The notes beneath the pieces were generated by a model, which saw only the letters and a list, made by a program, of their open reading frames with translations, had not been told where the DNA came from and searched no databases. This document shows positions 1 through 32,000 of a stretch of 32,000 nucleotides of DNA, piece after piece. This DNA comes from Candidatus Syntropharchaeum caldarium (GTDB taxonomy: Archaea; Halobacteriota; Syntropharchaeia; Syntropharchaeales; Syntropharchaeaceae). Where the stretch lies: NCBI GenBank assembly GCA_001766815.1, contig LYOS01000006.1:20147-52146 (forward strand). The letters run 5' to 3'. Both the position numbers and the translations under genes were made by a program. Within the stretch, counting starts at the first letter, position 1. Each line of letters opens with the position of its first letter.

Positions 1-361
1 CATATTCAGAAAAACCACCATCATAGCTAAATCCCAATATCGAGATATTTTCACAGAGATTGGATCTACCCTGCACACAGTACCAGCACCTTCCACAGGC
101 AAACCCAGGTGCAACCTGTATCCGTTCTCCTTCCAGAACCTCTGTGACCTCCCTTCCGACCTCGACAACCGTACCTGCAACCTCGTGCCCGAGAATTCTT
201 GGTAGCACAAGATCTCGCTGCCCCTGAGTGTACATCTTGAGATCAGTCCTGCATATCGTGGCTGCTCCGACTCTTAGAAGAACCTCGCGTGCGCCACAGG
301 TAGGTGTATCCACATCTTCAATCTCAAGATTGCCTATTCCATGAAGAACCGCAGCCCTCAT
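1..361 (-). CDS. Zn-dependent alcohol dehydrogenase, MDR family (N-terminal ~120 aa only; the gene runs off the window start)
   Basis: Absent from the ORF track because there is no stop in the window. My minus-strand translation from ATG 361..359 reads MRAAVLHGIGNLEIEDVDTP...LGHEVAGTVVEVG...CGRCWYCVQGRSNLC. It has the GHE catalytic-Zn motif and the CxxCxxCx7C structural-Zn motif. The ATG overlaps the stop of the upstream gene (ATGA). Confidence 0.8.
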   Translation of the reverse strand, partial: MRAAVLHGIGNLEIEDVDTPTCGAREVLLRVGAATICRTDLKMYTQGQRDLVLPRILGHEVAGTVVEVGREVTEVLEGERIQVAPGFACGRCWYCVQGRSNLCENISILGFSYDGGFSEY

Positions 362-1455
362 AACCCTGCAGCCTTTAACACAATCCCAAAACGCTCTTCA
401 CCAGTTGTGGGATCTCTGTTTTGCTCACACACCCATTTTTTGAGTGTATCGATCGGTTTACCACTTTGAATTAGTTCTCTTGCCATCAAAACTCCCTCTT
501 CAAGGTCTTTTACCATATCAGTGATATAGAGAATCGGTGCAGTGTTTGCTACAACGATATCCTCTCTTGCACCGTCCTCGATACCTGAGAGTATGCGAAG
601 AAATGTCAGAGCAGCATCCTCTCTTGATGGAAGCGGCATGATTGCATCTTCACTCGATCTTGCAATCCCAAGCTCTTCTGGTGTGATCGTATAACTTGAG
701 ATCCCACCATCCTCATCAAGCTCACCGATTGTGGTCTCTCCAAGCGTTGAGATCTCATCCATGCCACGGCTACCGTCGTTGTTTTTGCCATGAAATACAA
801 GTGCACGCTTATATCCAATCTCTCGCATCACCTGGAGGACGGATTCAATCATCTCCTCTGAATAAACGCCCCTTACGCCATAGCTTGGAAGTGCAGGATT
901 TGCAAGCGAGGCTGCGATATTGAGTGTTGTTCCAAAGTGGATCTTTGAGAGGATTCGAAAGAGTGCATATGGATGAACCTCAGGACTCATACCGTTGAAA
1001 AGACCAATCCCTGCACTTTCGATGCTTTTTTTGACAAGCTCGACCGGGCACTCAACGTCCACCCCAACCGCCTCAGCGAGATCGACCGCACCACAACTTG
1101 AGGTGATCGCCCGTGCACCGTGTTTTGCCATGTAGATCCCTGCCGATGCTGCAATGACCGATGCAGGGGTGCTGATATTGAATGTCTTCAGGAGATCCAT
1201 CCCCGTCCCGCAGTTATCAACCAGCGGTCCAACAGATGGTGTGACCTTCACGGTATCAAGCTCATAGATCGCCTCCCATGAGCCTGCAATCTCCTCAGGG
1301 GTCTCACCCTTTGTGACAAGTGCTGCCAGAAAAGCCCCCTGCTCCATCTCCTCAACCTCATCACGGAGCACAACCTCAAACATCACCCGTGCCTCGCTGC
1401 GTGTGAGGTTGGAGCCACGTACAATATCCATGATCTTCGAGCCAAACGACTCCAT
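358..1455 (-). CDS. TrpD-like glycosyl transferase family 3 protein (anthranilate phosphoribosyltransferase paralogue)
   Basis: ORF 358..1521, trimmed to the internal Met (MESFGSK). The trimmed start sits 2 nt downstream of the cobT stop. It has TrpD-like motifs CGTGMDLLKTFNISTPASVIAASAG and AKHGARAITSSCGAVDLAEAVG. The canonical GTGGDG loop reads GTGMDL here. Confidence 0.75.
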   Translation of the reverse strand: MESFGSKIMDIVRGSNLTRSEARVMFEVVLRDEVEEMEQGAFLAALVTKGETPEEIAGSWEAIYELDTVKVTPSVGPLVDNCGTGMDLLKTFNISTPASVIAASAGIYMAKHGARAITSSCGAVDLAEAVGVDVECPVELVKKSIESAGIGLFNGMSPEVHPYALFRILSKIHFGTTLNIAASLANPALPSYGVRGVYSEEMIESVLQVMREIGYKRALVFHGKNNDGSRGMDEISTLGETTIGELDEDGGISSYTITPEELGIARSSEDAIMPLPSREDAALTFLRILSGIEDGAREDIVVANTAPILYITDMVKDLEEGVLMARELIQSGKPIDTLKKWVCEQNRDPTTGEERFGIVLKAAGL

Positions 1456-1457
1456 CC

Positions 1458-2519
1458 TCACTCCTCCCTGTTTGAGACACCAGCTTCCTCGAATGTTGCC
1501 ATCTCGCACAAAATCTTGCATGCTGCCTCGACGATCCCCATCGAAAGCGCAGCCCCGGTTCCTTCCCCAAGACGCAGGTCAAGATCGAGTACAGGCCTTA
1601 AGTTCAGGTGTTCGATGATTGCCCTGTGCCCTTTTTCAACCGATGAGTGCCCTGCAATCATGTAATCTCTGCTCTGCGGGGCAAGTTCTGCTGCAATAAG
1701 CGCGCCTGTACCTGATATGAAACCATCGACAACAATAGGGACCCTGTGAGAGGCTGCTGCAAGCATGGCACCTGCAATCCCACCAATCTCAAACCCGCCG
1801 ACCTTTGATAGCACATCAATCGGATCTGATGGATCAGGGTTGTTCAGCGAGATCGCCTGCTTTATCAACCTGATCTTATTGAGAAGCCCCTCATCATCCA
1901 CGCCTGTGCCCCTTCCTGTAACTTCTTCTGGTGGACGGCCAGTTATAACCGCTGTGATCGCACTTGAAGGGGTTGTATTTCCAATTCCCATATCTCCAAG
2001 AGCTACAATATCAACCCCTTTTGCATATTCAGATTCAAATACCTCTATGCCTGCTTTTATCGATTTGATCGCTTCATCTATTGTCATTGCAGGTTCTTTT
2101 GCCATATTTTTCGTTCCAAATCCGATCTTCTTAACAACAAGTGCTGGATTGGGTTCAAACTCTGCTGCAACACCCATATCAACGATGACAACCCTTGCTC
2201 CCACATGACGGGCCAGCACATTTATTCCCGCACCACCTGCAATGAAGTTATATATCATCTGCGGTGTGACATCCTTTGGATAGGCGCTCACCCCATCTTC
2301 AGTCACACCATGATCTCCAGCCATCGTGATTACGACTTTGTTATTGAATGGAGGTGGTACCGCCTCACCTTTAATTCCTGCAACTCGAATTGATAACTCT
2401 TCAAGAAAACCGAGACTGCCTGTGGGTTTGGTGAGCACATTCTGCCTTGCCTGGGCCTCACGCATTGCATCGCTGTTTAGCGGTTCTATCTTTTCTATGA
2501 CCTTCGCTATATCATTCAT
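1458..2519 (-). CDS. cobT: nicotinate-nucleotide--dimethylbenzimidazole phosphoribosyltransferase
   Basis: The 353-aa ORF reads LTKPTGSLGFLEEL...MAGDHGV...DMGIGNTT...GEGTGA along its full length, which I recognise as CobT family. Confidence 0.9.
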   Translation of the reverse strand: MNDIAKVIEKIEPLNSDAMREAQARQNVLTKPTGSLGFLEELSIRVAGIKGEAVPPPFNNKVVITMAGDHGVTEDGVSAYPKDVTPQMIYNFIAGGAGINVLARHVGARVVIVDMGVAAEFEPNPALVVKKIGFGTKNMAKEPAMTIDEAIKSIKAGIEVFESEYAKGVDIVALGDMGIGNTTPSSAITAVITGRPPEEVTGRGTGVDDEGLLNKIRLIKQAISLNNPDPSDPIDVLSKVGGFEIGGIAGAMLAAASHRVPIVVDGFISGTGALIAAELAPQSRDYMIAGHSSVEKGHRAIIEHLNLRPVLDLDLRLGEGTGAALSMGIVEAACKILCEMATFEEAGVSNREE

Positions 2520-2527
2520 AAAATGTC

Positions 2528-2550
2528 ATTTTAAAGAAGTAAATTTAAAT
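2528..2550 (-). promoter_or_regulatory. AT-rich TATA-like elements upstream of cobT
   Basis: attttaaag and atttaaat lie about 10-30 nt upstream of the cobT ATG (2519) in a 66-nt intergenic gap. They fit an archaeal BRE/TATA and a short or leaderless 5' end. This rests on sequence pattern only. Confidence 0.3.
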
Positions 2551-2585
2551 GTTTGGAATTGTAATACAGTTGTAATGTGATCTGG

Positions 2586-2981
2586 TCATCTAATATTTGC
2601 TTCCAGATGCATAACATATTTATGGAGGCTCTCAACGTCTTTTATCTCTTTTTTAACAAGTGATCTGAGCATTCCCCTCAACCTGCAATCTGGAATGATG
2701 CCCAGTGAACGGATGTATCGTGAGAGGAGTGATGTCATGCGATCTCCGCCACGATCCCAGTCTGTTAAAAGAATCACATCTCTTGTACTCCTGCAAACAG
2801 CTTCACTGAAGTCGAGTAGCGGCATCTGCGAGACCACCATGATCGAATCTCTTATCCCAAGCTCCAGCAGCGATTCTCTATCCTTCTTGCCTTCAACGAT
2901 GAGGACAGCGCCATCTTCAAGTCGCGTATCGATCTCATCAAGCAGCTTATGGATCTGTAAAAGTCTCTCCTGCCTGTTCAT
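2586..2981 (-). CDS. small Toprim-domain protein (archaeal UPF0292-like)
   Basis: The 131-aa ORF has LIVEGKKDRESL (the Toprim Glu) and ILLTDWDRGGDRM (DxD-type acidic cluster). Confidence 0.75.
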   Translation of the reverse strand: MNRQERLLQIHKLLDEIDTRLEDGAVLIVEGKKDRESLLELGIRDSIMVVSQMPLLDFSEAVCRSTRDVILLTDWDRGGDRMTSLLSRYIRSLGIIPDCRLRGMLRSLVKKEIKDVESLHKYVMHLEANIR

Positions 2982-2999
2982 GGTATCACAGCCAACGAA

Positions 3000-3302
3000 T
3001 CACTTTATTAATCTCCTTTTTATATCATCCTTTCTGATCCCTTTTAATTCTATCGTTTTGCGCCTGCTCTTTGCACCCCTGATGATCCTGATACCAGAGC
3101 GCTCCACCTCAAAGACATCTGCAAGAAAGAGAATTATGGCATCATTTGCCATCCCACGCTCCGCCCTTGCATCAATCTTCACCTCAAACGCACTTCGCCA
3201 CTCATTGTACACGATCTCACGCTTCTTTGCACCTGGTGTCACGTAAACCTCGATGGTAACTCCCTCCTCTTTCTCGCATATCGCATTCTCAAACGCACCC
3301 AT
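3000..3302 (-). CDS. DUF167 / YggU-family protein
   Basis: ORF 3000..3341, trimmed to MGAFENA. That ATG overlaps the upstream stop by 1 nt (TGATG at 3304..3300). The body (IEVYVTPGAKKREI...KIDARAERGMANDAIILFLADVF...IIRGAKSRRKTIEL) matches the DUF167 pattern (PGAK...G.AN..L..FLA...G..SR.K). Confidence 0.7.
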   Translation of the reverse strand: MGAFENAICEKEEGVTIEVYVTPGAKKREIVYNEWRSAFEVKIDARAERGMANDAIILFLADVFEVERSGIRIIRGAKSRRKTIELKGIRKDDIKRRLIK

Positions 3303-4063
3303 CAGAAGAACCTCGATAGCAGCGAACGCTCTGATAAACATTTATCCTGCAACAAACAGGTCTCACACAGCTCTGAGTCGAGTCTATCGGGTATCACACC
3401 ACCCTTTATACGTCTCATCATCTTAAGCACTTTAAGAACATGTCTTCGATCAGACTCCCTGATTTTAACCACTCGAACCTCTCCTTCCCTGATATATTCA
3501 ACAAATCCTGTATCAATCACATCGCCTGTATCATCCTCAAGCAGGATCGCATAAGCTGTAACCCGCATTCGATCATCCTTCCATATCCCATTCTCTGGCA
3601 TTCTCCCAGTTTTAATGATAACAGGTGTAGTAACGCCATCAGAATGTTCAAGAACCTTGTCTGGCGAGCCTGAAAGAGAGAATCGCTTGGATGAGAGGAA
3701 ACGCCCGATTTCAATGCTATCAACTACCATATCCACATAAAAGCTTCGGATACGTTCTGCAATTGCCATAATTCGCTCAGAGCATGAGATAATGCGCTCC
3801 CTGAACGCGTTAAAAACTTCGGGCTCGATCGATCCAGTTCGTTCACGGTAGATCACACTGATATCATCAAGCAGAAGCTCGATCATCTCTTCAGTCACAT
3901 CAATCTCGCTGATCTGATAGGATAGTTCTTTGTAGAACAGGTTATCAAGGAGTTGCTCAGACTCGGGGGCTACCTGGATGCCCTGATAATGCAGATAAAG
4001 CTTCTTCGGGCACGTGAGGTAAATCGGTATCTCAGAAACTTTCAGTTGAATATCAGCCTCCAT
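3302..4063 (-). CDS. Cas4-like / RecB-family PD-(D/E)xK protein with a 4-Cys cluster (stand-alone, no CRISPR)
   Basis: The 253-aa ORF has an N-terminal Cys (YLTCPKKLYL) and a C-terminal CETCLLQDKC, giving the Cas4/DUF83 C...CxxCx5C arrangement. The central GSPDKV...PVIIKTG...RVTAYAILL segment aligns with RecB motifs II, III and QxxxY. Confidence 0.65.
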   Translation of the reverse strand: MEADIQLKVSEIPIYLTCPKKLYLHYQGIQVAPESEQLLDNLFYKELSYQISEIDVTEEMIELLLDDISVIYRERTGSIEPEVFNAFRERIISCSERIMAIAERIRSFYVDMVVDSIEIGRFLSSKRFSLSGSPDKVLEHSDGVTTPVIIKTGRMPENGIWKDDRMRVTAYAILLEDDTGDVIDTGFVEYIREGEVRVVKIRESDRRHVLKVLKMMRRIKGGVIPDRLDSELCETCLLQDKCLSERSLLSRFF

Positions 4064-4103
4064 CAGTGAGGTTATAGATTTAAAGAATAAAGAGCTATCG
4101 AAA

Positions 4104-5360
4104 ATGATGAATATCTCACTGAATTACGGGCAGACGACATATAACATAGATGTGCCTGATGAGAACCTCCAGGCGATTCTGCTACCAGATGAGGTTCTGA
4201 AAGTGCCTGATGAAGCGGGTGCGATAAGAGACGCACTTCTAAATCCGATTGGGACAAAAAAGCTTTCTGAAATTGCTGTAAACCGCAAAGACGCAGTTAT
4301 TATCGTGAGCGATATCACACGACCCGTGCCATCACATAAACTTCTTCCACCGCTTATAGATGAACTCGTAGCAGGGGGGCTTGATACAGAAGATATAACC
4401 ATTGTTTTTGCACTTGGATCGCATAGAAACCAGACAGACGAGGAGAAACGCCGTATTCTTGGTGATGAGATCTTTGAAAAGATCAGGTGTATCGAGCATG
4501 ATGTCAATGATTGCATCCAGATCGGCAGGACAGCTTCAGGGACGGTTGTTGAGATCTTCAGGCCGGTTGTGGAGGCGGATCTCAGGGTATGCACAGGTTC
4601 GATCGAGGTTCATTACTTTGCGGGATACACAGGCGGCTTAAAGTCGATCCTGCCAGGGGTTTCATCGATGCGGACGATCGAGGAGAATCATCGTATGTTG
4701 CTCCAGGAGGATGCCAGAGGCGGTAATATCAATGGGCCGATCAGGCGTGATATAGAGGAAGCAGGACGGATGCTTGGGGTTGATTTTATCCTGAATGTTG
4801 TTTTAAACAGCAAAAAAAATATCGTGAAGGTTGTTGCGGGTGACCCAGTAGAAGCCCACAGAGCAGGGATTGAGGTTGTTGATCGGATGTACAAAACACC
4901 TGTGCAGCCATCAGATATCGTGATAGCCTCGGCTGGGGGATATCCAAAGGATTTGAACCTGTATCAGGCGCATAAAGCACTTGAAAATGCTTCAAATGCG
5001 GTAAAAGATGGTGGGACGCTGATACTTCTTGCCGAATGTATGGAGTGCTTTGCAAACTCAGAATTTGAGCGATGGCTGGCAGAGGCGGATATTCCACGCG
5101 ACCTGCTCGATCGACTGGGGTGCGAATTCAGGATCGGGGGGCATAAGGCAGCGTGTATCGCGAGATTTCTTGAACGTGGGGAGGTTGTGCTTGTATCATC
5201 AATGGATGATGAGGACGTGAAGCAGGCGTTTATGAGACCTTCAGCATCTGTGGCAGAGGCGCTTGATTATGCACTGACCAAACATGGAAAGGATGCTTCG
5301 ATCATTGTGATACCGTATGGTGGGTCGACCCTGCCTGTTGCAGGAGGGAAAGAAAATTAA
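4104..5360 (+). CDS. larA: nickel-pincer-dependent lactate racemase family protein (LarA/DUF2088)
   Basis: The 418-aa ORF has VSDITRPVP, ALGSHR, IEVHYFAGYTGG and a C-terminal HKAA region, which are LarA family hallmarks as I recall them. Confidence 0.8.
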   Translation: MMNISLNYGQTTYNIDVPDENLQAILLPDEVLKVPDEAGAIRDALLNPIGTKKLSEIAVNRKDAVIIVSDITRPVPSHKLLPPLIDELVAGGLDTEDITIVFALGSHRNQTDEEKRRILGDEIFEKIRCIEHDVNDCIQIGRTASGTVVEIFRPVVEADLRVCTGSIEVHYFAGYTGGLKSILPGVSSMRTIEENHRMLLQEDARGGNINGPIRRDIEEAGRMLGVDFILNVVLNSKKNIVKVVAGDPVEAHRAGIEVVDRMYKTPVQPSDIVIASAGGYPKDLNLYQAHKALENASNAVKDGGTLILLAECMECFANSEFERWLAEADIPRDLLDRLGCEFRIGGHKAACIARFLERGEVVLVSSMDDEDVKQAFMRPSASVAEALDYALTKHGKDASIIVIPYGGSTLPVAGGKEN

Positions 5361-5455
5361 AGGTTTTCCAAGAGCGCCAATTTTGATGCAGCGAGAAGAG
5401 AGGATACTCATAGTGCTCTTTGTGATCGCGATCCTGATGCTTGTTATGATCTACA

Positions 5456-6328
5456 TTATATAAGATTCACACCCACAATAGCACCCTCTCCCACTGCGCT
5501 TGCAACCTGTCTTACCCCACCTGTTATATCTCCACAGGCGAATACATGCTCTACACTCGTTCTGCAGCCAGAATCAACCTTTATGAAACCTCTATCATCA
5601 AGTTCAATCCCCAGATTAGATGCAAGCTCGTTGTTTGGAACTGATCCTGCTTCAACAAATATCCCGTCAACCCGCTCTCTGGTCAACTCTCCCTCAAAAC
5701 GGTAACAGATTCCTTCGACAAACTCATCTCCGTATATCTCAATCGGCTCAACTCCCGTCAGAATCTCAACCCCTCTCGCCTCAAGTTCCCTGAGATATAT
5801 CGCCTCTGCCCGAAGTCGTTTCTTTGTACAGAGTACCTTAACATTGCTGAAATTTGAGAGATAGTATGCTGCTTTGGCTGCTCCGTTACCATATCCTATA
5901 ACCACTACAACCCGATCCCTGAAAAGCGCACCGTCACAGACTGCACAGTAAGATACACCACGATGCAAAAGCTTCTCCTCGCCTGGTATACCAAGTCTCC
6001 CAGGATGTGCACCTGTGGCGATCACAAGTGCTCTTGCCTCATAGACTTCTTTATCTGTCTTTGCTCTGAAAAACTCACCTTCGTTTTCAAGCTTGAGGAC
6101 ACGGGATGTGACGATCTCAGTCCCCCATCTCTTAGCCTGTTCTTCCATTTTGGTGGCAAGTTCCATCCCTTCTCCTTCAAACCCTGGATAGTTCTCGATC
6201 CTGCCACACTTTGCAAGCTGGGAATCAAATTTATCACCGATCACAAGTGCCTTTTTACCACCACGTGATACATAGATCGCGGTAGTTAAACCTGCTGGAC
6301 CTGCCCCCACAATGACCACATCATACAT
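5456..6328 (-). CDS. trxB: thioredoxin-disulfide reductase-like flavoprotein
   Basis: ORF 5456..6433, trimmed to MYDVVIVGAGPAGLTTAIY (GxGxxG FAD motif at the N-terminus). It has the redox-active CAVCDG motif, a second dinucleotide motif VVVIGYGNGAAKAA, and a C-terminal GDITGG. Confidence 0.85.
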   Translation of the reverse strand: MYDVVIVGAGPAGLTTAIYVSRGGKKALVIGDKFDSQLAKCGRIENYPGFEGEGMELATKMEEQAKRWGTEIVTSRVLKLENEGEFFRAKTDKEVYEARALVIATGAHPGRLGIPGEEKLLHRGVSYCAVCDGALFRDRVVVVIGYGNGAAKAAYYLSNFSNVKVLCTKKRLRAEAIYLRELEARGVEILTGVEPIEIYGDEFVEGICYRFEGELTRERVDGIFVEAGSVPNNELASNLGIELDDRGFIKVDSGCRTSVEHVFACGDITGGVRQVASAVGEGAIVGVNLI

Positions 6329-6444
6329 ACGAGATTCACCCTGAGAAGAATCACACTTTGTGATATATGGCTTTTGTGTCGATCTCGGAAAGTTTTTTAA
6401 GAGCGTCCTTCCAAAGTGATAGCAGTACTTCATGGAGGTTCACA

Positions 6445-6579
6445 ATGGTAGAAATGTCAGATGAGCAAAAAAGATTGAAAGCTCAGGCATGTCGAGATGA
6501 GATCGGAGATAAATTTCCGATGAGTACCTGTATCAATCACTGCCCGCTCTATGAGATCTGTAAAGATTTGCCGAGGTAG
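6445..6579 (+). CDS. putative 44-aa Cys4 small protein
   Basis: This is the internal Met of track ORF 6367..6579: MVEMSDEQKRLKAQACRDEIGDKFPMSTCINHCPLYEICKDLPR. GGAGGT (6434..6439) lies 5 nt upstream of the ATG. There are four Cys (C-x13-C-x3-C-x6-C). The stop overlaps the first 10 nt of tRNA-Ser. No homology was recognised. Confidence 0.3.
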   Translation: MVEMSDEQKRLKAQACRDEIGDKFPMSTCINHCPLYEICKDLPR

Positions 6580-6655
6580 CCAAGCGGCCTACGGCGCTGG
6601 TCTTGAAAACCAGTGGGGCTTACGTCCCGCAAGGGTTCAAATCCCTTCCTCGGCG
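6570..6655 (+). tRNA. tRNA-Ser (anticodon UGA), class II with long variable arm, no encoded CCA
   Basis: I folded it by hand. Acceptor GCCGAGG (6570-6576) pairs with CCTCGGC (6648-6654), and the discriminator is G6655. Anticodon stem is CTGGT/ACCAG with loop CTTGAAA (anticodon TGA at 6604-6606). Variable-arm hairpin is GGGGC-TTAC-GTCCC. The T arm is AAGGG-TTCAAAT-CCCTT. Confidence 0.93.
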
Positions 6656-6673
6656 TCTGAATAAAGGCATTTT

Positions 6674-8245
6674 GTGAACGTGAGATTTATAAAACCTGAT
6701 GGTAAGAGTGAGACGATGACCTATTATCCTGATGTACTTCGTGGAGAATCAGTGCGGATATTTGATACAACACTGCGTGATGGAGAACAGACGCCAGGTA
6801 TCGCATTTACGCTCGAGGAAAAGGTTGAGATAGCACGTCAGCTTGACAAACTCGGAGTGGATGTGATTGAAGCAGGCTTTCCAATATCCTCGCATGACGA
6901 ACAGACCGCAGTTAAAACAATCACGAAAGAAGGTTTTGATGCGACGATATGCGGGCTTGCTCGGGTTATACGGGAAGATATAGACGCATGCATCGATGCA
7001 GATGTGGATATGGTGCACGTTTTTGTCTCAACCTCTGATATACAGCGTGAAACTACGATCATGAAGAGCAGGGACGAGGTCTGTGAGATCTCGGTTGAGT
7101 CTGTGGAGTATGTGAAGAGTCATGGCGTTCAGTGCCTCTTCTCTGCGATGGATGCAAGCCGTACAGATCTGGATTATCTCATCAGGATATTTAAGCTTGT
7201 TGAGGAAGCGGGTGTTGATGCAATCAATGTACCTGATACTGTCGGAGTGCTGGTGCCATCCATGATGTACAATCTGATGAGCCAGATACGGGAAAATATA
7301 ACGGTACCACTGGATGTTCACTGCCACAATGACTTTGGACTGGCTGTTGCAAACACTCTGATGGCCGTAGAAGCTGGGGCGCGCCAGGTACAGGTTGCAA
7401 TAAACGGTCTCGGCGAGCGGGCGGGTAATGCCAACCTTGCAGAGGTTGTGATGAGTCTCCATTCGATATACGGTGCAAAGACCGGTATTCGAACCGAGTA
7501 TCTCTACGAGACATCAAAGATCCTTGAGCGGTTAACAGGAATGCACATCCTGCCAAATACACCGATCGTGGGGGAGAACGCATTCTCGCACGAATCTGGT
7601 ATCCATGCACATGGTGTCCTCAAGGCAAGCGCGACGTTTGAACCGGGAATCATGACCCCAGAGATGGTGGGGCACAAACGAAGGATCGTTGTTGGCAAAC
7701 ACACAGGTGCACACGCAGTCGCCGAGAAGCTTAATGATGTCGGGATCGAGGTTACACAAGAGCAACTTGAAGAGATACTTAATCGAGTAAAAGAAGTCGG
7801 TTCAAAGGGAAAAATGGTGACAGATGCGGATCTTTACACGATAGCAGAGGTTGTTCTTGGCGAACTTGGTGAACAGGAGCAGGTGCTCAAGCTGAAGGAA
7901 CTATCCGTCATGACAGGAACATGTATGACATCGACTGCGGTTGTACGTGCCATAGTTCGCGGCAAAGAGCGTGCTGTTGCTGAGATCGGCGTTGGTCCTG
8001 TTGATGCCGCCCTGAACGCTGTTAAGAGTCTTTTTAGCGAGTTTGAGACGGTCAAGCTCAGGGACCTCAGGATCGACGCAATAACCGGTGGTTCTGATGC
8101 GCTTGCTGATGTGATGATCGCTGTAGAGGATGAGAAAGGGAGAATTGTGACCGCTCGTGGTGTGCGTGAGGATATTGTCCTTGCGTCGGTTGATGCGCTT
8201 GTTTCTGGTATAAACCGGTTGTTTTTCAGAAAGAAGAGGAATTAA
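6674..8245 (+). CDS. 2-isopropylmalate synthase / (R)-citramalate synthase family enzyme with C-terminal LeuA-type regulatory domain
   Basis: It has [30 protein letters not shown] and HESGIHAHG (DRE-TIM metallolyase core), plus the C-terminal [12 protein letters not shown]...[11 protein letters not shown] domain. LeuA and CimA cannot be told apart by eye. The start is either GTG 6674 or ATG 6716. Confidence 0.85.
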
Positions 8246-8986
8246 ATGAATATCATAGATTCTCACTGTCATCTCGACTTCAAGCGCTTTGATAAGGATC
8301 GAGACGCTGTCATAAGGCGGGCAGAGGAGGCAGGACTCAGCCTCATCATAAACTCAGGTGTGGATTACGCAACAAACCTGAGTACACTTGAGCTTGCATC
8401 CTCTTATGGTATGATCAGGGCAACGCTCGGTCTGAACCCTAACATGATCGCTGAGACTGATGTAAATCGCACATTAGATCTGATCGAAGAACGGGCAGGC
8501 GATGCGCTTGGAATTGGAGAGGTGGGACTTGATTACTACAGAAATAAGGTACCAAAAAGCAGGCAGAAAGAGGTCTTCCTGCAGACGATTGAGCTTGCAA
8601 GACGACTTGATATGCCGCTCATCCTCCACTCAAGAGATGCAGAAGATGTATGCTTCGAACTTGTTAGAGACCTTGACAGGGTCATATTTCACTGCTATGG
8701 TGGTACTGCATCCCTGATGGAAAAAGTTGTTCAGAAAAACTTTTATATTTCACTTGCAACGGTTATATGCTACTCCGAAGATCACAGAAAAGTTGTTGAG
8801 CGTGTTCCACTTGAAAATCTCCTGATTGAGACGGACAGCCCGTTTCTGTCACCTTTTAGGGGCAAGAGAAATGAGCCGGCATATGTCATCGAAGCAGCGC
8901 GCGAGATTGCAAGGGTAAAGGGGATTGAGATGGAAGAGGTCGCAGCGTTCTCGCTTCAGAATGTAAAGCAGGTTTATAATATTTGA
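8246..8986 (+). CDS. tatD: TatD-family metal-dependent hydrolase/DNase
   Basis: It has IDSHCHLDF at the N-terminus, then GEVGLDY, ILHSRDA, HCYGG and ETDSPFL. The ATG directly follows the upstream TAA (8243-8245). Confidence 0.85.
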   Translation: MNIIDSHCHLDFKRFDKDRDAVIRRAEEAGLSLIINSGVDYATNLSTLELASSYGMIRATLGLNPNMIAETDVNRTLDLIEERAGDALGIGEVGLDYYRNKVPKSRQKEVFLQTIELARRLDMPLILHSRDAEDVCFELVRDLDRVIFHCYGGTASLMEKVVQKNFYISLATVICYSEDHRKVVERVPLENLLIETDSPFLSPFRGKRNEPAYVIEAAREIARVKGIEMEEVAAFSLQNVKQVYNI

Positions 8987-9057
8987 ACGATATTTTTATA
9001 TATTACATAGGGAAAGGTTATTCTATATTTATTATTAGTGGTGAATGGTGACTGGCA

Positions 9058-9942
9058 ATGGAACTTACACCGATACAGAAAGAGGTTCTGACGGCCCTCA
9101 TTGGGATATACCATAAGAAAGGAAGCGCTGTCAAAGGCGAAGAGATCGCACAGCTGATAGACCGAAATCCAGGTACAATACGAAACCAGATGCAATCACT
9201 CAAGGTTCTGGGGCTTGTTGAGGGAATGCCCGGACCAAAAGGTGGGTATAAGGCCACTGGAATGGCTTATGAAATCCTCTCAGTTGATACATCAGAAGGG
9301 AAGGTTCATATTCCTGTTAAGCGAAACGGTGAGGTCGTAGAAGGTGTCACCGTCGAGGAGATGAGCCTGAAGACACTGCGAAATCCTGCCGCATGTAATG
9401 CTACCCTCAGGATGATAGGTAATATTCGTGAGTTTGTAGAGGGAGATGCGATAGAGGTTGGACCAACACCTGTCAACAAACTCATACTGGTGGGTACCGT
9501 CATCGGGAGAGACGATTCGGAGAATACGCTTTTAATCGAGATTAAAAAGATGATAACTCTACCGATGATGCCGATTGGAGAATATATCTCATCAAAACTT
9601 GTGTTCATCCCGTCCAACGCATCCATTCAGGAGGCGTCGCGATTGCTCGTCGAGAATAATGTTCAGCGTGCGCTTGTCATGGAGAGGGATACCATAAAAG
9701 GTATTATATCATTCAAAGACATTGGAAAAGCGCTTGCATCAGGGAAGCTACACACACGTGTGAAGGAGCTTGCAAAAAAAGAGGTTGTCTCGATCGAGAG
9801 CGAAGAATCGGTCTATGATGCAGCGCTGATGGTCGATAAGTACAATGTCGGTTCGGTGCTTGTCACAGAGAATGGTGTTCCAAAGGGGATTGTAAATAGG
9901 GCAGACGTGCTTAAAGAGTTCGCAATCTACTCTGACACGTGA
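9058..9942 (+). CDS. putative transcriptional regulator: N-terminal winged-HTH plus C-terminal CBS pair
   Basis: The N-terminus (LTPIQKEVLTALIGIYHKKGSAVKGEEIAQLIDRNPGTIRNQMQSLKVLGLVEGMPGPKGGY) is HrcA/wHTH-like. The C-terminal half carries two CBS-like repeats (...ASRLLVENNVQRALVME..., ...AALMVDKYNVGSVLVTENGVPKGIV). Confidence 0.72.
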   Translation: MELTPIQKEVLTALIGIYHKKGSAVKGEEIAQLIDRNPGTIRNQMQSLKVLGLVEGMPGPKGGYKATGMAYEILSVDTSEGKVHIPVKRNGEVVEGVTVEEMSLKTLRNPAACNATLRMIGNIREFVEGDAIEVGPTPVNKLILVGTVIGRDDSENTLLIEIKKMITLPMMPIGEYISSKLVFIPSNASIQEASRLLVENNVQRALVMERDTIKGIISFKDIGKALASGKLHTRVKELAKKEVVSIESEESVYDAALMVDKYNVGSVLVTENGVPKGIVNRADVLKEFAIYSDT

Positions 9943-10745
9943 TCTGCATCTTTTCGCATGAGACGCTCTGTAACCTCGATCAGTGGATGTTTTGCATAGT
10001 CGAGGATGGTAATATCTTTTAGCGTCTTCACCCCTTCTTTTTCCGCAGTTGCCTCAAGCCCCAGTTTTATATCTTCGTCCATATTGATTATATAGGCATC
10101 CAGTTCTTTGATCCCGAGCTGCGTTGCTGCAACCGCTCTATGATGTCCGTCGACTAAAACAACTTTATTCGGCTTTTTTATAACAATAATTGGCTCATTA
10201 AGCCCCTTTTTAAGCTCATAAATACGCCCTTCAAGTTCATCTCCATAAATCTTCGATTGGGTTGGTGTAATATCCTCAACATTCACATATCCACGTTTGA
10301 CCGTGAGATGTACATCATGGAGCGACTCGATCATTTTCTTGATTTTTGAAACTTTATCGGGATGGGCACGCTCAATTTGTGATCGTATGACATCTGTATT
10401 CGTTATGATCCCGACAAGCCTCTCATTATCATCAATCACAGGAAGTTTTGACATGCCTGATCTGAATAAAACTCTTGCGGCATCGTCAAGATCCATCGAA
10501 GGATGTGCAACAAGCAGGCTTCTGGACATCACATCTGCCACGAGATCGTTTGAATCATTCATGATAAGGTCATACGATGAGACGTATCCAACAAGATTCC
10601 CATCATCGAGAACCGGAAAACCATCGTGTTCACCCGCCCGCATCAACTCGACAACCTCGTCTACCCCCTGGTCTGGACGCACCGCGACTACATCTGTAGT
10701 CATATAATCCTTGACCTTTGGTCTTTTCTTATCGTCGATGCTCAT
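9927..10745 (-). CDS. CBS-pair plus ParB/sulfiredoxin-like nuclease-domain fusion protein
   Basis: The N-terminus has two CBS repeats (DYMTTDVVAVRPD...GFPVLDDGNLVGYVS and VMSRSLLVAHPS...KLPVIDDNERLVGIIT). The C-terminus has ParB-N-like IIVIKKPNKVVLVDGHHRAVAA. It converges on and overlaps the previous gene by 16 nt. Confidence 0.72.
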   Translation of the reverse strand: MSIDDKKRPKVKDYMTTDVVAVRPDQGVDEVVELMRAGEHDGFPVLDDGNLVGYVSSYDLIMNDSNDLVADVMSRSLLVAHPSMDLDDAARVLFRSGMSKLPVIDDNERLVGIITNTDVIRSQIERAHPDKVSKIKKMIESLHDVHLTVKRGYVNVEDITPTQSKIYGDELEGRIYELKKGLNEPIIVIKKPNKVVLVDGHHRAVAATQLGIKELDAYIINMDEDIKLGLEATAEKEGVKTLKDITILDYAKHPLIEVTERLMRKDADHVSE

Positions 10746-10820
10746 ATGTTACCTCCTCTCCACTATACTATAAAATATTGCGGTGCATATATAAGTTAGG
10801 TAGGATAGATTTAGTGTTAG
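10746..10820. promoter_or_regulatory. divergent intergenic region with two TATA-like boxes
   Basis: This is a 75-nt gap between divergent genes. It contains actataaaatatt and gcatatataagtt. Pattern only. Confidence 0.3.
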
Positions 10821-11723
10821 ATGAAGATCGTTGTTATCGGTGCAGGCGCACTTGGAAGTCTATTTGGGGGGCTTCTTGCATCCTCGGGGGAAGAGGTTGT
10901 GCTTGTGGGAAGAAAAAAGCACGTTGATGCAATAAACGCGAGAGGACTGAGGATAAGTGGTCTTACAGATGCCATAATTAATATAAAGGCTTCAACGCAG
11001 CCAGAAGAGGCGGATCTCATTCTTTTTACCGTGAAATCCTACGACACTGAAACAACGGCATCAAAACTCATAATAAAAGAGGATACAACAATCTTAAGCC
11101 TCCAGAACGGCCTTGGGAATGAAGAAAAGATCGCAGAAGTTGTGGGATCAGAACATGTCATCGGTGGAATCACATCGCATGGTGCACTCTTCATTGAGCC
11201 AGGACACGTCAAACATACAGGCATCGGCGATACCGTGATTGGGGAGCTTGATGGCTCGATAACACAGCGAGTGAAGGATATTTCACGGATCCTGAATAAC
11301 GCCGGGATTAAAACAGAAGTTACAGACTCGATAAAGCATAAGATCTGGGAGAAGCTCGTCGTGAATGTTGGGATTAACGCCCTCACAGCAATCGTCGGAG
11401 TCAACAATGGCAAACTTCTTGAGATACCAGAACTTAATTTGCTCATGCAGGATGCAGGATTAGAGGCGATCAGAGTCGCAAGAGGTGCAAAGATCGAGCT
11501 TGAGGATGATTTGATTGGATATATCGAGGACGTTGCAAGAAAGACCGCGGCGAATCGCTCTTCAATGCTCCAGGATGTATCAAAGGGAAAACGTACTGAG
11601 ATAGATGCGATAAACGGAATGATCGTTGAGATGGGAACGAAATTGGGTATCGATACACCGGTGAATCGTATCTTCACACTTCTGATAAAAAGTATTGAGA
11701 AGAGGGGGGTTGTTGATCAATAA
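10821..11723 (+). CDS. panE: 2-dehydropantoate 2-reductase (ApbA/PanE family)
   Basis: It has MKIVVIGAGALGSLFGGLLA (N-terminal Rossmann), FTVKSYDT, LQNG and a C-terminal SSMLQDVSKGKRTEID motif, which is typical of ketopantoate reductases. Confidence 0.8.
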   Translation: MKIVVIGAGALGSLFGGLLASSGEEVVLVGRKKHVDAINARGLRISGLTDAIINIKASTQPEEADLILFTVKSYDTETTASKLIIKEDTTILSLQNGLGNEEKIAEVVGSEHVIGGITSHGALFIEPGHVKHTGIGDTVIGELDGSITQRVKDISRILNNAGIKTEVTDSIKHKIWEKLVVNVGINALTAIVGVNNGKLLEIPELNLLMQDAGLEAIRVARGAKIELEDDLIGYIEDVARKTAANRSSMLQDVSKGKRTEIDAINGMIVEMGTKLGIDTPVNRIFTLLIKSIEKRGVVDQ

Positions 11724-12732
11724 ACTGATTAAAGCCACCCTGTTCTACTTGATTGCATTTATCGACTTTATATTCTCGTATGCAGCAATATTCTTTGGAT
11801 TGATGATATTATTCGAGAGGAGGGAGGTCAGTTTTACTACCGCGGTCTACTGGGTAATCCAGACGATGACAACCGTTGGCTATGGAGATATTGAGATCAC
11901 AACAGATATTCTTCGTGTATTCTCGATCATCGTTCAACTTACAGGAATTTTTTTCTTCTTTGGATTGCTTTTTCCACTGGTTATAAGTCCAACAATCGAA
12001 CGACGATTGAAAGAGCACTTTACTGAGTTGCCAACTGTCGCAGAATCTCGGCTGGAGGAACATGTCATCATCTGCGGTTATAATCCTCTTGTCACATCGC
12101 TCATACGTGAACTCCAGTCCGTGAAAAGTCCATTCCTCGTGGTGGATCCTGATCGTGAGCACGTCACATATCTCGTGGAGCATGGGATACCCTGTATCAT
12201 CGGTGATCCCACAGAGCGTGAAGTGCTCATCAATGCGCGGATCGATAACGCTGCAAAGCTAATCGCAAATATGGATGATGAAACGAATGCAACGATCGTA
12301 CTCCTCGCCTCTTCCATAACCAATATTGAAGTAATCGCGATTGTTGAAGATATTAAGAACTTAAAGTATCTTAAATATGCAGGTGCAGATCGAGTTATAT
12401 CACCGAAGCAGATCTACGGAGTGCAGCTTGGTATGCGAGCCACGGGGCCGCTTGTCAATAAGGTGCTTGAGTCCGTGGAGTTCTTCAAGAACCTGAGGGT
12501 TGTTGAGCTTCCGATCTTTCCTCAGAGCGTCCTTATCGGACAAACCTTGGGAGAAGCCGAACACCTCCATAAGACCGGTGCACATGTTATCGGGATATGG
12601 GAAAATGGCGAACTCCTACTCGGCCCCTCTGCAGATAAGGTGATAAAAGAGAACACAGTTCTCCTGTGCAGCGGTACGATGGAACAGCTATCACGGCTCA
12701 GGGCACTTACAACAGGGGGTTTACGGCGATGA
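11695..12732 (+). CDS. MthK-like two-TM potassium channel with cytoplasmic RCK (TrkA-N plus TrkA-C) domain
   Basis: The selectivity filter TTVGYGD follows TM1 and the pore helix. Then come the RCK-N region HVIICGYNPLVTSLIREL and a TrkA-C-like C-terminus. The start is uncertain: TTG 11695, 11710 or 11713, with a GAGGGGGG tract at 11698-11709. It overlaps the panE 3' end. Confidence 0.85.
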   Translation: MRRGGLLINKLIKATLFYLIAFIDFIFSYAAIFFGLMILFERREVSFTTAVYWVIQTMTTVGYGDIEITTDILRVFSIIVQLTGIFFFFGLLFPLVISPTIERRLKEHFTELPTVAESRLEEHVIICGYNPLVTSLIRELQSVKSPFLVVDPDREHVTYLVEHGIPCIIGDPTEREVLINARIDNAAKLIANMDDETNATIVLLASSITNIEVIAIVEDIKNLKYLKYAGADRVISPKQIYGVQLGMRATGPLVNKVLESVEFFKNLRVVELPIFPQSVLIGQTLGEAEHLHKTGAHVIGIWENGELLLGPSADKVIKENTVLLCSGTMEQLSRLRALTTGGLRR

Positions 12733-13394
12733 TGAAAGATCACTATGTTGTGATCGGTTACGGTGATGTGGGCAGAGCTGTCGTGGAAGTCTTACAGGGT
12801 AAGACAGAGCTTGTTGTTGTGGACAGGCACGAGGATCAGCTAAAGAAGCTGGAGTTACCGTACGTTGTTGGCAATGGAGTTGAGGAGGATACGCTGGAGC
12901 GTGCAGGCATAAAAGATGCACGGATGGTGATGATACTACTCAATAACGATACAGACGTCGTCTTTACAACCCTTCTTGTGAAAAATATGAACCCACATGC
13001 AGTAATAATCGCACGTGCAAATACGGTTGAAGCGATAGAGAGGATATACCGTGCAGGCGCAGACTTTGTGGCAGCACTGCCAATTATGGCAGGAGAGCTG
13101 CTTGCAAAACTTGTTACAACCACGCATGAGCTTGAAGATGTGGTGAGACTGTGCGAGGGGATTGAGATATTTAAATACGAGGTCTGCAAGGGTTCACCGA
13201 TGATCGGACATAACCTGGCAGATCTTGATGTGCGCCGCAAAACAGGATGCACGGTGATCGGGATAAAGCGGGGAGAAGAGGTGATCGCAGAGATAACAGC
13301 AGCGACAGAGATACAGGAAGGGGACATCGTTGCAGTTATAGGGTATGAGGAACAGATCGAGCAGTTTAAAAAGCTTTTTGGGAGCGGAGGATAG
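12729..13394 (+). CDS. soluble RCK / TrkA-like K+ transport regulatory protein (TrkA-N plus TrkA-C)
   Basis: ORF 12666..13394, trimmed to MMKDHYVVIGYGDVGRAV (GxGxxG). Its ATG forms an ATGA overlap with the channel stop (12729-12732). The C-terminal TrkA-C region reads ...GCTVIGIKRGEEVI...EGDIVAVIG. Confidence 0.85.
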   Translation: MMKDHYVVIGYGDVGRAVVEVLQGKTELVVVDRHEDQLKKLELPYVVGNGVEEDTLERAGIKDARMVMILLNNDTDVVFTTLLVKNMNPHAVIIARANTVEAIERIYRAGADFVAALPIMAGELLAKLVTTTHELEDVVRLCEGIEIFKYEVCKGSPMIGHNLADLDVRRKTGCTVIGIKRGEEVIAEITAATEIQEGDIVAVIGYEEQIEQFKKLFGSGG

Positions 13395-13399
13395 TTTAA

Positions 13400-15385
13400 G
13401 TGGAGATAAATATACTTATAAAAGATATATTTATCATTTTTGCCCTCTCAATCGCGGTAATCTTCGTTTTCCACAGGATGCGGCTTCCACCGATCGTCGG
13501 TTTTCTTTTAACAGGTGTACTGGCAGGACCGAATGGATTGAGCATGATTGAGATCGTTGAGGAGGTCGACATCATGGCAGAGATCGGTATAGTTTTATTG
13601 CTATTTACGATCGGGATTGAGTTTTCACTGAAAAAATTATCCAGAATCAAACGATTATTCTTCATAGGTGGATCACTCCAGGTCTTACTGACGATAGGGT
13701 ATGTAACTCTAATCGCAGAGATATTCGGGTTATCTATCACCAAATCCCTCTTCACGGGTTTTGTCATAGCATTGAGTAGTACAGCCACCGTGATAAAGCT
13801 CCTCCAGGACAGGGGAGAGATTGATAGCCCGCATGGGCAGACAACTCTGGGCATCCTCTTGTTTCAGGACTTTATCATCGTCCCAATGATGCTGCTTGTC
13901 CCTGTGCTTGCTGGCAGCTCAGACACACTCTCTCAGTCTCCCCTTCTTGTTATCATTGAAGGGATTGGAATAATTATTTTAGTCTTCATATCGGCAAGAT
14001 GGTTTGTACCCTATCTACTCCATCAGGTAGCAAAGACGCGGAGCAAAGAACTCTTCATCCTCACGGTGGTTTCAATATGCCTTGCGATCGCATACCTCAC
14101 CTCCAGTGTGGGACTGTCGCTTGCGCTGGGTGCGTTTCTGGCAGGGCTCATCATATCTGAGTCTGAGTACAGTCATGAGGCGCTTGAGAAGATAGATCCC
14201 TTCAAAGATCTCTTTACAAGTCTCTTCTTCGTCTCAATCGGGATGCTTCTTGATCTTGGTTTTATACTGGATAAACTGGCACTCGTTATTGTTATAACTC
14301 TCGGGATTTTGGTGGCAAAATCGATGCTTGCTGGTTTCTCAACGGTTGTAATGGGCCTCCCGATGAGAACTGCAATACTCACGGGATTTGCACTCAGTCA
14401 GGTGGGAGAGTTCTCTTTCATCCTCTCCCATACTGGATTCCTGTATGGTCTAATCAACCAGAACGAGTATCAGCTCCTTCTTGCAAGTTCTATAATAACG
14501 ATGGGGTTGACACCTTTCATGATGGTAATCGCACCCCATATCGCAACTTTTGCCTCGCACTTACCCATCTCTGAACGAATGATCACAGGTGGAGAATTTG
14601 CACGTCTTGATAAGAAAGAGCGTATTAAAGATCATCTCGTCATCATCGGGTTTGGGAACACTGGGAGATATCTCGCAAAGGTTGCATCTGATGTAGGTAT
14701 TCCTTATGTTATAATCGAGACAAATCCAGAGACTGTAAGAGTTGAGAGGGAGAAGGGTGAACCGATTTTTTATGGAGATGCAACCCGGCCAAATGTACTG
14801 AAAGAAGCAGGGATTGTGGATGCGAGGATCGTTGTTATCGCAACTTCAGACCCGATCGCTACCCGCAGGATAACAGAGCTTGCAAGAAAACTCAGCCCTA
14901 AGATTCATATAATCGTCAGAACCCACTACCTGCAGGAGATGGATCATTTAGCTGAGCTTGGTGCAGATGAGGTCATTCCAGAAGAGTTTGAGGCATCTAT
15001 GGAGATCTTTGCCAGGGTGCTCTACAAGTATCTTGTGCCAAGGACTGAGGTCGAGAAGTACATCGCCGAAGTCAGGCAGGGAAACTACGAGATGCTTAGA
15101 AACTTGAATAAAAAACATCTATCGATCTCTGATATTGAGAGGCACCTCACAGATCTTGAGATAAGTACGTTCAGAGTTAAAGCAAGATCATCTGTAGCCA
15201 AAAAGACGCTCTCTGAGATTGAACTGAGGAGTACGTATGGTGCCACGGTACTTGCGATAATTCGTGGGGACGAAAGAATTTCAAACCCTGGTGGAAGTGT
15301 ACAGCTGCTTGAAGGAGATCTGGTCATCGTACTCGGTAGACCCGATGAAATGGCGAGGCTTGCTGAGATTTTTGAGGGAGATTGA
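13400..15385 (+). CDS. Kef-type CPA2 monovalent cation:proton antiporter fused to RCK (TrkA-N plus TrkA-C)
   Basis: The 661-aa ORF has a GTG start and a long polytopic N-terminal domain (...LLFTIGIEFSL..., ...GAFLAGLIISESEY...). That is followed by HLVIIGFGNTGRYLA (RCK-N) and a C-terminal TrkA-C (...GATVLAIIRGDERI...EGDLVIVLG). Confidence 0.88.
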   Translation: MEINILIKDIFIIFALSIAVIFVFHRMRLPPIVGFLLTGVLAGPNGLSMIEIVEEVDIMAEIGIVLLLFTIGIEFSLKKLSRIKRLFFIGGSLQVLLTIGYVTLIAEIFGLSITKSLFTGFVIALSSTATVIKLLQDRGEIDSPHGQTTLGILLFQDFIIVPMMLLVPVLAGSSDTLSQSPLLVIIEGIGIIILVFISARWFVPYLLHQVAKTRSKELFILTVVSICLAIAYLTSSVGLSLALGAFLAGLIISESEYSHEALEKIDPFKDLFTSLFFVSIGMLLDLGFILDKLALVIVITLGILVAKSMLAGFSTVVMGLPMRTAILTGFALSQVGEFSFILSHTGFLYGLINQNEYQLLLASSIITMGLTPFMMVIAPHIATFASHLPISERMITGGEFARLDKKERIKDHLVIIGFGNTGRYLAKVASDVGIPYVIIETNPETVRVEREKGEPIFYGDATRPNVLKEAGIVDARIVVIATSDPIATRRITELARKLSPKIHIIVRTHYLQEMDHLAELGADEVIPEEFEASMEIFARVLYKYLVPRTEVEKYIAEVRQGNYEMLRNLNKKHLSISDIERHLTDLEISTFRVKARSSVAKKTLSEIELRSTYGATVLAIIRGDERISNPGGSVQLLEGDLVIVLGRPDEMARLAEIFEGD

Positions 15386-15413
15386 TCTGGATAACCCTTA
15401 AATACGAGGAAAT

Positions 15414-16553
15414 TTGATTAAATTGATGATGAAGAAACGGATTATCGTGGGTGGTGGAAGAACTGGAAGAGAGTTAGCAATGCAGCTTCCAGGTTCAATC
15501 ATCATTGAATCAGATCCAGAAGCGGCTAAAAAATCTTCAAAAATTCAGGGGGTGAAGGTTGTAACTGGGGATGGAACTGATGAAAAACTACTTCAGAGTG
15601 TTGGTATTGACGGAGCTGATGCTTTTATCGCACTCACTGAGAATGACGATGTTAACTATAGATCCGCCTCCATCGCAAAACGGTATGGAGTTTCAAAGGT
15701 CATCGTGAGGGTAGAGGATCCAGAGAATGAGGAAAAGTTTCGTGATCTGGATGTTGAATCTGTTATGTTTCCCACAAAAATGGTTGCAAATTTTATTGGG
15801 GATTTACTATGTTGTGAAGAGAAAGAGCCTGTTTCAAGACCTTTTGATAGGCTGTTAGTCCCACATATCGCTAAAACTACCGCTGAAAAGGCTTTTAAAG
15901 AAGCGCTACTTATCGCATCAGCCTCAAGAAAGAAGGCCAAGATTGAGGTGGTATCGTATGATCGTTCAGAGCAAAAGATGATGGAGAAGAAAGCAAAAAA
16001 ATGGGATGTGCCATTTGAGTTTCTGCTCGATGAGGGGGAGCTTATAGATATGCTTAAGCATAACATCCACAATACCGATTGTATAATCGTGGATGATGAG
16101 AAGATTACGATTCTGGACAGGATCTTCCCAAGAAATATTATCTTAAATCTTATGCGATCGGTCACATCCCCGGTTCTTGTTGCCAGAAGCTGTAGTTATT
16201 ATAGACACATCCTGGTGCTCCTTGATTCATCTCCAGCATCTGAACAGAACCTGACCATTGCACTTCAAATAGCTCATCTCTTCGGGGCGGATCTTTCTTT
16301 ACTGCTTTTAGAGGAGATTCCACCTGAATTTTGGGGGCGAATAAAGGAACTTAAAACGGTGGAGAACGTAAATATTACAAAGCTGAAGGTTGAGGGTAAT
16401 GTGATGATAGAAGCTGTGAAAGAGGTCAAGAGTGAAAAATATGATCTCATAGTGATGCCCTGGAGAGGTACAGGACTCATACGATCCAGCATGATAAGAA
16501 AGATCGTGAATGATGCAAGTTGCTCTGTTCTCACCGTTTGTACAAAGCTATGA
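15414..16553 (+). CDS. TrkA-N (RCK) domain fused to two universal-stress-protein (USP)-like domains
   Basis: RIIVGGGRTGRELA...DGTDEKLLQSVGIDGADAFIALTENDDVN is TrkA-N. Two USP-like alpha/beta modules follow: ...CIIVDDEK...SPVLVAR and HILVLLDSSPASEQ...YDLIVMPWRGTG...ASCSVLTV. The start is TTG 15414 or ATG 15426. Confidence 0.7.
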   Translation: MIKLMMKKRIIVGGGRTGRELAMQLPGSIIIESDPEAAKKSSKIQGVKVVTGDGTDEKLLQSVGIDGADAFIALTENDDVNYRSASIAKRYGVSKVIVRVEDPENEEKFRDLDVESVMFPTKMVANFIGDLLCCEEKEPVSRPFDRLLVPHIAKTTAEKAFKEALLIASASRKKAKIEVVSYDRSEQKMMEKKAKKWDVPFEFLLDEGELIDMLKHNIHNTDCIIVDDEKITILDRIFPRNIILNLMRSVTSPVLVARSCSYYRHILVLLDSSPASEQNLTIALQIAHLFGADLSLLLLEEIPPEFWGRIKELKTVENVNITKLKVEGNVMIEAVKEVKSEKYDLIVMPWRGTGLIRSSMIRKIVNDASCSVLTVCTKL

Positions 16554-17698
16554 GTGTATATCTACCTCTATTTACCATAGCAGTTCTTGCATTCGTCATT
16601 CCCATTTTATCTGAGCGGATAGGTATCCCTGCCGTTGTCGGGGAGATTGTCTGTGGAATAATCATTGGCGGGAGCGTTTTAGGGATTATTACTGGTGCAG
16701 AAGAAGGTATAGCCTTTCTATCAAGGTTTGGTTTCGTCTTTTTGATGTTTTTAATTGGTCTTGAGATCGATTTCTCTACTATTGAGCTTCATGGTCTGAA
16801 ATCCGTTGTTATAGGGATTTCTATATTTATACTTACCTTTGCAACCTCGATCGTCATGATGGATCAAATTGGGTATGGAATCTATCCAGCTATAATCCTC
16901 TCCTGTTCTGCAGTTGGTCTTATCGCTTCAACCCTGCGTGAGACCGGAATGGTACGAACTGAATACGGACAGATGATCACGATCACTGCATTCATCGCAG
17001 ACTTCGCGGTCATACTGCTCGTGACAGCATACACCCTTGATCTCAGAGGGGAAATAGCAGGAAAAAAGGTCTTCATCCCACTCCTATTTATCTTATTCTT
17101 CGGAGTGTACTATCTTGGGCGGTATTTAATCTGGCAATTCCCAGAGCGTCTTTCAAAGCTCTTTAAATCAGACCATCCATCTGAGATCGGTGTTAGATCG
17201 GCTTTCGCCCTCCTGCTTATCTTCGTCGTCCTATCAGAGGCACTCGGGGCTGAGGCGGTACTCGGGGCTTTTCTTGCAGGGGTGATGCTGTCCAGCTTAT
17301 TTGGAGGAGGGACTGTTCTTGAGCAGAAGTTATATGGGATAGGCTATGGGTTTCTCATTCCGATCTTCTTCATAAATGTCGGGATAGGCTTCAACCTCGG
17401 AGCACTCGGGGCCGGAGAAGGGCTATATCTGATTCCAGTGCTCTTTGCAATCGCGATCATAGCGAAAGTAATACCATCTCTGATCCTTCTTAAAGAATAC
17501 ACACTGAAAGAGAGCATCGCAGCAGGAATTCTCCTTTCTTCAAGGCTTTCGATGATAATAGCGGTGGCAGCAGTTGGGTGTGAGCTTGGTTTGATCGATG
17601 CTAAACTGGAATCGGCCATCGTTATTCTGGCGATGATGACAAGTATAATCTGTCCAACCATATTCAAGTGGATGCATCAGGAAAAATCACACTCCTGA
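16550..17698 (+). CDS. CPA2-family cation:proton antiporter (Na+/H+ exchanger fold), no RCK domain
   Basis: ORF 16520..17698, trimmed to MSVYLPLFT. Its ATG forms an ATGA overlap with the upstream stop (16550-16553). It is polytopic, with ...PAVVGEIVCGIIIGGSVLG...FLMFLIGLEIDF...GAFLAGVML... Confidence 0.85.
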   Translation: MSVYLPLFTIAVLAFVIPILSERIGIPAVVGEIVCGIIIGGSVLGIITGAEEGIAFLSRFGFVFLMFLIGLEIDFSTIELHGLKSVVIGISIFILTFATSIVMMDQIGYGIYPAIILSCSAVGLIASTLRETGMVRTEYGQMITITAFIADFAVILLVTAYTLDLRGEIAGKKVFIPLLFILFFGVYYLGRYLIWQFPERLSKLFKSDHPSEIGVRSAFALLLIFVVLSEALGAEAVLGAFLAGVMLSSLFGGGTVLEQKLYGIGYGFLIPIFFINVGIGFNLGALGAGEGLYLIPVLFAIAIIAKVIPSLILLKEYTLKESIAAGILLSSRLSMIIAVAAVGCELGLIDAKLESAIVILAMMTSIICPTIFKWMHQEKSHS

Positions 17699-17743
17699 TC
17701 AAAACCATCTTCTCTTAAAATCGTTTTCCACAAGAGAAAAGAC

Positions 17744-19381
17744 CTATTTATGCCCAAAACACGCCACAATCTCACTCTCGCTGACCGAATCGATCCTCAC
17801 AAATCCAAACCGCTCAAACTGTACAACTTTCCCAACCTCATTCCTGATAGAACTTTCTCCAACTCCCGATATAACCGCTCCATCTGGCATCAAAACAGAG
17901 ACTGGAACCGCGTCATCAAGAGGAACCGACTGGATGATCGAAGCGTTCTCTTTCTTTGCAAACTCAAGGTCATCTCCTGCGTAAGATACAGTGACTGGTT
18001 CTAACTTCTCAATCCTTATATTGAAACGATTCTTCAGGCGGAGTATATCCCCTTCTTTCAGTTTGTTGAGATCATCCCTCGGGATGTAAAAATCACCCTT
18101 CCCCTCCACTTTTACCACAACAGGGTCAGGCACAAAGAAGGCATGTGCTGCGATCGGGTCAACCAGTTTTCGGTTCTCCCCGTAGAGGTTCTTCATGCTG
18201 AATGCAACATCGTTCTCACCAAGCCCCATCTCTATCATGACCTTTTCTATAGCCCGAGGTTGAATGCCCCTGCGCCTCAACGCCCTGAGCGTTGGAAGTC
18301 TTGGATCATCCCAGCCCGTGTATCTCCCCTCTTTGATACCTCTTCCAATCTCGCTTGTCGAGAACCGCCCAAACTCATGGATCCTGATTCTGCCCCAGTG
18401 GATCGTCACAGGATATTCCCATCCAAGATAATCATAGATATAGCGCTGTCTCCGCTCACTATCGATCAGGTCCTTTCCCCGAATGATGTGTGTGATCCCA
18501 AGCACGTGATCCTCGATCGCTGACTCAAAGTCGAGCATGGGCCAGACGATGTATCGAGTTCCAACCCTTGGATGCGCTGCCCTTGTGATCCTGAATGCAA
18601 CCCAGTCTCTGATCGCAGGGTCTTTATGTCTGATATCAGTCTTTATCCTCAAAACCGCGGCTTTATCCTCGTACTCGCCATCAAGCATCCGCTGCCATCT
18701 TTCAAGATTTGTTTCAACTGATGTATCTCGATCAGGGCATGGCTTCTTTGCATCCTTAAGTTCTTTGAACGCTTTCTGTGGACAGAGACAGACATACGCC
18801 TTGCCAAGCTCGATAAGTTCGGTTGCATATTCATAATACATCTCGATCCGATCAGATGCAATTATGATCTCATCTGGATGAACCCCAAGCCAGGAAATAT
18901 CCTCCAGATACCAATCATACGCCTCGATCATCGGTTTCTTCGTGGACGGATCGGTATCATCAAAGCGTATTATGAGCTTTCCACCATACTTTTTAACATA
19001 GGCAGCATTCACAACAATTCCACGTGCATTTCCAAGCGTGGGTGTGCCGTTTGGGTTAGGGGCAAACCGCATGATAACACCGTTTTCCGCCCCTTCAAGT
19101 TCAGGCAGACCTTTTCTGGGTTCTTTTGGCTCAAAGATCTCATCGATAAGTTCTGGAGCAATTCTTTCGAGTTCAGGTCGCCATCGATCTCTGCCAAGTT
19201 CATCAACCTGGGCGAGCACCTCATCAACAATTTCTGTGATCTTCTTTGCCTCTGATCGAAGTTCAGGATGCTCTCCCATCACCTTACCCATCACAGCACC
19301 CTTCTGCGGTGTTTGCCCGTACTTAACCGCGTTCTGAAGTGCGTACCTTCGTATCAGATCTCTGATCACAGTTTCTTCCAT
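17744..19381 (-). CDS. gltX: glutamate--tRNA ligase (archaeal type)
   Basis: The 545-aa ORF has RFAPNPNGTPTLGNARG (HIGH-region variant), IIRFDDTDP and HIIRGKD, plus a C-terminal anticodon-binding beta-barrel region typical of archaeal/eukaryal GluRS. Confidence 0.9.
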   Translation of the reverse strand: MEETVIRDLIRRYALQNAVKYGQTPQKGAVMGKVMGEHPELRSEAKKITEIVDEVLAQVDELGRDRWRPELERIAPELIDEIFEPKEPRKGLPELEGAENGVIMRFAPNPNGTPTLGNARGIVVNAAYVKKYGGKLIIRFDDTDPSTKKPMIEAYDWYLEDISWLGVHPDEIIIASDRIEMYYEYATELIELGKAYVCLCPQKAFKELKDAKKPCPDRDTSVETNLERWQRMLDGEYEDKAAVLRIKTDIRHKDPAIRDWVAFRITRAAHPRVGTRYIVWPMLDFESAIEDHVLGITHIIRGKDLIDSERRQRYIYDYLGWEYPVTIHWGRIRIHEFGRFSTSEIGRGIKEGRYTGWDDPRLPTLRALRRRGIQPRAIEKVMIEMGLGENDVAFSMKNLYGENRKLVDPIAAHAFFVPDPVVVKVEGKGDFYIPRDDLNKLKEGDILRLKNRFNIRIEKLEPVTVSYAGDDLEFAKKENASIIQSVPLDDAVPVSVLMPDGAVISGVGESSIRNEVGKVVQFERFGFVRIDSVSESEIVACFGHK

Positions 19382-20437
19382 TTAAAAATACGCTCCTGCG
19401 GACTCAACTGACCTTGCAATAAGCTCCGCCCCTTTATCAATATCACCGAGACTCACAACCTCAACGGGTGAGTGAATGTATCGCGCTGGCACGCTTATCA
19501 CGCTTGAAGGTACCCCATCTCTTGTCAGGGATATCGCTGTAGCATCAGTTGTACCACCATCAGATACATCCACCTGGTAAGGTATCTCATGCTTCTCTGC
19601 CGTCTCTTTTAGCCACCTGAGTACCGGTTCTGGCGTGATGATCCCCCTGCCACCCGCATCAAGAACCGTGATCGCAGGACCTTTTCCCATCTTCACGGTT
19701 GAGTACGTCTTCTCACACCCAGGATGATCACCGCTGATACAGACATCGGTTGCAATCGCGAGATCGGGCTTCACCCTGTACGCCGAGGTTCTTGCACCCT
19801 TAAGCCCAACTTCCTCCTGGACTGTGCCAACAACCGTGACGGTAACATCCTGCTTTATCCGTTTGAGTGCTTCGATCACCATAGCAAGCCCTGCCCTGTT
19901 ATCAAATGCCTTCGATGTCACACAATCATTTGCAAGCTTTCTGAGGCTGCGATCAGGTGTAACAGGAAGTCCTTCAGTGATTCCGAGTGATTCAACCTCC
20001 TCTTTACTCGTACACCCAATATCGATGAACATATCTTCAGCTTTTACAGGTTTCTTTCGCTCCTCTGGATCCATCAAATGCGGTGGTTTTGAGCCAATAA
20101 CACCGTAAACAGGTCCTTTGCTCCCATGTATTACAATCCGCTGTCCAAGAAGGATCTGATCAAACCAGCCCCCCACCTTTACGAACCTGATGTAACCGTT
20201 CTCATCTATAAACTTCGTCATAAGCCCGATCTCATCCATGTGGGCTGCAAGCATAACCTTTGGACCGTTTCCGTCTCGGGATGCGATGAGATTTCCGATC
20301 CCATCAATTATAACCTCGTCCACGAACGGCTCAACCTCTGCCTTTACAATCTTCTGAATATCTCGCTCAAAGCCTGAGATTCCCCGTGCATTTGAGAGTT
20401 TCTCAAGCAGATTCCTGATTCCATCGATATTTTCCAT
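19382..20437 (-). CDS. M42 family metallopeptidase (TET aminopeptidase / FrvX-like)
   Basis: ORF 19382..20533, trimmed to MENIDGIRNLLEKLSNARGISGFE. It has AAHMDEIG, FDNRAG, VQEEVGLKGA and RYIHSP motifs. Its stop abuts the gltX ATG (TAAATG on the minus strand). Confidence 0.85.
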   Translation of the reverse strand: MENIDGIRNLLEKLSNARGISGFERDIQKIVKAEVEPFVDEVIIDGIGNLIASRDGNGPKVMLAAHMDEIGLMTKFIDENGYIRFVKVGGWFDQILLGQRIVIHGSKGPVYGVIGSKPPHLMDPEERKKPVKAEDMFIDIGCTSKEEVESLGITEGLPVTPDRSLRKLANDCVTSKAFDNRAGLAMVIEALKRIKQDVTVTVVGTVQEEVGLKGARTSAYRVKPDLAIATDVCISGDHPGCEKTYSTVKMGKGPAITVLDAGGRGIITPEPVLRWLKETAEKHEIPYQVDVSDGGTTDATAISLTRDGVPSSVISVPARYIHSPVEVVSLGDIDKGAELIARSVESAGAYF

Positions 20438-20484
20438 CACGACACCAAATCCTTTTTCTATCCGATCATCTATAAAGATATACG

Positions 20485-21765
20485 ATGAAGAAGTTGCATG
20501 GAGAAGATGCGGTTTCAAGCCTTGTCGGAGCACTGCTCTTGCTTGCGATCTTTGTCAGCTTTATAGCGATGCTACAGGTTCATAGTGTGCCAGTATGGAA
20601 TCGAGAGGTTGAATACGGCCACATGGACACGCTTTATAATGATTTCTCAAATTTTAAGGTTGCTGTAGAGGATTCAGTGATTTATAACCTCCCAAAATCG
20701 GCATCGATCCACATGGGAACGCGATATCCAACACGGGTCTTGTTGAGAAACCCACAGAGCCATAGCTCAGGTACGCTCACGATCGTAAATAATTCCTGGG
20801 TGAATATCAGCTATGGTGGCAAGAAGATCGCAATTCAGACCGCAACCCTTTCGTTTGAACCAAACCACCTCTATGCAGATACGCCTACACTTGTATATGA
20901 GTATGGCACGGTTATAAGATCCTACAGTAATGCAAATGTAACAACAGATGACCAATCGATAATTCGGGAGGGCAGGATCACGATACCGGTTATACTGACG
21001 GGCGAGAATCTCACATCGATCTCAGGATCTGAAGTAAGAGAGGTCAACCTGAATCCTGCCACCGAAGCACTTCCGATAATAATTAACCCTCCGGGAGATG
21101 TCAATATCACACTCACAACCAGTTATCCTGATGTATGGAAACGACTTCTTGATGACATCCCCAACACCAACGTCTCAGGAAACACGATATTCATCAATAG
21201 AACAGGGATAAAGGAGATCAGATATCCGGAGAATGCAACAGCAAGCGGGCTGTACGCAGGGCTGATAAGGATCAGCAATGAGAGCACGGCAAAGTCGGTG
21301 CGGTTGTACCCAAAAGCTATTCTGGATAATACGAGTACTGGGTACTGGCTTGATCTGGGAGAAGTAACCATGTTCAGGTACGATGATGGCAAGACATATC
21401 GAAACAAACAAACATGGCGTAATACCCCTCCGTTCCCCAATCCAAATGTATACTTTTCTTTTTACTTTGACTCACCCATACCCCAGAATGCCAGAATCAT
21501 TAATGCAACGCTTGTGAACAAATATGCAAAGTCAGACGGAAATATAACCTGTGAGGTCAAGATCTACAACAGCACATCCGAGAGTGATTATATCCCACTT
21601 ACTTACCCTCTTACGTACCCTTCGCTTACCTGTGGCGAGTATATAAGAACCACAGATGACCTAAACAACCTCAGCGTTAAACTTTTTGGTTATAATACAT
21701 ACACTCTTGCTTCCCCTGACTACACTTACCACGACCTCACCTACATCGAGATAACCTATATTTAA
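20485..21765 (+). CDS. secreted/surface protein with archaeal type IV pilin-like (class III) signal peptide; sequon-rich
   Basis: The N-terminus MKKLHGEDAVSSLVGALLLLAIFVSFIAML resembles the archaeal pilin / DUF1628 N-terminal pattern (D.AVS...G..LL.AI). I count 14 N-x-S/T sequons in the mature part. I recognised no other domain. Confidence 0.6.
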   Translation: MKKLHGEDAVSSLVGALLLLAIFVSFIAMLQVHSVPVWNREVEYGHMDTLYNDFSNFKVAVEDSVIYNLPKSASIHMGTRYPTRVLLRNPQSHSSGTLTIVNNSWVNISYGGKKIAIQTATLSFEPNHLYADTPTLVYEYGTVIRSYSNANVTTDDQSIIREGRITIPVILTGENLTSISGSEVREVNLNPATEALPIIINPPGDVNITLTTSYPDVWKRLLDDIPNTNVSGNTIFINRTGIKEIRYPENATASGLYAGLIRISNESTAKSVRLYPKAILDNTSTGYWLDLGEVTMFRYDDGKTYRNKQTWRNTPPFPNPNVYFSFYFDSPIPQNARIINATLVNKYAKSDGNITCEVKIYNSTSESDYIPLTYPLTYPSLTCGEYIRTTDDLNNLSVKLFGYNTYTLASPDYTYHDLTYIEITYI

Positions 21766-21787
21766 TCTCAGGAGAGATGAGAAGAAG

Positions 21788-22687
21788 ATGTCAGACGTTA
21801 AGATATTCTGGGACCCAAAGGGGTTTGAGCTTGACTCACTCGGAAGGAAGAAGTATATCAGGGCAACTGACGGGGATACACCCTATATCTCAACCTCGAT
21901 CAGGATGCTTGGTATCGACACCCCGGAGGTACATTATCCGGGTAACAGTTCCCCCGTTAAGTTTGATGCAAAGCTCAAAGAACTTGCAGGCTGGATCAGA
22001 GAGGGTATTGCGCCTGTAGATGAAGCACTCGGAGAATACCTGATTCCCAGGCTTGAAACTGGCGAAGCAGGCACGCTCCAGAAAGAGCAGGGTGAGCAGG
22101 CAAGAGCATACTTTGAAGCACTCCTCGATAGACTGTTGAGAAAAGAGAGCGGTAGAAGGCGATCGGTATATATTCAGACAGCGGATGAACCCTTTGACCA
22201 GTATGGGAGGCTCCTTGCATACATGGCACCGTCTTACACATCAGATGAGCTTGCAAAACTCTCAAGGCATGAACGGGCGACGTTCAACTACTTAATGGTT
22301 GAATCAGGGTGGGCAGCAAGTTTTTTGATCTACCCCAGTTTACCGAAGCACGCCGACCTTGTGATGCTGCAGGAGGGTGCAAAAGCAGCATGTGAGAACA
22401 GGCGAGGTGCATGGGAGAACGAATTGATGCTCACAGGTTATGAGTTCAGGATGGCTGTAAAACTCTATAATATCACAAAGAAAATCGTGGCTAACAGGAA
22501 TGTATCCTCAAGGGAAAGGTCTGGATGGATAAGCCGATTCTGTGTGGATATGACAAGCGGTGAGATATTCTATCCACAGGAATATTATAAAGTCTCGCCT
22601 TACAACAGAATATTTGTTTGGCCAGCAGATGTCACGGATGCGGTCGCCAAGATGAATCTTAAACCCCCTATCGATCGAGAAGCATGA
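21788..22687 (+). CDS. staphylococcal-nuclease (SNase/thermonuclease)-like protein, no obvious signal peptide
   Basis: It has ATDGDTPYI...IRMLGIDTPE...FDQYGRLLAYM...NYLMVESGWA, which matches the SNase signature order (DGDT, R.lGiD.PE, D.yGR.la, n..lv..G.A). It carries a roughly 110-aa C-terminal extension of unknown type. Confidence 0.72.
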   Translation: MSDVKIFWDPKGFELDSLGRKKYIRATDGDTPYISTSIRMLGIDTPEVHYPGNSSPVKFDAKLKELAGWIREGIAPVDEALGEYLIPRLETGEAGTLQKEQGEQARAYFEALLDRLLRKESGRRRSVYIQTADEPFDQYGRLLAYMAPSYTSDELAKLSRHERATFNYLMVESGWAASFLIYPSLPKHADLVMLQEGAKAACENRRGAWENELMLTGYEFRMAVKLYNITKKIVANRNVSSRERSGWISRFCVDMTSGEIFYPQEYYKVSPYNRIFVWPADVTDAVAKMNLKPPIDREA

Positions 22688-23853
22688 AAAAGTTAGATAT
22701 CATCGAGCAGGAAGCAGTATGGATCCAGCCAACATACACGAGACAACCCATCGTGCTCGTGAAGGGGAATGGCGCCTATGTATGGGATACTGAGGGTAGA
22801 AAGTACCTCGACTTTGTTGCAGGGATTGCGGTCAACAACGTCGGACACTGCCACCCAAAAGTCGTTGATGCGATAAAGAGACAGGCAGAGCTTTTGATTC
22901 ATACATCTAACCTCTACTTCACAGAACCCCAGGTTGTGCTCGCCAGGCGTCTATGTGAGATTGCAGGGATGAGAAAGGCGTTCTTCTGTAACTCTGGCGC
23001 GGAAGCGGTTGAGGGTGCGATAAAGCTCGCAAAGCGGTATACAGGAAAATCAAAGATCATCGCGGCTCGTGGAAGCTTTCATGGTAGAACCGCTGGCTCA
23101 CTCAGTCTGACAGACAGCCCTAAGTACCAGGCACCTTTCATGCCGCTCATGCCGGGCGTTGAGTTTATTCCCTACAACGATGTAGATGCGTTAGCAGAGA
23201 GGATCGATGATGAGACTGCTGCGGTTATTCTTGAGCCAGTACAGGGTGAGAGCGGGGTCAACATCCCTGATGATGACTATCTTAAAGGTGTAAGAGAGAT
23301 CTGCGATGAGAAGGAGGTGCTACTCATATTCGATGAAGTTCAGACTGGTTTTGGGAGGACGGGCAGATGGTTTGGGAAGGATCACGCAGATGTTCTGCCA
23401 GATATTATGACGCTTGGAAAGGCGATTGCAGGGGGATTGCCAATGGGGGCGGTTCTATCAAGCGAGGGGGTTGAGTTTGCACCAGGTGAACACGCATCAA
23501 CCTTTGGTGGTGGGCCACTCATCTGTTCGGCAGCAATCGCCACGATCGAAGCCATAGAATCAGAGGATCTCGTCAGAAATTCAGCAAAGATGGGTGAAAT
23601 CCTGCTTCACAAACTCCGCAGCCTCGACCTTTCGATCGTAAGGGAGATCAGGGGAAGGGGGCTCATGATCGGAATGGAGCTTGAGAAAGCGGGTGCAGGA
23701 ATCGTTGATATATTCAGAGAGAGTGGAGTTCTTATAAACTGCACAGCAGAGACGGTTCTCAGGTTTGTACCACCACTCATAATCGGAGAACGCGAGATCT
23801 CAGGACTTATACAGGTCTTTGACGAGCGAAGGGATGAGATTGAATCTGTATAA
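22684..23853 (+). CDS. argD: acetylornithine/acetyl-lysine aminotransferase (class III PLP aminotransferase)
   Basis: It has YLDFVAGIAVNNVGHCHPKVV, NSGAEAVEGAIKLA, FDEVQTGFGRTG, TLGKAIAGGLPMGA and STFGG. Its ATG forms an ATGA overlap with the upstream gene (22684-22687). Confidence 0.85.
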   Translation: MKKLDIIEQEAVWIQPTYTRQPIVLVKGNGAYVWDTEGRKYLDFVAGIAVNNVGHCHPKVVDAIKRQAELLIHTSNLYFTEPQVVLARRLCEIAGMRKAFFCNSGAEAVEGAIKLAKRYTGKSKIIAARGSFHGRTAGSLSLTDSPKYQAPFMPLMPGVEFIPYNDVDALAERIDDETAAVILEPVQGESGVNIPDDDYLKGVREICDEKEVLLIFDEVQTGFGRTGRWFGKDHADVLPDIMTLGKAIAGGLPMGAVLSSEGVEFAPGEHASTFGGGPLICSAAIATIEAIESEDLVRNSAKMGEILLHKLRSLDLSIVREIRGRGLMIGMELEKAGAGIVDIFRESGVLINCTAETVLRFVPPLIIGEREISGLIQVFDERRDEIESV

Positions 23854-24442
23854 GCATGGATTGCGGGTGCTTGGGATTGCTGAGAGCTTCAAAAGAAGGG
23901 GGGAGCGGTCGATACTCGCAGGGATCGTGATGCGGGCTGATTCTGAGATAGACGGGGTTGCAGTTGATTCTGCCAGTGTTGGAGGACTTGATGCAACAGA
24001 TGCGGTTCTCAGGATCTTTAAAAAGCTCTCTCGCGAGGATATTAACATCATTCTCCTGAATGGAGCTGTTGTAAGCTGGTTTAATATCATCGAGATTGAT
24101 AAATTGTATGACCACCTGAGAGTTCCAATCATCTCTGTCACGTATGAGGAATCAGAAGGACTTGAACGCTACATCAGGGAGTATTTTGGCGATTCTGTGG
24201 ATTTTGATGAACGGATACGGCGTTACAGAGGGCTTGGAGAGAGGTGTGAGGTCAAACTGAAGAATGGATTTACAATCTGGGTCAGAACCGCTGGAATCAG
24301 CGAAGAGGATGCCACAGTTGTCTTAAATCGCTTCACGCATCATGGAAAAATAGCAGAGCCGATCAAGGTTGCACGTCTCATTGCAAGAAGCGTCATGGGA
24401 CTTCAGGAAGAATGGGAGGGATTATATCTACAGAATAGTTGA
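23834..24442 (+). CDS. DUF99 / UPF0215 protein (endonuclease-V-like fold family)
   Basis: ORF 23819..24442. I prefer ATG 23834 (MRLNLYKHGLRVLGIAESF...) over TTG 23819. The pattern RVLGI.ESF...GIVMR...DGV...GG.DATD..........I.I.LNG fits archaeal DUF99 as I recall it. It overlaps the argD 3' end. Confidence 0.68.
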   Translation: MRLNLYKHGLRVLGIAESFKRRGERSILAGIVMRADSEIDGVAVDSASVGGLDATDAVLRIFKKLSREDINIILLNGAVVSWFNIIEIDKLYDHLRVPIISVTYEESEGLERYIREYFGDSVDFDERIRRYRGLGERCEVKLKNGFTIWVRTAGISEEDATVVLNRFTHHGKIAEPIKVARLIARSVMGLQEEWEGLYLQNS

Positions 24443-25280
24443 GAAAAAACGGCTTGCACCTGATATTGTAAGAATCGAGGTTGAAGCGCCACTTGTTGCA
24501 AGAAAAGCGATATCAGGGCAGTTCGTGATTATCAGGCTAAAGGAGGGAGGTGAACGGATACCGCTCACGATCTCAGGCAGCGATCCCAAGAAGGGTCTTA
24601 TCACGATCATATTTCAGGAGATTGGAAAGACAACGATCGAGCTTGGCAGGATGGAGGAGGGGGAATCAATCCTGAATCTGGTTGGGCCACTGGGTATGCC
24701 TGCTGAGCTTAAGAACTTTGGGACGGTTGTCTGTGTTGGTGGCGGGGTTGGGATTGCACCGATCCTTTACAGGGTGAAAGCGCTTAAAAGCGTGGGAAAC
24801 AGGGTCATATCGATAATTGGGGCGAGGAATAAAGACCTTCTGATTCTACATAACGAGATGAAAGAACTATCGGATGAACTCCATATCGCAACAGATGATG
24901 GGACGCTTGGACGAAAGGGTTTTGTTACAGACGTGCTTGATGAAGTGCTCGCTGAAAATCGGGTTGATTTAATTATCGCGATAGGTCCTGTTGTGATGAT
25001 GAGAGCGGTTACAGGTGTTGGAAGCGCGCATGGAGTCAGAACCGTTGTGAGCTTGAATCCGATCATGGTTGATGGAACCGGGATGTGTGGCTCATGCAGG
25101 GTGACTGTTGGCAAAAAGGTCAGGTTTGCGTGTGTCGATGGTCCTGAGTTTGATGGTGAATTTGTTGACTTTGATGAACTGCTTCAGCGAAACCGCAGGT
25201 ATCTCAAAGAGGAAGCGGCATCACTCATGGTCATGCGAGCTGGGAGGTGTACGTGCTTTGAAGAAACAGGATGTGAGTAG
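24369..25280 (+). CDS. nfnA: NfnA/SudB-like ferredoxin-NADP+ oxidoreductase small subunit (PyrK-like FAD/[2Fe-2S] protein)
   Basis: It has YRIVEKKRLAPDIVRIEVEAPLVARKAISGQFVIIRL..RIPLTIS, VGGGVGIAP and a C-terminal MCGSCRV...FACVDGPEF cluster. There is no ATG near the expected N-terminus, and TTG 24369 or 24381 are the only canonical starts. It overlaps the DUF99 gene by about 60-75 nt. Confidence 0.8.
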   Translation: MHVSLQEASWDFRKNGRDYIYRIVEKKRLAPDIVRIEVEAPLVARKAISGQFVIIRLKEGGERIPLTISGSDPKKGLITIIFQEIGKTTIELGRMEEGESILNLVGPLGMPAELKNFGTVVCVGGGVGIAPILYRVKALKSVGNRVISIIGARNKDLLILHNEMKELSDELHIATDDGTLGRKGFVTDVLDEVLAENRVDLIIAIGPVVMMRAVTGVGSAHGVRTVVSLNPIMVDGTGMCGSCRVTVGKKVRFACVDGPEFDGEFVDFDELLQRNRRYLKEEAASLMVMRAGRCTCFEETGCE

Positions 25281-26703
25281 GCGTATCAAAAATTTCGAGG
25301 AGGTTGCACTCGGGCTTGACGAAACAGAGGCAGTTCTTGAGGCAAAACGATGCCTTGAATGCCAGCGTCCGTGGTGTGTCAGGGGTTGTCCTGTTGGGGT
25401 GGATATACCGCGATTTATCCGTGCTATCAGGGATGGAAGGTTTGAAGACGGGATAAGAATCATCTGGGAGAAGAACTCGCTTCCTGCTGTATGTGGCAGG
25501 GTCTGTCCGCATGAGGTGCAGTGTGAAGGGGTCTGTTCACTCGCAAGAGGTTGCTCGAAGTTTATGACAGCGAAGGGGAGAGCAAGGGTTGAAGCATTTT
25601 TAGAACAGTTCAACCTCACCCAAAAGCGGAGAAGACCTGTATCAATCGGGGCGTTAGAGCGTTTTCTCGCGGACTATGCAGCAGAACATGGTATCACTCC
25701 TTATACTGCTGGATCAGATATGAAAGGAAAGGGAAAGGTTGCCCTCGTTGGATCGGGTCCTGCCTCGCTTGCAGCAGCAGGTGAGCTTGCACGGAGGGGT
25801 TACCATGCAACCATCTTTGAAGCCCTTCATGCACCTGGTGGGGTTCTCAGATACGGGATTCCAAACTTCAGACTCCCAGAAGAGATCATCGATCGGGAGA
25901 TAAGACAGCTTAAAGATATGGGTGTCGAGTTCAGGCAGGATGTTCTGATCGGGAGAACGTTGACGATTGATGAACTTTTATCTGACTTTGATGCGGTTTT
26001 TATCGGAAGTGGTGCAGGTGCGCCTGTCTTGATGGGAATTGAAGGAGAAAACCTGAACGGTGTCTATTCTGCAAACGAGTTTCTGACACGTGTGAACCTG
26101 ATGGAGGCATACCGTTTCCCTGAGACCGATACGCCGATCAATATTGGGAAAAGGGTTGTTACAATCGGTGGTGGGAATGTGGCGATGGACTCGGCCCGTG
26201 TTGCCCTCAGACTCGGTGCAGAGGAGTCGATCATACTCTACAGGAGACGCCGTGAGGAGATGCCAGCAAGGCGTGAGGAGATTGAGAATGCTGAAGAGGA
26301 AGGAGTGGAGTTTAAGTTTCTCACAACCCCTACAAAGTACATCGGCGATGATGAGGGGTGTGTTAGAGCGGTTGAGTGTATCAGGATGGAGCCTGGCGAG
26401 GTGGATGATTCTGGGAGACAGCGTCCTGTTCCTGTTGCAGGATCTGAGTTTACGATCGAGGCTGATACCGTGATCGTTGCGATCGGACAGCGCCCAAATC
26501 CTCTGATACCAACCACAACTCAGGGGCTTGAAACTGGGAAGATCAGAAATATCATCGCAGATGAGAGTGGCAGAACATCGATAAAGGGTGTATTTGCAGG
26601 AGGAGATGCTACAACCGGTGCTGCCACCGTGATACTTGCGATGGGTGCGGGAGTCAGGGCGGCACGTGCTATAGCTGAGTATATTGAAGGATGCAAAGAT
26701 TGA
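25258..26703 (+). CDS. nfnB: NfnB/SudA-like subunit (glutamate synthase small-chain GltD family)
   Basis: It has RIKNFEEVALGL....AKRCLEC..P.C..GCPV and CGRVCP...CEGVC (two Fe-S motifs), then VALVGSGPASLAAAGELARRG and VVTIGGGNVAMD, with a C-terminal GVFAGGDATTGAATVI. Track ORF 25108..26703 was trimmed. The start is probably TTG 25258 or GTG 25273, next to the nfnA stop at 25280. Confidence 0.85.
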   Translation: MKKQDVSRRIKNFEEVALGLDETEAVLEAKRCLECQRPWCVRGCPVGVDIPRFIRAIRDGRFEDGIRIIWEKNSLPAVCGRVCPHEVQCEGVCSLARGCSKFMTAKGRARVEAFLEQFNLTQKRRRPVSIGALERFLADYAAEHGITPYTAGSDMKGKGKVALVGSGPASLAAAGELARRGYHATIFEALHAPGGVLRYGIPNFRLPEEIIDREIRQLKDMGVEFRQDVLIGRTLTIDELLSDFDAVFIGSGAGAPVLMGIEGENLNGVYSANEFLTRVNLMEAYRFPETDTPINIGKRVVTIGGGNVAMDSARVALRLGAEESIILYRRRREEMPARREEIENAEEEGVEFKFLTTPTKYIGDDEGCVRAVECIRMEPGEVDDSGRQRPVPVAGSEFTIEADTVIVAIGQRPNPLIPTTTQGLETGKIRNIIADESGRTSIKGVFAGGDATTGAATVILAMGAGVRAARAIAEYIEGCKD

Positions 26704-26776
26704 CGATCATCGAGCACTGTTTTACTTTACTTACTCCTGAATCTTGTCGTTCGCCTCCAGATGGTCATACCAAAAA

Positions 26777-26788
26777 TTTATATAAAAG
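26777..26788 (+). promoter_or_regulatory. TATA-like box upstream of the orphan 231-aa ORF
   Basis: tttatataaaag lies in an AT-rich 156-nt gap. The inverted repeat GGATTC(26801-26806)/GAATCC(26817-26822) follows it. Pattern only. Confidence 0.3.
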
Positions 26789-26859
26789 ATTAATAGAATA
26801 GGATTCAATTGGAAGAGAATCCTTCCATTTATAGAACGTATGATCGAGAGGAATGAATA

Positions 26860-27555
26860 ATGTTCGATGAACATTCTAAAAATGATCTATCTGTGAAGGA
26901 TTATGTTACTAAGCTGTTTGAGTATGGTAAATACGAACAGCTGAGGGTGATCGATGAAGTACTGAACAGTACAGATAAACGAGGAGTTCGGGGCGTATAT
27001 GAGATCACTGAAGAGCAAAAGAGACCGCGAAAATTTGAGCCCTACCCTGGCATCATAGAAGAGCATGAAAATTATATCGCCATTTCACCTGCTGTGATAG
27101 ATGAATTAAGTGATGTTATTAACAGCGAAAAAGAAAAAAGAACGGCTGATCTGAGAAATGCTGTATCGAAAAAAATAGAGGAACTACAACAAAAAAAACC
27201 TGGCGTTGAGGTCGATCATGTGGATGAGAGAATGTTGAAGATCAAATCACAGGACGACATGCCACTGTATATTTATATATCAACATGGCTAATTCGAAGC
27301 GATTTTAAAAAGACTTTTGATGATGACTCACATCTTGTAATTTCAGTTACACATCAGCCAGTTCATTCTATTGTGAATTTTGTCGATGAGAACCAGAGTT
27401 TATTCGATTCCTTACTGGCAATTTCGTTTTATGAAAGTGATTATCCCGAGACGAAATCGTTTATAAGGGTTTTGCGGGGCTATAAACATCCGTTGCTGAA
27501 TGAAATTTTTGTCGGATCCGCGTACTCATACTTCAATCGGATAAGTATGTGGTAG
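26860..27555 (+). CDS. hypothetical protein (231 aa), no recognisable domain
   Basis: This is a long ORF in AT-rich DNA with a purine-rich stretch (gagaggaatgaataATG) upstream. It is acidic and Lys-rich with a central coiled-coil-like EKEKRTADLRNAVSKKIEELQQKK. I recognised no family. Confidence 0.5.
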   Translation: MFDEHSKNDLSVKDYVTKLFEYGKYEQLRVIDEVLNSTDKRGVRGVYEITEEQKRPRKFEPYPGIIEEHENYIAISPAVIDELSDVINSEKEKRTADLRNAVSKKIEELQQKKPGVEVDHVDERMLKIKSQDDMPLYIYISTWLIRSDFKKTFDDDSHLVISVTHQPVHSIVNFVDENQSLFDSLLAISFYESDYPETKSFIRVLRGYKHPLLNEIFVGSAYSYFNRISMW

Positions 27556-27707
27556 AGGAGAACTGCCTTCAGCAGACCAGTTTGGTGAAGTCTTTATCAA
27601 AGGCATCTTGTAGAGCTGTACATCATGGGGGTTCAGATTGAGTGAGCTCTTTCACACTACCGAAAAACATAAGTGAAAACAAAAAAGCTTATCAAAAATT
27701 AGAAAAA

Positions 27708-27717
27708 CTTTAAATAC
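27708..27717 (+). promoter_or_regulatory. TATA-like box upstream of the disrupted hsdM 5' region
   Basis: ctttaaatac follows an A-rich tract and lies about 10-20 nt upstream of where the hsdM-related reading frame opens (27726). Pattern only. Confidence 0.25.
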
Positions 27718-27725
27718 TGGTATAA

Positions 27726-28308
27726 CTGAGTCCCTTTATAAACCATACTGAAGCCAAGCTCCCAAAGTGGCTTGAGAGCAGATATTCAATACTATGGGAT
27801 GCTTTTGCTGATTCAAACTTCAGAATGGAGGATGCTGCAAAGGTTTTAGAGGAGAAGAAAAAGATAGCAGGGATCAGGTTGGTGTAATTCTTTCTGAGCT
27901 TAGAAAAAATGATTGGCTACAGGTAGAGCTTGATCCAGAGGATGCAAGAAAAAGACTTTACAGGCTTAAAAGCAAGGAAGAAATTATATCTGAAACTATT
28001 TCTCTCAAGAATAACAGGCTAACAAGGGGCGAGATCGAGGTTCTCTTGAAGAGGGCAGCAGATCTTATACGCACAGGGTTGACTACACCTTCATCCTTGT
28101 CCTTCTCTTCTACAAGAGGATCAGCGATAAGTGGGAGATTGAGTATGAAAGAGCTTATAAAGAGGCTCTTGAGGATGGATTCAGTGAGGAGGAGGCAAGA
28201 GAAGAAGCAAAAAGCTCAATCTATCACGATTTTGACCTTCCTGAGGAGTTTCTGTGGGAGAAGATCAGAAAGTATCCATCTAAATTATCAGAAAACTTCT
28301 CTAAAGCG
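27726..28308 (+). pseudogene. hsdM: frameshift-disrupted 5' part of hsdM (wHTH-like extension plus HsdM N-terminal domain)
   Basis: One coherent protein can only be read by joining three frames. Frame A (27726-27887) reads ..LPKWLESRYSILWDAFADSNFRMEDAAKVLEEKKK. Frame B (open 27812-28312, with no start codon before 28046) reads DSRDQVGVILSELRKNDWLQVELDPEDARKRLYRLKSKEE...TRGEIEVLLKRAADLIRT. Frame C (open from 28015, continuous with 28309..29511) reads VDYTFILVLLFYKRISDKWEIEYE.... The last two pieces together give the HsdM_N signature (L.KAAD.LR....Y....L.LLF.KRISD). Confidence 0.6.
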
Positions 28309-29511
28309 ATGAAAGCGATTGCTGAGAGAAATCCAGAGCTTAGAGATGTCTTTGAGAATATCGATTTCCTTCAGTTCACATCAAGCAGGGAGAATACAGA
28401 GATGCTGGGACAGCTTGTTGAGATCTTCAGCGCAAAACCCCTCCATCATGTATCCCCTGATATACTTGGGGATGCCTATGAGTGGATTCTGCATTACTTC
28501 GCCCCACAGAAGGCAAAGGAAGGGGAGGTTTACACACCGAGGGAGGTTATAAAGCTCCTGGTCGAGATACTCGATCCAGAGCCTGAAGAGAGCGTGTATG
28601 ATCCAGCCTGTGGATCTGGGGGCATGCTCATAATCTCATACAGGCACGTTGAGAATTTGCATGGTAAAGAAGGAGCGGAAAAGCTGTTTCTCTTCGGACA
28701 GGAGGCAAATCCAAAGACACTTGCCCTTTCAAAGATGAACCTGTATATCCATGATATAAGAAATGCCCAGCTTGCACACGGCGATACCCTGCTCTATCCA
28801 AAGTTCAAAGAAGGTGATGGGCAGAAGAGGTTTGATATCGTCATAGCAAACCCACCCTGGAATCAGGACGGCTACAGTGAGAATGAGCTTAAGAAGGGTG
28901 AGTTCTGGAATAAGCGGTTCAGATATGGCTTTACTCCAAAGCAGTCTGCAGACTGGGCATGGATCCAGCACATGATCGCATCTGCAGACGAGGATGGAAG
29001 GGTTGGAGTTGTTATTGACAATGGCTGTCTCTTCAGGGGTGGGAAGGAGAAGGCGATAAGGAAAGGAATACTGAGGGATGATCTGGTTGAGTGTGTTATT
29101 CTGCTCCCTGAAAAGCTCTTCTACAACACTGGGGCACCAGGGGCTGTACTCATTTTCAAAAAGAATAAGCCTGATGAGAGAAAAGGCAAGGTTCTCTTTA
29201 TCAATGCATCAAATGAGTATGAGCAGCATCCTGAAGTGAGAAAGCTCAATCGCTTAGGAGATGAACACATTGAGAAGATCGCCAGTGCCTATCGAGAATT
29301 TAAGGAAATGGATGGGTTTACAAGGGTTGTTGACCTTGAAGAGATCAAAGAGAATGATTACAACCTGAATGTAACCCTGTATGTCTTTCCAGAGGAGGAA
29401 GTTGAGGAGATTGATGTCGGCAAGGAATGGGAGGAGCTTAAGAGGATTGAAGGAGAGATAATGGAGGTTGAGGAGAGGATTGAGGGGTATTTGAGGGAGG
29501 TTGGGGTTTGA
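28309..29511 (+). CDS. hsdM: type I restriction-modification N6-adenine DNA methyltransferase subunit (catalytic part)
   Basis: It has TPREVIKLLVEILDP, motif I DPACGSGGML, motif IV IANPPWN, and a Glu-rich coiled-coil C-terminus. The frame stays open upstream to 28015 with no start codon (see the pseudogene entry). Confidence 0.9.
   Translation: MKAIAERNPELRDVFENIDFLQFTSSRENTEMLGQLVEIFSAKPLHHVSPDILGDAYEWILHYFAPQKAKEGEVYTPREVIKLLVEILDPEPEESVYDPACGSGGMLIISYRHVENLHGKEGAEKLFLFGQEANPKTLALSKMNLYIHDIRNAQLAHGDTLLYPKFKEGDGQKRFDIVIANPPWNQDGYSENELKKGEFWNKRFRYGFTPKQSADWAWIQHMIASADEDGRVGVVIDNGCLFRGGKEKAIRKGILRDDLVECVILLPEKLFYNTGAPGAVLIFKKNKPDERKGKVLFINASNEYEQHPEVRKLNRLGDEHIEKIASAYREFKEMDGFTRVVDLEEIKENDYNLNVTLYVFPEEEVEEIDVGKEWEELKRIEGEIMEVEERIEGYLREVGV
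29476..29493 (+). repeat. direct repeat copy 1 (hsdM 3' end), partner at 30397..30414
   Basis: AGGATTGAGGGGTATTTG here versus AGGATTGAGGAGTATTTG at the partner site, 17/18 identical. Both are in frame, encoding RIEGYL and RIEEYL, and each ends 5-6 codons before a stop. Confidence 0.8.
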
Positions 29512-29572
29512 TAGAGGTACAAAAGAAGATGATCAAAACCGGAAAGATGACTGTAAACTCGCAGAAGTCGAT

Positions 29573-29635
29573 ATGGTCTCAGAGGAGTGGGTTTGGAGAG
29601 AGTTGATAGGTTATGGGAAGGAAAGTAAAAGATAG
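29573..29635 (+). pseudogene. hsdS: relic hsdS 5' end (20-codon stub)
   Basis: The stub MVSEEWVWRELIGYGKESKR* parallels the N-terminus of the intact hsdS at 31734 (..IPEEWEVVRLGEVITYVKGKK). It shares the exact 12-mer CAGAGGAGTGGG (29580-29591 versus 31786-31797). Confidence 0.45.
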
Positions 29636-30350
29636 AGAAGATGATGATAGGAAAAAGATGACGATCGGGGAACTGAACAAAATTTACTATGGACCTGATA
29701 GGGATGGTAGAAATGTATCGGTAAATGAAATAAAAGGATATGAGGACTTCCAGAGGGGCCGTATCCTTTCTCCATTAAGAGAAAAAGATGTTAAACGATT
29801 CTTTGCTCCCATTGGTGAGGTTGAAAAAATACCAAGAAACAACCAGAAGAAGACCAATGACTTTAAGATAGAGAGTGAGAAACTTATGATAGAGGTAAAG
29901 TCAATAAACACAACCGTTAATGCAACTGGAGAGCAGGACGAAGATGGAAACATCCCGATTAACTTACCTGGAAATGAAAACAAGTTTATCGAAAGAATAA
30001 ATAGATGTATAGAACTTGCAGAAGCGAAAGAAGACGCCCCTGAAGACTATAAGAAGGTCGTTGTCATACATCTTGACCCTGTGATGCTTGGACTTAACCC
30101 TGATCTTCCGGATAAGGTATTTCATCCCGAGTTTATTAAAAAGACAAGTTTTATCTATAGTTCTCTTGATGGTTTGATCTTTTTGCCACCAAAAATTGGA
30201 TTCATCAAAAGTTATGGAGAGACACCACCAGGACCGATATGTTACAGACCGATAGGTTACGTGAAAGGTCATAAGATGATGGAATTGCTGAGTAAAATCA
30301 ATGAATTGGAAGTAAAGCTTTTGGAGGATGAAGATGACGCGAAGATATGA
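29613..30350 (+). CDS. hypothetical protein with PD-(D/E)xK-like nuclease motif (245 aa)
   Basis: TNDFKIESEKLMIEVKSIN carries D83...E94-V-K96. This has the D-x(10)-E-x-K spacing and the hydrophobic-EVKS strand typical of Hjc/NucS/restriction-endonuclease-fold proteins. An alternative start is ATG 29658 (MTIGELNK). No family name was recognised. Confidence 0.55.
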   Translation: MGRKVKDREDDDRKKMTIGELNKIYYGPDRDGRNVSVNEIKGYEDFQRGRILSPLREKDVKRFFAPIGEVEKIPRNNQKKTNDFKIESEKLMIEVKSINTTVNATGEQDEDGNIPINLPGNENKFIERINRCIELAEAKEDAPEDYKKVVVIHLDPVMLGLNPDLPDKVFHPEFIKKTSFIYSSLDGLIFLPPKIGFIKSYGETPPGPICYRPIGYVKGHKMMELLSKINELEVKLLEDEDDAKI

Positions 30351-30435
30351 TCGAGCAGGGTATGAGGGGGCCCTGAAAGGAAAAGACAGGCTTGGAAGGA
30401 TTGAGGAGTATTTGGATGAATTAAGGAGGTTATAG
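30334..30435 (+). pseudogene. relic hsdM 3' end, or a 33-aa coupled micro-ORF
   Basis: It reads MTRRYDRAGYEGALKGKDRLGRIEEYLDELRRL*. GGAGGA lies 5 nt upstream. It contains repeat copy 2 (30397-30414) of the hsdM terminus. Its TAG overlaps the GTG of the next gene by 1 nt (TAGTG at 30433-30437). Confidence 0.4.
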
Positions 30436-30644
30436 TGTCTTTAAAAATTATTCTTAATCTCTTTATTGATCATCCCTTGGCAGCGATCATTTCTCTATTA
30501 TTTGGTGGCGGGATTTTATTTGGACTTATTGGAGGATTAACAGGAATAGAGTTTTTCTTAGATCATTGGATGACATTGATTGGTTTAGGCGCTTTAATCA
30601 TTCTGCTAAGTTTTGCGTTGGAATTATTAAGAGAGGGATATTGA
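30435..30644 (+). CDS. small membrane protein, two predicted TM helices (69 aa)
   Basis: The start is GTG, preceded by AAGGAGG. The sequence has two hydrophobic Gly-rich segments: PLAAIISLLFGGGILFGLIGGLTGI and WMTLIGLGALIILLSFALELL. Its stop TGA abuts the next ATG (TGAATG). Confidence 0.6.
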   Translation: MSLKIILNLFIDHPLAAIISLLFGGGILFGLIGGLTGIEFFLDHWMTLIGLGALIILLSFALELLREGY

Positions 30645-31733
30645 ATGGAGAGTAACTATATAAATCAGACTCCAAAAAAATGGGGGGAGTTGAGTGCAAA
30701 CACAAAGACAAAAGATGAGATAAAACTTGAAGTCTATTCAGATGAAATAAACAGAGTCAAATTATCTATTGATAACTCGGTCTGGATGTATATAGGAGCG
30801 CTTTTTGTTCCGATAAACTTCAAGGATTATTGCCTTACGAAGCTAAATAATTTACGATGTGTGAAATATGGAAACTGGCACGATGAAGAATCGGAATGTC
30901 CCCAACAATGTGGCTTCCATGAGGATAACGATACAGAAATCCACTATAAAAACCTGCATAAATCTAAATCCGATGCAGGGCCCAAGATAGCCAAAAACTG
31001 GATAAATAAGTTTATGATTCAAGAAAGCTGTCAAAAACATCGCAAACCGGTTTATTTAAACATCCTTGGTTTAAATCTCTCAAATATGAACCTTGAACTA
31101 TTCGGGGAAAATAAAGGTCGTGATCTCACGATCTACAATCGATTCTATAGGTCCGTATTGAAAGGTGGCATTAATTATTTCTTTAGGGATTACAGAAGAA
31201 TCACAATACGCCAAATATACCATGACAAAGGAAGTCAGGAGACACATGAGCTATTTTCATGGCACCCGATTTATAGGATTGGTTTAGAGAGTGAAAAAAT
31301 AAAGATAGAAAGGGATGAAATCGAATTTATCGATTCAGATCATAGAAAAAGTGGAAAAAAAGAATCGCACTTCATACAATTGATAGACCTAATCTTGGGT
31401 GCTACATACGTCTGCCTCCATAACCCATCCGATAGAAGAGAGAAGAAAGAGGTTGGTCTTGCCTTTAAACCGGCGTTAACGGTACTACTTGACCGCAAGA
31501 AAAACCCGAACAACAATTACATGGAAGGTTCTTACTACCACAGTAATTATTACAGGACATATCAGATATCTTTCTTTCCTAAAAAGAAGATGGAACTTGA
31601 TGAAATCTTTAATCAACTGGATGTATATGGTAATCAAATGACTGAAAATATGAGAATTGAGGATAATTTCTATTACGATCGCCCCATTTTGCTCACCGAC
31701 CCATCTCAACGTGATTTAACAGGGTGGTTCTAA
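30645..31733 (+). CDS. hypothetical 362-aa protein with Cys/His cluster and QLxDLIxG motif (possibly a distant DUF3800-like protein)
   Basis: It has C72-x6-H79-x5-C85-x3-C89-x2-H92 (CVKYGNWHDEESECPQQCGFH) and FIDSDHRKSGKKESHFIQLIDLILGATY (aa 228-255). The latter resembles the C-terminal DS...QLaDliaG motif I recall for DUF3800, but the N-terminal DES motif is absent (MYIGALFVP). Its stop TAA abuts the hsdS ATG. Confidence 0.6.
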   Translation: MESNYINQTPKKWGELSANTKTKDEIKLEVYSDEINRVKLSIDNSVWMYIGALFVPINFKDYCLTKLNNLRCVKYGNWHDEESECPQQCGFHEDNDTEIHYKNLHKSKSDAGPKIAKNWINKFMIQESCQKHRKPVYLNILGLNLSNMNLELFGENKGRDLTIYNRFYRSVLKGGINYFFRDYRRITIRQIYHDKGSQETHELFSWHPIYRIGLESEKIKIERDEIEFIDSDHRKSGKKESHFIQLIDLILGATYVCLHNPSDRREKKEVGLAFKPALTVLLDRKKNPNNNYMEGSYYHSNYYRTYQISFFPKKKMELDEIFNQLDVYGNQMTENMRIEDNFYYDRPILLTDPSQRDLTGWF

Positions 31734-32000
31734 ATGAATCTCAAGGAAGAATCTGGATACAAACAAACTCCAATCGGCAAAATTCCAGAGGAGTGGGAGG
31801 TTGTTAGACTTGGAGAAGTTATAACTTACGTTAAGGGTAAGAAACCAGAGATCATGGTAGAAGAATACCAAGAAGAATGCTTGCCATACCTTTCAACTGA
31901 TTATTTAAGAAATGGGAAAGCTACGCAGTTTGTTAGAATTACAGGAAGTGAAATTGTAGTAGAGGAAGGAGATATCATATTATTATGGGACGGCTCTAAT
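31734..32000 (+). CDS. hsdS: type I R-M specificity subunit, 5' part (runs off window end)
   Basis: Absent from the ORF track because there is no stop in the window. My translation reads MNLKEESGYKQTPIGKIPEEWEVVRLGEVITYVKGKKPE...GDIILLWDGSN, which is the typical HsdS TRD1 opening (P.(E/G)W....LGE...........GD.L....GS.). Confidence 0.85.
   Translation, partial: MNLKEESGYKQTPIGKIPEEWEVVRLGEVITYVKGKKPEIMVEEYQEECLPYLSTDYLRNGKATQFVRITGSEIVVEEGDIILLWDGSN

What the first reader, a model, noticed from the sequence alone, without database searches (positions are those of the whole stretch)
29476..31797. Duplicated hsdM-3'/hsdS-5' junction: the locus is a chimera of two type I systems
Two direct repeats frame the cassette genes.

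1. AGGATTGAGGGGTATTTG (29476-29493, real hsdM 3' end, encoding RIEGYL then 5 codons and a stop) recurs as AGGATTGAGGAGTATTTG (30397-30414, encoding RIEEYL then 6 codons and a stop). The second copy lies immediately before the 69-aa gene.
2. CAGAGGAGTGGG (29580-29591) lies in a 20-codon stub, MVSEEWVWRELIGYGK. It recurs at 31786-31797 in the intact hsdS N-terminus (IPEEWEVVRLGEV).

The order is therefore: hsdM, hsdS-5' stub, orf245, hsdM-3' stub, TM69, orf362, hsdS.

The simplest reading has two steps. An ancestral hsdM'-TM69-orf362-hsdS locus recombined with a second hsdM-hsdS locus. orf245 now sits where hsdS of one system and most of hsdM of the other were lost.

This would be direct evidence that the M/S junction acts as a cassette-exchange hotspot.
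Basis: seen in the sequence. Interest (0 to 1): 0.7.

Follow-up and report, generated by a model that had tools for sequence, protein, structure and literature searches.

The report
Leftover hsdM tail in mosaic restriction operon
A broken archaeal type I restriction-modification operon carries accessory genes between its methylase and specificity genes, plus a 13-codon leftover of a second methylase gene; this probably marks a past gene swap, and is a modest addition to a known kind of mosaic locus.

Summary
Both repeats are at the stated coordinates, but neither stands out as DNA. The window holds one other unrelated 17/18 pair and 73 exact 12-mer pairs.

**Second copy (30397-30414): probably a real relic.**
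- It lies in GRIEEYLDELRRL*, which fits the C-terminal signature of this HsdM family.
- That signature occurs 40 times in 979 kb of related loci: 35 true hsdM ends, 3 copies of this stub, 1 similar relic (L061) and 1 stray.
- The stub matches a P0129-type hsdM at 25/29 nt. That gene is followed by DUF3800, a small gene and hsdS.
- Its stop overlaps the start of the 69-aa gene.

**The "hsdS-5' stub": not supported.**
- It scores at noise against HsdS N-termini.
- It lies in a 60-nt leader that travels with orf245 next to type IIG enzymes, with no type I genes nearby.

- The "real" hsdM is a pseudogene: a lost start codon and two 1-bp deletions.
- About three quarters of related loci carry genes between hsdM and hsdS.
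- Homology between near-identical hsdM genes usually ends within about 140 nt of the stop.

Verdict: partly supported. A second hsdM allele contributed; two complete M-S systems are not shown. Moderate interest.

The parts
27738..29511 (+). hsdM_A, a pseudogene. It would encode about 590 aa with a wHTH, HsdM_N and N6_Mtase domains. Three lesions: ATA in place of ATG at 27738-27740, A5 in place of A6 at 27858-27862, and a 1-bp deletion near 28075. Only a 400-aa ORF (28309-29511) stays open.
   Evidence: - Pfam N6_Mtase, E 6e-119.
- 97.8% DNA identity to the intact allele L029/P0121 over 27664-29450, with two 1-bp gaps and a start-codon change.
- The start-codon loss and the A5 run recur in the Logan contig L115 of run SRR3669912. 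That contig is 100% identical to the window, so it may come from the same reads.
29451..29511 (+). 3' tail of hsdM_A (GEIMEVEERIEGYLREVGV*). It is not shared with the 97.8%-identical allele L029. It holds repeat copy 1 (29476-29493) and half of a tandem 33-nt repeat (29441-29506).
   Evidence: - Homology to L029 stops at 29450.
- The tandem repeat is family D1.
- The tail fits the family consensus.
29512..29552 (+). Spacer of unknown origin between the hsdM_A stop and the orf245 leader.
   Evidence: No match found to any fetched locus.
29553..29612 (+). Conserved leader of orf245.
   Evidence: - 31/60 and 30/60 identities, in register with the ATG, to L030 and L031. There orf245 follows a type IIG enzyme.
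- 1 and 3 of 20000 shuffles reach these values, and they exceed all 80 shifted registers.
- Also present in L034 at 96% identity.
29613..30350 (+). orf245, an uncharacterised accessory gene. It is possibly nuclease-like, with invariant E57, D83, E94 and K139.
   Evidence: - M1 and G2 are invariant, so the ATG at 29613 is the start.
- Only 7 close homologues; about 100 representatives with a profile search.
- It lies 150 nt downstream of MmeI-like type IIG enzymes in L030-L033.
- No Pfam, NCBIfam, PADLOC or PDB match.
- The AlphaFold model is unusable, pLDDT 43.5.
30394..30435 (+). Relic of the last 13 codons plus stop of a second hsdM allele, hsdM_B (GRIEEYLDELRRL*). It holds repeat copy 2 (30397-30414). 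Its TAG stop overlaps the GTG start of the next gene.
   Evidence: - Best non-self hit of the HsdM-tail HMM in the window.
- The family motif has one stray hit in 979 kb x 6 frames.
- 25/29 nt identical to the 3' end of the P0129-type hsdM in L116.
- Present in three other contigs, L001-L003, all 100% identical to the window.
- Homology to the orf245 block of L034 ends at 30370, just upstream.
30435..30644 (+). TM69, a 69-aa protein with two hydrophobic helices and a GTG start. Its stop abuts the start of orf362.
   Evidence: - ORF; hydropathy.
- Called as a gene in L001-L003.
- No family match.
- Not found upstream of any of 25 orf362 homologues.
30645..31733 (+). orf362, a DUF3800-like protein with an RNase H-type fold. 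It has the DE (D33 E34) and QxxD (Q245, D248) motifs and a Cys3-His cluster (C72, C85, C89, H92).
   Evidence: - Pfam DUF3800, E 0.021, below the cut-off.
- 126 homologues, mostly from methanogens; invariant columns.
- AlphaFold model with pLDDT 84.9.
- Foldseek top hits are RNase HII 1eke (E 7.7e-4) and human RNase H2.
- Homologues sit inside type I operons in L004, L005, L014 and L020.
31734..32000 (+). 5' part of hsdS (89 codons; it runs off the window). It holds the second 12-mer (31786-31797) in IPEEWEVVRLGEV.
   Evidence: - Pfam Methylase_S, E 3e-6; PADLOC Specificity_I.
- 52 bits against the family HsdS N-terminus HMM.
- L001 extends it to 164 aa.

Best explanation
**What the region is.** Window 27.7-32 kb is a decaying, mosaic type I restriction-modification operon. 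It belongs to an HsdM family in which accessory genes are normally lodged between hsdM and hsdS.

**Proposed history.**
- The ancestral arrangement (inferred) was hsdM_B - TM69 - orf362 (DUF3800-like, RNase H fold) - hsdS, with the TM69 start overlapping the hsdM_B stop.
- A block carrying another allele, hsdM_A, with its own tail and the accessory gene orf245 plus its leader, then replaced hsdM_B (inferred).
- The left crossover (inferred) lay in or left of hsdM. The right join was illegitimate, inside the last 40 nt of hsdM_B.
- This left 13 codons and the stop of hsdM_B (30394-30435) stranded between orf245 and TM69. This relic is supported by sequence evidence rather than proven.
- An equivalent route runs through a tandem hsdM_A - cassette - hsdM_B state, as seen in L074. 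Deletion would then trim hsdM_B, as in the 34-codon relic of L061.

**Later decay.** hsdM_A lost its start codon and took two frameshifts (shown), so the restriction system is probably dead.

**The first 'repeat' partner.**
- AGGATTGAGGGGTATTTG is simply the same conserved RIEGYL codons in the resident tail.
- The 12-mer at 29580 belongs to the orf245 leader, not to an hsdS remnant.

**Likely role of the accessory genes.** By analogy with other genes embedded in R-M operons, they are probably back-up defence effectors. This is inference only.
For: **The relic.**
- GRIEEYLDELRRL* fits the family tail consensus ..E.(K/R)IEGYL.EL.., seen in 120 homologues.
- The HMM of 174 tails ranks it first after the true hsdM.
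- The strict motif IExYLxE[LIV] occurs 40 times in 979 kb x 6 frames. These are 35 true hsdM ends, 3 copies of this stub, 1 relic in L061 and 1 stray.
- 25/29 nt are identical to the hsdM 3' end of L116, beyond the 18-mer shared with the resident tail.
- The stop/start overlap with TM69 is typical of the first gene after hsdM in this family, where offsets run from -22 to +3.

**Parental-type architectures exist.**
- L116/L117: hsdM (tail GRIEEYLGELKDKV) - DUF3800 - 56 aa - hsdS - ... - hsdR.
- L005: hsdM - X - orf362 homologue - hsdS - hsdR. L004, L020 and L014 also hold orf362 homologues inside type I operons.
- L074: hsdM_A - toxin/antitoxin - hsdM_B - hsdS.
- L061: a 34-codon hsdM tail relic, 39 bits, E 1e-9.

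**Mosaic boundaries.**
- L029 is 97.8% identical over 27664-29450 only.
- L034 is 96% identical over 29556-30370 only.
- L004 is 78.6% identical over 30711-31737 only.
- GC content is 0.45-0.49 in hsdM and 0.36-0.385 from 29.6 kb onward.

**Junction behaviour in the family.**

**Pseudogene.**

**The leader is not hsdS.**
Against: - The relic is only 13 codons long. At the DNA level it is not significant (nhmmer E 0.93 with a large composition-bias correction). As a window-wide HMM hit it has E 0.68.
- I chose the motif after seeing the stub, although it is the obvious conserved core of the family.
- No contig was found that carries the proposed parent, an intact hsdM ending GRIEEYLDELRRL* followed by TM69.
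- TM69 is seen nowhere else.
- The stretch 27958-29555, which includes the join between hsdM_A and the orf245 block, is covered by this window's assembly alone. Logan contigs break on both sides of it.
- The best tblastn hit of the 'hsdS stub' peptide in about 1 Mb of loci is the N-terminus of an HsdS (E 0.12, two gaps). An old hsdS origin of the orf245 leader therefore cannot be excluded.
Confidence: 0.68

Rival explanations
1. Two complete hsdM-hsdS systems recombined. The 29501-29635 ORF is the 5' end of the first system's hsdS, and orf245 replaced the rest of that hsdS and most of the second hsdM.
For: - The ORF overlaps the hsdM stop, as hsdS genes do in this family.
- Its best tblastn/blastx hit among all fetched loci is residues 2-26 of the HsdS of L036/L041. 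The alignment is KLAEVDMVSEEW against KLTKIEMIPKEW, E 0.12-0.22.
- The per-peptide p for the HsdS N-terminus HMM is about 0.005.
Against: - The HMM score is at noise level in the window: 2.9 bits, E 7.7, about 9th.
- The segment 29553-29612 is homologous, in register, to the leader of orf245 genes that follow type IIG enzymes in L030 and L031. There the reading is EEP/EEQ instead of EEW.
- The 12/12 DNA match is one of 73 such pairs in the window.
Confidence: 0.15
2. The match at 30397-30414 is chance. It is a purine-rich Glu/Arg/Ile codon run in a spurious or independent 35-codon ORF, and the locus has only ever had one hsdM.
For: - The DNA-level statistics are weak.
- Coiled-coil-like E/R/L/I-rich peptides are common.
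- The resident tail itself holds an internal 33-nt tandem repeat with the same AGGATTGA core.
Against: - The family motif followed by a stop has one stray occurrence in about 2 million codon positions of comparable DNA, which gives about 0.03 expected per window.
- The hit lies in the right strand, 0.9 kb downstream of hsdM and exactly abutting a gene start.
- It extends to 25/29 nt against another hsdM allele.
- A Fic-remnant alternative scores -1.5 bits.
Confidence: 0.12
3. The relic is a local duplication of the resident hsdM tail, made when orf245 was inserted (a target-site or att-like duplication). It is not a piece of a second allele.
For: - The two 18-mers flank a 921-bp insert as direct repeats.
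- Elements that insert into the 3' ends of genes typically leave such duplications (my own knowledge).
Against: - Outside the 18-mer the two tails differ completely: REVGV* against DELRRL*.
- The stub is closer to the hsdM of L116 than to the resident tail.
- No integrase or transposase match among the ORFs scanned between 26.8 and 32 kb.
- Homology to the orf245 block of L034 ends 27 nt before the right repeat, not at it.
Confidence: 0.05
4. The join between hsdM_A and the orf245 block is a metagenome assembly chimera between co-occurring strains. The order hsdM - orf245 - relic would then not exist in any one genome.
For: - The Logan contigs of the same runs break at 27957 and restart at 29841-29979.
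- An intact, 97.8%-identical hsdM allele with a different tail (L029) and an orf245 variant (L034) come from one related metagenome.
Against: - An 18-nt imperfect repeat is too short to mislead an assembler.
- The orf245 - relic - TM69 - orf362 - hsdS part is 100% identical in three other contigs, so the relic and its odd position stand regardless.
Confidence: 0.07

Closest known systems
Accessory or 'second-line' defence genes embedded in type I R-M operons (PrrC in EcoprrI, RloC, Abi2, AbiJ, ApeA, Fic/Doc, RhuM)
   Same: - Unrelated genes sit on the same strand inside an hsd operon.
- In the comparison set the inserts include Fic, Schlafen/AlbA_2, AbiJ, ORF6N, HEPN-NTase, toxin-antitoxin pairs and DUF3800.
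- This matches the gene neighbourhoods described in PMC3710099 and the PrrC case in PMC12707154.
   Different: - The inserts here (orf245, TM69, a 362-aa DUF3800-like protein) are uncharacterised.
- They lie between hsdM and hsdS.
- No functional link to the R-M enzyme was tested, and the hsdM is a pseudogene.
Recombination-driven mosaicism of type I loci (swapping of hsdS target-recognition domains, allelic exchange among hsd genes)
   Same: - Conserved hsd sequence acts as the anchor and variable DNA is exchanged between anchors.
- L047 and L058 share 97-98% identical hsdM. Homology resumes at the hsdS 3' end, with the conserved central hsdS region also shared.
   Different: - The exchanged unit here includes the last 60-140 nt of hsdM and whole accessory genes, not only recognition domains.
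- A stranded hsdM tail records an imprecise join. I found no paper describing such relics in six literature searches.
DUF3800 (PF12686), an RNase H2-like domain found as a retron type VII partner
   Same: - orf362 has the N-terminal DE motif and the C-terminal QxxD motif that define DUF3800 in PMC7736814.
- Its model matches RNase HII/H2.
   Different: - It scores below the Pfam cut-off (16 against 21 bits).
- It is about 150 residues longer than typical members.
- It has a Cys3-His insertion.
- Its context is a type I operon, not a retron.
Displaced 3'-end stubs left by elements that integrate into the 3' ends of genes such as tRNA genes
   Same: An incoming block brings its own copy of the gene's 3' end. 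The gene therefore stays open while the old end is stranded downstream as a direct repeat.
   Different: - No recombinase gene is nearby.
- The repeats are short and diverged.
- The breakpoints do not coincide with the repeat.
- Homologous plus illegitimate recombination explains it better.

Membership tests
Type I restriction-modification system | HsdM with an N6-adenine methyltransferase domain | tested here: met
   Pfam N6_Mtase E 6e-119; PADLOC MTase_I E 5e-100.
Type I restriction-modification system | An intact, full-length hsdM reading frame | tested here: not met
   Start codon ATA, plus two 1-bp deletions relative to the intact 590-aa allele P0121. Two of the lesions recur in contig L115.
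Type I restriction-modification system | HsdS specificity subunit with Methylase_S recognition domains | tested here: met
   Methylase_S E 3e-6 on the 89 codons in the window. L001 extends it to 164 aa. The full length was not seen.
Type I restriction-modification system | HsdR helicase-nuclease subunit in the locus | not testable with these tools
   The window and all contigs of this lineage end inside hsdS.
hsdM 3'-end relic (30394-30435) | C-terminal signature of this HsdM family followed closely by a stop | tested here: met
   IEEYLDEL lies 3 codons before a stop. It is the top non-self hit of the tail HMM. The motif has one stray in 979 kb x 6 frames.
hsdM 3'-end relic (30394-30435) | Nucleotide similarity to hsdM 3' ends beyond chance | tested here: inconclusive
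   25/29 nt match L116 (E 1e-6 in a 0.3-kb search), but the nhmmer family profile gives E 0.93 in the window.
hsdS 5'-end relic (29501-29635) | Match to HsdS N-termini of the family, including the conserved IPxxW..L core | tested here: not met
   2.9 bits, E 7.7. Ser replaces the near-invariant Pro. The best pairwise hit has E 0.12-0.22 and needs two gaps.
hsdS 5'-end relic (29501-29635) | The segment occurs only in type I contexts | tested here: not met
   29553-29612 is conserved in register upstream of orf245 in L030 and L031, next to type IIG enzymes.
Genes embedded in R-M operons (PrrC/Rlo-like arrangement) | Located inside an hsd operon on the same strand | tested here: met
   orf245, TM69 and orf362 lie between hsdM and hsdS, all on the + strand.
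Genes embedded in R-M operons (PrrC/Rlo-like arrangement) | Homologues recur inside other R-M loci | tested here: met
   - orf362 homologues lie in the type I operons of L004, L005, L014 and L020, and next to large upstream genes in L023 and L025 that I read, without a domain scan, as type IIG-like methylase-nucleases.
- orf245 lies next to type IIG enzymes.
- TM69 does not recur.
Genes embedded in R-M operons (PrrC/Rlo-like arrangement) | Defence activity, or activation when the R-M enzyme is inhibited | not testable with these tools
   This needs experiments.
DUF3800 (PF12686) | Pfam score at or above the gathering cut-off | tested here: not met
   16.0 bits against a 21-bit cut-off, E 0.021. 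A few homologues carry a precomputed PF12686 hit.
DUF3800 (PF12686) | N-terminal DE motif, C-terminal QxxD motif and an RNase H-like fold | tested here: met
   D33, E34, Q245 and D248 are invariant or nearly so. Foldseek top hits are RNase HII/H2, prob 1.0, E 7.7e-4. The motif definition comes from PMC7736814.
PD-(D/E)xK nuclease (for orf245) | Recognisable fold or profile match, and a D...(D/E)xK catalytic set | tested here: inconclusive
   - E57, D83, E94 and K139 are invariant, but the Lys of 'ExK' is not conserved.
- There are only scattered sub-threshold hits to REase-like Pfam families.
- There is no PDB hit, and the model is poor.
Site-specific integrative element (att duplication) | A recombinase gene, and breakpoints that coincide with the direct repeat | tested here: not met
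   No integrase or transposase match among the ORFs scanned in 26.8-32 kb. Homology breaks lie 26-27 nt upstream of each repeat copy.

The most novel reading that the evidence does not exclude
In this widespread HsdM family of archaea and bacteria, the last 60-140 nt of hsdM may act as the left anchor of a family-wide exchange module. The module would be 'hsdM tail + accessory defence genes + hsdS recognition domains', moved as one unit by recombination. Stranded hsdM tails (this window, L061) and tandem hsdM genes (L074) would be the fossil record of imprecise exchanges. That would make type I operons a defined, searchable carrier for new defence genes, including the uncharacterised orf245 and Zn-cluster DUF3800-like families.
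Probability: 0.35. Interest if true: 0.55.

Novelty: new member of a known kind. Interest (0 to 1): 0.4.

Why it matters
- If the relic reading holds, it gives a concrete sequence-level trace of how accessory genes enter and leave type I restriction operons. It also gives a simple search handle: hsdM tail motifs stranded between hsdM and hsdS.
- The comparison set shows that, for this HsdM family, the hsdM-hsdS gap is a rich and largely unannotated reservoir of candidate defence genes. About 20 of 59 first-downstream genes had no family label.
- For this window itself the practical message is more modest. The restriction system is probably dead, and one of the two claimed stubs is not an hsd remnant.

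Tried and rejected
- **Fic-gene remnant at 30340-30450.** Short blastx hits such as DRAGYEGALK against DRRAYYAALK suggested it. Rejected because the Fic HMM gives -1.5 bits.
- **Structured RNA or a DUF3800-associated RNA motif in 26.5-32 kb.** Rfam gave nothing relevant.
- **TM69 as a conserved partner of orf362.** It is absent upstream of all 25 homologues and from all 80 hsdM loci.
- **Finding the source or parent contigs by exact protein look-up.** This gave only three 2-kb contigs and one 10-kb contig, and none spans hsdM.
- **Structure of orf245.** The model is unusable, pLDDT 43.5. Profile searches against PDB and Pfam were empty.
- **First attempt at a genome scan.** A 29-sequence alignment was too diverse to search with.
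- **DNA-level significance of both repeats.** Weak.
- **Literature.** Six searches found reviews of embedded genes but nothing on stranded hsdM tails.

Full report
**1. The observation**

The four coordinates are exact. AGGATTGAGGGGTATTTG (29476-29493) encodes RIEGYL five codons before the hsdM stop. AGGATTGAGGAGTATTTG (30397-30414) encodes RIEEYL six codons before a stop that overlaps the GTG start of the 69-aa gene. CAGAGGAGTGGG lies at 29580-29591 and at 31786-31797.

As DNA repeats they are unremarkable.
- The window has one other, plainly unrelated, 17/18 direct pair.
- It has 73 exact direct 12-mer pairs.
- Local alignment against shuffles gives p of about 0.01-0.03.
- An nhmmer profile of 76 hsdM 3' ends ranks the second copy only 4th in the window, E 0.93.

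**2. The genes**

- 28309-29511 is the open part of an hsdM (N6_Mtase, E 6e-119).
- 31734-32000 is the start of an hsdS.
- orf245, TM69 and orf362 match no family above threshold. orf362 is weakly DUF3800-like.
- The lineage is a Thermoplasmatales MAG, going by the name of the identical protein P0001.

**3. The hsdM is a pseudogene**

Relatives are 585-600 aa. The closest is P0121/L029, which is 97.8% identical in DNA over 27664-29450. Against it the window has three lesions:
- ATA for the ATG start at 27738-27740;
- A5 for A6 at 27858-27862;
- a 1-bp deletion near 28075.

The first two recur in the Logan contig L115. That contig is 100% identical to the window and may come from the same reads.

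**4. The second hsdM tail is probably real**

The C-termini of 120 homologues end ..E.(K/R)IEGYL.EL(K/R)xx*. Several read GRIEEYLGEL.. (P0129, P0130). The stub reads GRIEEYLDELRRL*.
- An HMM of 174 tails puts it first after the true hsdM among 1690 six-frame peptides (6.4 bits, E 0.68, aligned to the last 11 profile positions).
- The core motif IExYLxE[LIV] occurs 40 times in 979 kb x 6 frames of fetched loci. These are 35 true hsdM ends, 3 copies of this stub, one 34-codon relic in L061 and one stray. That gives about 0.03 expected per window.
- Against the hsdM 3' end of L116 (the P0129 gene) the stub matches 25/29 nt (30394-30422). It shares only the 18-mer with the resident tail.
- That pattern argues for a second allele rather than a local duplication.
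- A Fic-remnant alternative scores -1.5 bits.

The relic lies in sequence that is 100% identical in three other contigs.

**5. The 'hsdS stub' is not supported**

- An HMM of 40 HsdS N-termini gives 52 bits to the real hsdS but 2.9 bits (E 7.7) to the stub peptide. Eight other window peptides do as well.
- Its best pairwise hit is indeed the N-terminus of an HsdS (L036/L041), but with two gaps and E 0.12-0.22.
- The 60 nt before the orf245 ATG (29553-29612), which contain the 12-mer, are 52% identical in register to the same 60 nt in L030 and L031.
  - 1-3 of 20000 shuffles reach this identity, and it exceeds every shifted register.
  - In L030 and L031, orf245 follows an MmeI-like type IIG enzyme and no type I gene is present.
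  - The codons there read EEP/EEQ, not EEW.
- The segment is therefore the leader of orf245.
- M1 and G2 of orf245 are invariant, which fixes its start at 29613.

**6. The locus is a mosaic**

Each block has its own closest relative:

| Window block | Closest relative | DNA identity |
|---|---|---|
| 27664-29450 | L029 | 97.8% |
| 29556-30370 | L034 | 96% |
| 30711-31737 | L004 | 78.6% |

- After the shared block, L029 runs into a different tail and an IS-type transposase reading frame.
- After the shared block, L034 runs into a different DUF3800-type gene start.
- GC content is 0.45-0.49 in hsdM, against 0.36-0.385 from 29.6 kb onward and 0.45-0.51 in the core genes upstream.

**7. Family context**

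The metagenome scan gave 80 loci of this HsdM family. Of 59 with at least 1.5 kb downstream:
- about 14 have hsdS abutting hsdM;
- 33 have it 0.4-3.8 kb away;
- the rest show other genes first.

The inserts include Fic (about 20 loci), Schlafen/AlbA_2-wHTH (about 20), AbiJ, ORF6N/T5orf172, HEPN-NTase, DUF3800 and many unlabelled genes.

Among 27 pairs of loci with at least 88% identical hsdM DNA, homology ends between -141 and +115 nt of the stop in 20. The window/L029 pair ends at -61.

L047 and L058 share 97-98% identical hsdM. They then differ over the cassettes and the hsdS recognition domains. Homology resumes at the hsdS 3' end.

Related architectures:
- L074 has hsdM_A, a toxin/antitoxin pair, an N-truncated hsdM_B and then hsdS.
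- L061 has a 34-codon hsdM tail (39 bits, E 1e-9) 2.2 kb after the true stop.
- L116/L117, whose hsdM tail is closest to the stub, read hsdM - DUF3800 - 56 aa - hsdS - ... - hsdR.
- orf362 homologues sit inside type I operons in L004, L005, L014 and L020.

**8. The accessory genes**

*orf362*
- It has 126 homologues, mostly from methanogens.
- D33/E34, Q245/D248 and C72/C85/C89/H92 are conserved.
- DE and QxxD are the DUF3800 hallmarks, and the domain is described as RNase H2-like (PMC7736814).
- The AlphaFold model (pLDDT 84.9) matches RNase HII 1eke (E 7.7e-4) and human RNase H2.

*orf245*
- It belongs to a family of about 100 representatives, with invariant E57, D83, E94 and K139.
- It has no profile or structure match and a poor model.
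- A nuclease role is only a guess.

*TM69*
- It has two hydrophobic helices and no relatives among the fetched loci.

**9. Explanation**

The best fit is a replacement. A block carrying hsdM_A and orf245 with its leader displaced hsdM_B in an operon hsdM_B - TM69 - orf362 - hsdS. The right-hand join fell inside the last 40 nt of hsdM_B. The same end state could arise from a tandem state like L074 followed by deletion. hsdM_A was inactivated later.

- The relic (with the caveats of section 4), the mosaic boundaries, the pseudogene lesions and the family-wide junction behaviour rest on sequence evidence.
- The order of events, the crossover types and any defence role of the inserts are inferred.

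Caveats:
- The relic is short.
- No parent contig was found.
- The stretch 27958-29555 rests on a single assembly.

**10. Comparison with the known**

- Genes embedded in R-M operons (PrrC, RloC, Abi2, AbiJ, ApeA, Fic/Doc) are documented (PMC3710099; PMC12707154).
- Recombination among type I loci is documented too (titles).
- This locus is another member of that kind. Its additions are a stranded hsdM tail, two uncharacterised insert families, and the family-level breakpoint pattern found here.
- I found no paper describing hsdM-tail relics. The library is incomplete, so this is not proof of novelty.

**11. Verdict**

- Observation: partly confirmed.
- Interpretation: partly supported. Two hsdM alleles contributed, but the hsdS stub is not shown.
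- Interest: 0.4. Novelty: a new member of a known kind.

Noticed in passing
window 27738-28076: The hsdM that the finding treats as intact is a pseudogene. It has ATA for ATG at 27738-27740, A5 for A6 at 27858-27862, and a 1-bp deletion near 28075, all relative to a 97.8%-identical intact allele (L029/P0121).
   Followed up: yes
window 29441-29506: The hsdM tail contains a tandem 33-nt repeat at 76% identity (KRIEGEIMEVE / ERIEGYLREVG). The AGGATTGA core therefore occurs three times in the locus.
   Followed up: partly
window 32000 (also the ends of L002 and L003): The window and two other contigs all end at the same base inside hsdS, after codon 89. Only L001 reads on, to codon 164. This suggests a repeat or strain variation in hsdS at that point.
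   Followed up: no
window 26860-27555: A 231-aa ORF with no family match and low GC (0.37-0.40) sits between the core genes and hsdM. It may mark the left part of the island. Homology to L029 starts only at 27664.
   Followed up: partly
L030 6591-10696; L031-L033: orf245 homologues lie 150 nt downstream of large MmeI-like type IIG restriction-modification enzymes (in L031-L033 the large upstream gene was not scanned and is assumed to be the same kind). In L030 a Fic gene follows. orf245 therefore looks like an R-M-associated accessory gene in general, not a type I-specific one.
   Followed up: partly
L034 819-923: In a 96%-identical orf245 variant from the same metagenome as L029, the gene is followed not by the hsdM relic but by the start of another DUF3800-type gene (MIFCFIDESE...). 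orf245 and DUF3800-like genes are thus neighbours in two different arrangements.
   Followed up: no
L074 1-3634; L061 9435-9536: L074 has two hsdM genes in tandem, separated by a toxin/antitoxin pair, ahead of one hsdS. L061 has a 34-codon hsdM tail relic in the hsdM-hsdS gap.
   Followed up: yes
L047 vs L058; 27 locus pairs among L036-L117: Near-identical hsdM genes carry different tails, cassettes and hsdS recognition domains. Homology ends between -141 and +115 nt of the hsdM stop in 20 of 27 pairs, and in L047/L058 it resumes at the hsdS 3' end.
   Followed up: partly
L029 2216-2383: The intact hsdM allele closest to the window is followed by a reading frame that looks like the N-terminus of an IS-type transposase (judged by eye, no domain scan), rather than by hsdS or cassettes.
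   Followed up: no
window 30858-30920 (orf362 residues 72-92): orf362 and its homologues have a conserved Cys3-His cluster (C72, C85, C89, H92) inserted in the RNase H-like fold. It is likely a zinc site and is not a feature of ordinary DUF3800 proteins.
   Followed up: partly

What the first reader, a model, noticed from the sequence alone, without database searches (positions are those of the whole stretch)
29512..31733. Coupled three-to-four-gene cassette wedged between hsdM and hsdS of a type I R-M locus
hsdM and hsdS normally abut or overlap. Here the hsdM stop (29511) and the hsdS ATG (31734) are 2.2 kb apart.

The gap is filled, on the same strand, by:
- a 245-aa ORF with a PD-(D/E)xK-like D...EVK motif;
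- a 33-aa micro-ORF or relic;
- a 69-aa two-TM protein;
- a 362-aa protein with a Cys/His cluster and a QLxDLIxG motif.

The junctions are translational-coupling style: TAG/GTG overlap at 30433-30437, TGA-ATG at 30642-30647, and TAA-ATG at 31731-31736. The cassette therefore looks expressed as part of the R-M operon.

The cassette looks more AT-rich and Lys/Asn/Ile-rich than hsdM, judged by eye and not computed.

Established precedent is the PrrC anticodon nuclease inside the EcoprrI type Ic locus and the 'rlo' restriction-linked ORFs in Campylobacter. These show that such a position typically hosts secondary defence or abortive-infection modules policed by the R-M proteins.

I do not recognise this nuclease-like, tiny membrane protein and Zn-finger-like protein combination as any named system.
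Basis: partly seen in the sequence, partly recalled or inferred. Interest (0 to 1): 0.85.

Follow-up and report, generated by a model that had tools for sequence, protein, structure and literature searches.

The report
Accessory defence-type genes inside restriction operon
An archaeal type I restriction-modification operon carries, between its methylase and specificity genes, three separately acquired conserved genes (a nuclease-like protein of an undescribed family, a tiny membrane protein and a DUF3800 RNase H-like nuclease): a further example of the known habit of defence genes nesting inside restriction systems, not one new multi-gene system.

Summary
hsdM ends at 29511 and hsdS starts at 31734.

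The three larger ORFs are genuine genes, with homologues and dN/dS of 0.15-0.29. They are not one conserved cassette.
- **Empty site.** A related locus (hsdM 64% identical) has hsdM-69aa-hsdS with abutting stops and starts. The 69-aa two-TM glycine-zipper gene is therefore resident in this operon lineage.
- **245-aa gene.** It arrived with a duplication of the hsdM 3' end; the "micro-ORF" is that relic. Its family has no Pfam or PADLOC model and carries invariant E57/D83/E94/K139. It sits just downstream of hsdM or type IIG R-M genes elsewhere.
- **362-aa gene.** It lies exactly between the 69-aa stop and the hsdS start. It is a Zn-cluster subfamily of DUF3800 (a predicted RNase H-like nuclease) and is related to PADLOC candidate PDC-M04A. 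It is wedged next to hsdS in at least four other lineages, including Clostridia.

One distant locus has hsdM, then a 245-family gene, then a canonical DUF3800 gene.

hsdM itself carries frameshifts. Function is inferred: backup or abortive effectors embedded in R-M, as with PrrC and Ronin. I rate it a new variant of a known kind, of moderate interest.

The parts
27826..28308 (+). 5' part of hsdM (wHTH-like extension plus the HsdM N-terminal helical region), split over three reading frames. The frameshifts lie near the A-run at 27855-27864 and the GGG at 28073-28078.
   Evidence: Three-frame translation. tblastn with the intact 507-aa HsdM of L045 aligns only from 28075 onward: '..AADLIRT|RVDY..' is in frame in L045 and out of frame here.
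28309..29511 (+). hsdM core ORF (400 aa), a gamma-class N6-adenine methyltransferase.
   Evidence: PF02384 E 5.9e-119. PADLOC MTase_I E 5.2e-100, matching from profile position ~110. 64% identical to L045 HsdM.
29512..29612 (+). 101-nt spacer with a purine-rich SD-like GGAGAG about 15 nt before the ATG. No RNA structure signal.
   Evidence: Fold z-score +0.47. Only the ribosome-binding stretch is conserved with the spacers of 245-family genes elsewhere. No Rfam hit.
29613..30350 (+). 245-aa gene of an undescribed family that is linked to R-M methylase genes. PD-(D/E)xK-like, with invariant E57, D83, E94 and K139.
   Evidence: No hit in Pfam, NCBIfam, PHROGs or PADLOC. 7 close homologues and about 100 clusters. 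Alignment A4. AF2 model pLDDT 89.4. The best fold hits are weak but mostly PD-(D/E)xK nucleases. dN/dS about 0.29.
30328..30435 (+). 35-aa micro-ORF. Its 3' third (30394-30434) is a relic duplicate of an hsdM 3' end, including the ancestral hsdM-stop/69-aa-start overlap.
   Evidence: The blastn HSP between window 30394-30647 and L045 1635-1888 (77%) starts 41 nt upstream of the 69-aa start. DNA alignment. Relic peptide GRIEEYLDELRRL* against the L045 HsdM C-terminus GRIEGYLAELRWL*. No homologue of the ORF outside identical contigs.
30435..30644 (+). 69-aa small membrane protein with two hydrophobic segments and a conserved GxxxGxxxG glycine zipper (G26/G30/G34). It is the resident gene between hsdM and hsdS in this operon lineage.
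   Evidence: 8 homologues of 67-72 aa at 58-78% identity. Hydropathy profile and sequences. L045 and L046 show hsdM-TAATG-69aa-TAAATG-hsdS. dN/dS about 0.22.
30645..31733 (+). 362-aa DUF3800-superfamily protein (predicted RNase H-like nuclease) with an inserted Cys3-His cluster (C72, C85, C89, H92).
   Evidence: Invariant D33-E34, E98, H193-D194, D230/S231/D232/H233 and Q245..D248. 18/25 family members hit PF12686. 17/25 hit PADLOC PDC-M04A. The Cys/His residues are invariant in the archaeal subfamily. dN/dS about 0.15.
31734..32000 (+). 5' end of hsdS, cut by the window end.
   Evidence: PF01420 E 3.9e-6. PADLOC Specificity_I. 51 nt at 94% identity to the hsdS start that directly follows the 69-aa gene in L045.

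Best explanation
The hsdM-hsdS interval of this type I R-M operon is a mosaic embedding site. The source organism is Candidatus Syntrophoarchaeum caldarius. The interval holds three separately distributed accessory genes, not one system.

**Inferred history**
1. The ancestral operon was hsdM, then the 69-aa membrane gene, then hsdS, with overlapping or abutting stop and start codons.
2. Recombination within hsdM brought in a new hsdM 3' part together with the 245-aa gene. The old hsdM 3' end was left behind as the relic at 30394-30434.
3. A Zn-cluster DUF3800 gene was placed exactly between the 69-aa stop and the hsdS start.

**Likely mode of action (inferred, not shown)**
- The genes are read from the hsdM-hsdS transcript. 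The 245-aa gene uses its own ribosome-binding site, and the others are translationally coupled.
- They act as independent second-line or abortive-infection effectors that travel with the R-M system and may be held in check by it.
- Release when viral anti-restriction factors disable HsdM/HsdS would parallel PrrC-EcoprrI and RonA-HsdMS.

**Status of the steps**
- Shown: gene identities, conservation, purifying selection, recurrence next to R-M genes, and the insertion history.
- Inferred: co-transcription, any physical link to HsdM/HsdS, and the defence function.
For: **Real, selected genes**
- Homologues exist for all three, and dN/dS is 0.15-0.29.

**Empty-site comparison**
- L045 and L046 carry an hsdM 64% identical to the window's. 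Its stop overlaps the 69-aa start, and the 69-aa stop abuts an hsdS start that is 94% identical over 51 nt to the window's.
- The relic hsdM 3' end lies upstream of the 69-aa gene.
- pS is lower for the 69-aa gene (0.50) than for the hsdM core (0.76) against L045. This fits replacement of hsdM.

**DUF3800 identity and context**
- The DE and QxxD motifs and the HMM hits support the assignment.
- The subfamily sits between hsdM and hsdS in Methanoregula.
- It lies 1 nt from both hsdM and hsdS in a Clostridia MAG.
- It abuts hsdS in L049.
- It lies upstream of HicAB-hsdS-hsdR in Methanothrix.
- It overlaps or adjoins type IIG methylase-nucleases in Bacteroidetes and Schnuerera. It sits next to GmrSD, UvrD and a SNF2/DUF1156/DUF499 island elsewhere.
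- R-M families top the neighbour census.

**245-aa family context**
- It lies directly after hsdM in L040, followed by a canonical DUF3800 gene.
- It lies 108-150 nt after complete MmeI-like type IIG genes in L013-16, L042 and L043.

**Other**
- Neither large family occurs in IMG/VR viral contigs or PLSDB plasmids.
- Precedent for the concept: Payne et al. 2024 and Silas et al. 2023.
Against: - There is no expression or phenotype data.
- hsdM is frameshifted twice upstream of 28309, so the host R-M may be inactive, unless these are assembly errors.
- hsdR cannot be seen because the window ends at 32000.
- About half of the Zn-DUF3800 loci have no recognisable defence neighbour, for example those beside Fpo genes in Methanosarcina or beside phosphoglycerate mutase.
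- The 245-aa fold assignment rests on non-significant Foldseek hits (best E 0.025).
- The RNase H fold of DUF3800 is taken from the literature. It was not modelled here.
Confidence: 0.55

Rival explanations
1. A single coherent three-gene defence system (nuclease-like protein, small membrane protein and DUF3800 nuclease) whose parts work together.
For: - The junctions are tight.
- The identical cassette occurs in three other assemblies.
- A distant locus, L040, repeats the order hsdM, 245-family gene, DUF3800 gene, with a 14-nt overlap.
- 69-aa and Zn-DUF3800 homologues both occur on JGI contigs of 1805 nt, possibly the same contig.
Against: - No 245-aa or 69-aa homologue lies beside any of the 23 genome loci or the other fetched loci of the Zn-DUF3800 family.
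- The 69-aa gene occurs alone between hsdM and hsdS and after an HNH gene.
- The 245-family occurs without DUF3800 in 6 loci, followed by Fic or an unannotated 127-aa ORF where the contig extends, and next to RusA in L041.
- The relic shows separate insertion events.
- The DUF3800 in L040 is a different, short canonical subfamily with no detectable pairwise similarity to the 362-aa protein.
Confidence: 0.12
2. Passenger or selfish genes with no functional tie to restriction. On this view the hsdM-hsdS junction is merely a permissive recombination spot where accessory genes accumulate and are carried along. TA modules do the same in related loci.
For: - Related type I loci are littered with HicAB, MNT/HEPN, ParDE and MazE/PIN modules at the same junctions.
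- Zn-DUF3800 genes also occur in non-defence surroundings.
- The whole 26.7-32 kb block has foreign composition.
Against: - The placement is precise and recurs across domains of life. DUF3800 lies 0-1 nt from hsdS in the window, L049 and L036, at 62% and 30% identity respectively.
- The 245-family sits consistently just downstream of gamma-class N6-methylase genes.
- This is more regular than random accumulation would predict.
- All three genes are under purifying selection.
Confidence: 0.15
3. Accessory subunits of the restriction enzyme itself. On this view the 245-aa PD-(D/E)xK-like protein is an alternative or extra nuclease for the HsdM/HsdS core, and the 69-aa protein tethers the complex to the membrane.
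For: - The 245-family gene is always immediately downstream of a methylase-bearing R-M gene.
- The 69-aa gene is translationally coupled between hsdM and hsdS in two lineages.
- The hsdR status in the window is unknown.
Against: - The type IIG enzymes upstream of 245-family genes already carry their own D...ExK nuclease motif (VDYTI...FVVEAKP).
- L045 has hsdR fragments, so the lineage is a classical type I system.
- The 245-domain is also fused or paired with unrelated nucleases (TOPRIM, RusA). That suits a sensor or partner role better than a dedicated R subunit.
Confidence: 0.1
4. A decaying locus. On this view the R-M operon is being pseudogenised and the intervening ORFs are functionless remnants.
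For: - There are two frameshifts in the hsdM 5' part.
- A relic fragment lies inside the gap.
- The related L045 locus has a split hsdS and a fragmented hsdR.
Against: - The three cassette ORFs are intact and length-conserved, with dN/dS of 0.15-0.29.
- The catalytic-type residues of the DUF3800 protein are all intact.
- The identical sequence was recovered from four independent samples.
- Both frameshifts lie in homopolymer runs and could be assembly errors.
Confidence: 0.08

Closest known systems
Genes 'embedded' in type I R-M, BREX and DISARM systems (Payne et al. 2024, guilt-by-embedding; PADLOC PDC candidates, in particular PDC-M04A)
   Same: - The same phenomenon: uncharacterised genes nested on the same strand between hsd genes.
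- The Zn-DUF3800 family hits the PDC-M04A model (17/25 members, best E 8.3e-10). That model was built from proteins embedded in such systems.
   Different: - PDC-M04 is defined as a two-gene cassette (FAM_00014>>FAM_00043). Scanning every cassette protein against PADLOC returned only the PDC-M04A match, so no partner was found.
- The window protein's own hit is weak (E 1.2e-4, one 45-residue stretch).
- The 245-aa and 69-aa families are in no PADLOC model.
- That survey used RefSeq genomes, and these archaeal lineages are mostly MAGs.
DUF3800 (PF12686): predicted RNase H-fold nucleases of retron type VII and of Cas12a2/Cas12a3 and type VI-F accessory proteins
   Same: - The N-terminal DE and C-terminal QxxD motifs are conserved, as described for the family.
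- It keeps defence-system company.
   Different: - About 130 residues longer than canonical members such as the 218-aa one in L040.
- It carries a Cys3-His insert and extra conserved HD/DSDH motifs.
- It scores below Pfam's gathering threshold (16 against 21 bits).
- No reverse transcriptase, CRISPR or TPR partner is present.
- None of the 11 DUF3800-associated RNA motifs is found in the window or in 18 homologue loci.
Ronin (RonA-HsdS-HsdM) decoy immunity of E. coli (Silas et al. 2023)
   Same: A very small hydrophobic protein tightly linked to hsdM and hsdS. In Ronin it is a cell-death effector restrained by HsdMS and released by anti-restriction proteins.
   Different: - There is no sequence similarity between RonA and the 69-aa family by blastp or profile search.
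- The window protein has two strong hydrophobic segments where RonA has one weak one.
- The gene order is hsdM-x-hsdS, not ronA-hsdS-hsdM.
- The host is an archaeon.
- The function is untested.
PrrC anticodon nuclease in EcoprrI, and the Campylobacter rlo genes
   Same: A non-R-M gene is wedged between hsd genes of a type I locus. PrrC is kept latent by the R-M proteins.
   Different: - No cassette protein matches any PADLOC model other than PDC-M04A, or any Pfam family with support.
- The domains differ. PrrC is an ABC-ATPase with an anticodon nuclease; here the domains are PD-(D/E)xK-like, a glycine-zipper peptide and DUF3800.
PD-(D/E)xK restriction-endonuclease-like superfamily
   Same: - The 245-aa family has an alpha-helix Glu (E57), then D83 on a strand, then E94-x-(T/K) on the next strand.
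- The top Foldseek hits are SfsA, BsmI, CdiA-CT, MUS81, SduA, BstEII and EcoRV.
   Different: - The canonical Lys is not conserved. An invariant Lys (K139) sits on a later helix.
- No structural match is significant (E >= 0.013, TM <= 0.3 on the query).
- No Pfam clan member is detected above noise.

Membership tests
Type I restriction-modification system | HsdM gamma-class N6-adenine methyltransferase | tested here: met
   PF02384 E 5.9e-119 and PADLOC MTase_I E 5.2e-100.
Type I restriction-modification system | Intact full-length hsdM reading frame | tested here: not met
   The N-terminal ~107 codons are out of frame relative to the intact L045 homologue, with two frameshifts. Assembly error cannot be excluded.
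Type I restriction-modification system | HsdS specificity subunit | tested here: met
   PF01420 E 3.9e-6 and PADLOC Specificity_I E 3.9e-10 on the 88 codons visible.
Type I restriction-modification system | HsdR helicase-nuclease in the locus | not testable with these tools
   The window ends 267 nt into hsdS, and the 52-kb source contig could not be retrieved. Related loci do have hsdR downstream.
DUF3800 (PF12686) | N-terminal DE motif | tested here: met
   D33-E34 are invariant in 25 sequences. The motif definition comes from Mestre et al. 2020.
DUF3800 (PF12686) | C-terminal QxxD motif | tested here: met
   Q245 and D248 are invariant (FIQLxDxxxG).
DUF3800 (PF12686) | Pfam HMM score above the gathering threshold | tested here: inconclusive
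   The window protein scores 16.0 bits against a cut-off of 21 (E 0.021). 18 of 25 family members match at E <= 0.01, best 2.4e-6. Precomputed PF12686 hits exist on several homologues, and one is named DUF3800 by UniRef.
DUF3800 (PF12686) | RNase H-like fold | not tested
The fold is taken from the literature. No PDB sequence relative was found.
PADLOC candidate system PDC-M04 | Component A HMM match | tested here: inconclusive
   Window protein E 1.2e-4, covering residues 239-283 only. 17/25 family members match, best 8.3e-10.
PADLOC candidate system PDC-M04 | Presence of the second cassette gene (FAM_00043 / component B) next to A | tested here: not met
   Scanning all cassette proteins and 245-family members against PADLOC returned no PDC-M04 component other than A. 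The cassette definition comes from Payne et al.'s supplement.
PD-(D/E)xK nuclease superfamily (245-aa protein) | Conserved D ... (D/E)-x-K catalytic motif on adjacent strands | tested here: inconclusive
   D83 and E94 are invariant in 47 sequences. Position 96 is mostly T. K139 is invariant on a later helix.
PD-(D/E)xK nuclease superfamily (245-aa protein) | Significant structural similarity to a known member | tested here: inconclusive
   The model is confident (pLDDT 89.4). The best PDB hit has E 0.025 and the best viral hit E 0.013. The top lists are dominated by PD-(D/E)xK nucleases, but none is significant.
Ronin (RonA) | Sequence homology to RonA | tested here: not met
   blastp and a profile of 9 family members against RonA of E. 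coli D5 gave no alignment.
Ronin (RonA) | Small membrane protein tightly linked to hsdM/hsdS and toxic unless HsdMS is present | not testable with these tools
   The linkage is shown. Toxicity and suppression need experiments.
PrrC / rlo restriction-linked genes | PrrC-type ABC-ATPase with anticodon nuclease, or RloA/B/C domains | tested here: not met
   No match of any cassette protein beyond PDC-M04A and DUF3800 in PADLOC, Pfam or NCBIfam at E <= 0.1-1.

The most novel reading that the evidence does not exclude
The 245-aa family may be the conserved sensor or adaptor of a previously undescribed R-M-linked defence module with interchangeable effectors. The downstream partners seen are DUF3800, RusA and Fic, plus a TOPRIM fusion.

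In this archaeon it would operate alongside a glycine-zipper peptide that is an archaeal functional analogue of RonA. HsdM/HsdS would then act as a guarded decoy, and inhibition by viral anti-restriction proteins would unleash nucleases and a membrane toxin.

This would be the first guard or decoy immunity layer described for archaeal restriction systems.
Probability: 0.2. Interest if true: 0.75.

Novelty: new variant of a known kind. Interest (0 to 1): 0.5.

Why it matters
Nesting of extra defence genes inside restriction operons is an established route to new immune systems (PrrC, Ronin, the 2024 guilt-by-embedding survey). Archaeal examples, however, are essentially unstudied. This locus offers three things.
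- **A family with no database model.** It has about 100 clusters and a confident predicted structure. It sits consistently just after adenine-methylase R-M genes and pairs with varied nucleases or toxins.
- **A recurrent hsdM-DUF3800-hsdS architecture.** It is shared by archaea and Clostridia, and it gives the enigmatic DUF3800 nucleases a third defence context besides retrons and CRISPR.
- **A small glycine-zipper membrane protein coupled between hsdM and hsdS.** It invites a direct test of RonA-like decoy immunity in archaea.

The empty-site comparison and the relic also document how such operons are rebuilt by recombination.

Tried and rejected
- **Known DUF3800-associated RNAs.** Rfam gathering and E-value scans of the window, and gathering scans of 18 homologue loci, found none. 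The 101-nt spacer shows no structure (z +0.47) and only RBS-level conservation.
- **First AF2 run on the 245-aa protein.** With 8 sequences it failed (pLDDT 43.5). It was rescued with a 47-sequence alignment built from the exhaustive representative search.
- **Profile searches against PDB sequences.** Nothing for either family.
- **245-aa protein as the missing nuclease of the upstream type IIG enzymes.** Rejected, because those enzymes carry their own D...ExK motif.
- **Viral or plasmid origin.** No relatives of either large protein in IMG/VR or PLSDB.
- **RonA homology of the 69-aa protein.** Rejected.
- **PDC-M04 membership.** No partner gene detected.
- **Scans with broad alignments.** The metagenome scan with a narrower alignment returned only 3 loci, so statistics for the 245-family neighbourhood remain thin.
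- **The 52-kb source contig.** It could not be fetched to see hsdR.

Full report
**1. Observation**

- hsdM core: 28309-29511.
- 245-aa ORF: 29613-30350.
- Micro-ORF: 30328-30435.
- 69-aa ORF: 30435-30644, with a GTG start overlapping the TAG stop.
- 362-aa ORF: 30645-31733, with TGA followed directly by ATG.
- hsdS: from 31734, with TAA followed directly by ATG.

HsdM and HsdS are confirmed by Pfam and PADLOC.

The composition claim holds numerically. Cassette genes have GC 0.34-0.38, against 0.464 for the hsdM core. However, hsdS and an upstream orphan 231-aa ORF are equally AT-rich. The entire 26.7-32 kb block is low-GC (0.398 against 0.468 for the rest), so hsdM is the outlier.

The source is Candidatus Syntrophoarchaeum caldarius (protein OFV67236.1, 52-kb contig). 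Identical copies of the cassette occur in three other assemblies.

**2. The 362-aa protein is a DUF3800-superfamily nuclease**

- It has 126 homologues. Most are in methanogen-related archaea, and some are in Bacillota, Bacteroidota and other bacteria.
- An alignment of 25 members shows invariant D33-E34, E98, H193-D194, D230/S231/D232/H233 and Q245..D248. These include the DE and QxxD motifs that define DUF3800.
- The window protein is sub-threshold on Pfam (16 against 21 bits).
- 18/25 members hit PF12686, and 17/25 hit PADLOC's PDC-M04A.
It is an insertion that some bacterial members lack.
- The literature describes DUF3800 as an RNase H-fold nuclease. It is the effector of type VII retrons, an accessory of Cas12a2/a3 and VI-F loci, and is associated with 11 orphan RNA motifs. 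No biochemical function has been shown.
- None of those RNA motifs is present here or in 18 homologue loci.

**3. Context of the Zn-DUF3800 subfamily**

It recurs at the same kind of place. The type I R-M contexts are:

| Locus / lineage | Arrangement |
|---|---|
| Methanoregula | Between hsdM and hsdS |
| Clostridia MAG (30% identity) | 1 nt after an hsdM 3' end and 1 nt before hsdS |
| L049 (62% identity) | Abutting hsdS |
| Methanothrix | Upstream of HicAB-hsdS-MNT/HEPN-hsdR |

Other defence contexts are:
- Overlapping or adjoining type IIG methylase-nucleases in a Bacteroidetes MAG and in Schnuerera.
- Next to GmrSD.
- Next to UvrD.
- Next to a SNF2/DUF1156/DUF499 island.

A census of 133 neighbours in 17 further loci puts R-M methylase and specificity families on top. 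Roughly half the loci, however, have no recognisable defence neighbour.

**4. The 245-aa protein belongs to an undescribed family**

- No library recognises it.
- It has 7 close homologues. An exhaustive profile search finds about 100 clusters at 50% identity, mostly of 200-230 aa.
- Across 47 sequences only E57, D83, E94 and K139 are invariant.
- With the deep alignment AlphaFold gives pLDDT 89.4.
- Foldseek finds no significant relative. Its best weak hits are almost all PD-(D/E)xK nucleases: SfsA, BsmI, CdiA-CT, MUS81, SduA, BstEII and EcoRV, plus viral 'restriction endonuclease', DUF559 and Vsr entries.

Its contexts are:

| Locus | Arrangement |
|---|---|
| L040 | Directly after an hsdM end, followed with a 14-nt overlap by a canonical 218-aa DUF3800 gene |
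| L013-16, L042, L043 | 108-150 nt after complete MmeI-like type IIG genes that carry their own D...ExK motif; followed by Fic (L013, L043) or an unannotated 127-aa ORF (L014) |
| L041 | Overlapping a RusA gene |
| P0132 | Fused to an OLD-type TOPRIM domain |
| L044 | Beside a PDDEXK_1 gene, with a DNA-methylase-like ORF (judged by eye from a DPFCGSGS motif) 1.3 kb downstream |

The family is therefore R-M-linked. It keeps company with varied nucleases or toxins.

**5. The 69-aa protein and the empty site**

- It has 8 homologues of 67-72 aa at 58-78% identity.
- It has two strongly hydrophobic segments and a conserved GGGILFGLIGGLTG glycine zipper.
- In L045 and L046 an intact HsdM (64% identical to the window's) ends in TAATG, which starts the 69-aa gene. 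The 69-aa stop is followed directly (TAAATG) by an hsdS start.
- That hsdS start is 94% identical over 51 nt to the window's.
It is empty of the 245-aa and 362-aa genes but not of the 69-aa gene.

**6. The micro-ORF is a relic**

- The similarity between the window and L045 starts 41 nt upstream of the 69-aa start.
- The DNA there aligns with hsdM 3' ends.
- It encodes GRIEEYLDELRRL*, against GRIEGYLAELRWL* at the end of L045 HsdM.
- The 245-aa gene therefore lies between two copies of an hsdM 3' end. This is the signature of recombination with another hsdM locus that carried a 245-family gene downstream, as L040 does.
- Synonymous divergence from L045 is lower for the 69-aa gene (pS 0.50) than for the hsdM core (0.76), in line with hsdM replacement.

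**7. Selection and integrity**

- dN/dS is about 0.22 (69 aa), 0.29 (245 aa) and 0.15 (362 aa).
- By contrast, hsdM's first ~107 codons and a wHTH-like extension are spread over three frames. The shifts fall in an A-run (~27855-27864) and a GGG run (~28073-28078).
- This is either pseudogenisation or assembly error.
- hsdR lies beyond the window.

**8. Interpretation**

The best-supported reading is a mosaic embedding site, not a single system. It holds one resident small membrane gene plus two independent insertions of R-M-associated nuclease-type genes.

By analogy with PrrC/EcoprrI and Ronin, and in line with the guilt-by-embedding survey, they most likely act as second-line or abortive effectors co-expressed with HsdM/HsdS. 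That step is inference.

RonA homology was tested and rejected. PDC-M04 membership fails for lack of the partner gene. No PrrC or rlo domains are present.

Neither large family is found in viral contigs or plasmids.

**9. Novelty and score**

- The phenomenon is known, and the DUF3800 relative is already on a candidate list.
- The new elements are the 245-aa family, the cross-domain hsdM-DUF3800-hsdS architecture, the hsdM-coupled glycine-zipper peptide in archaea, and the reconstructed insertion history.
- Verdict: a new variant of a known kind, interest about 0.5.
- A 0.2-probability reading would merit about 0.75: an archaeal guard or decoy layer with a new sensor family and swappable effectors.

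Noticed in passing
window 27826-28308: The hsdM 5' region is broken by two frameshifts in homopolymer runs (A-run ~27855-27864, GGG ~28073-28078). It also carries a wHTH-like N-terminal extension that the intact L045 homologue lacks. This is either a pseudogene or an assembly error.
   Followed up: partly
window 26704-32000, including ORF 26860-27555: A low-GC block (0.398 against 0.468) begins right after the gltD-like gene. It contains an orphan 231-aa ORF with no hit in any library. It may mark the edge of an acquired island carrying the whole R-M locus.
   Followed up: partly
L004 2894-3298; L024 14194-14571 (-); L025 11979-12353 (-): A 134-aa gene recurs next to, or within 1-3 kb of, Zn-DUF3800 genes in three lineages at 52-56% identity. 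It looks ASCH-like by eye. No library scan of it was run, and no precomputed Pfam hit was listed.
   Followed up: no
L038 8058-10933: In a Woesearchaeota MAG a UvrD helicase gene overlaps the start of the DUF3800-like gene. This recalls the Cas12a2 + TPR-DUF3800 + UvrD loci reported by Altae-Tran et al. 2023.
   Followed up: no
L031 8990-9313 and 10001-10641: The Zn-DUF3800 gene is split into two pieces about 700 nt apart in a Methanotrichaceae MAG. This is a likely insertion or a pseudogene.
   Followed up: no
L045 1886-3720: In the empty-site locus, hsdS is itself interrupted after about 24 codons by a ParDE-type toxin-antitoxin insertion, and hsdR is fragmented. The same junctions are hit repeatedly by insertions.
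   Followed up: partly
L047 479-1298; L048 393-1212: A 67-aa homologue of the glycine-zipper protein lies downstream of a 171-aa HNH-domain gene instead of hsdM. The small membrane gene is therefore also mobile.
   Followed up: no
P0188 (378 aa), residues ~230-378: One 245-family member has a C-terminal extension that looks GIY-YIG-like by eye (..YTIYVGSGENLSGRG..). Pfam did not detect it at E <= 0.01.
   Followed up: partly
window 6570-6655: The only Rfam gathering-level hit in the window is a tRNA gene, far from the R-M locus.
   Followed up: no

Follow-up and report, generated by a model that had tools for sequence, protein, structure and literature searches.

The end of the window (by which we mean the whole stretch of 32,000 nucleotides analysed) carries part of a type I restriction-modification (R-M) operon on the forward strand, with the gene order hsdM, orf245, TM69, orf362 and hsdS. 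The features referred to below are the following.

27826–28308, forward strand: 5′ part of hsdM, encoding the HsdM N-terminal region and interrupted by one or more frameshifts, with frame hops near 27865 and 28072 in the three-frame translation
28309–29511, forward strand: hsdM, type I R-M methyltransferase core (Pfam N6_Mtase, 5.9e-119)
29613–30350, forward strand: orf245, orphan cargo filling the hsdM–TM69 slot, with no significant match in family searches
30334–30435, forward strand: orf33, a detached remnant of an hsdM 3′ end; its stop codon shares 1 nt with the TM69 start (TAGTG)
30423–30429, forward strand: Shine-Dalgarno-like AAGGAGG, read from the sequence, 5 nt upstream of the TM69 GTG
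30435–30644, forward strand: TM69, a two-TM glycine-zipper microprotein (69 aa, GTG start)
30645–31733, forward strand: orf362, a divergent DUF3800/RNase H-like predicted nuclease (362 aa, ATG start), cargo in the slot between TM69 and hsdS
30741–30746, forward strand: D33-E34 of orf362, the N-terminal DE dyad (VYSDEIN), D-E in 214 of the 215 relatives covering the column
30858–30920, forward strand: CCCH cluster of orf362 (C72, C85, C89, H92), a putative zinc-binding insertion, from conservation among 233 relatives
31221–31343, forward strand: H193-D194 (YHDKG) and D230-S231-D232-H233 (FIDSDHRK) of orf362, conserved polar/acidic motifs, from residue counts
31377–31388, forward strand: Q245-x-x-D248 of orf362, the C-terminal QxxD, Q and D each in 233 of 233 relatives
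31734–32000, forward strand: 5′ part of hsdS (specificity subunit; Pfam Methylase_S, 3.9e-6), running off the end of the window

The TM69 and orf362 reading frames, with their start codons, lengths and coordinates, stand as given in the initial annotation, as do the AAGGAGG ahead of the TM69 GTG and the TM69 stop abutting the orf362 ATG (TGAATG at 30642–30647). The hsdS gene right after orf362 had gone unmentioned there, and the type I R-M context, with genes lying between hsdM and hsdS, had been missed. The orf362 stop abuts the hsdS ATG (TAAATG at 31731–31736) and hsdS carries on in contigs identical to the window; hsdR lies outside the window and is found downstream in two related operons of our survey (loci L034 and L045). 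The GC content is 0.37–0.41 over most of the island versus approximately 0.46 upstream of it. The window hsdM shares 64–67% identity with HsdM of L034 and L035, and in an alignment of the window with the intact L034 HsdM the match begins only at residue 30 of the latter, at position 28075. The frameshifted appearance of hsdM may indicate that the operon is decaying, or it may stem from errors in the assembly.

The slots on either side of TM69 are occupied by other cargo in related operons, L034 carrying a ParE toxin-antitoxin pair and L039 a Schlafen/AlbA_2 protein, and the inserts are flanked by an hsdM 3′ remnant (orf33) and by hsdS 5′ remnants. The C-terminus of orf33, GRIEEYLDELRRL before the stop codon, resembles that of the L034 HsdM, GRIEGYLAELRWL (a score reached by two of 500 shuffles), which in L034 lies immediately 5′ of TM69, and orf56 of L039 has the same kind of ending. 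At the hsdS side, the N-terminal tail of the orf362 homologue in L020 copies the HsdS N-terminus (KEAEIGLIPEDW vs KETPIGKIPEDW), with none of 2000 shuffles reaching the score, while the first 10 residues of orf362 itself (MESNYINQTP vs MSNYKQTP) are weakly suggestive (47–51 of 2000 shuffles). An HsdS-derived scar was also considered for the ‘WGEL’ tail of orf362 and discarded as a general account, as Hma-embedded and solo homologues have WG[ED]L tails too. The locus illustrates the build-up of cargo in R-M operons, with fixed slots (hsdM–TM69 and TM69–hsdS), varying passengers and short remnants of neighbouring gene ends. The other passenger, orf245, gave no significant match in Pfam, NCBIfam, PADLOC or PHROGs; a conserved partnership with orf362 or TM69 was rejected, as orf245 is absent from all orf362-homologue loci and, identical copies excepted, from the TM69 loci. 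No significant match to a PADLOC model was obtained for TM69, orf245 or orf231.

TM69 is a real gene, with homologues in 16 clusters, 26 invariant columns among nine aligned sequences and pN/pS values of 0.19–0.59 in all 36 pairs compared, and it is under purifying selection. Its two-TM character, as first annotated, agrees with hydropathy peaks at about residues 14–38 and 44–65, and the protein has a GxxxGxxxG zipper (G26/G30/G34). TM69 sits between hsdM and hsdS, with no orf362, in L034/35, L039–42 and L045/46, lying immediately 5′ of hsdS in L039–42 and L045/46 and of an hsdS remnant in L034. It is a conserved member of this type I R-M operon lineage and not a partner of orf362.

A fixed, stoichiometric pairing of TM69 and orf362 had been suggested in the initial annotation, which likened it to the small membrane partner and soluble sensor or effector of many abortive-infection modules. 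In a two-component module of this kind, a membrane effector or anchor would act with a soluble sensor or nuclease. The abutting stop and ATG, the presence of the same pair in L036–38 (where the two proteins are 67% and 71% identical to those of the window) and the purifying selection on TM69, together with its pore-type glycine zipper, are in keeping with such a module, but the co-occurrence survey largely refutes it and we consider it very improbable. None of 110 other orf362-homologue loci (30 from genomes and 80 from metagenomes), including those with homologues 75% identical to orf362, contained a TM69 homologue or any other conserved small membrane ORF upstream, and an orf362 homologue was present in only two of nine distinct TM69 contexts and missing from the other seven. 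The pair recurs in a single close lineage only (L036–38) and, as the two pair-bearing lineages are close relatives, probably goes back to one event. The abutting stop-ATG is not specific to orf362 either, since the junction between TM69 and the hsdS 5′ remnant in L034 has it too (TAAATG), and the junction in the window was presumably handed down from an older one between TM69 and hsdS. The survey shows orf362 to be independent of TM69; given that the pair is kept in both the window and L036–38, the two proteins may have a lineage-specific interaction.

orf362, a soluble protein of approximately 42 kDa with an RNase H-like fold, falls into a distinct long branch within DUF3800. The link to this family, tentative in the initial annotation, is supported. 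The match of orf362 itself to PF12686 was below threshold (16 bits against a gathering score of 21 bits; E 0.021), spanning profile positions 2–146 of 149 and starting at residue 30 of the protein, which corresponds to profile position 2, while 19 of 26 full-length relatives matched this family (E ≤ 0.01, best 2.4e-6) and no other, and a few relatives carry a precomputed PF12686 annotation. The AF2 model of orf362 (pLDDT 85.2, pTM 0.86) found its best Foldseek match in BFVD in a phage ‘DUF3800 domain-containing protein’ (E 5.9e-7, probability 1.0, target TM 0.58). Among PDB structures, the top 14 matches were all RNase H2/HII, although weak (E 6e-3 to 0.1, TM 0.22–0.44), so that RNase HII, or the RNase H2 catalytic subunit, represents the closest solved fold. 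RNase HII carries an adjacent D-E pair on its first strand. It differs from orf362 in that no relationship exists at the sequence level (a profile of the 26 relatives matched no PDB sequence at E ≤ 1, RNase HII included) and in that orf362 has extra His/Asp motifs, the putative zinc cluster and a C-terminal domain. An RNase H or RNase H2-like fold has been ascribed to DUF3800 elsewhere (PMC7736814, PMC10910872, PMC12669027), and the analysis of retron DUF3800 proteins likewise draws the comparison with RNase HII (PMC7736814).

orf362 shares with DUF3800 the DE dyad and the QxxD motif, aligns to nearly the whole profile and has a phage DUF3800 protein as its best structural match, and it departs from the PF12686 norm in its sub-threshold score, a CCCH insertion of approximately 27 aa, a C-terminal extension of approximately 100 aa and the lack of a DUF3800 RNA motif nearby. 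The extension, which follows the DUF3800 core, is conserved and specific to this branch (FFP, Y343, R346). No ATPase or other Pfam domain beyond DUF3800 was found in orf362. A profile of the branch recovered only 492 clusters (at 50% identity) from 1.84 billion proteins, marking it as a discrete subfamily, and its members are rare and patchily spread over unrelated archaeal and bacterial phyla. The genome scan for homologues was based on 13 closer sequences.

The N-terminal DE(S) motif of the family had been thought to be replaced by GAL (MYIGALFVP) in orf362, which proved wrong: the dyad lies 15 residues upstream, in VYSD33E34IN, on the first β-strand of the AF2 model (residues 23–39). The QxxD motif belongs to the QLIDLILG core, located at 31377–31400 as previously noted, and falls on the helix formed by residues 241–259. 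The initial annotation had considered a divergent or inactivated member of the family, or an unrelated protein; with DE and QxxD both present and conserved, orf362 looks divergent and not inactivated. Among the 233 relatives, H193 is kept in 218, D194 in 215, D232 in 193 (N in 31) and H233 in 222, and the combination of D33, E34, E98, D194, D232, Q245 and D248 reads DEEDDQD in 158, with most of the others one position off. Judged by its sequence, orf362 looks catalytically intact, and D33-E34, E98, H193-D194, D232-H233 and Q245xxD248 would make up a putative metal site.

The Cys/His cluster had been described as C72-x6-H79-x5-C85-x3-C89-x2-H92. Its position and conservation were borne out, the five-ligand pattern was not: H79 is kept in only 36 of 233 relatives, so the cluster is better read as CCCH. 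All four residues C72, C85, C89 and H92 are present in 152 of the 233 relatives and all four are gapped in 54, the remainder showing scattered partial patterns. Relatives without the cluster have thus mostly lost it as a block, the median length of the segment around it being 8 residues in them, against 27 where it is present. On this alignment evidence the cluster is beyond chance, and it may represent a zinc knuckle inserted after the first helix.

The orf362 relatives are recurrently embedded in R-M and Hma systems. Homologues occupy the hsdM–hsdS slot, directly 5′ of hsdS, in the window and in L004/L057, L005, L020, L028, L036, L058, L059, L077 and L105; the hsdM on the other side is visible in the window, L005, L020, L028, L059 and L105, the contigs of the others being too short. 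In L051 and L053, the homologue sits inside an Hma system, flanked by the SNF2 helicase on one side and the DUF1156 methylase on the other, and in L017, L023, L025 and L033 it is found beside Eco57I-type (type IIG) enzymes. R-M families top the Pfam list of 98 neighbouring genes, and over half of the homologue loci lack a recognizable R-M neighbour, as judged with a limited query set. Solo copies, as expected for an autonomous module, were found too, in L055 and at the Methanosarcina fpo locus. All-against-all clustering of the neighbours in the 30 genome loci returned hsdR, hsdS, hsdM and Eco57I-like genes, plus Fpo genes in Methanosarcina only; no further conserved neighbour, and no conserved non-R-M partner, emerged from this clustering.

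Instead of serving in defence, orf362 might be an accessory or housekeeping RNase H-like enzyme (acting in R-loop or primer removal, or in RNA processing) or a regulator, hitch-hiking in variable islands. Such a role would suit the conserved chromosomal site next to fpoO in three Methanosarcina genomes, the RNA 3′-terminal phosphate cyclase adjoining the solo copy in L055, and the association of structured RNAs with canonical DUF3800 genes (PMC5737381). A search of Rfam, which has 11 DUF3800-associated motifs, found nothing relevant between positions 26000 and 32000 of the window (E ≤ 10) and no DUF3800 motif in 22 homologue loci at the gathering score; a known RNA partner for orf362 was rejected on these results. 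DUF3800-associated RNAs (DUF3800-I to XI, drum, skipping-rope) are common in the family and do not define it. With the lack of such motifs, the rare and patchy spread over unrelated phyla and the enrichment of R-M and Hma neighbours all counting against it, a role outside defence appears quite unlikely.

The duplicated ends of neighbouring genes beside the insertions, together with the RNase H-like fold, could also be taken to suggest that orf362 is a selfish nuclease or transposase (of the RNase H-fold DDE type, or homing) that targets R-M operons. This is hardly credible: the genes on either side sit too close to orf362 to leave room for terminal repeats, the slots are also used by unrelated cargo, no transposase or integrase family was matched, and no relatives turned up in the viral contig collection. 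A pattern search combined with tblastn detected no relatives of orf362 or orf245 in the IMG/VR viral contigs, and the PHROGs search gave no match; a viral origin of these two genes was rejected on that basis.

Several defence systems offer comparisons. Candidates of the PDC series were predicted by ‘guilt-by-embedding’ from a location inside BREX, DISARM or type I R-M loci (Payne et al. 2024), and orf362 has a location of this kind. The PADLOC model PDC-M04A was matched by 15 of 26 relatives (best 8.3e-10) and by orf362 itself at E 1.2e-4, over the 46 residues around QxxD only (239–283); PDC-M04, however, is a multi-gene candidate, and no neighbour of orf362 matches any PADLOC model. DUF3800 modules of type VII retrons and the TPR-DUF3800 accessory proteins of Cas12a2/Cas12a3 loci are presumed to be the nuclease arm of these systems, in contrast to which the orf362 locus has no reverse transcriptase, TPR or CRISPR component; moreover, the retron DUF3800 lacks the Q of QxxD (PMC7736814), whereas Q245 is invariant in the orf362 branch. 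No biochemical activity or defence phenotype of a DUF3800 protein was reported in the literature searched.

The position of orf362 resembles that of PrrC/EcoprrI and TgvAB, likewise defence-type genes that lie among hsd genes and are expressed along with them. PrrC is an anticodon nuclease of the ABC-ATPase type, in which an ABC-ATPase head is joined to a nuclease domain. TgvAB of Vibrio cholerae VPI-2 is embedded in a type I R-M operon (PMC11411939). The families are unrelated to orf362, TgvAB being GmrSD-like and PrrC of the ABC-ATPase type. By analogy with PrrC, orf362 could be a guard that is bound and silenced by the type I R-M (or Hma) complex and is set free as a suicidal nuclease upon inhibition of restriction by a virus. 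Consistent with this are the recurrent position just upstream of hsdS, often coupled to it (TAAATG in the window, a 2-nt gap in L028, overlaps in L020 and L036), the homologues embedded in Hma systems, the HsdS-like N-terminal tail in L020 and the almost exclusive embedding of PrrC itself in type I systems (Payne et al.). Unlike PrrC, however, the relatives of orf362 also occur solo, in other host systems or beside unrelated genes (L055, the Methanosarcina fpo locus and most of the loci surveyed), and the mixture of type I, type IIG and Hma hosts argues against one specific protein–protein interface. orf362 also has no ABC-ATPase or other sensor domain, and the resemblance of its tail to HsdS is weak in orf362 itself (approximately 47 of 2000 shuffles) and better explained as a recombination scar. 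We thus regard a guard role as unlikely.

The most probable reading of the locus is that orf362 is a divergent DUF3800 predicted nuclease carried as cargo by the type I R-M operon, forming a stand-alone layer of defence and not acting with TM69. It would be a passenger at the junction of the operon's own TM69 and hsdS, translationally coupled through the abutting stop-ATG as at the TM69–hsdS remnant junction of L034, so that it would be made whenever the R-M genes are expressed. We infer nuclease activity, zinc binding, a role in defence and the kind of substrate: orf362 would most likely be a metal-dependent nuclease with RNA, RNA:DNA hybrids or DNA as its substrate, adding a second antiviral or anti-plasmid layer on top of R-M, and would work without TM69. 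This overturns nothing and fits the published picture of ‘guilt-by-embedding’. DUF3800 is a widespread RNase H-like family that recurs in retrons, Cas12a2/a3 loci and embedded defence candidates, and the branch of orf362, compact, encoded by a single gene and endowed with an intact predicted site and a putative zinc module, is a clean candidate for testing DUF3800 function, archaea included.

A bolder pair of linked ideas, which we rate as a long shot, is that TM69 is an unrecognized fourth, membrane component of an archaeal type I R-M lineage and that the CCCH-DUF3800 protein is a PrrC-like guard effector. If the guard idea were true, the effector would be held in check by type I R-M, Hma and type IIG systems and released on their inhibition; if both were true, the duplicated gene ends would mark a recombination mechanism that swaps effectors through fixed slots of the operon. 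For TM69, the idea of a fourth component points to its conservation at the junction of hsdM and hsdS, its translational coupling on both sides and its glycine zipper.

The TM69 gene, encoding a two-TM microprotein of 69 aa, and the orf362 gene (362 aa) directly downstream lie within a type I restriction-modification (R-M) operon (hsdM, orf245, TM69, orf362, hsdS), a setting that had gone unnoticed in the initial annotation and that follows from the Pfam matches of hsdM and hsdS on either side. That annotation was otherwise largely correct in its observations; ORF listing and direct reading confirmed both genes, the AAGGAGG, the GTG start and the TGAATG junction. The hsdR gene is outside the window. 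The features concerned are as follows:

28309-29511, hsdM, the large upstream ORF (N6_Mtase, 5.9e-119)
29613-30350, orf245, a charged orphan of 245 aa between hsdM and TM69
30334-30435, orf33, a 33-codon ORF whose stop overlaps the TM69 GTG by 1 nt
30423-29, AAGGAGG
30435-30644, TM69, GTG start; its stop abuts the ATG of orf362 (TGAATG)
30645-31733, orf362
31731-36, TAAATG, where the orf362 stop abuts the ATG of hsdS
directly 3' of orf362, hsdS (Methylase_S, 3.9e-6)

Ordinary chromosomal genes (GluRS, LeuA-like, aminotransferase and cation antiporters) occupy the window 5' of ~26.7 kb, and GC falls from ~0.46 to 0.37-0.41 over the greater part of the R-M region, which is what an acquired island would show. 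The 5' part of hsdM (27826-28308; HsdM_N region and an upstream winged-helix-like stretch) is spread over three frames. Compared with the intact homologue at locus L034, which aligns to the window only from its own residue 30, hsdM is broken by a frameshift near 28072 (GGG run) and an apparent second 1-nt indel near 27865 (A-rich run), both at short homopolymers; the interruption may be either real decay (a pseudogene) or an assembly error. At the upstream border of the low-GC island lies the orphan orf231 (26860-27555), with sub-threshold matches only (PIN_4, E 0.018; Mtr4 beta-barrel, E 0.003) and no noteworthy PADLOC match. At 26582-26734, across the 3' end of a glutamate-synthase-like gene, Rfam gave a weak match to the enterobacterial sRNA C0719 (25 bits, gathering score 50; E 0.0045), almost certainly a chance one. 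Two further genes set among otherwise housekeeping ones, at 20485-22687, encode a DUF7289 protein (E 2.9e-11) and then a protein resembling staphylococcal nuclease (SNase, E 9e-8).

The tentative association of orf362 with DUF3800 proved right. The protein scored 16 bits with the Pfam profile, whose cut-off is 21 (E 0.021), with near-full coverage (positions 2-146 of 149), and PF12686 was matched by 19 of 26 diverse relatives at E<=0.01 (best 2.4e-6), with no other family matched. A search of 5.8 billion proteins yielded 126 relatives, mostly from methanogens and some from Asgard archaea and bacteria, one of which carries the UniRef name 'DUF3800 domain-containing protein'. Scanning 1.84 billion representatives with a family profile (HMMER) gave 492 clusters at E<=1e-3 (206 at E<=1e-30), mostly of 300-360 aa and matched end to end; the orf362 family is thus a discrete long branch of the DUF3800 superfamily. 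The AF2 model, built on the alignment and confident (pLDDT 85.2, pTM 0.86), had a phage DUF3800 protein as its best match among viral models (E 5.9e-7, probability 1.0), and of solved structures the 14 best matches were all RNase H2/HII catalytic subunits, each weak (E 6e-3 to 0.1), in agreement with published DUF3800 fold assignments; by sequence, nothing linked the protein to a solved structure.

The initial annotation had the N-terminal DE(S) motif replaced by GAL, which was mistaken: D33-E34 is found in VYSD33E34IN, which precedes MYIGALFVP by 15 residues, and in our 233-sequence alignment of relatives D-E occurs in 214 of the 215 covering that column. Because this motif is present, the DUF3800 assignment is better founded than first thought. 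Q245 and D248 are each found in 233/233 relatives, and H233 (222), H193 (218), D194 (215), E98 (205) and D232 (193) are also widely conserved. Orf362 is therefore a divergent DUF3800/RNase H-like protein with its motifs intact, and judged by these residues it looks catalytically competent. The proposed Cys/His cluster held in part: C72, C85, C89 and H92 are present together in 152/233 relatives, but H79 is conserved in only 36/233. All four positions are gapped in 54 relatives, the remainder showing scattered partial patterns, and the segment around them is 27 residues long (median) in sequences with the cluster and 8 in those lacking it. This mostly all-or-none pattern would be the behaviour of an insertion that presumably binds zinc. 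No segment of the protein is hydrophobic (the highest Kyte-Doolittle mean over 19 residues is 1.23), and residues 1-19 of its N-terminal tail are modelled at low confidence (pLDDT below 50). Across relatives these tails (residues 1-25) are otherwise variable, yet short motifs recur in them, [DEKN]xWG[ED]L in a single archaeal clade that includes both solo members and members embedded in Hma systems (SNF2 helicase, DUF1156 methylase, DUF499 ATPase), and [DN]LFG in many others.

TM69 is a genuine gene and part of the operon, and is not the partner of orf362. Its homologues form 16 clusters, with 26 invariant columns among nine aligned and pN/pS of 0.19-0.59 in 36/36 pairwise comparisons, and TM69 itself has two hydrophobic peaks and a glycine zipper (G26xxxG30xxxG34). 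The fixed stoichiometric pair proposed initially found no support, as no TM69 homologue occurred at 30 genome loci with an orf362 homologue, where no small hydrophobic ORF lay upstream either, or at 80 metagenome loci, even at E<=1. Only sporadic, unrelated hydrophobic ORFs were seen in the 62 of these 80 with >=350 nt of upstream sequence, and TM69 was absent even from L004/L057 and L094, where the homologue shares 75% identity with orf362. This absence essentially refutes the pair, and the abortive-infection reading of the two genes as one module is not supported and very improbable. Neither is the TGAATG coupling evidence for pairing, since it has a counterpart at the junction of TM69 with an hsdS remnant at L034. 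The contexts of TM69 homologues elsewhere were:

L034/35: hsdM, TM69 (overlapping hsdM by 1 nt), hsdS 5' remnant, ParE toxin-antitoxin pair, hsdS, with hsdR farther downstream; passengers at L034 1676-5070, the ParE toxin-antitoxin pair and MazE/PIN, with hsdS and hsdR fragmented
L036-38: TM70, orf362 homologue (67% identical), hsdS
L039-42: hsdM, Schlafen/AlbA_2 protein, orf56, TM72, hsdS; passenger at L039 234-2250, the Schlafen AlbA_2/HATPase_c_4 protein
L045/46: hsdM, TM70, hsdS, two more genes, hsdR; at L045 207-5886, two unknown genes between hsdS and hsdR
L043/44, L047, L048 and L049/50: TM69 in other contexts

An orf362 homologue accompanies TM69 in two cases only, the window and the L036-38 lineage, which is closely related to it. 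Given that TM69 keeps to the same position between hsdM and hsdS and has a glycine zipper, one might speculate that it oligomerises in the membrane as a component of this R-M lineage. The HsdM proteins of the closely related operons at L034, L039 and L045 are 64-77% identical, and the same slots hold differing passengers.

Orf33 ends in GRIEEYLDELRRL, the C-terminus of the intact L034 HsdM (GRIEGYLAELRWL), which directly precedes TM69 there (score reached by 2/500 shuffles), and orf56 at L039 has the same ending. From this duplication of the HsdM C-terminus we infer an ancestral order hsdM, TM69, hsdS with both junctions tightly coupled. Orf33 appears to be the stub left by insertion of orf245 into the hsdM-TM69 junction, and orf56 a like stub after insertion of the Schlafen gene; both genes would have entered there leaving an hsdM 3' stub behind. 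Orf245, which may be another piece of cargo embedded here, matched no family in Pfam, NCBIfam, PADLOC or PHROGs, its sole weak match being to the DpnII-MboI restriction-endonuclease family (E 0.1), and it had no relatives among the comparison loci except identical copies. At the TM69-hsdS junction, L034 carries TAAATG and a 22-codon hsdS 5' stub before its toxin-antitoxin cargo, and in the window this junction is occupied by orf362, whose start (30645-30690; MESNYINQTP) weakly resembles HsdS N-termini (MSNYKQTP at L039; ESGYKQTP in the window; score reached by ~2.5% of shuffles). At an independent Methanohalophilus locus (L020, 6968-7050) the homologue tail KEAEIGLIPEDW aligns with HsdS KETPIGKIPEDW (0/2000 shuffles), and by this alignment is clearly HsdS-derived. 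This suggests that cargo genes were fused in-frame to the first hsdS codons during insertion; that orf362 is itself a selfish mobile nuclease is extremely unlikely.

Homologues lie directly 5' of hsdS in the window and at L004/L057, L005, L020, L028, L036, L058, L059, L077 and L105. Among the 30 genome loci, the neighbour clusters common across lineages were HsdR (6 loci), HsdS (5), HsdM (5) and Eco57I-type enzymes (4), with no others except Fpo genes, and type I, type IIG-like or Hma-like neighbours occurred in ~20/80 metagenome loci (limited query set; many contigs short); these counts, from pattern-seeded scans and a limited BLAST query set, are lower bounds. Two further homologues (P0015 and P0016), at L051 3312-14334 and L053 3407-14289, lie between SNF2 helicase and DUF1156 methylase, with the DUF499 ATPase next, in complete Hma systems (SNF2/NOV_C, DUF1156, DUF499/HEPN_Swt1). 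Both loci are dense defence islands; on the flanks of L051 there are also a UvrD/PDDEXK and a GmrSD_N/HNH protein. The PADLOC model PDC-M04A was matched by 15/26 relatives (best 8.3e-10); it belongs to a set of 145 'phage defence candidates', all untested, whose source was genes lying inside BREX, DISARM or type I R-M systems (Payne et al., bioRxiv 10.1101/2024.01.29.577857). Experimentally validated precedents for defence genes within type I systems include TgvAB (PMC11411939). Orf362 fits this published paradigm of embedding.

We found no characterised DUF3800 protein in the literature searched. Orf362 is probably an autonomous metal-dependent DUF3800/RNase H-like nuclease with a zinc-knuckle insertion that would bind nucleic acid; as cargo expressed together with the R-M genes, it would add a further defence layer to them. 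Its embedding would also suit a PrrC-like guard depending on the host system, which we consider unlikely; solo homologues also occur (L055). A non-defence role for an RNase H-like protein is quite unlikely, given the recurrent R-M and Hma neighbours. Fpo neighbours were restricted to three Methanosarcina genomes (L006 2339-3857; L007 6956-8554; L009 6977-8486), in which, with no R-M genes nearby, the homologue keeps a conserved position on the chromosome and converges on fpoO where the F420H2 dehydrogenase (fpo) operon ends.
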